Of a DNA stretch of 64,000 nt, positions 1 to 64,000 are shown piece after piece. Where the stretch lies: the NCBI GenBank assembly GCA_951406725.2, contig OX597823.1:40424001-40488000 (forward strand), given 5' to 3'. The notes below the pieces were generated by a model. That model made no database searches. It was not told the DNA's origin and saw only the letters and a program-made list of their open reading frames with translations. Position 1 is the stretch's first letter. Every line of letters begins with the position of its first letter. The position numbers and the translations under genes are program-made. The DNA is from Octopus vulgaris (Eukaryota).

Positions 1-1368
1 AACTGAAAGTGATATGCCAGTAATTATGAAATATGTTAGCCACCCTCCACTCTTTTGACATTAATCTCTTCCGAATTTTGTTTCTGATTACAGAAAGTTA
101 TGTCTAATGCTTAAAGGAATATTGAAGATAAAACAAAATATTAAAGCTTTTATTTTAAAGATCTTCTTTAAACAATATTTCCAGCTTCAAAGTTAAAACG
201 CCCAGGTTATATTCTCAGCTTACTTTTGATTAGTCAGTATATCGATTGACCATCAGAAAATGATGCATTTCAAAGTTCAAAGCAACGAAAATAATAATTT
301 TCTGTGGATGTTGTATTTTACCGAACTTCTAAACGTCTGGTTTTGACAAGATGGAAAAAATCTTCGGAAGCCGACTGTATATTCCTTTCCAGAGTTCTTG
401 CTGCTGTTGTTGCTTATCCCAAGGCCTGTCCTGGTTTTGTTGATCTGTAATCAAAGCCGTTCCAGCCGTGAACATTTGATTCCATCTATTTATGTTTTTA
501 TCTAGACATGGTGTATCAATGAACTACATTATCCTATGCATATTTCCCTATTTATAAGAACCAAGGGTGTGATATGATTGACATATAGCTGTTTTTTCCT
601 ACCAGGTCGAGTGACCCAGTGCATGCTTTAGCTTTGGTTCATTTTTGGCATCTATTGTACCGATCAACAAATTCAGTATTAACTTCCCCAAATTTGTGCA
701 TTTCTCTCTTCATTCTTGGCGCTGTGTGCTTCACACTAAATCACACTGTGTCAACACAGCGATTTAAACACTGAACAAACTGAGTTAATAAATAAGAGAA
801 AAAAGAATCGATTGGAAGTTAAAAACGTAATGCTATGAAGGAATAGGTGTTAATAGGAATTAATATATTTCATGCAAGCTAGTTTGAGTTGGAGGCCAAA
901 AGGGGGAAAATGTATAAAAAAAAGACTATGATAAATATATAGACAAATAAATAACGCGAAGTTATTAAATAAAATGTTGAAGATATTTATTCATGTATCA
1001 AAAATTTTAAAACCAAAGGTAATTGACATCCCAGTGAGTTAAGATGTTATTTTGCAAATGTCATTAATTTAAAAAAATTCTAATTATAGGGCAATTGAAG
1101 AACAAACTTTAATTGACATGTAGCAGTTTTAAACGTGTTTTAATTAGAAAAATAATATGTGGAAAGGAATGAATCGAAGCGAAGCGAAATCACCGTTTTG
1201 AGCAAAGAAATAACGAAATTGCGAGAAAACTGTATATTCAAGGAAAGTGAGCGATTTGATATTAAAAGAAAATATAAAAATCAAAGAGTTAAATGGCCCC
1301 CACACCCGCAATTATCGAAAAATTCTCTTGATGCCTCAAATGAACAAAAACATTTGGTATGTGTATAG

Positions 1369-1578
1369 GTCGGCGAGGCGGCAGAACCAATAGCACCACA
1401 GACAAAATGCTTGGTGGCATTACGTCTTTCTTTTCGTTTCAAGTTCGAATTCCGCCGAGGTTGACTTTGTCTTTCATCTATTTGGGGTCGATAAAATAAG
1501 CTCTATTTGAACAATGGAGACGATGTGATTGACTTAAGTCCATCCCCCAAATTGCTGGCTTTGTGCCAAAATTAAAAA
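1369..1578 (+). mobile_element. tRNA-derived SINE family A (Meta/Sauria-SINE-like central domain), diverged copy
   Basis: GGCGAG-GGCAGAA head, B-box-like GTTCGAATTCC, then GACTTTGTCTTTCATC..GGGGTCGATAAAATAAG; matches about 15 other copies in the window. Confidence 0.75.
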
Positions 1579-2142
1579 AAAATCTGTAGTATGTACACAC
1601 GCATACACACACACACACACACACACATACACACACGCACATATCTGTGTGTGTGTGAGTATAGTTAGGTAGGTACGAATATTTGTGTTTGCGTGTGTAT
1701 TTAAATATATGCAATAATCTCTCGATTATCGCTGGTTGTTACCTATCAAAATCCCCCGCGATAGGTGAAAATCCACGAAGTAGAAACAGTACTGTACTGT
1801 ATATTTTTTAATTATTATTATAATTTGTCTATATTTATTTTATTATGAATGCAAAACAACACTGCAGAGGAATCGACATAAGTTTAAATAATAAGCCCAC
1901 TGGTGAACCGCGATATGGTGACGGATTACTGTAAGTGAAGTATTTAACATTATTAATAAAATTTATCTAACAACAAATTAATCATTGATAGTGGGAATCC
2001 CTACAATGTATGTGGGTGTGTGTACACATATACATACATGCACATACATATATACATATACACATACATATATGTAATGTATGTATCTATCTATCTATCT
2101 ATTTATCTATCAATCTATCAAGCTATTTGTCTCTATATATAT

Positions 2143-2341
2143 CTTTTACTCTTTTACTTGTTTCAGTCATTTGACTATGGCCATGCTGGAGCACCGCCTT
2201 TAGTCGAGCAAATCCACCCCAGGACTTATTCTTTGTAAGCCCAGTACTTATTCTATCGGGGACGTAAACACACCAGCATCGGTTGTCAAGCGATGTTGGG
2301 GGGGACAAACACAGACACAAACGTAAACATACACACACATC

Positions 2342-2374
<33 letters not shown>

Positions 2375-2529
2375 ACGACGGGCTTCTTACAGTTTTCGTC
2401 TACTAAAATCATTCAAAAGAATTTGGTCGACCCGAGGCTATAGTAGAAGAAACTTGCCCAAGGTGCCACGCAGTGGGACTGAACCCGGAAACTGTGGTTG
2501 GTAAGTAAGCTACTTACCACACAGCCACT
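2143..2529 (-). mobile_element. tRNA-derived CORE-like SINE family B with internal CA/TA microsatellite
   Basis: Minus strand reads AGTGGCTGTGTGGTAAG..CCGGGTTCAGTCCCACTGCGTGGCACCTTGGGCAAG with an (AGTAAAAG)n tail; close copies at 30883-31293 and 63795-64000. Confidence 0.85.
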
Positions 2530-2814
2530 TCTACTGAGAGAAAATTGTGCTGCATTTTTGTGAATGAACAGGTTGAAGTTTCGAGGAACGAAATTGTGAT
2601 ACCTTCTAACAAATTAACGTCTAGGTGAAGCTAACTGTCTTTGTGTGTTTCTGAATGGCTAACCTGCAATCGCATTAGTTTTAATACAATCTCTGATCAA
2701 AACACTTAATATGCAAATACTCCTTTATATAACACACACATGCGCGCGTGCATTCAATCACACATGCTCACACACATATGTCTCTCTATTTGCCATTTAT
2801 GTGGAAATTCATGA

Positions 2815-3560
2815 TGAGCATTATCTCAAAGAATATTGACAATTATCTAAACAAGAAGGAAATACTCGTACTTCTAGTGGAGGGTGTAGACGCAAGAACA
2901 TAAAGACTAAGAGCATAAGTTGATAAGAGATAAGACTGCCTTGATCGACTGCAAGAAGTGACGCAAACATTTGGCCATGGCATGGGTAGATTACAAGAAA
3001 GCCGATGACACGGTTCCACACTCGTAGATTATTGAGTATCATGCATTGGTTCATGTCTCTGATAATATTGTGAAGTGCATACAAGACTTAATGGCAACCT
3101 GGAGAAATGAACTCACAGCATATGGTGAGACGCTAAGAGAGGTAAATAATAAAAGAGAAATTTTCAAAGGGGACACCTTATCTCCTCTCTTATTTGTAAT
3201 TTGACTGTATAGAGTGTTCTAAGAAAAATGTGTGTTTGATGTACTCTAGGCAATGTGAAAATAAACATCTAGTTTAAACATGTGCGATTTCTGCACACGA
3301 ATTCACACACGCTTCCAAAACTTGTTTATGGATGACGTAAAACTTCCTTCAAAATGTGGGAGAGAAATTGATTGTTTGCTGCCAATATTTCAGTGACTAT
3401 CAAGGACGTTGGGATGGAATTGGATATCAAAAAGTGTAGCGCAATGGTACTAAAAAGAAGAAAAGTTAGTTAAAGCCACGGAATCAATCTGGAAAGTGGT
3501 GAAATAAATGACGTTGGAGAAGAAAATTTTAAGTATTTGGATGTTATTGAAAGATATCTG
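2815..3560 (+). pseudogene. Highly degraded R4/Dong-type LINE reverse transcriptase fragment
   Basis: Read across stops and frameshifts: LAMAWVDYKKA..VPHS, WRNELTAYGE, IFKGDTLSPLLF, LFMDDVKL, FKYL; parallels the RTs at 40.5 kb and 49.4-50.2 kb. Confidence 0.8.
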
Positions 3561-3594
3561 GGATCAAGAAGAAAGGGGGATTCAGTACCAGCGA

Positions 3595-4015
3595 AGGACA
3601 TATCTACAGCTTTGGAACACATAAACAATCAGCTTTAAAACGTTTAATATTTACACATTCTATGACTACCTATCATTTCCCCTTTCCCCATGAGTATTCG
3701 AAAATGTGAACATCCTCTCTATTCAAAGAACACTACAGTTTTCTCTGTTCGGACAGATAAAAGATCATCTCCAGTAAATGTTAAAATCTTCATATCTACA
3801 ATTTTCTGCGAAAAGATTTTTACCTCCCTTTTCTTTTGGTTCCTTTTCCCTTGAATATTCGAAAATGTAAACATCCTTTTTATTGAAAAAAAAAAAAACC
3901 ACAAGAAAAAAGAACAATAGTTTTCTCTGAACAGACATCCAAACGAACACCTCAAAAGATTTAGAAACTTTAATATCTGCAATTTTGTGTGAACATTTTG
4001 TCTTCCCTTCTTCCC
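3595..4015. repeat. Unclassified dispersed repeat with internal ~170-bp subrepeats
   Basis: Internal duplication of ATTCGAAAATGT-AACATCC..AGTTTTCTCTG; reverse-complement homolog at 53570-53965. Confidence 0.65.
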
Positions 4016-4676
4016 TGACCTCTAGGGATAATCAAGGAACGCCACCCTCCAAGATCTTCCGGAACACTAAGGGCAAGCACCCTTTCTAATTACTGTTTTC
4101 CGACTGACAGGCCTGTACTTGGGGCGGTATATTACACTGTTGCCACTTTTTCAACTTTCAACCCACATTTCCATAAATTCACTCGAGGACTGCACCTTCT
4201 CTCTATCTTTACCGGAAGATAAGATAATGATGTTAATCATTAATTATTTATTAATTGTGAAGGAAACTTTGGGCAAGTTGCCAACCATGCAAATGTTCCC
4301 GTCAGCTATGGTGATAGTGGTGAATTTGTTGCAGTAAATGATGATAATGATGCTGATAATGATGACGATGATGATGATGATAATATTGAGGATGATTTTG
4401 AGGAGGGGAAAAAGAAGAAGAGGAGGAGGAGGAGGAGATGTTAGAGACACCGCAGCAGAGCTGCAGGAAAAGAATGTCTTAAGACTTGATAGCCAGGGAA
4501 TAAAAAAACCTAGGTATGTGTTTGCGTAAATGCTCATGGAGTGTAAGTATGTGTTTGATGGTGTATGTGAATATACATATATATACATATACACACACGT
4601 ACATACATATATGTGTACATATATGTATGTGTACATATATGTATGTACACATATATGTATAAACATATATATAAAT

Positions 4677-4746
<70 letters not shown>

Positions 4747-5125
4747 TTATCTATCTATCTAGCTATTTTTCTATATATGTACAAACAAAAACACACACAT
4801 ATATACATACAGATGTGTATGTGTCTGTTACGTAAGTATGGAGTGTGTTCATTAGTTTGTATGTACATGCCATATAGACTTGGTTATCGATTAAGTTAGT
4901 GTATTGGTCTTGAAGTTAGGAAGTTAGTTGTTTACAGACGAAAGGTGGGCTGATGTCGAAAGCAAACAAATAAACCGAAATGTTATTGGCAAACTCAGTT
5001 GGAGAATGAGGCGGAGGGGGCGAAGGAAGAGTAGATGAGATTTAAAGAAAAATTTGCAAATCAGGACACAGACCCGCTGGTAAACAGCGCATGTATATCT
5101 ACGAGTAGGAAATAGCTACGCATGA

Positions 5126-5158
<33 letters not shown>

Positions 5159-5547
5159 TGTAGGTATGTATGTATGTATGTATAGATATTTACATATACG
5201 CAGACACACATATGCATACATATATGTGTATATTACAAAACATGACCGCGTGTGTACCGTTGGCGATTTTTTTCCTCCGTCTTCCCTTCTTTGGATCCTT
5301 CCTTTTCCTATGTTTCTGACGAAGAGCTCCGCTCGAAAGGTTAAAACCTCCTTCTTTCCCTCTTTCCTCAGCGTCCAATAATACTACACTTGTTCCACGT
5401 CCTCGCGTTGTTGTGTTTTCTCTTTTTGTTTTCATGTTTGGCTAAACTATATATATATATACATCTACATATAACATATACATATATGTATATGTATATT
5501 TGTATAAGTGTGTGTGCGTGTGTGTATGTATGTATATATTGATTGAT

Positions 5548-5610
<63 letters not shown>

Positions 5611-5713
5611 GGAGTAAACACATAAATGTGAAATAAAGTGGAAAAAAGAGTACTCAAAAACCAGGGGGAGAGTAATATACTTTATTTAAAAGCAGCAGAA
5701 ATTCAACAAGACC

Positions 5714-5793
5714 TGTTACTCGGAGCTTCACGTTCCCGTTCGTCGGACAAAAACTGTCCGACGAGCGTGAACATGAAACTCCGAGTAACAGGT
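5714..5793. ncRNA. Inverted pair of minimal hammerhead-like motifs (Penelope pLTR type)
   Basis: Near-perfect palindrome; right arm is TGT-CCGACGA-gcgtgaacat-GAAA-CTCCGAG-TA-ACA and the left arm is the inverted copy with GAAG; lies just after (TA)n. Confidence 0.55.
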
Positions 5794-7259
5794 TTCGAGC
5801 AGATAACTTACAGGAATGTAGACAAACCAACACCGATTGTTACGCGGTTAGGAGACGGAGAACAAATATATATATATACACAAAGATCGATAGAATAAGC
5901 CCTGACTTTAAAAAAATCAGTACTGGGCATGATTTCTTGGACTATGTATGCATATATGTGCGCGCACGCGTGTGCTTGTGTATTTAATAGGTTGATTCGG
6001 CTCCATGCAGCTTAAAGTTTTGTAGGGTCGTCACAAAAACCTAGCTCCTCAAGAATAGGTGACCTATCGAAGCGTTGGAGCAAGTTCAAGATGTCTTCAG
6101 AAGATATGGTAACTATTAGTCAAGGCTGACCACATGATGTTGTTGACATTGGTGATGGGAAAATCAGGGGCATCAAATAGAAACCCCGATCTGTATTTCT
6201 TGGACCGCATGGTCGGACAGGTTGTAGGTGCCACCTCGCTGCCTAGCTAATGGGGTAATAACCTTAAGCGACACCAGTTACCTTTACATGTTGTACAGTA
6301 TCTGAGTGTACGTATCTGGTGCGTATGTGTGTTGTTACTCTTCTGTATGCGCGCCCTCATTGTTCGATCTCCCAATATCCTGTAGCTATTCTTGAACTTA
6401 CACCATCGCTTCGAAATCACTATCATACTTCTTGTAAAAGAATAAGAAATATGAACACGTTGAAAAAGTTGAGTATTCCTTCAGTATAATCTTAAATAAT
6501 TTTTTCCTTATAACTCTAAGTAAAAAGCAAGCATTAATAAATGCACATAAACATATGTACGTGTGTACGTATGTGTGCATACATACGTTCATACATACAT
6601 ATGCGTGTGTGTATATGTGTGTGTGTATACATACATATATGGATATATATACAATATATGTGCATCTTTGTGTCCATAAATACATATATGTTGGACCTGA
6701 ATATAGGCTTATAAATACACACGCGTCCCCCCCCCACACACATATATATATTACATGAATGAATATATACTTCAGCATATATACACGTGTATGCATGTAT
6801 ATAACTTCATGCAGATTTGATGGTCTTCAGTACGTTGTTTAAGTGAACTCTAAGTCGGTCTATCCTCTGAAATCTCTTTTTTTCTTGTTTCTCTTCATAC
6901 CATACAGGTTTTTCTTATATACCTACGCATACACCTCCAACCACACAAACATGCACACACCACACTCATATACGCACGCATACACACACGCATGCGCACA
7001 CATACGGACACAAACACACGCACGTCCACGCACATAGAAAGATACAGTCACACTAGCTTATATTCATACATAGGCATGTCTATGTATGCATGTATATATG
7101 GAAGTGCGCATATGCGTATGACTGTGAATTCACGTATGTACTCACCTTCATTTCTACCTGCCTGCGTCTATCATTTCAAATGTTTGTCTGACATATTCAA
7201 CACACAGTAACACAACTGCACCTGCACATACACACGTTCACATACACAGGTATATATAC

Positions 7260-7294
<35 letters not shown>

Positions 7295-7333
7295 CATATA
7301 TATATACATATATATATACATATATACATACAT

Positions 7334-7412
<79 letters not shown>

Positions 7413-7882
7413 GATGACATACCTAAGAATAACAAAATTTCACATACAAACATAAACGTAATTACATATATATAAATATATAAATATATATGTACACATA
7501 CATATTCATGAATGTGTGTGTGTGTGTGAATGTGTGTGTGTGTGTGTGTGTGTATGTGTGTGTGTGTGCGTGTGCATTCAGATGCACACAGCTATATATA
7601 CATTGGTAGGGCTGATATATGTAGGTACGAGTGACGAAGACTGGTAAACAAGGTTAGAACTAAAAAAAGACCATACATAAACAAGGTTATTAGCAAAGAC
7701 AAAGCGATTAAGCAGTGTTGTTGCTATTCTCACATTCACAGACACAAGCAAAAAGATGTATAGATATAGTAGCTATATAGTAGATACATTCTAGATATAT
7801 ATACTCGCATGTGTGGTGAACAAATGCGACAGAAGCCCGTTATCTATCTGTCTGTCAATCTACCTGCCTGTCGGTGTCTCTC

Positions 7883-8260
<378 letters not shown>

Positions 8261-8288
8261 TTCTGTCTGTTTGTCTGTATATCCATCA

Positions 8289-8330
<42 letters not shown>

Positions 8331-8465
8331 GTGAATTTAATTCATAATATTGTATATTTGTATATAAAGATTTTATATCTTATATATATATATATATATA
8401 TGTGAGTGTTTTTTATGCGTTTATTCATGTATGTATGTGTGTGCGTGCGTGTGGTGTGAGTGTGT

Positions 8466-8497
<32 letters not shown>

Positions 8498-8667
8498 ATC
8501 TATAATAGCTCTTGGCAAATTATTTTCCTTCTTTGGACTTTTCCCTTTCTCCTTACCGAGCGCCAAGCTAATATATTCCTTGTGCACGTCTTGTTGTCTG
8601 TTAATTTTATTATTCGCTCATTCGAATTGTGTGTGTGTATACCCACACATACACACACACACACACG

Positions 8668-8784
<117 letters not shown>

Positions 8785-8825
8785 TTACATATAAAGTAAA
8801 AGCAGCTCCAGTATCATAAATATTG

Positions 8826-9334
8826 TTAAATACATACACTAATGTATATGCTTTGTGCATTTTCCGCTGGCTGCAATGGAGCAGCAGAGTATACAACTCT
8901 CATGTCGCCGGTGTTAAAACACCTTAGAGCCGTGGACCGGCGAGATAACTCCCGCTCACTCCCATTTGGAAGTGATGATCATCGATGTTTCGTCATTTTT
9001 GTGGCTTATCAAGATGAGACATCTAGCCAGTCCAACGACTTACATTGCTCATGGCTTGTAAAATCATAAGCTGGTATGCCCGGAAATTGCTTACTTAAGA
9101 GAAAATTGAGCATATAAGTCGTTGGACTCGCCAGGTGACTCGCCTTTAACCCAAGTCACTAAAATGGTGAAACATCGATGTCCATCACTCCCAAATGGGA
9201 TTGAGAGTGAGTTATTCCGCCTGTCCACGGCTTTAAGGTGTTTTAACACCGGTGATGTGAGAGTTATATACTCCTCTACGCCATTGCAGTCGCCGGAAAG
9301 TACACAAAATATATGCATTTGTAAACGTATTTAA
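8826..9334. repeat. Fold-back element: ~226-bp imperfect inverted arms with a 55-bp spacer (MITE-like)
   Basis: 8826-9051 aligns to the reverse complement of 9107-9334 at roughly 80 percent by eye, including CCGGTGTTAAAACACCTTA. Confidence 0.85.
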
Positions 9335-9341
9335 TTTAAAT

Positions 9342-9415
<74 letters not shown>

Positions 9416-9889
9416 GCATGTGTGTGTGTGTGTGTGTATACATGATATATATACATATATATATATAAACATATATATATGTACATATATAAAATCCAAA
9501 TAATAAGACAAACAAATAGTTTCACTCATGTTTAATGATCAGTTGTTTCTTTACCAACACTGTTTTCAACACCAGTTTACGTAAGAGTCTAAAGTGAATA
9601 TTTATGTAATATTTGCGATTTAATATATTAGCGTGGCACTTCAGACGACTCGCATCAAGCGCTTACTCTCACATTGTGCCATGCACATATATATATATAT
9701 ATATATACACCAAAAATTTAACTAAATCACAGCAGACGGAAAATTCATTACAATTTCATACCTTCCGGGTTGTATGTATGTATGTATGTATGTATGTATG
9801 TACGTATGTATGTATGTATGTATGTATGTATGTATGTATGTATGTATGTATGTATGTATGTATGAATAGAGAGAAGCAGAGATAGCTTG

Positions 9890-9924
<35 letters not shown>

Positions 9925-10030
9925 GATAGACATAGATACTGATAGATATAGATAGATATAGATAATGATAGATAGATCGAGATCGATAGATAAATAGATA
10001 GATAGAGATAGATAGATAGATAGATAGATA

Positions 10031-11527
10031 TGTTTCTTTATTAGCCACACAGGGCTGCACACAGATAGAACAAATTACAAGGTAGAGCTTTTCTTTTGAA
10101 GGTTTAAAAAAAAAAAAAAAATTAAATAAAAAATAAAATAAAATAAAAAAGGGGGGTCGATCAAAAGGGATCGTAAAAGGAGAGAAAGAGGACAAAAAAG
10201 GGGGGGGGGTTAAAAAAAAGGGGGAGAGGAAAAAAATTGATCAATAGGGATCGTTATCACAGAAATGTCAATATGAAGTGTAAAGGGGAGGACATGTGAA
10301 GTTTACCCGTGGAAAGAAAAGCCTACGGAAAAGACCACGGTAACCTCGGTCAATGAAGTCACATGTTATATTTCTTTTTTTTTTTTGCAAATAAGCAACT
10401 CTCTGTATTAATTTTTACGGTTCATAGAATCATAGTCAAGGTGGCTTCGTCATTCATACGTGCCATCCTTGCTACATTCACCCATCTTTTTTTAAAACAT
10501 TCACTAGACAAAACTTGCCTCTCTACTCTCACTTTTTTCTTCAAGTGATACTTGAAGAAGTTGATGAGAGATTGACCAGAGAGGAAAGTGTTTGTCTCTA
10601 ATCCTTTCAGACGCGTCCACCAGATACATTCTTTCGCCATAGCCACAAGTATGATAAAAATAGCTCTTCCTTCCCGTTTGAAGGAAGGAGGCGTGACGAT
10701 ATTAACGATAGACTCGGCGGATAAACCGACACGTCCCACACGTGACAGCAGTCGTTCGACATAAGCCCACAGGTGGGATATTGCTGGACACTGCACGATT
10801 GCGTGCAGAGCGGTTTCGTCGCTCTGCCCGCATCTCGGGCAGGTCGGCCCCGTGTTTCTCGAGCCATGCCTATAGAGCTTATCCCGAACGGGTAGCGCTT
10901 CTCGGTAGCACCGCCAGGCCAGGGATCTCTGGAAGTTGTCCATAGGTCCCGGGCCGAAAGTCGTTTGAAACAGGCGGGTCAGGTATTCCTCGTCGACGCC
11001 CAGGTTTGCCACGAGCTCGTCGTCGTACCTCCCCTCCACTAATCCCCTATAGAATGCTTTGGTTGTGTTGAAGTCACTCAAGGTCGACCCGGGACGGCAG
11101 AGTTGCTTGAGAGCAACGCGACACTCGCGGTGCCATTCGCCCTTCTTCGGCCTCTTTTTGATCCACGACTGTAGTTCGGTCATGGAGACGAGTTGCGGGA
11201 ATGTGTGCCTCACAAACGGCGACCACACCTGTTCACCGTCGTCTACATAGAGCCGGAGATGTCGCAGTCTCAGCGCGTGTCTGCGCATCATCAACCACGG
11301 CATGCCCAGCCCTCCTTTTAACGGGTGTTGACAGCAAATGGATCGCCTGACCATCGGGACGCATCCTTTCCACAAGAAGCGGAAGAGGATGCGTTCTAGT
11401 TTGGTGATGGTAGGGTCGGGACAAGGTACGACGGTCAGGCGGTAGTAGATGATGGACGCGATGTACGCGTTCACCACCTCCGCCCGACCTTTTAGGGACA
11501 GTTTCCTCTCGGCCCATTGCTGGGCGA
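10031..11527 (-). mobile_element. 5'-truncated L1/Tx1-clade non-LTR retrotransposon (ORF2 C-terminus plus 3' UTR)
   Basis: Uninterrupted frame with W..RKLSLKGR, FRFLW, GGLGMP, W..REALPV and CPRC..ETALHAIVQC zinc-binding motif; AATAAA at 10037-10042 followed by (TATC)n. Confidence 0.9.
10422..11527 (-). CDS. ORF2 remnant (post-RT region and zf-RVT CCHC); the first ~37 aa of the ORF track call are flank and microsatellite
   Basis: L1/Tx1-type motifs, about 368 codons without a stop, GC-richer than the flanks. Confidence 0.8.
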
Positions 11528-11905
11528 GAGATAGATACATACATACATACATACATACATACATACATACATACATACATACATACATAGATGGGGCAGT
11601 GAATAGCAACAGTGAAGTCACAGAAAATATGCCGACCATGATTTTTTAGGGATATGTTATATCCTCTTCTTCAGTGGGGTGTTAGGGATATGTTACATTC
11701 TCTTCAATAATGGAGTTTGATTTCAAAGGAGATTTGGCTGCTATTCTTTGCAGGCTGCCCTCGTACTTGCTCCATCAATATTGCAGTTAGTGTTGGAGGT
11801 GTGGGTCGTGGCTATGTGACGCAGTAGTGGTTTGTATGGGAACTATTTGAAATGTTTATGCATGCTACGACAGAAAAATATCCCATATTTTATGCACTCA
11901 TTTCT

Positions 11906-12501
11906 TAATTCTTTATTGCCCACAAGGGGCTAAACATAGAGGGGTCAAACAAGGACTGACAAAGGGATTAAGTCGATTACATCGACCCCAGTGTGTAACT
12001 AGTACCTAATTTATCAACCCCGAATAGATGGAAGGCAAAGTCGACCTCAGTGGAATTTGAACTCAGAACGTAATGGCAGGCGAAATATCTATTTCTTTAC
12101 TACCCACAAGGGGCTAAATTAAGATATGAAAAACAAGGACAGACAAACGGATTAAGTCGATTATATCGACCCCAGTGCGTAACTGGTACTTATTTAATCG
12201 ACCCCGAAAAGATGAAAGGCAAAGTCGACCTCGGCGGAATTTGAACTCAACGTAGAGGCAGACGAAATACCTATTTCTTTACTACCCACGAGGGGCTAAA
12301 CACAGAGGGGCAAACAAGGACAGACAAACGGATTAAGTCGATTACATCGACCCCAGTGCGTAACTGGTACTTAATTTATCGACCCCGAAAGGATGAAAGG
12401 CAAAGTCGACCTCGGCGGAATTTGAACTCAGAACGTAGCGTCAGACGAAATACCGCTAAGCATTTCGCCCGGTGTGCTAACATTTCTGCCAGCTCGCCGC
12501 C
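11906..12501 (-). mobile_element. SINE family A trimer (one head plus two headless units) with 16-bp TSD
   Basis: TTATGCACTCATTTCT at 11890-11905 and 12502-12517; three ~185-bp units. Confidence 0.9.
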
Positions 12502-13076
12502 TTATGCACTCATTTCTGTGACGCTACTAAACTTACACTGTTGACAATGAAGTCTCCCAGTGGCTACTGATTAACCGCTTGCGTTTCAGTGATCAATATC
12601 CTTGATAATGATGGACATCTTGCGTTTGATGCTGAAAAGTATTATTAACAAAGATAAATATAAGAGGAATTTTGCTGCAGTCTGTAGATGGTGTCGATTC
12701 TGGTAATGGAGGTGAAGAGGCTGTGTTTGTGGTGGTGGTAGTGATGATGATGATGATGGTATAGTTCCAACGATCGTAGGTACTGGTGGTGCTAATGAAG
12801 GTGACAGTGAGGTGACGACAAAGAAAAACTCATCTCCATTGGGTGTCTTTGAAGACAACACGATTTGTTAAAATTACTGAATGCCAGCTTTAAGACTACA
12901 ATTGAGATGGAACTTGTCTTCCAGTTTTAGAACCACCTAACGACACACATATACACACATACACACACAAACACGTAAATGTTCAGGTATGTGTGTGTCA
13001 GGTAAAGCCTGTAAATATGTGAGTTTAGTAAGTACCAGACGCGAAACTGTCGGTCTTTGAGTGGCTTGTATATACA

Positions 13077-13175
<99 letters not shown>

Positions 13176-13259
13176 TATGTATGTATATATACACAAATAT
13201 GTATATATATGCGTACATATAAATATATACACATATATATGCGTATATAAATATACATA

Positions 13260-13304
<45 letters not shown>

Positions 13305-13344
13305 GTATATTGACACACATAAATGCATACATATACATATTCGT

Positions 13345-13385
<41 letters not shown>

Positions 13386-13858
13386 CATACATACATAAAC
13401 ATGTGTGTGTCTGTGTGTGTAGTGTGTGTAAGAAACCATGATCATGTTTTCTTGGGTGTAACTGCATGCTAAGATTACGTGAGACAACATCGTGTACAAA
13501 GAACATCCATCATATATATCTACATACATACTAAGTATATGTGAATACTCACACACACACACACACACACACATACATGTACATAAGAAATTACTTATAT
13601 GTGCATGTGGATATGTGCGTATGTTTGTGAGCACGTGTACTTATTAGCATCATTCATTATCATTAAAAATACAGACCGAAATCCGTATTCCAACTTCTAA
13701 ATTGTTCACTAACAGTTTGTTAAGTGTTAGCTCTATCAAATATAGAACTCGCATTTTGAAGACTTCAAAATTCCAAAAGGTGCTTTTATAACGTTCTACT
13801 CTGTTTCCCTATCTGTCTATCTACCATTTTATCAATCAGTCTGGCTATACCTACCTAC

Positions 13859-13889
<31 letters not shown>

Positions 13890-13920
13890 CATACATACAT
13901 ACATACATACATACATACAT

Positions 13921-14143
13921 GATGGCTGCCCCCTCGTTATCGAGTATGGCCATTGCACGAAGCTTAACTGTTATTGGTGCTGTGATCGAATGTGACTTTT
14001 TAGCCCAGCTAAAGATCTACAATGTCTTGTATAGAATTGGCAACTAAAACCTTTACCGGTAATAGCCGGCTGTAGTTGCAATTGGGCTTCATGTACCTTT
14101 GCATGTCGTTTAAGTCCTCCTGCCGAATTACACTCTCTTCAAC
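13921..14143 (-). mobile_element. Short element embedded in (CATA)n, possibly an RTE-derived non-autonomous retroposon
   Basis: Unique ~220 bp bounded by (CATA)n on both sides; left end GGCTGCCCCCTCGTTATCGAG resembles antisense RTE 3' ends (from memory). Confidence 0.35.
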
Positions 14144-14784
14144 AACATACAAACATACATACATACATACATACATACATACATACATACATGCATACAT
14201 ACATACATACATATATACAATCATAGATGCATACATGTGTACACTTATACATACACATATTTATATACATATATATACCCGTGTGCGTGTGGATGAGTGG
14301 GTGTGTGATGTACGTATACGTTAAACAGATGAACATTCATATACCTATATATTCACGCACAGGTGCACATACCCGAATGTAAATGTTTCCACACACACAC
14401 TTCTCATTCACATGTTTCTATGTATGTATACATGTGTGTGTAGGTGTGCATATATGTATTTAGTTATGTATGTATGTGTGCACACACACACACACACACA
14501 CATACACATATATATATATATACATACATATACATATATACCTATGTGTGTGTATGCGTATACATGCATGTGTGTGTGTGTATGTATATATATGAAAACG
14601 TGTATGTATGTGTGTGTATGTATGCATATATATATATATATATATGTATAAGCAAGCACACACATATGTAAGTAGAAAATGATGCACATCCTACGTTTGC
14701 ATACACGCTTATTCGCAAGTACCTTTGTCTGCTATACTAAATATATGGGTGTATGTTTGTATATGTGTTCACAACCACCCACTT

Positions 14785-14838
<54 letters not shown>

Positions 14839-15051
14839 ACACACACACACACACTCACACACACCGTCCACACACAGAGCAGAGAGACATTCTAGGTATT
14901 TTCTGTTGCAATGCACGCATGCATGACCGAATTCAGATTAGCAAAAAATGTTAAAAATATAAACAGATGACACATATAGACCAAAACAGGACTTCGTGTA
15001 GAATGTGTAGTTAGGAGCTGTGAAGATCAGGTTACATAAGAGATAGCTAGC

Positions 15052-15116
<65 letters not shown>

Positions 15117-15212
15117 TATGTGAGAGCAGCAAGTTACAGCAGGGGAATAAGGATGAAGCTTGCTGGATAACTCAGCTACCATTTAGATAGAAGCTATGCA
15201 CTCTGACACAGA

Positions 15213-15255
<43 letters not shown>

Positions 15256-16534
15256 CTAATCTATCAATCTATCTTTCCATCTATCTATGTGTGCGTATGT
15301 GTTCTTTTTTTAAGTATATATGTCGAAATATTTATATACATGTATATGTATTTCACATACACATGTATATATAAATAGATACAGTATATATAAATATATA
15401 CATACACTCACACAGATAGTCAGACCCACAAATACATACGCATAACATTTATATTGGCAAATATTACGCTAAAATTTAAACCCTAAGCATATCTTCTTCG
15501 CTCAACTCGAAATCAGAGTTCTTAATGAAATGACATTTTATTTCCACTCGTATAAACTTATGCACCTTCTCTGCTTCTCTCTCCATCCCTCTCTCTCTCT
15601 CACACACATTCTCTCTATCTCTTTCCCTCTCTCACACACTTATGTACATACAATGCACAGATCTACCACCTGGTTCTCTTTCGCTTTACTCGATATACAA
15701 GCTGAACTATACGCTTGTTAGTTTTCTCTTCAACTCAACCCCCGCTCAATATAAACCAACGCTATAATCCCACTTGAAGGCATACTTCTTGCAAGCGCAA
15801 CAACTATTTTGATGTTATTCCCGTTTCTGTCATCGAGTTCTAAAAGTTCTGTCTAATCATTGCATCTCTGTTTAATAAAACTACACGTCAGCCCCAACTG
15901 CACAATCCCTTCAGTGTGAAATTCATGCCAGCTCTCATTGGTAGCGCTTGACCTCTCACTGATATACGAACACTAGCTGAATTATATATACAATATTTTA
16001 AGGGACGTACGTCTTCATAATTCGCACAGGTCAGTTTAGTAATTATCCAGTCGTATCTGGGGATGTGCGCAAACAATACAGAAGCGCCATTTTAGATTAC
16101 CTTTGCAATATTATTAATCATTCAAATTCCAGAAGAGTCAGGATTGGTTCAAGGAACATATACAGGTTCTTACGACTTAAAAATTGCAGCTGCAAATTCC
16201 GGTTTCTATATAATCTAGTTTTGCTGTAGTCAAATTTCCTTAATCCGGATTGTTCTTTTATTGTAAACACATGCAACTACCATATTTTTGTAAGAACAGC
16301 AAACATTGCATGCCGTACTGCTCTTAGCTATTATCAAACACTTTAGCCTTTTCTGTTCAATAGTTACAGATGTTCCTCCTCTTTCTCTAAGCAATTTATA
16401 AAACAGCTTGGTAGATGCACAGGCACAGGCACACGCACACATATACACACACGGGTGCGCATGCGCACGCAACTTATACGAAGAAAGCAGTGTCATCACT
16501 GCAAATTTAAGCTTACTACTATCTTATGAAGTTT

Positions 16535-16665
16535 GAAGGTGCATGACCCACTGGTTAGGACGCTGGGCTCAGGATCATCAGGACAGCAGTTCGATTCTCA
16601 GACCGGGTGACTCTTCATTTCACATTGTCCTTGTACACCCAACTGAAAATAAGTGCCTGTAACAT
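16535..16665 (+). mobile_element. Degraded SINE family C head
   Basis: TGGTTAGG..GGCTCA-GATC..AGTTCGATTC aligns with the 47.4-47.7 kb copy; another degraded copy lies at about 25040-25190 (-). Confidence 0.5.
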
Positions 16666-17254
16666 TCGAGGTTAAACGCGAAACAGACAGGCGTTTCCTT
16701 CACAGAGTGTGTGGCGAAATTCTTCTGCTCTGAGACTAAACGCCTTCAATTTGGATAACCACCGACCTCATACGGCTAACAACTTTCCCATGCATGTGTA
16801 TATATATATATATATATGCGCGCGTGTGTATGTGTATGGGCGTACAGGAAGGTAATACCACAAGGCATACTACTTTTTCTGCTCCATCACCGTCAACGCC
16901 ACACCCACACACGCACGCACAAAACACACACACATACACACCTATAATGTTAAACCTAATATTATAGCGACATTAAAAATGTATAGAAAAACAAACATGT
17001 ATATGTAGAGAATAGAATTTAATCAGACATTCAGAGAGGAAGACGGGAAGAGAGATGTTCGGGTGTGACGTTTATAGATACACACTCACACACACTCATA
17101 CACATATACACACATGCACACACACGCACATACATATATATCATACAGTCTCACGTTAACATGTCGTCCGCTTTGTGTAACAATCATTTCATATGTCCAA
17201 AGTGTAGACTTGTCTATATAGCGTAGAGCGGGTTAAGTCTCAGAGGGAATATAG

Positions 17255-17717
17255 ACATCAGGTCAGGCCAGATGTGGGGGTATGCACCGTTGCAGCGAGT
17301 TGCTGCATTCACCATTTGTCAGTAAAATTCCGGGCCTTCCCGGACGAACCGTCGAGTAGAGTTACAGCCAGTCCCCATATTTTGTGAAATAATTCTTCGT
17401 CTACCGTGACTATGAGACATCTGGTCAACCGACGCGAGCCGTCAACACAGCCAGTTACTCAAGTGAAGAGAATATGCCAAGCGAGGTTTAACTCGGAACA
17501 TCGGGCAATATGTCCAGACAGTCTGAGCTGGTGCTCCTGAATCATACAAATAACGGGACACATCTCAGTTTGAGAGCTGAGTCATTGGTTGGATACGATA
17601 TCAGACCAATGGTAACACATAATCCTTTGAAGCGTCCTGGTACCGAAGGAATCTAAGTGGTTCTAATGTCTCCGGACAGAGTTCAAGTAACAAAACTATA
17701 GAGCAGGACGCAGAGAA
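17255..17717 (-). mobile_element. Degraded RTE-clade LINE 3' end
   Basis: Minus-strand translation VLLY..TL..LDSFGTRTLQRI..HWSDIVSN..QLRLSGHIAR; ends in a GGCCTGACCTGA short-repeat tail. Confidence 0.75.
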
Positions 17718-17901
17718 CTAGAGACCGAACCCGCCCCCCACCAAAAAAAACAAAACAAAACAAATGATGCTCATACGTAGAAATCGACGGGGGAACACAT
17801 TATCATAACACAAAGGTAGATTGTCGGTTACAATGTGTATGTATGCATGTATGAAGAAACTAAGAGTGTATGTATGTATGTACGTATGTATATGTGTGTA
17901 T

Positions 17902-17957
<56 letters not shown>

Positions 17958-18329
17958 GCATATATGTGTACATGAAGATAGATAAAAGCAGTTAAAGAGG
18001 AAGAAATAACATAAGGAGAATGAGAGGGAGAAAAGAATGAATGTTATGGGTAATTTAAACCTGAAGAACAGATGTTTGTTACGAAAAACAGGCTTTTCTA
18101 GCTTACATATTTTCTTGCCATCGCATCTCCCTTCCCCTCCGCTTCTTCGCCTCTCCTCCGCCGGCCTTCTGTTTTTATGTTCCTTCTTCTTGTCCTGCTT
18201 CTATGTGCAAGGGCAGGTTAGTATGATTACAGCACAGAAGTAGGATTAGAACTTAGAAATTAAGTTAACTCTGAAATAACTGATATGTGGCTGCTATTCC
18301 TTATAAAGATCTTTGAGCAAATCGAACCC

Positions 18330-18730
18330 ATTTGTTATAAATGAGACATTATGTATCGATTGACTCAACTCCAGTAGATTACTGGTACTTAATGTATCGA
18401 ATCTGTAGAGAAGGAATGCATAAATCAACCTCGACAGAATATGCCAATTACATCGACCCCAGCATTCAGTTGCTATTTATTTTATCGACTTCTAAAGTAT
18501 GAAAGACGAAGTTGACCTCAGCGGAATTTGAACTCAAAACGTGAAGTATTTTGCCCGACGTGGTATTAAGTTTGTCTTTACGTTCTGAGTTCAAATTTCT
18601 CCGATATCGACTTTACCTTTCATCCCTCGGGATTGATAAAATAAGTACCAGTTGAGCAGTTGGGTCTATGTAATAGACTTACCCTTCCCCCGAAATTGTT
18701 GGCTGGTTGGTTCGTTTCCAACCAGGCTTT
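18330..18730. mobile_element. Cluster of degraded SINE A fragments in opposite orientations
   Basis: GTTGACCTCAGCGGAATTTGAACTC (-) followed by GTTCTGAGTTCAAATT..GATAAAATAAGTACCAG (+). Confidence 0.7.
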
Positions 18731-19581
18731 AACTCATATAAAAAGAAGGGAGAGAGAGAAAGGGATAAAGGGATCAAAAGAAAGCTACAAAGAGAGAAGG
18801 GGGGCAGATAGGAGGAGAGAGGGTGAAAAGAGAGAAAGAGGGAAGAAATGAGCGAGTGAGTTAACATTGAGTGGTGAGGATGAGTGTCATAACTTTGTGA
18901 AAACTACACATTTTTTAATTGAAATTTTGCAGAAATTTGTTTTCGATGGAATAGATTGCGATTATGTTGATAAAATTTATAAAAATAAAAACAAATATTT
19001 ACTACAAATACACAAATGAGAAATTAATTTTATATTAAAGTAATAAATCTTTTTTCTTTTGAAAATTATTCATGTCACTATTTTGCTTTTTGTATAAGCA
19101 TCAAGGAATTTGATAAAAAGTTAGATTATAATTATTGTATGTATACCATATTTTCTGACTTTCTGATATTATCCATGGTAACAAAAGTATAATTCTGAAG
19201 TTACCCGTCATAGGATGCGTAATCCTCTAAAAGTTAATATAAAATTGTTGTATTATGCTACATGTCTTGATATTACTCATTGCTGGCAAAAATATTCTTC
19301 AAAAGTTACTCGTCGTGACACGCAACACTCCAGTAAATTTATAATCGCTAATTTCAAATAAGTTTAATTCTTGCCTCAAAAGAGGTTTTCATTGAAAATA
19401 ATTCAGTTTACTTTGTCATACTGAAGGCAAATATCAAGTTAATAACAGTTGGAACAAGAGGCTTTGTTTCAATGGAGCATAACGACACTTGTCAGACAGA
19501 ATGTTCATATTGACTGTTATTGGAGAAGTGAAAACACGATGCAGATACGTCAGTGAGATCTTAGTCTTCTCATATATAGGA

Positions 19582-19626
<45 letters not shown>

Positions 19627-19643
19627 CATATTTATATGCATGC

Positions 19644-19704
<61 letters not shown>

Positions 19705-19858
19705 CATATATACATATACATATATATATACATATACACATATATAGAAATTCGGGGTGAGTACTTGATAATTATAAGCACCTGTGTATACCGTTTGGTG
19801 GTGTAGGTGGTGGAGTAAATTGATCAAAATAAAATAAAAACATGATGCGAAGGATTCA

Positions 19859-19936
19859 GCGGTACATATGTTTCGGGCCTTTATTAGACAGATTTATAAC
19901 AAAGCATAATATATGTCTGTGGCCTTCTTCAGCCGC
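19859..19936 (-). ncRNA. Type I hammerhead ribozyme
   Basis: Minus strand: GCGG-CTGAAGA-a-GGCC..GGCC-c-GAAA-CATATG-TA^CCGC; full core, stems I and II, palindromic stem III. Confidence 0.8.
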
Positions 19937-21655
19937 GCACAACAGCTTCCACAAGGACATGTGTTACATCAAAAATTCTTGGTTGGGGATGCAAATCCTC
20001 TCGTTCACGTACGACATAATGCGGCAGCGGCATAGAATTGAAGCGTCCATCTCTTTCTTCTCTCAATGTAGAATGAGGAAAATTGGATGTTGAGGTAATG
20101 TAAATAAATAAATACATATATAGAGGTGAAGATGGAGGGGCGAGAGTTCGGGACGAGGGATAAAAAATATATATAAAAAGTGTAAGTATAGAATAATATA
20201 AAAATGTAGAGGATAAAGATATAAAGAGTTGTAAGGAGATGTAAAGGGGTATAAAGAAATATAAAGAAATATAAATAAATGTAAAGGCATAAGGTTATAA
20301 AGTAAAAATAGAAATAGAAATAAAAGTAAAAAAAGTAAAAGAACATGATAAAAACATGATAAAAGTGTAAAAGAATGTAAAGATAAGGGATGTATAGAGG
20401 TTACGGACCAAGCATGGTGGTCAGGAGATTGATAAAATTTAGTTGTAGAACTGTCAGTAAATCAACAGTTTTGTCTGGGGACTTAATGCGTTGTAAATCA
20501 GAGCTGATGAGCATTTAATCTGGTTCCTTGAATTAAATGGACTTCTAGTACATACATGTCATCATGGATACATACACCCACATACACGCGTACATATACG
20601 TCTCCAAGCCTATAAGCATACACACGCACTCGCGTGTAAACACGTACATAAAAACACACGCACTCACACGCACGCGCGTACACACACATACATACAACAG
20701 AATATCCGCATATATACACGGACATTACGCGCGTACACGCTCACATGTATATACGCGCGCCCATCACTACATACACACACGTATATGCCCACGCCTCTAG
20801 GTCTAGGTATAAGATATTAAAGGATGTGTATAAGAACGTATGTAAAGAATCCCGTACTCATGTTAATACGCGCACGCACACACGGCTGTGTGTCCGTATG
20901 TGCGTGCACATATACACTCATATACACACGCAGAGACACACGCGCACATGGGTATAGCTATAAGCTATCGAAGTACATATATGCGCGTGCATATGTATGT
21001 ATGCGTATACACACGTACGCGGACGCTCGTATATTCAAAAGGTGGATCCATAGGTAAGTAAATAAACATATATAGAGGTGTAAAGCGATAAGTTAGGGGT
21101 AAGAATGAGGGTAAGGGTAAAGATTAGAAATAAAAAATACAGTATAAAATAAGAAATACAATGTAATAGTTAGAAATGAAATATAAGAATTATAAAAATT
21201 ATAAGAGTTAAGGTAAGGGATGAAAATGAAAATGAGAATAAATGGAAGTAGAATAAAAGCAAAAATAAAATTAAAAATAAAAATAAATGGAAGTAGGATA
21301 AAAGTAAAAATAAAAGTAAAAATAAAAATAAAAATAAAATAAAATAAGATAAAAATATAATTTTGTAAAGTTTAACATGAGATGAAGGTGGTTGAAAGCT
21401 AGAGGTGTGTGTTAAACGTAGGGGCGGGCGGGGGAACTGAAAATTGGAAGGGTGGGAAGTGGAGTTTGGCGGTGTGCGTTCAACATCTGAGTTAGAAATG
21501 TGAAAGGGTATAGATATAGGGAATTAAAGAGACTACATAGGGAGGATATGGGTGTAGGAGAAGAAATATTTAGGGAAAAGAAGCCATATATGGGAGACAA
21601 AATTTGTATATATAGGGGGAAAATGCAGGGAACCGTATATGCACATACACACACC

Positions 21656-21700
<45 letters not shown>

Positions 21701-21853
21701 ATATATATATATGTATATGTACACATACGTACACGTATGTGCACATACATACGCACACACACATACACACGCACATATAGGAAAGCGGGATGTGCTGGAG
21801 CCGACAGGTTGCACCGGGTGGGAGGAAATTGCATGGGGGAGTTGGTATAAGAC

Positions 21854-22262
21854 CTAAGCATTGTAGTATTTGAAAGTATTAATAAGTTTATGTATACAGG
21901 ATGGTTTGAACTCTGACCTTTTGTTAATAAGATTGTGTTTGTCTTTGAATTTCAAGATGTTCAGGAGTTCTACACAGCATAGTTGGCATCCTGCTCTATT
22001 ATTTAAATAAGGTGCAGCTGATCCGATGATGGACCATCTGAGTTTGAAGCCTATGCATTTGTCTTTTAATTCCCAAATTCTTTTAGAGAGGGAGGTGCTG
22101 TTAGCCTTATGTCTATGTCTCAGCGAGGACCGGTGGTTGTAGTATCTGGATTTCCAGGAGGTTGAGCAACCAATATAGGTGAGTGTGTTAAACTGAGTAC
22201 TCACCTCACATGAGTATATTACGTTTTTCGCCCTACATGCGCCCTGCAGCGGGCACTCTGCA
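21854..22262 (-). CDS. Penelope-like (Naiad-type) GIY-YIG endonuclease domain, C-terminal fragment
   Basis: CPLQGAC..VIY..YIG..KSRY.NH..STSLS..W.LK..CQLC..E..INKRSE..CIH; open to its stop codon. Confidence 0.85.
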
Positions 22263-22301
22263 GAATCATACTGCATACGCTATATATATATATATATATA
22301 T

Positions 22302-22382
<81 letters not shown>

Positions 22383-22501
22383 TATATATACATATATATG
22401 CACATATACCTATACACACACACATATATATATACATATATATACATATATATACATATTGCTAAACTGGCAATATGACCATTCCGAAATATAACAATAT
22501 A

Positions 22502-22577
<76 letters not shown>

Positions 22578-22681
22578 CATACATATATATATATACATAT
22601 ATATATACATATACATACACACACACACACACACACACACAGAGACACACATATATATATACGTATATATATATATGTATA

Positions 22682-22722
22682 CCTTGCGCAAAGATGACAC
22701 GCAGATTCGTTCTATATATTTT
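22682..22722 (+). pseudogene. U6 snRNA 3' fragment
   Basis: CCTTGCGCAAAGATGACACGCAGATTCGT..TATATTTT versus U6 CCCTGCGCAAGGATGACACGCAAATTCGT..CATATTTTT. Confidence 0.7.
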
Positions 22723-22870
22723 CTGCGTAGGTGAGCTCAGCAAACCAACATGCTTAGCGCGGAAGAATCAGTAGTGAGAACAGTTGAAAATAACAAACAA
22801 TACCGTTGAGTATAACTAAAATACAAGAACTTTAATTAAGAGGCCAATAACATTTATGGAATAAACAAAC

Positions 22871-22915
22871 AGTTCCGTAGAGAGTTCTTTCATTTATCTC
22901 TGAAATGTGTAGACT
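22871..22915 (+). ncRNA. Degenerate hammerhead-like motif
   Basis: AGTT-CCGTAGA-GAG..CTC-t-GAAA-TGTG-TA-GACT; core mutated, TGTG is consistent with CpG-decayed CGCG. Confidence 0.4.
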
Positions 22916-23750
22916 TCTTTTGGTGAGCTCTTCTTTTATTCACCAGTCTAATGATTTATTTTCTATCTTTCTTTCATTTATTTTTTATTTTTTCCGACTG
23001 GATTCTTTTTACTTCCGAATTCACGGTACCATTCCGCTTACTTTACGTTGCCAAGTTCACACTATTTTCGCAGTCAGTTCAAAACCGGCCACTGTTTCCA
23101 TTAACCTCCGAAACCAACTTCACGTTCTATACCAAATCCTGTGTCAACTGTTCCATACGAAATTACCCGGCACCATCGCTCACATCGACTACCTCACATC
23201 GCCCGCATGGCATCGACTACTACACAACACCGTTCAAATCGGCTTCCAGCACATCACACATCAACGTCGCACATCGCCTTTGAGTCCCAACTAACTCGCC
23301 ACGTGGGAAATAGTAGTTTTCATACTTCGTCCACATTGTAAAAGCGTGCCAGAATCATACTGCATACGCTTTAAACAGTCACGTGATGACAAAGAATAAT
23401 AATAATAATTTTTGTTTTTCATATTCACTTGCAAAAGCAGAGAGCGGTGTTTTAATTCGAGTCGTACGAATGGGAAATCATCTGGATATTAATTCTTTTA
23501 TTCGTAACAATATATATATATATTTCTGAGATGTGTTGGCCTACAAGTGATTTCATCCGAGACAGTGTCTTGAAACAAAAGAAATTAAAGCGTGGGTGAT
23601 ACATATTAGCGATTCATAAAAACTTGTTAACTTTACCTAAACATTACTTTACTTAAAATAAAATTGTCAACGTTACTTAAACATTTATTATGTGGTTTCA
23701 ACATAACAGCAGCAAGAGGGGTGGCAGTAGCAGTAGTAATAGTAGTAATC

Positions 23751-23800
<50 letters not shown>

Positions 23801-23898
23801 GTGATACAGTAAACTTAGTACATGTATGTGTGACTATGTGAGTGCGCGCGTGTATATGCATGTATCCTCCAGTCTCCCTACCTATTTATCTATCTTTT

Positions 23899-23970
<72 letters not shown>

Positions 23971-25314
23971 AGAGAGAGGTGGTATAGAAACTAATATAAT
24001 GAATCTTCCAGAAAAAGTGTTCATTATTGAAGTATGATTCACAACTTTATCGAGATTCATCGCCATGGAGAGACACTTTCACATTGAGTATCAGCTGCGA
24101 AACAATCCCATGAAGATCAAGGGTACCATTCCACACCCCTTCACTAACAGACTTTAAAAGAAGCTAAAGAGAAACTGCATTTATTTGCATGACCAATTGC
24201 TATATTTAGTAAAGGATGCCTGGATGCTACAACATCCACATTTAGCCATGATAATATCAATTCTATATTTAGAAAAGTGGATAGTAGAAACTATAGACTG
24301 CTAGACGGCTGAATTTATTCTTCCGGGATCGATAAAATACGTATTAGGATCGATCAAATCAATTGCATCACTTCTGTTAAAATACGAGGAGTTGTGCCAA
24401 TGTTAGGCGTCAATATTACTTCCATATTATCAAAATCTATAGGCTCAGCCTTATTGTATTCAATGTCGGTTTCTTTTTTTATTTTACATTCAGTATATGT
24501 CCAAGTATTATCTCTTCTATAGAAGTCAAGTTTGGAATCCACGTGGCGATCTTAACCATATCCTCTGTTCATCCTGTCTTCTATATTCAGTATCCACTGA
24601 AGGATGAACACTTCTTAATGCCTTTAATACAGTTTGTATCAACTCTTCTGCTTATTGCCTCTGTTCCGATGTCATAAACTCAGACATTCTCTTCTAGAAG
24701 TCATTAGTTCTTGATTCTGCAATACTTTACAAAGCCAATCATATCCCACTGAGAGAAGGGAAGAAGGAAGGAAGGAAGGAAAGAAGGAAGAGAGGGCGCA
24801 TAAATTTCAACTAAACGCCATTTTCAATTGGCCTGCTACGAGCAGAGCTCGAATGACTGACCTTGCCGTGACTCAAATATAAGTGCGACATGGTAGCTTG
24901 TACCACCCTTTTATTAATTGTTTTAGGATCCCGTATATGTAATTTCAAGCGGACGTAGACACTCTCTCGACACTCCCGTCCTGGACTCAGTGGAACACTG
25001 AGTATGCTACTGCTAGTAGAAGAAAGAGCTGCGCCAGTACCTAAGGCTGGTGTTCATTTCCATCTAAGTAAACTACAGCAACAAGAAATAATGTGCACTG
25101 CTAAAGGTAACAAAACATCGCCCAGTTTAGAAATTGAACCTACGATCTTATGGTTGTGAGCTTAATATTCTAATTACCAGGCCACGCAACTTTATTCATT
25201 TCTCTTCTATAAAGCTGTGATCACTTTTAGAATTTGTGTAACAACCCTAACTAACTGTATTCCATGTTGATCCTTTATATCTAAAACACAACTCAAATTT
25301 TTTTTATCGGGCAG

Positions 25315-26575
25315 GGTGGAAAGAAAATCGTTAGCACGGCGGGCATTTTGTCCACTTTTGCAGCATTTCATCCTCTTTTGCGTTCTGAGCTCAAATTCCT
25401 CCGAGGTCACTTTTCCTTTCATTCTTTCGGGGGCTATAAAATGAATGCCAGTTCGAGCACTGGATGTATTCGACGTAGCCCATCACCCGAAATTGTTAGC
25501 CTTGGCCCAAAATTTGGAATCAATATTTTTTTTCTTTCATTAAGTTATGTCCAGTATTAGAAATTACACAGCAACTCTAACTATATTTCGTATTGGTCAT
25601 CCACATTTATTATAAATTTATTACATATTCATTCTATAAATAAGCATTGTCTCTACTCTACAGCTGAATTCAATTTTAGAATCATAAAGCAGGCAAAATG
25701 TCTGCTTCACTATTTTAAAACTGCCAATGAAAAGCTAGGTCTGCCATGATCCCTTGTACTTTCAAAGCCGAAGCTTAACATGGTTTTCATGTATAAGTAA
25801 CCGACGTCACAGTATTCCTTCTGAACGAGATGCCGGTCCGTTGTAGGCTCAACTTTCAAACGATTTATTTGTAAATAGACGTAACATCAGGCCAGAGTAA
25901 TTTAGTTGCGGATACTTATCTCATGTAGATGATTAGGTGCAACAGTTCTACTCTATTATAAGCAAATATTATAACCTTTGTTTTCGCTATAAGTTTTATT
26001 ATAACTTTGTTGAGACGTTTCGAAATCTGTCATTATTTTTGTTGTTGTCGTTGTTATTGTTACTGTCGTTGTTATTGTCGTTGTTATTGATTGTATATAA
26101 TGCAGCGAGATGGCAGAATCATTAACGGATGGACAAAATGATTAGCGGTGTTTCTTCCAGTTTTGCGTTGTGGGTTCAGATTCCTCCTAGCTCGACTTTG
26201 TCTTTCATCCTTCCGTGGTCGATAAAATAAGTACCAGCTGAGCACTGGAGTCGATGTAATTGACTAGCCTCCTTCTTTCACCCCTAAATGTTTAGTCTTG
26301 CGCTTATGATAGAAACAATTATTCTAAATGTGACCAACAAGCAGTTGCTCATAATATCGGTTTTAAATTTTGGCACAAGGGGAGCATCTTCGAGTGAAGG
26401 TGGGTAAGCCTATTACATCAATCCCAGTGCTCAAATGCTACTTATTTTATCGACCCCGAAAGGATGAAAGGCATAGCGGACTTCGGCGGAATTTGAACTC
26501 AGAACGTAAAGACGGACGAAATGCCGCCAAGCATTTTCCCCGGTATGCTAACGATTCTGTCAGCTTTCCGGCTTT
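25315..26575. mobile_element. Three SINE A copies: about 25315-25525 (+), 26100-26320 (+), 26365-26575 (-)
   Basis: Shared SINE A head and central domain. Confidence 0.75.
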
Positions 26576-26591
26576 CAGTTTTATCATAATA

Positions 26592-26984
26592 CTAGCAATA
26601 TCATCGGGCGTTGCTCGGGTTTGTTTCGACCCTTTAGAATTGGAATTTTTGAAAAGTAAAAGTTTTGCATTATGTAGCTTGTTATTCTCTTTAAGTGAAT
26701 ATTTTTCTGGTTGAAATACACCGAAAAATGGCGACACAGCTGTAAAAAAAATCGTAAAGAATAGGGGTTTTCATAGAAAAAAAGCACCTTTTTGATGTAT
26801 ATGATTTTTGGTGTTAACATGGTCCGATTTGAATTTTTTCTTCTACGGAAGGAAGAGCAAACCTTCTTCTATCATACTGTCAATTTTGGTTAAGTTGCGC
26901 CGCAGGGTCTCGAAGGAGATAGTGTTAGTTGAAGGCTACCAGACCTGCCATACACAGACAACTTCAGCGTTATATATAGAGAGA
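26592..26984 (-). mobile_element. Non-autonomous Helitron
   Basis: Minus strand begins TCTCTCTATATATAA and ends with hairpin CCCGAGCAACGCCCGA followed by CTAG; sits between host A and T with no TSD. Confidence 0.8.
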
Positions 26985-27172
26985 TCATGTTAAAATTTGT
27001 TTCTAGACTTTAATATAGAAATAAGAGACAGAGACTGAGAAATTGTCTAGAAACAGCTATCGCTTTCTACTACACACCTTGTCTGCAGTGCCCATGAAAA
27101 CGTTCACACCCACTAGTAAGCGTTGCAACTAATCTGAGCTTGTATGATAAACTCATCACAAAATATCGTATA

Positions 27173-27404
27173 TATTTCTTTACTACCCACAAGGGGCTAA
27201 ACACAGAGGAGACAAACAAGGCCAGACAAACGGATTAAGTCGATTACATCAACCCCAGTGCGTAACTGGTACTTAATTTATCGACCCCGGAAGGATGAAA
27301 GGCAAAGTCGACCTCGGCGGAATTTGAACTCGGAACGTAACGGCAGACGAAATACGGCAACGCATTTCGCCCGGCGTGCTAACGTTTTTGCCAGCTCGCC
27401 GCCT
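27173..27404 (-). mobile_element. Full-length monomeric SINE A
   Basis: Complete head to GTAAAGAAAT tail; degenerate TSD ATCAC..ATATCGTATA on both sides. Confidence 0.9.
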
Positions 27405-28019
27405 TAATCACTATATATCGTATACTAATCTCCTGATCAGTCTCTACGACAATGTACAAAATACACGGCTTCTTGAAAACGTACAATGTAATGCTTGAAA
27501 GAATCCTGATTTACTATATAATATGGTTAGAGTATTATACATACATGCATACATATATACATACATGAATATATAAACATATATTTCTATACTCTGATAC
27601 AAACGTATTTACATACATACATAATAATACATACATACATACATACATACATACATACATACATGAATATATAAACGCATATTTCTATACTCTGATAGAA
27701 ACGTATTTACATACATACATACATACCTACATACATACATATATACATACATACATACATACATACATACATACATACATACATACATACATACATGCAT
27801 GCATGCGTGCATATATACATACAAACATACATACATACATACATAAATACATAATACATACATACATGCATGCATGCATACACACACAGACATATACATA
27901 CATACATACATACATACATACATACATACATACATACATACATACATGCATACATACATACATACATGCATACACACATATATCGGAGTAAATGCGCTAA
28001 GCAGTGTTTACGTATAATC

Positions 28020-28233
28020 ACAATTTACGTTAGTTGAAATATGTTTGTCACATATTTCAACTACTAAAAGCAAATACAGTTATCGTGGAAAAAAAATTCT
28101 CTCCTATGGTAAGAAGGTGCGTTTTCACACCTTTTTTACCATAAAAGAAAACTTGTTCTCCACGGTGACTGCAGTATATTTGCTTTGAGTAGTTGAAATA
28201 TGTGACAAACATATTTCAACTAACGTAAATTGT
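28020..28233. repeat. ~214-bp palindromic element with nested hairpins
   Basis: ACAATTTACGTTAGTTGAAATATGTTTGTCACATATTTCAACTACT and its reverse complement form the ends; the centre is also imperfectly self-complementary. Confidence 0.85.
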
Positions 28234-28249
28234 AATATATATATATAAA

Positions 28250-28600
28250 GGAGTGAGTGAAGAGCCGAACGGAATAAACACTCATGGAGATGTATCTATT
28301 AATTTATGGACACTACCTCCTCGTGTTATTTAAAGTTTCGTGGACGGGGAAATATATCATGGCCAGCTCGTCGGACATATGAAGACGTAGATAAATGAGG
28401 ACATACGTAAAAAAAAGAGGTACGTGAGTGTATACGGAGACAAGAAGTGTGTAGTTTAGTAGCCGTGGAGAGCGGATTATGCAACGCCTCCAACTCAAAC
28501 AGAGAAGATATGAAACTGATCTATCTTTCTTTTATTTAGTAATGTCAGCGTTACTCTGAAGAATGTTTAACTCTGAAACGTCGGGTGCTCACTCTCTATT
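28250..28600. mobile_element. Penelope pLTR-like remnant with divergent hammerhead-like motifs (about 28325-28378 minus, 28552-28586 plus)
   Basis: Minus TGT-CCGACGA..cac-GAAA-CTTTAAA-TA-ACA; plus CTGAAGA..GAAACGTC with weak stems. Confidence 0.5.
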
Positions 28601-28768
28601 GAAAGTTCATTTGACTATTTTTGATTTATTTCGAAATAATACAAGCCTTGCTGAGGCCGATCATTGCCTAAATCCTTGAATTATGTTTTATCTGAAATAA
28701 ATCCATCCATTCAGTCTTCCATCCATCCATCCATCCATCCATCCATCCATCCATCCATCCATCCATCA

Positions 28769-28800
<32 letters not shown>

Positions 28801-29315
28801 GTCCGTCCATCCATCCATCCATCCATCTATATACATACATATATACATATATATAGACATATATATATTATATAAAAAAAAAAACCCTACCACTTCACAT
28901 CGACTTGGCTTAACAGCCCTCACCGTTTGTTTTTACAGTTTTGACCTCACTCTCATGTTTATGTTACCACTTTCACCCCCCGCAAAAAAATCCCAAATTT
29001 TATTTAATTTGCTTTGCGGGAAGGACTGTTTTAACGAAGTCGCGTCTTGTCCCTAACTTCAAAACGCAGAGTGGATATAACAGCAAACAACTGATGAAAG
29101 GAACGTTTTTTATGTTGCCTGTCTCGTTTTTCTGTTTGTTTCTTTCGTTGTTCGAAAAAAAGTTCGTTTTCTATGCTTTTGTTTTGTTTTTATGTTCTCG
29201 TTTCTCATTGTGTCTACGTTTTCTTTTCACGTCCTGTACCCATATATGCATGTATATATAAATATATATGTAGGTATGTACATATATGTATATATATATG
29301 CATATATTTTATATA

Positions 29316-29392
<77 letters not shown>

Positions 29393-30101
29393 CACATATG
29401 TATATATGTATGTATTTAAAACAGTCTTCTATGCATCATATATAATATATACACACTGTCGATATGTCCGTGTCCTCCTGATATTTATTGTGTTTCTAAC
29501 AAAGCATGTCCATAAGAGTTGTTACCTCAGAACAAATACTGCAGTAATATATCGGCAGTATATATACATGAACTATACTACATAGCCCGCTACATATATG
29601 TACACACACAGACACACATACACACAGAGACACCCCACACACACGCATGCACACACTCTCACACACACACACACATGTAGTATTATCAAACAGACCTATC
29701 AAAAGTGTATATTCGCTAAGACTATTTTTAGTTTCCACATCAAACTTAGTAAGTTTGACCCTGAGGTTTTCTGGTGTAAAAGAATAGTAACGAAAACTTC
29801 GTTAAATTGCGTTCTCCAAGAATAATAATGGCGATTTCCACTAACAGGCTGGAATCACAATGGTTCTAAGTCTATGACAAGTCATTGCAAATGGGCAAAT
29901 TCATAATAAAAACGACAATAAGTGTTATAAAATTGCATTTATAATACAGAAATGCATTAGTTCATCAGACAATATTTACGAAACGTATACGGCGTAACTT
30001 AAAACGATTCCGTAATATAACCACGAATCACACACGCACACACATGATTTATATATATATATTTATATATACATATATATACATATATATATATATATTG
30101 T

Positions 30102-30140
<39 letters not shown>

Positions 30141-30366
30141 CATACATAAATACATACACACATACATGCATACATATATATATATATATATATATAAATA
30201 TATATATACATATACGTGTGTGCGTGTGTGTGGAAATATGAATATATATCTATATCTATAAGTATGTATGTATCTATCTATATGTATGCATAATGTACTG
30301 ATCCGTTCTACTAAATGATATGTGTGCATATGTGTGTGCGTGTATGAATGTATGCATATCTCATGT

Positions 30367-30400
<34 letters not shown>

Positions 30401-30728
30401 GCGTGCTTATATTACACACTACACACGCACATATCTAAATATACTTACGTACTCATAAGTATATAAGCGACACTATGTTTACACAGATAAACGTATATAA
30501 GTGATAGTGTATGTGTGTGTAATATATATATGCATTATATAAATGTGAAAATAAGGTTATTATTTTAAAGCAAGCTTAATAATAACGGAACATTTACTGA
30601 TGAATGAACTGAGAGAAGAATCAAATTTACACACACACGTGCGCACACATGCACGCACTCACACACGTACGCTCGCGCACATACATACACAATACATACA
30701 TAGGCCACATACACATACTTATGTGCGC

Positions 30729-30787
<59 letters not shown>

Positions 30788-30882
30788 GTAAATGTTGAAC
30801 AATGAGAATGAGTGCTCAACACCGTATTGGTGGATAACGATTGATTAAGCCTTAATACACAAATATGTATATATACATATAT

Positions 30883-31293
30883 ACTCTTACTCTTTTACTT
30901 GTTTCAGTCATTTGACTGCCACCATGCTGGAGCACCGCCTTTAGTCGAGCAAATCGACCCCGGGACTTATACTTTGTAAGCCCAGTACTTATTCTATCGG
31001 TCTCTTTTGCCGAACCGCTAAGTTACGGGGACATAAACACACCAGCATCGGTTGTCAAGCAATGCTAGGGAGACAAACACAGACACACAAATACACACAC
31101 ACACACACATACATATATATATATACATATATACGACAGGCTTCTTTCAGTTTCCGTCTACCAAATCTACTCACAAGGCATTGGTCAGCCCGGGGCTATA
31201 GCAGAAGACACTTGCGCAAGATGCCACGCAGTGAGACTGAACCCGGAACCATGTAGTTGGTTAGCAAGCTACTTACCACACAGCCACTCCTGC
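30883..31293 (-). mobile_element. SINE family B, full length
   Basis: Same structure as 2143-2529. Confidence 0.9.
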
Positions 31294-31364
31294 ACGCACG
31301 CAATATGCAGAATACTGAGAAGCAAGCAATAACCCACCGCCACTACCACCAACATTCGCACCAG

Positions 31365-31600
31365 GCGAGGGTCTACATTGGCAGCCCTCTCGATTTCATG
31401 GTCCGCTACCGGGATCACATGAATTCCTTTTCAGATAAAGTCTCTAAATTTTCGAAATTCTCGACCCCGTCCCTAACTACATACATACACCACTTTAAGT
31501 CCAAAAATATTCCTTACATCTTACGCTGGTTCGTTGTGAGGCTCCTCCGTAAAATACTAACCATCATGTTCATGTTGCCGGGAATCGCACTCTACCGTTC
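31365..31600 (+). pseudogene. Degraded Penelope-like GIY-YIG fragment
   Basis: VYIG..F.VRY.DH..SF..ST..L..YI..KSKNI.Y..RW parallels the 21.9-22.3 kb domain. Confidence 0.7.
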
Positions 31601-33727
31601 GTCATCATAACGTTTCGTTACTGAACAGAGCCTCTGACGTAATCATGTAAAATAAGCACTAATTCTATTCTTTTGCCCTTTGCGTAAAGCCGTTATGATC
31701 TCTCCTTATTATGGTTTAGCTCCTACTAATTACTTAGCTACATGCTAGTGGCATGTTCCTGCTCTTTCTCTTTCTCTATTCTCCTTGTACCTTTCTTGTT
31801 TAGATAGATTGATAGATGAACATATAGATACATAAATAAATGCAAACGTACATATATTCGCGTGTATGTTCTTCATTCAGAACACTGTGCTGTAGGTTAC
31901 AGTTTTGAAACCAGGTTTCAGAAATTCTGTACTGAGTCAAATCTTTTAAGGACATAGTAATAGGTTATGTACTAAATTTTTATTTATACTTCAATAAATT
32001 TACAGTATACAGTTGCACTTTAATTTTGTGATTGTTATACTCTGTAGAAAAAGAATTTCAGCTAAATCAGTCTTTTTTTTTATTTTCTGCAACCAGAATG
32101 TGTCTACGGATGTACGTGTTGTTAGAAACGATACTCTATTATCTTCTTAATTTTGTGCTATATTAACATTTGAATTTCTAAAGGTAAGAACCTGACTGAA
32201 CATTTTAATAAATCAAAAAAGAAGTAAACTTGAGCCAAACTAGCTCATTTGTTTGTCGGGCTCTATGTAAATATTAAAAATTGTTCTGAAAAGGGAATTT
32301 TCTATGAACGAAAATTAATTTGTTTTAGGCGTGCTTAAAAATAATTCACTGCCTTTATTGATCGTGGACGAGATGGCTTTGAGTTTTCCTTTTCGTTGTT
32401 AACATTCTGATTGCAAATCTGTCCAGAACAGTATCTGCTGCTATTTATTTCTTAAATCAGTGTCAGACAAGTTGTACCTAAATATGTGAAATCCCTCTTT
32501 TCTTTGCTGTAACATCGGTCCATTAGTGTATAATTATTGATTTATCTTTATTCTTTTACTATGCATACGGGCGTATCGTGCGAGGAAAGACATTTTGTAA
32601 ATTAACTCGGCTTTTCTTCTTACGATTCTCTGAAAAGTAATAGATATGTGAGGCTTCCCTTTTCTTTGCACGGCTCTTTGCATATCTATTGAACTGTTCA
32701 AAGACTTTTGAGCTGCAAAGTTTGGAAAGTAGGAGACAGACAAGATTGTCCTCCATATCGTGATCTATTTCTCCATATCCATGGGTAGTTGGTCTAGTTT
32801 TGTAACCCCATCTAACCAAAGCAACTTTTGACAGTTCTCATTATCAGATGGTTGAGTATCTCCCATTAAATTCATTGTGCTTCGAAGCCAGGATGGAAGT
32901 CTTTAGCTGGTGTGGTGGATTGCCATCACAATCGGAGAAGGATCGTTCTCAAGCTTTTCCATCAATAGGTGGTCTCTGGTCTCTTTCCGAGATGTTAAAA
33001 AGGCTGAACATGGCTAGACTGCATCAAGTGGTACAAAACAGCTTATAGTAAAAATATATGTATTTAAAGATTGAACTTCTTCCTTGAATGACCTGAAGAC
33101 AAATACCGTTTCACGCCGTATTTATTCCCTCCCTCTTGGCACTTGCAGATATGTGCTTTACTTTTTATCTCTTCGTTGTAGAAAATAATACACTAATAGG
33201 TGGTGAATTGACGGGATTTTAAATGAATTGGACAGTGATGATTTTCAGTAACTGTCCCGGCTCTTGGCCTTTTGAGCTCTCGTAGGCTAGGTTTAATTCA
33301 TGGTCAGGTGTAACATTGTCACCTTGGTCCTTGGGTGCCTTTAGAGTCTAACTAGTTGGAAATATTCGAGCCTGGTCTCACACATGTGAGTAACATCTCT
33401 TCCACCTACCAGTCTCACAGACCTTGGAAATTTAAGTGTCATAGCTCCGTTCATCTCTCCCTTTAGTGGTACTGGGTTGTACAATGGTTAAGAATTTTAT
33501 TTTTAATATTGAGTTACTTGATATATTAACATTTTAATTCTTAATGGTAAACATCACTGAATGTCACAAACTGAAGCAAATTAGAACCAATCTAAAGACA
33601 ATCCTTATGCATACACACACACAATTTGCACGCGCGCATATATGCATATATACCTGTTCGTTATATTTACACATCTGTATGTATATATGTATGTACATAT
33701 ATATATCTATAACTATCTATCTCTGTC

Positions 33728-33808
<81 letters not shown>

Positions 33809-34639
33809 GTATATTCATATTCATTGTAGTTACATGCCCAAAAGGCAAATTAACAGCTTTATTCGTCTGCAGATAATAAGTCTTATCGACACATAATGTT
33901 CAAAAACATCTCATGGTGGCGGCGAGATGTGCATTTCTGCCTCATTGGGTTTTGTCAGCCAAATATGTAGACGAAATCCATCCCGCCTGATATAGAAAAA
34001 CAGTGACCGAAAAATGATTGATGTTAAAGTTAGCCGGCAACAAAAGCAGTATAAGAATAAGATAGCCATCTGTGTATCACACCTAAAGCAAATACATCAC
34101 TTGAAATGCAAATATACTACGGCATTCGTTCGGAGATGATATCTGTACTTTTAAGTACAGTACGTCACTAAGAGATATTTATATCATGCCCAGAGATAAT
34201 ATAAATGTAGATAAAATGGCCTGAATGATGAATATAAACCGATTCAAAGGCTGCACTCTCTGTTTACTAATCTTTCATGCTAGTCGCATAGCCCTTTATT
34301 CCTTTTGATAATTTCAATCAACTCTGTACTTACTGGTCCTTCTTATAATAACGAAACCTGTACTTAAGAAAATTTATTGTTCGATATCATGGTGAAGTTT
34401 GCGGTAAGAACTATAACCAGCTTAACGCCTTTGATCTTTGAATGTGTAAAAAGTAAAATAAATAAATAAATAAATAAATAAATAGCACTAAACCGGTGCT
34501 GGTTCGAATCAAACGGCTATATTTTGAAAAAAAAAATAAGAAAAGTCTTATAATCAGTTGGCAAAATATTTTGTTTTCGGGAACGAGTTTAGTACTTAAG
34601 ATATAGGCAATTCATATTATTCAGTTTAGTGTGTAAATG

Positions 34640-34701
<62 letters not shown>

Positions 34702-35579
34702 GTAGTAGTAGTAGTAGTAGTAGCAGCAGCAGCAACAGTAGTATGAATCATTGTAAAATCTGCATGACTACTCTTTTCTCCATAAAAATGCTAACGCCGA
34801 AACAGTGAGCCGTTTTCTTCTCACGATAATTCAGACCATCATCACGATAACACAGACCATCAACAGTTTTCTCCGATACTGACATTTCTCCTTTATTCAG
34901 ATTCTGTTAAAATATTTTCGCTTCATCAGTTCCATTCAAGTTTTCCAGATAAGCGTAAGACCTTCCTACTTCCCGCCCCTACAAACCCAAGGCTTTGTAC
35001 CCATCCTGTAACAAATCATTGTGTTATTCGGTACCTCACGTTTATATGTCCAAATAATTTCGCTCTCAACTTTTGCAATATTTTTGAGTAACCATCAACT
35101 GAATACCAGTAATATACTGGTATCCAGTTAAGCCATAGTACTACATTTTTTCTTTAATAAAGAAGACCCTGTGCGTAATTCATTATTCATTATTACGATG
35201 TATACATTATCTCTGAATACGCTTGTGTAAGAATTAAAAGCATCCGACGAAAGGATATGGAAAAAATATCTATTTCAGATATTGCATAAATATTCTGCTA
35301 CTTTTAGCACGTGTGCAGACGAAACCGGAAGTCAAATCGGAAGTTGGTACAAACCGGATATTTGACTCATTGATTGAATTTGCTGTTGAAAATTCAGATT
35401 ATTATTATGATTAATCTGATAGTAAAGTTGATACAAAAGCAATAGAACTAAAATAAATGAAATATGTTCTCTCATTCCTTGTTATACTAACTTTCCTCGG
35501 CTCAAATATTGTTCAGTCCACCACTGCCAATTCCTCACTTGCAATGGTACTGTGGTTATTGCAATCAAATAAACCACTT

Positions 35580-35990
35580 CCTTATACTAAAGATTTGCTG
35601 CTTCTGCAAACAGAATAACTATTTCGAACATCAAAGTGGCAGATAGTTCTCATAGATTTGCATGATTTCAATTATTTCCAGTTTTTATCGCCGCAGGCCC
35701 ACAAACATGTTATCTGCCCTCTCTATATTTTCTATCGGTACAATAATGACCTCTGTTCCTCAGAACATATCCTTACACTCAGGTCTCATATCCCTACGTT
35801 CAGGAGCCCTAGACCACTTATCTCTCTTATCTTCCGTGTTGTGTCCAACTCACCCCTTCACCACAGACTAACTACTATGCTCAGATCTTCAGTCCCCTAG
35901 AACATCAGTCCCCTAGAATCTTCTCCCTGCCCATAGCTTTCCAGTAGGTGCTGACCTACTGCAGTTCAAACGGAATCTTAACGATTAAAT
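35580..35990 (+). mobile_element. Degraded CR1/Jockey-group LINE 3' end
   Basis: Remnants FYRY..CSSE, RT.YY..F.PRT..NLLP..FP..FK across frameshifts. Confidence 0.55.
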
Positions 35991-36890
35991 GTATCAATCC
36001 CATCAGCAGAGATTCTATGTCGTTAGTAAATAAAGAAAGGAACTACAGCGATCATATCCATTTTTCAAGATCCCTATTACCAATGGAATGAAGACAAGAA
36101 GTAGTATTCAGACAAATATCCTGACTAGTATTCATGCAAAAGAAGCAACTTCGCCACAGGCCTCTAGTTTCGAAGTAATTGAATTAAATCGAGATGCATA
36201 TCATGTCCAATACATTGATAATATCACTGGGAAGGGTATGAACGTTACAATTCCTCATTATCCTTAAATTTTCTCAGTATCATGCTCGTATAAGAAGTCA
36301 TTATTAGGATTATTATCACAATATATTGACGAACTAGAAAATTCTGTAGCGTTTCGGAGAAAGTGCTAAATGGTTTTTCTTCCGGCTCTTACGATGTGTT
36401 CAAATTTTGCCGAGGTCGACTACGCTTTCCATCCTTTAGAGATTGATAAAATAAATATAATTAAGCACTGGGGCAATATAGTCGACTATGACCTTGCCCT
36501 AAAGTTGCTTGCATTTGTGAACCCTAAAACAAAACAATATCCGTTCCATTACAAAAAGAATGTCTTGACATGAATTTGACACATCTTTTTACACTTTTAC
36601 TCCCATGCTTAACTGGACCTTACACAGTAACAAAATTCCTATAACAAACCAAAGTAAGTTTCCTCGCCATAACTAATTCGTATCAGGAAAAAGATAATTA
36701 TAACTTTAAAGTTTCAGTTTGCTAACAGCCATCAGATTGCTCGTTGAGGGCAAGTAAACGACACTTCAAAGTCACTGTCAACCTTGCGCTATTATTAATA
36801 AATGTGTAGTCTGCAAAAAATTATTGAGAAATCCTTCAGTTTAATATTAAATTGTGAATTTGATTCTTCACATGAAAGCAAACACACACA

Positions 36891-36936
<46 letters not shown>

Positions 36937-37213
36937 CACACACACATATACACAGACACACACACACACAAACGCACACGCACGCACACGTACACACACT
37001 CACACTCGCACACATTTAATAGTAGTTTCACTTAGTACTTGCATTCTGCTTCTATCATTTGATGAAATGAGCTCGTCCGACGTACACACGAAGCTGTTAG
37101 TCATAAAACATAAGTCAAACTACTATGAAAAATATATGTAACTCCTACCAAATATGTTGAGTGCTACTCTCTTTTGTTCACGACATGTATGCATGTGTGT
37201 TTGTATATATAAG

Positions 37214-37272
<59 letters not shown>

Positions 37273-37432
37273 TGCAGGGTGTGATGAATTCAAAAAGAAG
37301 CCATGTCTGTTCACTTAGGATAAAGAGCTCAAAGATAAGACAGAGTGAATAAAACATTTAATCCATAATTCTTAGCCAGACAGAATGTATTTTGAGGAGC
37401 TACAATTATGGTTTAAATATTTCATATATTTA

Positions 37433-37483
<51 letters not shown>

Positions 37484-37507
37484 ACATACATACATACACA
37501 AACGTAT

Positions 37508-37562
<55 letters not shown>

Positions 37563-38180
37563 GATGTGTGTAAGGGGTGTATACATACATACACACGCAC
37601 AAACACACATTATATTATATTACACACGCGCGCACACATATTGTGTTTGATAATTTTGTCAGATTTTTCGTCGATGAATAAATATTGCTTTAGTCAAAGG
37701 CCATACATCGAGGCAGAGTCGAATTAGTGTCATGGACTCTTGCTGTCTTTGACTCCCCAAAATAGCATTTTATTTTGTTTTTCTTTCTTCTTCTTCATGT
37801 TTTTATTACTCTCATCATTGATATTTTCCTTGTTATTCTTGTTGTCGTTGTTTTTGTTGCTATTCTCATTATGTTATTATTGTTTCTCCTTTTATCATTT
37901 TATTTGTTTTCTTACTGTTGACGTTGTTACTTCTCTAATATGTGTTGCTGTTGCGTGGCTACTGATAGTTAGTGACGATCTGAAGCTAAATTTAGGACTC
38001 GAATCGTCTTTTACTGTTGAAATTACCGCTAAAAATAACTGCATCGAGAGAAAGATATTTAAACGTCACCGAGTGACGTCATAGAACTTATCGCTTCATT
38101 TCTCTTTTATTACTATGTACTGACAGAACAGTTGTAGGCAAATATGCATGCATGCATGTATGTATATATGTATGTATGTA

Positions 38181-38216
<36 letters not shown>

Positions 38217-38691
38217 TGCATTTATGTATGTATGTATGGTTGTATGTATATTTGTGCATAAATATATATGAATGTATGTATGTACGTATGAATTTACGTA
38301 TCTATTAATGTACGTACACATGTATACTGGTCCTTATGCAAGTGTGCATGTATGCTGTTTTGTATGTATGTATGTATGTATGTATATATGTATGTATGTG
38401 TGTGTATGCATATATGTATATACGTCCCTATGTGTAAAACATTTGAGTATGTTTCATCGTCGAAACGGGCAGATTTATGAAACACATAGTGAATATGCAT
38501 ACACAAACAGAAATACACACAGACATACACACAGACATACACACAGACACACCGATACATATACACACACACACACACACATACGTATATACAAATACAC
38601 ACGCAGGTATGCATTATATTTAAGTATGTACGCATACATGAGTGTTTATATACGCATCTGTCACTGAATAGTAAATAACAGAAATAGTCAG

Positions 38692-38745
<54 letters not shown>

Positions 38746-38813
38746 ATAATAATAATAATAATAATAATGATGATGATAACAACAACAACAACAACAACAA
38801 TAATAATAATAAT

Positions 38814-39258
38814 GCCCTGATGCAGTACCAGGCAGTGGCTTTCATGGCTTCTCATCCTAACTGATTGGAAGTGTTATCAAGTACATTGTTTTGTCTTGGT
38901 ATAAAAGATGGGCTACAACAAATATTCTGCGCAATAGCACAGATTTGCTTGTCAGTTGTTTGACCTTTAGCAGTTGAGCATATCTCTTAGTAGCTGACAA
39001 TATGTGCATCTCTGATCACGAGCAGAAGTGGTGGGGGAGCATCAAAGCCATGTGTTGAAAGGAATTCTTTAGGGTTTGGATAATTCACCTCTGAAAACAT
39101 GGGTGTTTGTCTTGATACGAGATCACTATTTCGCTCACATATGATTATGATGTATGTGCTTGGTGTACTCTTATCAGACGACTAGTCATAATGGGGATAC
39201 TGGGCTTTGTATATGTCACCCCTCTGTCACTTTCATGGCATACACTGCTCTTTCACAC
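38814..39258 (+). mobile_element. Element D, older internally deleted copy
   Basis: Same 5' start GCCCTGATGCAGTACCAGG after (TAA)n; about 110 bp deleted relative to 59262-59815. Confidence 0.85.
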
Positions 39259-39260
39259 AA

Positions 39261-39292
<32 letters not shown>

Positions 39293-39309
39293 ATAATAAT
39301 AATAATAAA

Positions 39310-39562
39310 ATTTGCTTGTCAGTTGTTTGACCATTTGCTTGTCAGTTGTTTGACCATTTGCTTGTCAGTTGTTTGATAAATTTGCTTGTCAGTTGTTTGA
39401 CCATTTGCTTGTCAGTTGTTTGAAATTTGCTTGTCAGTTGTTTGACCATTTGCTTGTCAGTTGTTTGATAAATTTGCTTATCAGTTGTTTGACCATTTGC
39501 TTGTCAGTTGTTTGAAATTTGCTTGTCAGTTGTTTGACCATTTGCTTGTCAGTTGTTTGACC
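39310..39562 (+). repeat. 11 tandem copies of ATTTGCTTGTCAGTTGTTTGA(CC), derived from an internal segment of element D
   Basis: Counted directly; the 11th copy continues into D sequence. Confidence 0.95.
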
Positions 39563-40193
39563 TTAACCAGTTGAGCATGTCCCTTAGTGGCTGACGATAT
39601 GTGCATCTCTGATCACGAGCAGAAGTAGTGGGGGAGCATCATAGCCATGTGTTGAGAAGGATTCTTCTCATGGCTTCTGATCTTAACTGATTGGAAGTGT
39701 TATCATGTACATTGTTTTGTCTTGGTATAAAAGATGGGCTACAGCAAATATTCTGCTCAATACCACAGATTTGCTTGTCAGTTGTTTGACCTTAACCAGT
39801 TGAGCATGTCCCTTAGTGGCTGACGATATGTGCATCTCTGATCACGAGCAGAAGTAGTGGGGGAGCATCATAGCCATGTGTTGAGAAGGATTCTTTGGGG
39901 TTTGAATAATTCACCTCTGGAAACATGGGTGTTTCGTTCAACGTCCTTAAACAACCCTTATTCAGGGACCTTTTGAGCGGGATGGGTTACTCGATCTGAA
40001 GAAAATTCTAACTGGGCTCCACCTGCAAGGTCATGTGCTGTTTATCTTGATATGAGGTCACCAACTCGCGCACATATGGTTGTGATGCATGTGCCTGGTG
40101 TACCTTTATCAGACGGGTAGTCATGATGGGTATATTGGGCTTCGTATATTTTACCCCAGTGTCACTTTGATGGCATGCTCTGCTCGCTCACTC
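39540..40193 (+). mobile_element. Element D, rearranged copy (duplicated internal segment plus near-full body)
   Basis: Internal D segment at 39540-39665, then a restart at TCTCATGGCTTC running to CTCACTC|AATAAT. Confidence 0.9.
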
Positions 40194-40236
<43 letters not shown>

Positions 40237-40560
40237 TACTAGCAGAGCCAGAGACAATGCCTGAATGGCTCACGAAGGGGAAAACCATCTTAATTCCCAA
40301 ATCAAATGAGACAGCAAAACCAGAAAACTACAGACCAATAACGTGTCTCCCTACAATGTACAAGGCATTTACTGCAGTGATATCGCAAAGGTTGAACAAG
40401 CACCTGGACGAAAACAACCTGTTTCCAGAAGAGCAGAAAGGATGCCGCAAAGGCTCATATGGCTGTAAAGATCAACTAATGATTAATAAAGCCATAACTG
40501 AAGACAGCCACAGAAAGAAGAAAGGCCTCAGTATGGCCTGGATCGACTACAAAAAGGCGT

Positions 40561-41829
40561 TTGATCCTCGAAACACTAGCCGTTAACAAAGTAGCACCAA
40601 CAATTATAAAATTCATAGAGCACTCTATGAATAAATGGCAAACAGTGCTACAGCTCCAAACAAAAAAGGGACTCATGAAAACCAAAGCCATCCCCATTAG
40701 AAGAGGAATATTTCAGGGAGACACGCTCTCTCCACTCCTTTTCTGCTTGACACTGTCACCGCTATCTGATATGCTAAATAGAACTGGATGTGGTTATAAA
40801 TGTTACGGCAAAACGATCAGCCACCTTTTATATATGGATGACCTAAAACTATACGCTGCAAATGACAAACAGCTGGAAACACTATTAAAGACAGTTCATG
40901 GATTTACCAAAGAAATAGATATGAAATTTGGATTAGAAAAATGCGCCAAAGTAACCATGAAAAGAGGAAAACTAGTTAAGAGTAGCAACATCACACTAGA
41001 TAAAACCAATGAAATAAAAGAATTAGACCAAAGCCAAACTTACAAATACTTAGGAATCCATGAACTAGATAAGACACAACACACACAAATGAAAGAGAAA
41101 ATAAAAAAAGAATATTATAGACGAGTTAGATCAATACTAAAAACAGAGCTCAATGCTAAAAACAAGATAATAGGTATTAACACTTTAGCTGTCCCAGTTA
41201 TAAGTTACAGCTACAATATCCTTAACTGGACACTAAATGAACTGACCAAAATAGATAGGAAAACAAGAAACATAATGACAGGATCTAGGATGCATCACCC
41301 AAAATCTGACATAGAAAGACTATATATACAACGTATAGAAGGTAGTAGAGGCCTTATACAGCTGGAAAACAACTATAAAATAACCACCATAGGACTGCAA
41401 AAATATCTACTTCAGAAGGAAGGAAAACTGATACAAATAGCGGCAAAACACGAGCAAAACAAAAAACTGTTCTCAGTATTTAAGGAAGCTGACAAATACA
41501 AACAAGAAATCATACCACCTAATAAATATGAAGAAGAAGAAGAAGAAGAAGATGAAGAAACAACAAAAGCTATAAAACAAATGAAATCCAAACTAAAAAT
41601 AGAACAGCAACGAACCATGATAAAACGATGGCAAGAAAAGCCTCTTCATGGTAAATACTGGACTAAACTAAACGCAAAAGAAATAGACAAAGAAAAATCC
41701 CAGCAATGGTTGAGAAGCTCAGGACTCAAAGCAGAGACAGAGGGATTTTTAATTGCAGCACGAGACCAAAGCCTCCCCACCAGAAATTACCAAAAACATG
41801 TAATGAAAAAAAAAGTAACTGCAGAATAA
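40561..41829 (+). pseudogene. Reverse transcriptase core segment of the frameshifted Dong-like ORF
   Basis: QGD-LSP and YMDD motifs; the expected SVPHSW-like segment is deleted just upstream. Confidence 0.9.
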
Positions 41830-42389
41830 GTGGAGATGGACAAGAAACGATAAATCATATTATCTCTGGCTGCCCAGTCCTGGCTAAGAATGAATATATT
41901 CACAGACATGACAGAGTTGGAACCTACATACACTGGAAGCTATGTCAACATTATGGAATAACAACAGAAAAAAGATGGTATAGGCACACACCAGAAAAGG
42001 TCACAGAAAACGAGAAAGCAACCATACTCTGGGATATGCCGATACACACAGATAGAGAAATTAAGGCCAACAGACCAGATATAGTTGTCAGAGATCATGA
42101 AGAAAAAAAATGCTTTCTAATTGATGTATCAATACCGGCAGATGACAACGTGTCTCTAAAAGAAATGGAGAAACTTTCAAAATACAAAGACCTAGAAATA
42201 GAGGTAATCAGAATGTGGAATCTAAAAACAGAAACAATTCCTATCATAGTACGTGCATTAGGCATGATAAAAAAATATTCAGACAAATACATAACAAAAA
42301 CACCAGGACTTACAAACACATATAACTTACAGAAAATTGCACTACTAGGCACTGCACACATCCTACGCAGAACACTTTCCATACAGTAA
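41815..42389 (+). pseudogene. Zinc knuckle and PD-(D/E)xK endonuclease segment of the same ORF
   Basis: CRIS..ETINHIISGC (second Cys replaced by Ser), HRHD, RPD, KY. Confidence 0.9.
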
Positions 42390-42499
42390 CCATCAGAGCA
42401 CCACAACAAATCACAGCACATACCTAAGGCACACAGAGCTACGCTCAGTAGTGAAGTGAAAGCACGCTATAAAACTAAAACTACTGAATAATGATTATG

Positions 42500-42553
<54 letters not shown>

Positions 42554-42554
42554 C

Positions 42555-43376
42555 TTTCTACTGTAGGCAAAAGGCCTGAAATTTTGGGGGAGGAGATAAT
42601 AGATTACATCGACCCCAGTATTCAAATGGTACTTAATTTATCGACCCTGAAAGGATGAAAGACAAAGTCGACTTCGGCAGAATTTGAACTCATAACGTAG
42701 CGACGTGTGAAATGCCATTACGCATTTTGCCCGGCGTGCTAACGATTCTGCCAACTCACTGCCTTCATAATAATAATAACAATAATAATAATAATAATAA
42801 TCCTTTCTCCTAAAGGCACACAACGCCTGAAATTTGGGGGAGGGGACTAGTCGATTATAACGACCCCACTGTTTTACTGGTACTTAGTTTATCAGCACTG
42901 AAATGTACAGACGGACGAAGTGCCGCTAAGCATTTTGTCAGGCGTGCTATCGATTCTGCTAGCTAATTGCCTTTAATGATTTCAAATTTTGCCGCACGGG
43001 CAGCAATTTTCGGAGAGAGGGTGAGTCCATTACATCGACCCCAGTGCTCAACTGCTACTTATTTTATCTACTCCGAAAAGGATGAAAGGCAAAGTTGACC
43101 TCGGGGGAATTTGAACTCAGAACGTAGCGGCAGACGAAATACCTATTTCTTTACTACCCACAAGGTGCTAGACACAGAAGGGACAAACAAGGACAGACAA
43201 AAGGATTAAGTCGATTATATCGACCCAGTGTGTAACTGGTACTTATTTAATTGACCCCGAAAGGATGAACGGCAAAGTCGACCTTGGCGGAACTTGAGCT
43301 CAGAACGTAACGGCAGATGAAATACCGCTAAGCATTTCACTCGGCGTGTTAACGATTCTGCCAGCTCGCCGCCTTC

Positions 43377-43377
<1 letters not shown>
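42555..43377 (-). mobile_element. Stack of SINE A copies, including a dimer, within TAA tracts
   Basis: Repeated TCGACCCC..AAGTCGAC..GAACTCAG blocks; dimer junction at 43142. Confidence 0.8.
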
Positions 43378-43410
<33 letters not shown>

Positions 43411-43429
43411 TAATAATAATAATAAAAAA

Positions 43430-43647
43430 TAAAAAAAAATATTCAGACAAATACATAACAAAAACACCAGGACTTACAAACACATATAACATACAGAAAA
43501 TTGCACTACTAGGCACTGCACACATCCTACGCAGAACACTTTCCATACAATAACCATCAGAGCATCACAACAAATCACAGCACATACCCAAGGCACACAG
43601 AGCTGCGCTCGGTAGTGAAGTGAAAGCACGCTATAAAAATAAAACTA

Positions 43648-43650
<3 letters not shown>
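43430..43650 (+). mobile_element. Dong-like LINE 3' fragment in (TAA)n
   Basis: Near-identical to about 42267-42486, same ACTACTG|AATAAT end. Confidence 0.93.
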
Positions 43651-43703
<53 letters not shown>

Positions 43704-43829
43704 TAATACCAAAATACTAAGAGAGCGCAAACCTCCCACAAGGTAACAACAACGTCCTCTCAACGATTAGCCAGATAGGACTTTTAAAATGAGAATATAT
43801 GTAATAAACTCGACTGTTCTCACGAAGGA

Positions 43830-44075
43830 GAATGCTAAATATGAACCCGACCTCTCTCAAAAATTAAGTAAAAAGACCGGAAAATAATCCAGAATCCTTG
43901 CTCGTTACCGGATCGATACCAAGATCTAATCAGTTTCTGTCAGTCATAAGGCCAAACATCCTTGAAAATTTTTTCCGAATCTATCCAGCGGTTCTTGAGA
44001 TACGAGTATATTGTCCACGGACAAACAAACAAGCACGACTGATAACAATACCTCCAATTTTGAGGTGAGGGGTAT
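43830..44075 (+). mobile_element. Helentron-associated (HINE/DINE-1-like) non-autonomous element, degraded
   Basis: (CAAA)n microsatellite followed by a terminal ACCTC..GAGGT hairpin. Confidence 0.45.
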
Positions 44076-44443
44076 TAGTTGGTACCATAAACGCATGTAT
44101 TTCCCTGTTACTTTATTTTATCGATGCCGAAAGAATCTGAATTGAAAATGTAAAGCTATAAAGAGTTGGAACAAATAGAGCAAGGTCATTTTTCTAACTC
44201 TCCAACGATTCTGCCAGCTCACTGCCTTCAGTTTTTGGCATAAAGCCAGGAAATTTGAAGTGGTTAGTTGATTATATTCCCCTTAATAATTGATTAGAAC
44301 TTCTTTTTCAAATTCCTCCGAGGTCGACTCTGCTTTTCATCTTTCTTGGGTCGATAAAATAGATACCCGTTGATCACTGGGGTCGATGTTATTAAATTAC
44401 TCCTAACTCGAACTTGCTGGCCCGGTACCAAAATTTGAAATAT

Positions 44444-44588
44444 TATAAGGTTGTCCCAAAAGTTCGTAGAAAGTCTTGGAAAGTAATGGTCGTTATTTTG
44501 AGGAATAATTTTTGTTGTTTTTGTTAGTACTTGGCGAGTAAAAATTCAATTTTCGCAAGTGTTTACGAACTTTTGGGACAACCTAATA
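44444..44588. mobile_element. mariner-derived MITE
   Basis: TIRs AGGTTGTCCCAAAAGTTCGTA / TACGAACTTTTGGGACAACCT with TA termini. Confidence 0.88.
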
Positions 44589-46844
44589 TTATCATATTAT
44601 TGACAGAATCTTTAGCACGCTGGGCAAAATGTTATGTGGTATTTCTCCAGTTCTTGAGTTCAAATTCGACCCCAGTGTTTAAGGTGCAAGTGTAGTTGCG
44701 AGTGGACAAAAAAAAAAAAAAACATTTTCGTCCTGCCCTTCTCCCAGCAGAACATCAAAAATGTTACACTCGGGGAATAAAAAAGAGGGTCAAAGCAGCA
44801 CTCGACTAGTATTCCTATTCAGCCAAAAATATTTGAACAACATAAAATGAAGCGTTCACCATACGTTCTAGAAATTGATCTCACGACCATATGATAATGA
44901 GCTTAACCACAATTCCTTGCGCTTTCTACGCAATACACAGAGTTAAACGCAGGTACAATTAGTCTTCTAGATTAGAGATAGGAATCTCTTATTGTTCTGA
45001 GGAAATGGGTAGCCCCAGTACGTTGGCATGTGTCGATAGTGCTTCAGCTTAGTTTAGTGGCAATTACTTGTTGTTACCAGTATTTCTCTTTGGTTGCCAT
45101 TAATCACTTTTTTCTTTTAGTTATTTCAATCAATTCTATCTATTATTTCATCATTGAATTATTTCTTTCATTAATTAATTTCTAACAGTTTGAATCACAT
45201 TATACATTGTTATTATTTCTTTTAGGCTTTCTAAAAATTCATTCTTTTCTCGTGTTTCTGCCCCCTTCTCCTATTCCACTAGTTAATGTTCGACTTGTGA
45301 TTTAATTGGCTAATTGTATTATCAGCTGTTTGAATTTTGCTTCTCACTGGTTATTGTATAATTTAATAGTTTCGTTAATTTTGTTCAGTATTTAATGGCG
45401 GCTGATTCATTTAATAGAGGAATCAATTCAACAACTTGTCTGCAAATTTCGCTTTTATTGTTTTCACAGATTTCTGTTTAGAAGATATTTTCTTCCAGGA
45501 TCACCTCATGAAAAAATAAATGCTTGTATTTGTGTTTCGGAATATTTAAATGTCCACCCATTACCCTGGGATAGAACTAAAGCTTTGTCCTTGAAACTTT
45601 TTGTTGGATGCCAATATATTCCGAACAGCAATTAAGACTTGGTTTATTAGCAAGCGGTTCAATATGGAGGAAAAGGAGAAGATGCTGGAAACTAAGTAAA
45701 AGCAAAAAGGATTCCATTCTTTAAAACAACAGGTTAAAATATATAAGCAAACAGATATAAACACAACACAATGAAACTAAACGGAGATATGTATAAGCAC
45801 AAACTTTCCAATGAGACAAGAGAAAACACAACAGCAGCAGCTGGCCACGAACAATTGCGCCTTCTAGGGTGCAAGAAGGTGGAGCTACATGAAACGATAG
45901 CTCCTGTTCTTACAGTTGTAGAGGGTAGAAAGGGTCCCTCTATAATGAAGGAAAGGGACCCTTTCTACCTACCAAAAAACTGCCGCTCCATACCATCACT
46001 TTGCGACACTAAAAGAGATGGTAACTGAGTAAGAAAAACTGCTGGAGATGGTAAGGGAGGTAAGGAACAGTAAAAAATGTTTCTCTGGAAAATGATCTTA
46101 CCTCAAGAAAGCATATAAAGTGTATGAGAAGGAACCTTCTTCTCTCCGGAATTGTATGAAACACCCGGTTATTGGCACAAAAGCGAAAAACTGATCAAAT
46201 TAGTGGACGAACAAAGGAGACGGTGGAAGAGAAGGTCTCCGATTATTGTGACACATTCGACTGGCAGACCTGCTAAAGTCCAAATTAATAATCTGTGAAC
46301 AACTACTTATCTATGTATCTCGACCTAGAGGATGTCGAATGTTCCTTGTTTATCTAACGCTACCTTGGCACATTCAATATCACATACGAAACAAGTAGTA
46401 AATGTTTTGAGGTTATTTGATTCATCTTAGCTGAGAGGTTCCCAAGTGTGTGAGGATAGATTATGCAAATTGCTTTTCACGTATTTAAATTGTATTTTAC
46501 TTGTTTTAATTATTGTGCTTCTATAAATAATCTTATCTTTTACCTTTTAATTGTTTCAGTCATTAAGCTACGGCCATGATGGGACATTGTCTCGAGTAAT
46601 TTTAGTCGAATGAATCGACACCAGTACTTATATTTTTTAAAGCCAAGTACTTGTTTTATCGGTCACTTTTTTCCGAACCACTATGTCTTTTGTACAGCGA
46701 CCTTTTCCCAACAATTTTTAATTTATAACTTCGTATTACTTATTTCCCCACTCGTCTGTAAAACGTATCATTATATCTATTGTTGTTCGTGTGGTCCCTT
46801 GTTGCCATATAAAGTGATCTTATCAATCTCGCTTTCTAGACTTT

Positions 46845-47375
46845 AGGGGTCGATAAAATAAAGTACCAGCTTAGTGTGGGAGTCGATGGTATCAACTTTC
46901 CCCTCCTACTAAAAATGCTTGCCTCGTACCAGAATTAGAAAAAAATATTTCAAAAGGTAGCGAGATAAAATAATCGATAAGATGTTGGACATGATGCTTC
47001 TGGTTCCTTAAGTTCGGAGTTCAAATCCTGCGTAGGTTAACTTCATCATTCATCCTTTCGGAGTCGATAAAATAAGTATTAGGCGATTAATGAGGTCGGT
47101 TGAATCAACGTGCCCTCACACGTCAATATTACTGGTCTGTGCTCTAATTAGAAACAATTATTAAAGGCGGCCATCTGGCAGAGTCGTTAGTACATTGGAC
47201 AAAATGCTTAACGGAATTTCTTCTGGTTCTTTACCTGCTGATTGGAGAGATCGCTGAAGTCGACTTTACCTTTTATTCTTTGGAAAGCGATAAGATAACG
47301 TCCCAGTTTAGCTCTGGGTTCAAATTAAATGATTCGTCCCTACCCTCAGAATCACTGGCCTGACCTCAAATTCAA
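46845..47375 (+). mobile_element. Tandem run of old SINE A copies
   Basis: Three GTCGATAAAATAAG-type domains, two preceded by tRNA-like heads. Confidence 0.65.
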
Positions 47376-47388
47376 AACTACAACTACT

Positions 47389-47712
47389 TAAAAGACTCCG
47401 CCGGTTACGACGACGAGGGTCCCAGCTGATACGATCAACGGAACAGCTTGCTCGTGAAATTAACGTGCAAATGGCTGAGCATTCCACAGACACGTGTACC
47501 CTTAACGTAGTTCTCGGGGATAATCAGCGTGACACAGAGAGTGACAAGGCTGACCCTTTGAAATACAAGTACAACTCATTTTTGCCAGCTGAGTGGACTG
47601 GAGCAACGTGAAATAAAGTGTCTTGCTCAAGGACACAACGCGTCGCCGGGAATCGAACTCACAACCTTACGATCATGAGCCGAATGCCCTAACCACTAAG
47701 CCACGCGCCCTC
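47389..47712 (-). mobile_element. Young full-length tRNA-derived CORE-like SINE family C with 12-bp TSD
   Basis: A box TGGCTTAGTGG, B box GTTCGATTCC, GTGTCCTTGAGCAAGACACTT; TSD ACTACAACTACT at 47377-47388 and 47713-47724. Confidence 0.92.
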
Positions 47713-48591
47713 ACTACAACTACTACTAGTAGTTGTAGTTGTAATAGTTGTCGTTGATGACTGAGACAGACGTTGCTGTCAAGTCTCCTTTCGACAGAGG
47801 ATAGTTACTGCATTGAGTAGACATTTTACTAATCTTATTCGCATGCAGAAAGCTTGGTCTCTATTTATACATTGTTGGAAAACAAACAAACGAAAAAATT
47901 AATAAAGTATGCTATTTCTTAAGACAATTTTTTATTGTTTATATTTTTTCATACTGTATACAAAAACAGCTGCAAAAATTCCGAGCCACACCATTAGAAA
48001 GAAAAAAATCTAGCCACGACTGTCACAGAGAGATCATACACAATGAAGATCAGGTAAATATATAACTGAAACATAAAGTTTCCTAAAGCTAAAAAGTAAA
48101 AAAAAAACAGTAACAACAATTCTACTGAGTACACCGCTTCTAGAAAGAAAGCGAGAATCTATTTTTTGTCTGCAGATGACAATGGCACATAAATGAATAT
48201 TTCTAGCGTTAAAAGCCGGCTAAAGAAGGGAGATCTCGAAAAGAAGATTAACCCTAATAAAGAGCACATAAAAGTGTTATGAGGCTCCCTTTACTTAGGA
48301 AAATGTCACGGGGTTCAAACTTGAGTGAGTGGTTAGCGAAGAGGCACTACGTATCTCTATCTAAGCATACTACAAATTTATGTGAAATGCTTTCGAAGAT
48401 GAGAATTGTAAAATCTGTGGGATGCAGAATATTACAAAAATCTTGGATAGTAGGGGTTCCTCGATCAGTTCTAGAGGTCTTCTTGTATCATTCCTAAGGT
48501 TGACCCTCCAGTTCGTGGCCAAAGCTTTTTTTTTAGGGTTTCTTTCATCAGCCATTCTCACCTATTTTTCCAGCAACTTCCGTTGTGACTA

Positions 48592-49050
48592 TACGGAGTC
48601 TGATCAATAAGTATGAGGACTGCTGCCATTATAACGAAGCTAAAGCACGCAGAGTACAGCCGCTTGGCACAGATTGACCTTGAACTATGCTGTGAATGCC
48701 CACAAAGCTTTAACGTTTCAACTCACTTCAGTTGTTTACAGTAGTGCTTGGAAGTAACGTGTGTAGCGTATGATCGTCGCATTGACCATGAAAGGCAAAG
48801 TTATCATGGCGCTACCTGCTCAGGGGCCTACGCAAACTTGCAGAAATTGTATGGAGAAAAAAATGTATGGGCCGCACACAAGTGTACGAGGTGTTAAGAA
48901 GTTTCCAAGATAGCTGAAAAATGTCGATATTGACGAACGTTCTAGGAGGCCTGCAACCAGCAGAACTGAAAAGAATATCGCAGCTGTGAGTGCAGTTGTG
49001 AGGGGAAATCATCGAAATACCATCTGTGAGTTATCAGAGGATGTGCACTG
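48592..49050 (+). mobile_element. Degraded mariner transposon 5' part (left TIR and HTH region)
   Basis: TACGGAGTCTGATCAATAAGT terminus; translation LQKLYGE..MGRTQVYE..DERSRRPATSRTEKNI..TICELSEDV. Confidence 0.8.
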
Positions 49051-51766
49051 CTTTCACTCGGGTTTCATTTGCACAAGATATAGTACAGTGCTTTATCTTT
49101 GCAATCTTCCATCTTTCACAATCCTGACATTCTTACTTCCAATAATAGCGGTTCTGTGGCATTTTTTACATACTACGCTGTGTTGTTTTCTTCTGCTCTA
49201 ATGCTGTGTTTGCATCCTATAAGCCCTCTTACACCTCTTTTTCTTGGTACGTACAGTCTGTGTCAATTTTGGGGTGGAGCGTCCCATATCTAGTCAGCAT
49301 CTTCCTTGTCTTTCTGCCTAAGCTGTTTAGTTCGACTACTCTCCGTGCGATTACCCCTGCTCTAAAACTTATTCCGTCCATTTAATTTCCATTTAAGGAT
49401 CAGTCTCAGTCTGCGCAAGTACTCTACCTTCTTATTTCTTTCTCCATCAATATACTCATTTCCAGTATCCCCAAGTACTTATAGCCCGTCGCTTCCATCT
49501 GCTTCATAACCTCCCCCGACGGCATCGATAGCCCGTCCATACATTTGATTTTGCCTCTCTTCAAGACTAACACACCGCACTTTTTCAGCCCGAACTCCAT
49601 TCTGATATCAGCACTGAAAGTATACACCTTATCAACGAGGGAACTGACATGGGATTCATCTGTACCATAAAGTTTGAGGTCATCCATGAATAACAAGTGG
49701 TTGACTTTTTGTTTGTGGCTCTTGAATACATGCATAATCTTTACTTTCCTCAGAACCAGTGTTCGTGGTATCATACACAGTACAAAGATCAGTGAGGACT
49801 GGCAGTCCCTTTGGAAGAAGCCTTTTCTGATTTCTATTGTCCCTAATCTTCTTCCATATGCTGTCAGTTCCGTCCTCCACTTCGCCATACTTTTTCCAAG
49901 CAATCGCTCAACATTCGATGTAATACCAAATTGGTTCATACATTCCATAATCCAAGAATATGGGATCATATCGTACGCCTTACGATAATCGATCCCTGAC
50001 ATGGATAAGTTAGTTTTCCTCTTCTTGTAGTCTCTAAGTACAGTTTTGTCTATCAGGAGTTGATCCTTGGTACCTCTGCAATTACGCTTGCAACCCTTCT
50101 GCTCATGTGGCAGGATTCCATTTTTTTCAAGATGTTCGTACATTGACTCTGCGAGTATTCCAGTCAATAACTTCCACATAAGTGGTAAATAGGATATCGG
50201 CCTGTAATTGTCTACCGTATTGCCTTTTTCGATGTTTTCTCAAGCACAGTACTGACCTACCCATTCTCAACCACTCTAGTGTTACTTGGTCGGCATTTAA
50301 AATGGTGTTTGAGTTGTGCAGCTATTCGTGCATGACATTAACCAAATCTTTTGATCCAGTAGCCTTGAGCACCATCTGGTCCCGAGGCCTTCCAGTTGCC
50401 CATTTTTTCTATTGATTGCATTCACTTCCCTAACTGAAATGACTAGTTTTGCCTGTTTTGGGCAGGCTACTGTTTGTTTCAGTTCTTGCAACCATTCCGC
50501 GCCCTTCTTGTGCTCCTTGTCTTTGCTCTAGATGCCATTCCAAAACCTTTGACTTTCAATGTTATCTAGTATCAAATTTTCACCTGTACACTGTCCATTT
50601 ATTTCTTTGTAGAATCCCCTCTGATCTACTTTGAATAATCTATTCTGCCGGAATCCCTTCGTTCTTTGGTCGTACCTTACCATCTTTACCTTCTTTGCAA
50701 CGAGGCGCAATTTCAGTTCCTCCATTATCACTTTCAGGACCTTTTTTCAATATCATACTTCCTTTTCAGAGCCCTTTTTGTTCGCATTAAATCTCCCCTT
50801 CTCTTTTTCGATATAACACAGAAATATCCTTCGAGAGCATATCTAACCGCACCTGTGTTCTTCTTTTCCACCATGGATCTTTTCTTTTGTTATTCCCATT
50901 ATATTTATTTTTCTTGACAGCAACACCCACATTTTCCGCTCTAACAACACTTGCTGCCTTGATCAAATTATTTGTTTCTGTGATATTTTTGATCTGATGT
51001 TTTTCAGTATTTCATTGACATTTTTCGTCTCTTGGTTCAATTGCCACCCATCAACCTTTTTAAGGCTACAAATAATGTCGCTATCGTTCTCCTGTAGTTT
51101 TGCTTTCATTGTCGTAGATTGCCTTTTGCCCATCTGTCATGTCACTATTACTTATATTGTCTTCTTCCAGACCCTCTATGTGTCTCTCATCGAACAAGCT
51201 ATCACTGTTCCTTTCCTGTCGTTTACAAGAGATCTCACTTCTGTTTTCTGCTAAGAGATTACTTTTATCAGTAAGAACTGTATTTTCATCGTTTCCTCTA
51301 CTGCTCTTTTTCAATACCCGTCTTTTGATAGCTTCGATCTCTACTTCTGTGAATCAATGATTTTTTTTCTTATTGCTCTGGCTTGACCATATAATCTCTA
51401 TTCGTGAGTTGAAATAATCCTCTTTCTCCCCATTGATCATACCTACGTTATCGATAATATGAACACCATTTTCGTCTACAGGGTTGGTCAAAGTAATAAC
51501 ACTCCATGACCATAGCATTGACTTGTTTGTTCCATCTACGCCATGTGTGCTGGTCCCTTGCTGGATTAACAATAGGCTGGAGTCGGACCAGTATCTCTGA
51601 GCCTGCCGGATGCAACACTGTCACCAACAAGCGCTTCAGTTATTCACAATATTTTGTTTTTCATTGTCACTCATATGAGGTAGAGATTATCAGGTTGCGC
51701 AATTACCAGTGTTTTTATTGTGACACCATCAATCAGGACATGGCGAGATTCCAATCGCTTCCTTTC
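49050..51766 (-). mobile_element. Older, second R4/Dong-clade LINE family with its 5' end retained and 3' part lost
   Basis: RRWNKQVNAMVMECYY N-terminus, [31 protein letters not shown]; the 5' end abuts (TAA)n; many stops. Confidence 0.88.
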
Positions 51767-51861
51767 ATTATTATTATTATCATCACTAATATTATTATTT
51801 TCATTTTTTTACTATTTGTCATTGTTAATATTTCCTCTGATGCGATATGAATTCTGGCTTA

Positions 51862-51972
<111 letters not shown>

Positions 51973-51976
51973 GTTG

Positions 51977-52037
<61 letters not shown>

Positions 52038-52057
52038 CATTATTATTATTATCATCA

Positions 52058-52093
<36 letters not shown>

Positions 52094-52446
52094 TAATATT
52101 ATTATTATTAGTATTATTTCCATTTATTATCAAAAGGTGTTATTAAATGTTTAGTTTCAACTGTTGTCTTGTACTTGAGATAATCATAAATATGTGAGAG
52201 TTGAAGGAAATAGTAGAAGGAAGGGAAACAGATTGATGAATAAACTACATTCTACAGGTCTGTAAATAGATTCGGTAGATGGTGAGGAGATCAGCAATGG
52301 ACATTCTTGTGCGATAAGGAGACAAAAGAGGCCTCGCGATCATGGGACCAGCAGATGCGTTTACTACAACTAGCGCTCAATGAGAGCGCTGAAATTGGCC
52401 TTCAAAAGAACAAGTTCACCTTGTTCTATTTTTAATTATTATTATT

Positions 52447-52507
<61 letters not shown>

Positions 52508-53061
52508 GCCCTGATGCAGTACCAGGCAGTGGCTCTCATGGCTTCTGATCTTAACTGATTGGAAGTGTTATCATGTACATTGTTTTGTCTTGGTATAAAA
52601 GATGGGCTACAGCAAATATTCTGCTCAATACCACAGATTAGCTTGTCAGTTGTTTGACTTTAACCAGTTGAGCATGTCCCTTAGTGGCTGACGATATGTG
52701 CATCTCTGATCACGAGCAGAAGTAGTGGGGGAGCATCATAGCCATGTGTTGAGAGGGATTCTTTGGGGTTTGAATAATTCACCTCTGGAAACATGGGTGG
52801 TTCTTTCAACATCCTTAAACAACCCTTACTCAGGGACCTTTTGAGTGGGATGGGCTACTCAACCTGAAGAAAATTCTAATTGGGCCCCACCTGCAAGGTC
52901 ATGTGCTGTTTATCTTGATATGAGATCACCATGTCGCGCACATATGGTTGTGATGCATGTGCCTGGTGTACCTTTATCAGACGGGTAGTCATGATGGGTA
53001 TATTGGGCTTCGTATATTTTACCCCAGTGTCACTTTGATGGCATGAACTGCTCTCTCACTC
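52508..53061 (+). mobile_element. Element D, full length (554 bp)
   Basis: Flanked by (TAA)n on both sides; near-identical to 59262-59815. Confidence 0.93.
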
Positions 53062-53199
53062 AATAATAATAATAATAAATAACAAAAAAAAAAAATATAT
53101 ATATATATATATATCACTCCATTTTATTTATATGGATAATACCATACCAAATTCTGGTGCCTTAAGTATCATATTCATCTGAATCTTAATTTTGCGGAA

Positions 53200-53262
<63 letters not shown>

Positions 53263-53285
53263 ATGTATATCTATATCTATATCTA

Positions 53286-53397
<112 letters not shown>

Positions 53398-53569
53398 TAC
53401 TGATGTTTTCATCGTTGAATTTCTGAATTTCTTTCTTTTATTTTTATATGTTTTGCTGTGGTTTACAGTTTTTGTAATTGTGCAGTTTGTTATATTGGCA
53501 GGTGCTTACCGCCTAAATTTTAAAAAAAATTATCGTGCATTTGTGTTGTAACAATAAAAGGTATGTTTA

Positions 53570-53965
53570 CATATTTGGGTAATCAAGGAGAAGAGAAAGA
53601 TAAAATTTTTACACAAAATTGTAGATATACATTTTCGAATACTTAAGGGCAAAGGAAAGAAAGGAAAAGAAGAGTAAAATTTTCACAGAAAATTATAGAT
53701 ATTAAAGTTTTATAATTTACTAAAGATGGTCTTTTTGTATATCCGAACAGAGAAAACTGAATTGTTCTAAGAATAAAAAGGATGTCTACATTTTCGAAGG
53801 CTCAGAATGCTCAAGGAGAAAGGAAATGATAGGTATTCACAGAAGTTGTAGATATTAAAGATTTTAAAGCTGATCGTTTGTGCGTTCTAAAAGTGTAGAT
53901 ATGTAAATTTCTTAACTTCTTTTGGGGGAAATTTAAAATACTCACAAGAAATTGTAGATATTCCA
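53570..53965. repeat. Second, inverted copy of the 3.6-4.0 kb unclassified repeat
   Basis: TCCGAACAGAGAAAACTG and ACATTTTCGAA shared in reverse complement. Confidence 0.65.
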
Positions 53966-54036
53966 GTTTTTGAGAGTTATTTTTCAGTTGTTCTGCTGGG
54001 TTGTATTAGTGTTTCTGTGTCTTCAGCTACTGGCGC

Positions 54037-54091
<55 letters not shown>

Positions 54092-55611
54092 GTTGTTGTT
54101 GTTGTTGTCGTCAAATTTTGCTCAAATTGTTTTGAACTTTTTGAAAGATACTTTGGACCGTACGGTACATGAAACCCTAAAATAACAGGACGGTCACGGG
54201 TGAAACCGCTTGAGCAAAATTGCAGTAGATCGAGACTGACCTACATCTTAAAAGCAACGGCAACAACAATGTAGCTAAGAAAATCACAAGTCACTCAACT
54301 TCCTAATTTGTACCCCATGCCATATTTAAAACGCCAAGTTTAATTAAGAAGTCATTTGTTACAAACACATTTTATTTTGTTTAGTACTTCTTTGAATTAT
54401 TTATTTATTTTATTTTTTTACAGTTTGTTGCCGTTTATAATTGGACGGTTTACCGAATCGCGTTTTTTTAAATTAAGAATTTAATAGTTATCCTTGTGGT
54501 GTCAGGGTCCGTACATTTATAAAGATTTTGATGTATGTAAACTTGATTACATGAGTGTGTGTATATGACATAACCTGAATACTCTATACAAACACGCTCA
54601 TACACATCTGCCACCTAGAAAATCCAAGTGTGTATGCATTAAAGTTATATGCAGTTTGTATGAAAGTCCAATTATATAAAAGTACATGCGAGTTACTGTA
54701 GGCAGGTATATCTGACTGGTTAACAAACTTACATTGTGACGATAAGATTCCAAGTCAACTCCCACTGCATGGTACCTTTAGCAAATGTGCTTTATCATAG
54801 CGTCAGGTGGAACAAAATTTGTGATTGAATCTGGAGAGAAGGAAACTGTGCAAAAGCCTATTGAATGGATTGTACATGTCATTCAGTGATCCATCCTTGT
54901 CACTCGGTGCGTCAGACTCATTGTGCCCGAGGATTGCATTAAAGTTATATTTGTATATGAAATCCTCAACTATTTATATTTTAATACCATGAGATGTCAG
55001 TGTAGCTGAAGAAAAAAATGAATTAGTCATTGTCGAAATGGAGAGAGATCCATTAACTTTAATCTATCTGAGAAATTATATTCCTTCTCTTACTCACTTT
55101 ACCATCTCTGTCTGCCTGCCTGTCAGTCTTTCTCATATATATGTGTGTATGAGTGTGTATAGATATATGTATATAGACGTATGTACGTGAGTATACACAC
55201 ACACGAACAGACACATACACGCGCATATGTATATATAAACTTCCATAATTTACAAAATATGATCAAAACAGATTCCTACAACAAATAATTAAGTTTTTTG
55301 CATGTATACTTGCATCTATTGGTATGCAGATATTATATATATATATATTATGCTTTTGCTTGTAATTCCATGATTGCATAGTAAATATGCACAGTCTCAC
55401 ACACGCGCACACGTATATGCACACACATATATACACGCATTAACAAGAACATTTATGCGGATAGACGCACGTAACAAAATCACCATTCTCTCTTTCTCTT
55501 TCTCTCTCTTTCTTTCTTTCTTTAGATATATGTGTGTGCGTGAGTGTTTGTGTGTGTGTGTGTGTGTATGTGTGTGAATATTTATATAAGTTTGTATGAA
55601 TGCATGTGTAA

Positions 55612-55669
<58 letters not shown>

Positions 55670-55733
55670 GTCTGTTTCCATATATATATATGTATATACA
55701 CACACACACATATATATATATATATTACATACA

Positions 55734-55850
<117 letters not shown>

Positions 55851-56855
55851 TTACACAGAGCTGTCATTAGACTCCAATAAGTTAATGTGGAAATGTGCAC
55901 ATGTGTTATTTCTAAAACAGTTTTCTTCGTTGAAGAAATCGTAATTACCCACCGCTAGCCTCCTCACAAGCACTCCCACCTCTCTACGTCTTCTCCTATT
56001 CTCCTGTCTCTTTCCCTCTTCTGTCTCCCCTTCACCTCTTACTCTTGTATTTCACTTTCGCTCTCAACATTCCATCTTTCATTTATGTCTTTGTTTGTCA
56101 TTTCTCTGCCACGTTTCATACTATCACACCTTTCTCCATTGCCTTTGTACCTGTCTGCCTATTTACCTGTCCGTTTGTCTACCTGTCTGTTTGTCTGTCT
56201 TTCTACCTTCTCCCCACCGCTGTATTCACACATGTCTCTGTTACGCTTTTCGACTATTTGTCATCCCCGCACATACAATCAGTTTTGTCAGTCCGTCTGT
56301 TTGAGTGTCTGTATGTGTGTGTTTATGTATGTATGTATGTATGTATGTATGTATGTATGTATGTATGTATGTATTATGTATGCATGTACGTATGTATGTA
56401 TGTATGCATACATGTGTATGTATGTTTGTATGCATGTATGTATGTGCATATGTATGTATGCAAATATGTATGTATATATGCGTGTATGTATGTATGTGTG
56501 TATAAGTTCCATATATGTATGCCGTATATTCTGTATGTATACTCGTATGTAATGTATCATTCTGTATCTGTATGCATAACACATATATGCATATATGTGT
56601 GTATATATTTATGTATATGTGTTTATATATTTATGTATATGTGTTTATACATTTATATAGAAATATATATGTGTGTGTGTGTGTTTATATATTTATGTGC
56701 ATATTTGTGTATGTATGCATGTTGTATGTATTTATGTATTTACTTATATGTTGAATTTATTAATGAATGTAATGCATATCCGTAGATAAGCATGTCTGTG
56801 TCTCTCATCTATCTATCTATCCATCTGTCCACCTATCTATCTATCTATCTATCTG

Positions 56856-56913
<58 letters not shown>

Positions 56914-57081
56914 CATCCATCCATCTATCTATCTATCTATCTATCTATCTATATATCTATCTATCTATCTACCTATCTGTCTATCCATCTCTCTATCTAT
57001 CTTTCTATCTATCATCTACCTATCTACCTGCCTACTCATCTGTCTGTCTGTCTCTTTGTCTGTCTTTCAGTGTCTACCAGT

Positions 57082-57136
<55 letters not shown>

Positions 57137-57157
57137 CCTATCTATCTATCTATCTAC

Positions 57158-57226
<69 letters not shown>

Positions 57227-57806
57227 GATCGATCTATCGATCTGTCTGTCTGCCTGTCTGTCTAGACACATTCTCAAACGCGCGCGCACACACGTTTTCC
57301 TACTGTTATTCTTTCTCTTCCTTTCTGTCTTTTCTATATCCCCTCTCTCTCTCTCTCTCTCTCTCTCTTCCTTCCTCTCGGTCTCCCTGTTTCTGTCTTT
57401 CTGTGTCTCTTATTAGCCATTTCTTTCTCTCTAATTCTAAACGAACCTCTTTGCACCTTCCATTACTCTCTCTCTCTCTCTCTCTATCGCCTCACTTCTC
57501 TTTCTCTCCCACGCTCTCTCTCCTCAATCTCATTGTCTTTTTTTCTCTCTACCTGCTCATGTTTATTCTCAACTATTTTGCTACATGAACGCACATCTAC
57601 ACCTCACAAATACAAACAGAACGACTGAGAACAGAGTCATTTTTTTTTTTTTTTTGCTTTTTGTTTATTCCTCCCACTGAAGTCGTGATAAAAGAGAAAA
57701 AAAACTAGTACAAATTAGTGATACTAATCACAGACATATATACATATATACATCCGTGCGGCACAGATACACATGAGAGGTGTATGTTTACATGTGTCTA
57801 TCGAGA

Positions 57807-57846
<40 letters not shown>

Positions 57847-58105
57847 AATGTACATAGATATTTAGATATATAAATATATACTATATATAAGTATGTATGT
57901 ATGTATATATGTATATATGCATGTATGTATGTATATATGCATATATAGATATATATATACACACATGTGAATGTATATGTGTGTGTGTGAGTGTCTGTGT
58001 TCATATTTGCGGGAGAAAAATGTTTCGGCAGAGAGTTACAGAGACAAATAACAAACAGTGAAGCAGAGCCAGCTAGCCAGACAGATTGAATCGGAGACAA
58101 AGTGC

Positions 58106-58197
<92 letters not shown>

Positions 58198-59172
58198 GAG
58201 AGGGGGGAGAAAGAGATTTAGAAAAAAATTAGATACATCTAAACGGAGAGAGAAATAGATAGAACCAGTCACAGAGAAACAGATGGACAGATAGATTGAA
58301 CAAGGGAGAAGCAATCATATAAATACAATGCGATGGACAGAGAAATAGAAAGAACCAGATAGTCGTTTGCCTATCAAATAAAGACATATACAGATATAGA
58401 CAAATGTGTATTAGATAGACAGACAAAAGTCTGTCAGATTGACAGAGATAGATAGATAAATGTGTATCAGGTACACAGTGACAGATAGACAAATGTGTTT
58501 CAAATAGACAGACGGAAAGGAAAAATTGTAACAGCAATATAATCAATCTGTCAGAGTGAGAAATAGAAAGAAGTTACGATGTTAAGGTGTTTTGTATTGA
58601 ATATCTGTTTATGATAACAAAAAGACGAAATTCGCGCCAAACCGAATAAGATTTGCTTTATCAGGAACATGGTGTTAGGCGTCAAGTCGATAAGGCGATT
58701 AACAATAGCTAGCTCGAAGGTTCGTATCCTGAAATGTGGGACTGTTGCTAGGCTGAGTTTGTAACTACAAAAACACTTGACTCCCAAACAACCCGTCTAT
58801 TTAGTTATGAATGATTACTGCATGGTGTAGGTAATCCACCGTTGGTAGAAAATGTAGTAATGTAGTAAAGATGAGTGTTTTGGTGACTTGTTGGAGGCTT
58901 GGGGGAGGAAGGAAGCTTGAAATGGCTTCAACACGACTAAAGTTTCTTTTTGTTCTATAAAAAGACGACGTTTTGTTTAGTAATAACCCCAAATCCCAGT
59001 GGAGTTTTGAATCATTTTTACTATATCTCTATTTTACACAGTGTAGGTGTTTAAAAGAAGTTACTGACATCGTAGATTTTCCCTAGGAAACGCAGCTAAA
59101 TAGTCCCCTGTTAATTTCCCAAGAAAGTTTCTTAGAAGTAACTGGTTTGGTTACTGCAGTCTTACCTTGTGC

Positions 59173-59260
<88 letters not shown>

Positions 59261-59261
59261 T

Positions 59262-59815
59262 GCCCTGATGCAGTACCAGGCAGTGGCTCTCATGGCTTCT
59301 GATCTTAACTGATTGGAAGTGTTATCATGTACATTGTTTTGTCTTGGTATAAAAGATGGGCTACAGCAAATATTCTGCTCAATACCACAGATTTGCTTGT
59401 CAGTTGTTTGACCTTAACCAGTTGAGCATGTCCCTTAGTGGCTGACGATATGTGCATCTCTGATCACGAGCAGAAGTAGTGGGGGAGCATCATAGCCATG
59501 TGTTGAGAAGGATTCTTTGGGGTTTGAATAATTCACCTCTGGAAACATGGGTGTTTCGTTCAACGTCCTTAAACAACTCTTATTCAGGGACCTTTTGAGC
59601 GGGATGGGTTACTCGATCTGAAGAAAATTCTAACTGGGCTCCACCTGCAAGGTCATGTGCTGTTTATCTTGATATGAGATCACCATGTCGCGCACATATG
59701 GTTGTGATGCATGTGCCTGGTGTACCCTTATCAGACGGGTAGTCATGATGGGTATACTGGGCTTCGTATATTTTACCCCAGTGTCACTTTGATGGCATGC
59801 TCTGCTCGCTCACTC
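59262..59815 (+). mobile_element. Element D, full length (554 bp)
   Basis: Flanked by (TAA)n on both sides; same termini as the other copies. Confidence 0.93.
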
Positions 59816-59867
<52 letters not shown>

Positions 59868-60807
59868 GTAATAATAACAATAATAATAACAATAATTGGT
59901 AGACATCAGTTATTATTTATTGATTACAAAAAGACTATCTCTTCTAACAGATGTTTCTGTTTGCGCTATTTTGGGTATAATCAGGCTTAATTATTACAAT
60001 AATAATAATTATCACTGTTAATAATTTTACCATTTAAACAGTGGAACATCAGCAGAGCGGAAAAATAAAGAAAAAACAAAAAAAGAAAAAGAAGGAGAAA
60101 AAGAGAAAATTAGGATATACCAATTGATGTTACAAGCTATCCCTCTGAATACCTTTCGACCGACTGAAAAATTTAGTTATACAATTAGAATAGTTATAAT
60201 ATTTAGTGGTACATACCTATCTACAAGGTGGGGTGGGGTTAACTGTTATCATATTAAGTTCCGTAACTCTCGGTATTTTTCTTTTTACTTTTTATTTAAC
60301 GACTTAACTAAAATGCGCCAACAAAAATGCTCCAACAGAAACAGCCGTTAGAGGATTGTAATCAATAAACAATAATTGATGGTTATCAATTATCAATTTT
60401 ATCTCCATTTTCTTATTTTTTCTTAAATATAGATAAACTTCGGTTTAGCCCTTTCCTTACCTATCATTTATAAGCATTAATACTAACTAGCAAATCTACC
60501 TATCTACGATGGAGGCATAATTTGAAGGAGGGAAGTCATAACAGCAGTATGTATTGAAAAATGTGTAAATCGATTTTAATATGAATATGATTACAAAACC
60601 TCTTTGTAGACAATATTTCGTGTGTGGTCGTCACTAATTTTCAAATTACTGGAGTCCGTTACCCTATTCATAGCGACGTATAACTGGCTGTGTGTAAACA
60701 TCGGAGTGGGCAAAAATGCATCTACACGATCTAAAGTCTGGACCTGTGCCTTGTTTGCTGTAAATGAGAATACCAGTTTTACAGGAAACTACACTTGTCT
60801 TGATTTT

Positions 60808-60972
60808 CGGCGAGCTCGAGTGTTCCGTATTTCTTCCGAAGCTCTCACTTGAGAATTTTTACGTGTTACTTGGCGAGCTAGTGTCCCAACTCTGTTCCGA
60901 AGCTCTTACTTGAGGATTTCTTTGTTATGTGGCGAGCTAGCTGTCCCTGCTCTGTTCTGATGCTCCCACTTC
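60808..60972. repeat. Three diverged ~60-bp tandem units
   Basis: GGCGAGCT..TGT.CC..TTCYGAWGCTCY.ACTT repeated three times. Confidence 0.75.
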
Positions 60973-61618
60973 TATATTACAGCGAATTCTGTAATATGCT
61001 GTGTCCGTTTGCCAGTCTCATACGAAAGAGTTTGGAGACGACATTATGAATTGTCAATGGTGTTGACGTCACACATTGAGGTAACATATTCTGGTAGCAT
61101 GTAAGTCAGAGATATGCTGCCGAGGGAGATAACTCAGCTGTTTTAATTGTTCTCTTCCTCTTGTTCCTCCTCTCCGTGTTGCTCCTCGTCGTCGTCATCG
61201 TTGTCCTCCTCCTCCTCCTCCTCCTCCTCCTCCTCCTCCTCCCCTTCCCCTTCCTGCTCCACCTGTTCCTGCTTCTGCTGCCGCCCTTGCTGTTCCTACT
61301 CCTTCCGATTTGTATTTCACCCATGCATTGTCTCTAATGATCTTTAGCCTTTGTGGCAAATAAGTAGACACTTCCATTTTCGGTCAGTTTCTCAGTGGCT
61401 TCCTTCCAGACCCACTTGGAATGGAAAGTGACGATGGAGAGGAAAATGCTCTCCTTCACAAGGGTTTCTGGTGGTCAGAGTCATTTAACTTTGTAGGGTT
61501 CTTTCATTGGCACTAGTTGAGGGTTCTCGACAAATAATTAGGGTCTCCTCCTCTTCTTCTTCTTCTTCTTCTTCTTCTTCTTCTTCTTCTTCTTCTTCTT
61601 CTTCTTCTTCTTCTTTTT

Positions 61619-62262
<644 letters not shown>

Positions 62263-62321
62263 GAGTGAGAGAGCAGTTCATGCCATCAAAGTGACACTGG
62301 GGTAAAATATACGAAGCCCAA

Positions 62322-62323
<2 letters not shown>
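62263..62323 (-). mobile_element. Element D, 3'-terminal ~60 bp only
   Basis: Reverse complement of the D 3' end, embedded in (TTA)n. Confidence 0.9.
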
Positions 62324-62391
<68 letters not shown>

Positions 62392-62614
62392 TTCATTGTC
62401 ATCTTTAAATTCTGTTTCCATTTCTAGTCGAGTATCTTCTTGACAGCTAGGGTAGAGAAACGCACTGTGTACATTGGTAAGCAATTAAAATAAACATACC
62501 AGATTGTTCATTTACAAAGTCATGTGATAGAGAAAAGAGAAAAAAAAAGGAAGAAAAATAAAAGATAAAAACGTAAACAAATAAAATAAGAGAGGTAAAA
62601 ATGAAAAAAATAAT

Positions 62615-62803
62615 TCACAGAGACAATGTTCTTCTCAGTACCTGTGATATACCAGCTAAGACAATCTGTTGCGCTTCCTGCCTGGATGATAAGCCAAAGA
62701 TCTTTCTGAATTTTCAGTTCATTTTTTTTTATCATTCCGAGTGCTCCTACAATAACTGGTACTGTAACCGTTTTGAGATGCCACATCTTGTCGATTTCGA
62801 AAA
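62615..62803 (-). mobile_element. Degraded 3' end of another Dong-like LINE
   Basis: MWHLKTVTVPVIVGALGMIKK and LRRTLS resemble the C-terminus at 42.2-42.4 kb. Confidence 0.75.
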
Positions 62804-63157
62804 TTATTATTGTTGTTGTTGGTGGTGGTGGTGCTGGTGCTGCTGTTGTTGTTGTTGGTGCTGTTGTAGTTCTTGTTGTTGTTATTATTATTAGTATTAT
62901 AATTGTTATTATTGTTTTTATACTAGCACAATGTGTATCCTAACTATTCGAATAACTGTCTTTGAGCACCCAATCAGTGGCAATGTCAACATTCTCAACA
63001 CACAGCAGGCAGCTCACACTGTTATAACAGCTGCTCCCACCTACCATTAATATAAATAACGACTTGAATTACACAACTACAGCAGTTGCTGCAGCTGGTC
63101 TTTCTTCTCCCATTATAGAAACGACTTCTATAGCAACTGCTGTGGCTGCTGCTGCAG

Positions 63158-63225
<68 letters not shown>

Positions 63226-63238
63226 GCTACTGCTGCTG

Positions 63239-63297
<59 letters not shown>

Positions 63298-63794
63298 GTT
63301 ACTATTGTTGCAAATGCGTCATCCTCACCAGTCAATCTAGTTGCCTTGCCTGCAAGTAGCAGAAGTTAAATGATACACAAACATCTTACAAATAAAACAA
63401 AGGAGATGTTTAGATGACAGAACAGTAGAAATCTTTAAACAGACAAGATAGTCACGACTGGAGTGCCGGTGATGATAGAGGCTGACCGACGATGTTTGAC
63501 CACGAACTAAAGAACAACCACTATCACTACTACAACTGAACGCAGAGGGTTCAATAGTGACCTCATGCAAATTCTGCTTTAGGGAATCATAGAAATAATT
63601 GCTCCGTGAATCATGTCTGATGGTTCAATCATACATCTACCTGGGTGGCATAGAATCGTTCTTTTAGGGTTGACTTAGAACAGTAGTGGCGAACCCTTTA
63701 TAGCTCAGTGGGTTAAAGCTTGAATTACTTCAATATTCCTGTTATCTTAATGTCATTTACGACTACCAGTTTTATACTTGGTGCAACTGACGTA

Positions 63795-64000
63795 ACTCTT
63801 TTACTCTTTCACTTGCTTATCAGTCATGTGACTGTGGCCATGCTGGAGCACCGCCTTTAGTCGAGCAAATCGACCCCAGGACTTATTCTTTGTAAGCCTA
63901 TTACTTATTCTATCGGTCTCTTTTGCCGAACCGCTAAGTTACGGAGACGTAAACACACCAGCATCGGTTGTCAAATGATGTTGGCGGACAAACGCAGACA
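63795..64000 (-). mobile_element. SINE family B 3' half, cut by the window edge
   Basis: Matches 30883-31080. Confidence 0.88.

Follow-up and report, generated by a model that had tools for sequence, protein, structure and literature searches.

A high-copy, non-coding retroposon in the TAA microsatellites of Octopus vulgaris and its probable dependence on Dong/R4 LINEs

In the silkworm B. mori, the LINE Dong sits in TAA repeats and self-cleaves at the TAA junction, as described in PMC3774820. Among molluscs, R4-Dong elements are reported to be almost confined to cephalopods (PMC10294476), and an annotation of the O. vulgaris genome holds 51 Dong-R4 consensuses together with 1,279 unclassified SINE consensuses (PMC13282606). 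The prevailing view is that a target-specific LINE whose endonuclease is of the restriction-like type recognises its own 3' UTR.

The element described here, D, is a 556-bp non-coding repeat. A young full-length copy lies in a 64,000-nucleotide stretch of O. vulgaris DNA, called the window below. D shares with the Dong/R4 LINEs (B. mori Dong and octopus Dong-R4) the TAA target, the orientation, the 5' truncation, the reiterated 5' junctions and overlapping ages. Unlike them it lacks an ORF, and no homology to Dong ends could be detected in it.

Several kinds of non-autonomous retroposon invite comparison. The R2 and R2/R1 SIDEs of Drosophila, as portrayed in PMC3414825, are non-coding, site-specific and dependent on the enzyme of a LINE, as D probably is, and like D they are not Pol III SINEs. 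According to the same source, SIDEs occur only in rDNA and have retained an HDV-like ribozyme at the 5' end and the 3' UTR of a LINE. In contrast, neither part was detected in D, the target of D is a microsatellite, and its tens of thousands of copies are dispersed. The bipartite non-autonomous LINEs (RIME, NARTc, and the RTE and Vingi derivatives) are likewise short, non-coding, probably transcribed by Pol II and LINE-dependent. Unlike D, they keep both ends of the LINE in the description of PMC5786205. The sources that this account (Kojima 2018) names for them are RTE, Ingi, Vingi and R2 only, and R4 is absent from those named.

Judged by the SINEBase definition as given in PMC3531059, D has the size and copy number of a SINE (short, interspersed, at least 100 copies). 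It is less than 1 kb long, has more than 100 dispersed copies and a simple-repeat tail, and is divided into subfamilies. However, it lacks a head that is 60% or more identical to tRNA, 5S or 7SL RNA, and it is target-specific. The Sadhu elements of Arabidopsis resemble D in being non-autonomous retroposons without a small-RNA head. They differ from it in being low in copy number, poly(A)-tailed and not target-specific. In octopus, three tRNA-derived retroposons were reportedly described in a paper of 1994.

In a body of mostly non-subscription literature, no account was found of D or of any Dong-dependent non-autonomous family. The weight of this negative is limited, since the O. vulgaris annotation already holds so many Dong-R4 and unclassified SINE consensuses. 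The sequence of D has probably been catalogued as an unclassified family, with no mechanism attached. Four 19-base words of D had no match in the texts of papers, nor in four of the eight supplements of PMC9115989. D may possibly be a retroposon of independent origin that is specific to a microsatellite and present in high copy number, a combination that was not found described for the R4 clade.

The copies of D in the window are listed in Table 1 with the Dong pieces among which they lie. The initial annotation had D begin at 59262 with a length of 554 bp. The element is real, but the two bases before 59262 belong to it, because reiterated heads restart at 59260. All five copies that had been noticed (38814, 39540/39666, 52508, 59262 and 62263) were recovered, as were the 5' start common to three of them and the 3' end and register common to four. 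The copy reduced to its 3' end measures 62 bp, where 60 bp had been proposed. The statement that the copies lie in TAA tracts in one orientation holds relative to the tract and fails relative to the window, where the fifth copy is on the minus strand. In the debris upstream of the copy at 39666, the reiteration begins at 39310 and the D 130-256 piece at 39540. No long ORF was found in D, and alignment to the Dong of the window (family A) found no similarity, both as first described.

Table 1. Element D, its junctions and Dong/R4 pieces. Positions are those of the window unless a locus is named.
Feature	Position	Strand	Remarks
D, older copy, 93%	38812..39256	+	internal deletion of about D 296-392; 3' end worn
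5' junction debris of a D insertion	39310..39666	+	about 11 units of 23 bp (D 130-152), followed by D 130-256
D 27-554, 98.9%	39666..40193	+	TAA tract, then Dong, downstream
Dong/R4-type LINE, family A, 5'-truncated	40235..42486	+	RT (RVT_1, 2.4e-15) and C-terminal endonuclease region; ends in TAA
Dong family A, 3' fragment	43434..43650	+	in TAA
D, full-length, older subfamily, 96.6% identity	52506..53061	+	TAA tracts on either side
(TAA)n tract, 5' junction of D at 59260	59174..59259	+	
D, full-length young copy, 556 bp	59260..59815	+	start set from reiterated heads
(TAA)n tract, 3' junction of D at 59815	59816..59896	+	
Dong family A, 3' fragment	61724..62228	-	in TAA
D, 3' 62 bp alone	62263..62324	-	flanked on both sides by TAA tracts; directly upstream of a same-strand Dong piece
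Dong 3' UTR fold, examples	L009:2769-2812 (-), L002:2520-2562, L078:7648-7690, window 43578-43621		

D is a dispersed, young, high-copy family. An unbiased sample of 100 unselected 10-kb stretches (1 Mb) of the 2.8-Gb source genome was searched with nhmmer and gave 18 matches, representing 17 copies and 6,849 bp (0.68%). Extrapolated to the genome, this is about 48,000 copies, with a range of roughly 28,000-76,000. The first 27 bases of D have 4,946 exact matches in the genome, with reiterations and satellites counted in. All 40 scored candidates of a genome search are full-length or nearly so, 99-100% identical and spread across many chromosomes. Among 65 near-full copies, one group is very young, and diagnostic changes mark at least two others that are older.

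Public sequencing runs under five organism labels contain D. In one run, three variants reach 31-39% of depth, against less than 3% in three other runs, which hints at a separate recent amplification. Tandem arrays have also arisen from the 5' part of D; their periods are about 29, 32, 68, 139 and 141 bp. D-derived arrays are located on C27 (about 9.8-11.8 and 27.9-28.6 Mb) and at C28:19653544, C28:24122675, C2:97099306 and C1:30148145.

The ends of D are unequal. Among the 17 copies of the unbiased sample, the 3' end is reached in 15 and the 5' start in five. Every one of the 15 copies with an intact 3' end continues into a TAA-type tract, of which two are degenerate (hand count; the 3'-junction fractions of D rest on samples). 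Yet tracts of four or more TAA make up only 0.39% of each strand in the same 1 Mb, so the association of D with TAA is not due to chance. At the 5' junction, a tract is present in 11 of the 17 copies, a short tract in two and none in four, again counted by hand. Copies truncated to 60 bp also have a tract at their 5' junction.

The same picture is obtained from the 29 top copies, with those of the window excluded. All 29 end at the same base and are followed by a tract, and 19 have one 5' junction in common (hand count). Downstream of TAA tracts, D occurs 44 times in sense and three times in antisense. An empty-site comparison was attempted for one locus (L017), where no contig spanned the site. 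It had been proposed that D sits mostly in TAA, and the majority of the sampled copies do so. The view that D is a non-autonomous retroposon which inserts site-specifically, undergoes 5' truncation and has no tRNA head is likewise borne out by target, orientation and junctions. The minus strand of D can also be read as a SINE with an ATT tail, a reading ruled out by the polarity of truncation and by folding.

The LINE in the window was assigned to R4/Dong on the basis of its RT, for which the best PDB matches are R2 proteins, a C-terminal endonuclease-type motif (by reading) and its TAA target. Full-length members of this family, A, are about 4.1 kb long. Across the fetched loci there are about 12 types of Dong 3' UTR, and families A, B and Dp have copies at 99-100% identity. 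A candidate helper for D is present in these young, autonomous families. Family A is marginally favoured for the role, with B and Dp equally young. Several 5'-truncated Dp copies (L254, L255 and L258) have uninterrupted ORFs of about 1,000 aa, consistent with recent activity. An old, broken Dong-like LINE of another family lies at window 49100-51860 on the minus strand and starts at a TAA tract.

Six Dong families have a 3' UTR fold in common, consisting of two helices and a loop rich in G some 30-50 bases ahead of the tract. In their alignment 76% of cells are paired, and 28 two-sided changes provide evidence of covariation. A variant of the fold with longer bulges is seen in families E and H.

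Dong and D are found in the same surroundings. After TAA tracts, Dong occurs 85 times in sense and six times in antisense. In the loci centred on Dong, D has 19 matches, each on the same strand as the Dong; nine of them come from one segmental array. Dong coding sequence lies within 600 bp of four of the 17 unbiased D copies, where 6.8% would be expected. Such co-location is also expected from any shared preference for TAA. The 5' junctions of both elements carry tandem repeats of the element's own first 15-30 bases, and truncation points carry them too. Reiterated heads were seen in four of 29 full-length D and, by hand count, in eight of 12 full-length Dong A. An automated count gave 4/44 for D, 9/85 for Dong and 3/110 for control SINE ends, and the feature is therefore weakly specific. 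The earlier proposal that a Dong-type enzyme moves D thus stands as far as shared target, orientation and junctions are concerned, and is circumstantial in naming Dong as the enzyme.

The RNA of D offers few points of comparison with known families. A search of Rfam inside D gave no family at E<=1 and no tRNA, 5S or SRP match at E<=10. ARAGORN reported no tRNA in D, although the tool also missed a tRNA-like control unit. The Pol III A and B boxes, described at the outset as not clearly present, do not occur as an A+B pair near the start of D. Together with the lack of a tRNA match in Rfam, this agrees with the non-tRNA origin that had been suggested. Because D has no tRNA-like head and contains three internal T4 runs, transcription by Pol II is more likely than by Pol III. 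A descriptor of the HDV ribozyme, run without a positive control, matched neither D nor Dong A, and no Rfam ribozyme was found in D.

Folding is specific to one strand. Compared with 100 shuffles, the plus strand folded better than all of them (z -3.15); the minus strand gave a z of 0.28. The signal comes mostly from the two ends, with local z of -1.7 to -2.1, and no 110-nt window falls below -2.1. A covariation term of -0.24 kcal/mol over 25 copies amounts to no covariation. At paired sites, 13 of 19 recurrent changes keep the pair, which is about the chance level for transitions. The suggestion that D arose from a structured ncRNA therefore found some support in the whole-length z and none in Rfam, in the 110-nt windows or in covariation.

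Parts derived from a LINE were sought at both ends of D and in its interior. Against 14 representatives of the Dong 3' UTR, no alignment was convincing (best p 0.04, uncorrected), and the 5' 600 bases of eight longer Dong copies (A, B, Dp and partial C) gave no match. A covariance model, R1, was built on the fold of the six families and finds Dong ends across the unbiased 1 Mb. It misses D and also the held-out Dong families E and H, so such models are family-bound. A second model, R2, was made from families E and H; it recovers an H copy that had been held out, and misses D. A motif descriptor of the Dong 3' UTR had no match in D, although it missed Dong A too.

Searches for coding remains were also negative. 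Pfam on the six frames of D, with stops read as X, gave nothing below E 0.12, and with profiles built from pieces of the Dong ORF the scores of D did not exceed those of its reversed sequence. In 65 copies of D, no Dong protein fossil was found in any frame. One minus-strand frame of D looked by eye like an RT thumb, a likeness that was dropped. By these comparisons D appears to have no LINE-derived 5' or 3' part among the Dong families sampled.

We lean towards the reading that D is a non-coding, high-copy retroposon retrotransposed in trans by the RT and restriction-like endonuclease of Dong/R4, with no LINE-derived end of its own. That D depends on Dong in some way, with or without such an end, is likely. 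A few source copies would give rise to an RNA with a defined 5' end, made by Pol II more likely than by Pol III. This RNA would read into the downstream tract and terminate in UAA repeats. The Dong protein would then nick a TAA tract and prime on the UAA repeats of the D RNA, perhaps aided by 3' stem-loops. Truncated 5' ends would result from early stops, and reiterated heads from restarts at the 5' junction. It may be suggested, tentatively, that octopus Dong/R4 enzymes have a relaxed RNA recognition and move RNA that has neither a LINE end nor a Pol III head, steered by the terminal UAA.

The lack of a sequence link between D and any helper counts against Dong, and R1/R2-type elements are described in PMC3414825 as requiring their own 3' UTR. 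The four unbiased copies with no 5' tract, and the two in which it is short, weigh on the same side. A sequence link could have decayed: D might be an old, internally deleted, SIDE-like bipartite derivative of an unsampled or extinct Dong, moved by the same enzyme with ordinary stringent recognition, and its 3' stem-loops a diverged Dong 3' UTR. Drosophila SIDEs may differ by 25% from their parent in the account of PMC3414825. The comparison took in about 12 UTR types and the 5' regions of four families, as against the 51 Dong-R4 consensuses in the annotation (PMC13282606), and R1 proved blind to two Dong families. Some 60-100 bases before its 3' end, D even has a long helix whose loop is rich in G and which is Dong-like by eye. 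This likeness failed the motif descriptor, however, and D matches no Dong UTR, 5' region or 3' UTR model tested. Nor did the 65 copies yield the protein fossils that an internally deleted LINE might have left, and such a descent for D is unlikely.

Movement by a LINE other than Dong has to be considered, since Dong is not alone in its association with TAA. An abundant SINE, presumably tRNA/CORE-like, also abuts TAA tracts in this genome, and a tRNA-like unit that lacks a 5' tract has TAA at its end. A TAA-tailing LINE of the I/Nimb, RTE or L2 type could land in tracts by pairing of its tail, and the I element terminates in TAA repeats (PMC3747384). However, a 5' tract accompanies even the 60-bp copies of D, and the TAA-ending coding elements found were Dong-like, save for family K, which has no assigned class. 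This makes another LINE quite improbable. The copies might also be retro-pseudogenes of one structured host ncRNA gene with an external promoter, which would suit the fixed 5' end and the strand-specific folding of D. Against this are the absence of an Rfam family and of covariation, and the successive subfamilies and the run-specific set of variants, which fit a selfish lineage. The upstream flanks speak to the same question. D copies with non-TAA bases before the start were selected (137 and 272 matches) and 43 of them examined. In 42 of the 43 a tract lies within 350 bp, with only pieces of D or a few extra bases between, and no foreign upstream sequence is shared among the 43. A unique promoter-like flank was seen in none of them, a partial sample, and an origin from a host gene is very improbable. 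With no parent sequence upstream, D is a unit with its own 5' end and not the tail of a LINE. If D were the 3' UTR of some long, autonomous LINE that tends to be truncated at one hotspot, its 5' truncation would be accounted for, and one type of copy does lie behind old Dong coding sequence (L149). That case is a single segmental array in which a decayed Dong encloses D 286-556. The 4,946 exact starts without a common upstream extension also go against the random 5' ends expected of a LINE tail, and the idea is largely refuted and barely credible.

If D is moved in trans by Dong, several consequences follow. With a partner that occupies about 0.7% of the genome and in which no LINE end can be recognised, the rule by which R4/Dong recognises RNA becomes directly testable. 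Should relaxed recognition be true, D would be natural proof that a LINE with a restriction-like endonuclease inserts a heterologous RNA of 550 bases at a defined repeat, and it bears on the use of such enzymes for site-directed insertion. Should an unsampled Dong instead have given rise to D as an old SIDE, the case would be a smaller one, yet still new for R4. D also helps to explain why insertions in the TAA microsatellites of octopus are clustered and nested, and it is a source of young presence/absence markers.

Other repeats were seen in the window and at TAA tracts elsewhere. In each unit of a segmental tandem array at C14 74.89-75.07 Mb (L239-L246), a decayed Dong that contains a truncated D precedes a piece of Dong C. 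Family K (L160:1240-1361 and L171) ends in a TAA tract. A 70-base tRNA-like unit ending in TAA (L103, L129, L169 and L265) often stands in an inverted-repeat context, which we take to be Penelope-like. The abundant SINE lies at window 11909-12505, 27173-27405 and 42552-43376. Its 5' end often abuts TAA tracts, it forms 184-bp tandem arrays, and the tRNA/CORE-like character that we assume for it is read on the minus strand. On the minus strand of the window there are also a 407-aa L1/Tx1-like piece with zf-RVT (10425-11645) and a GIY-YIG-like, Penelope-type piece identified by reading (21857-22279).
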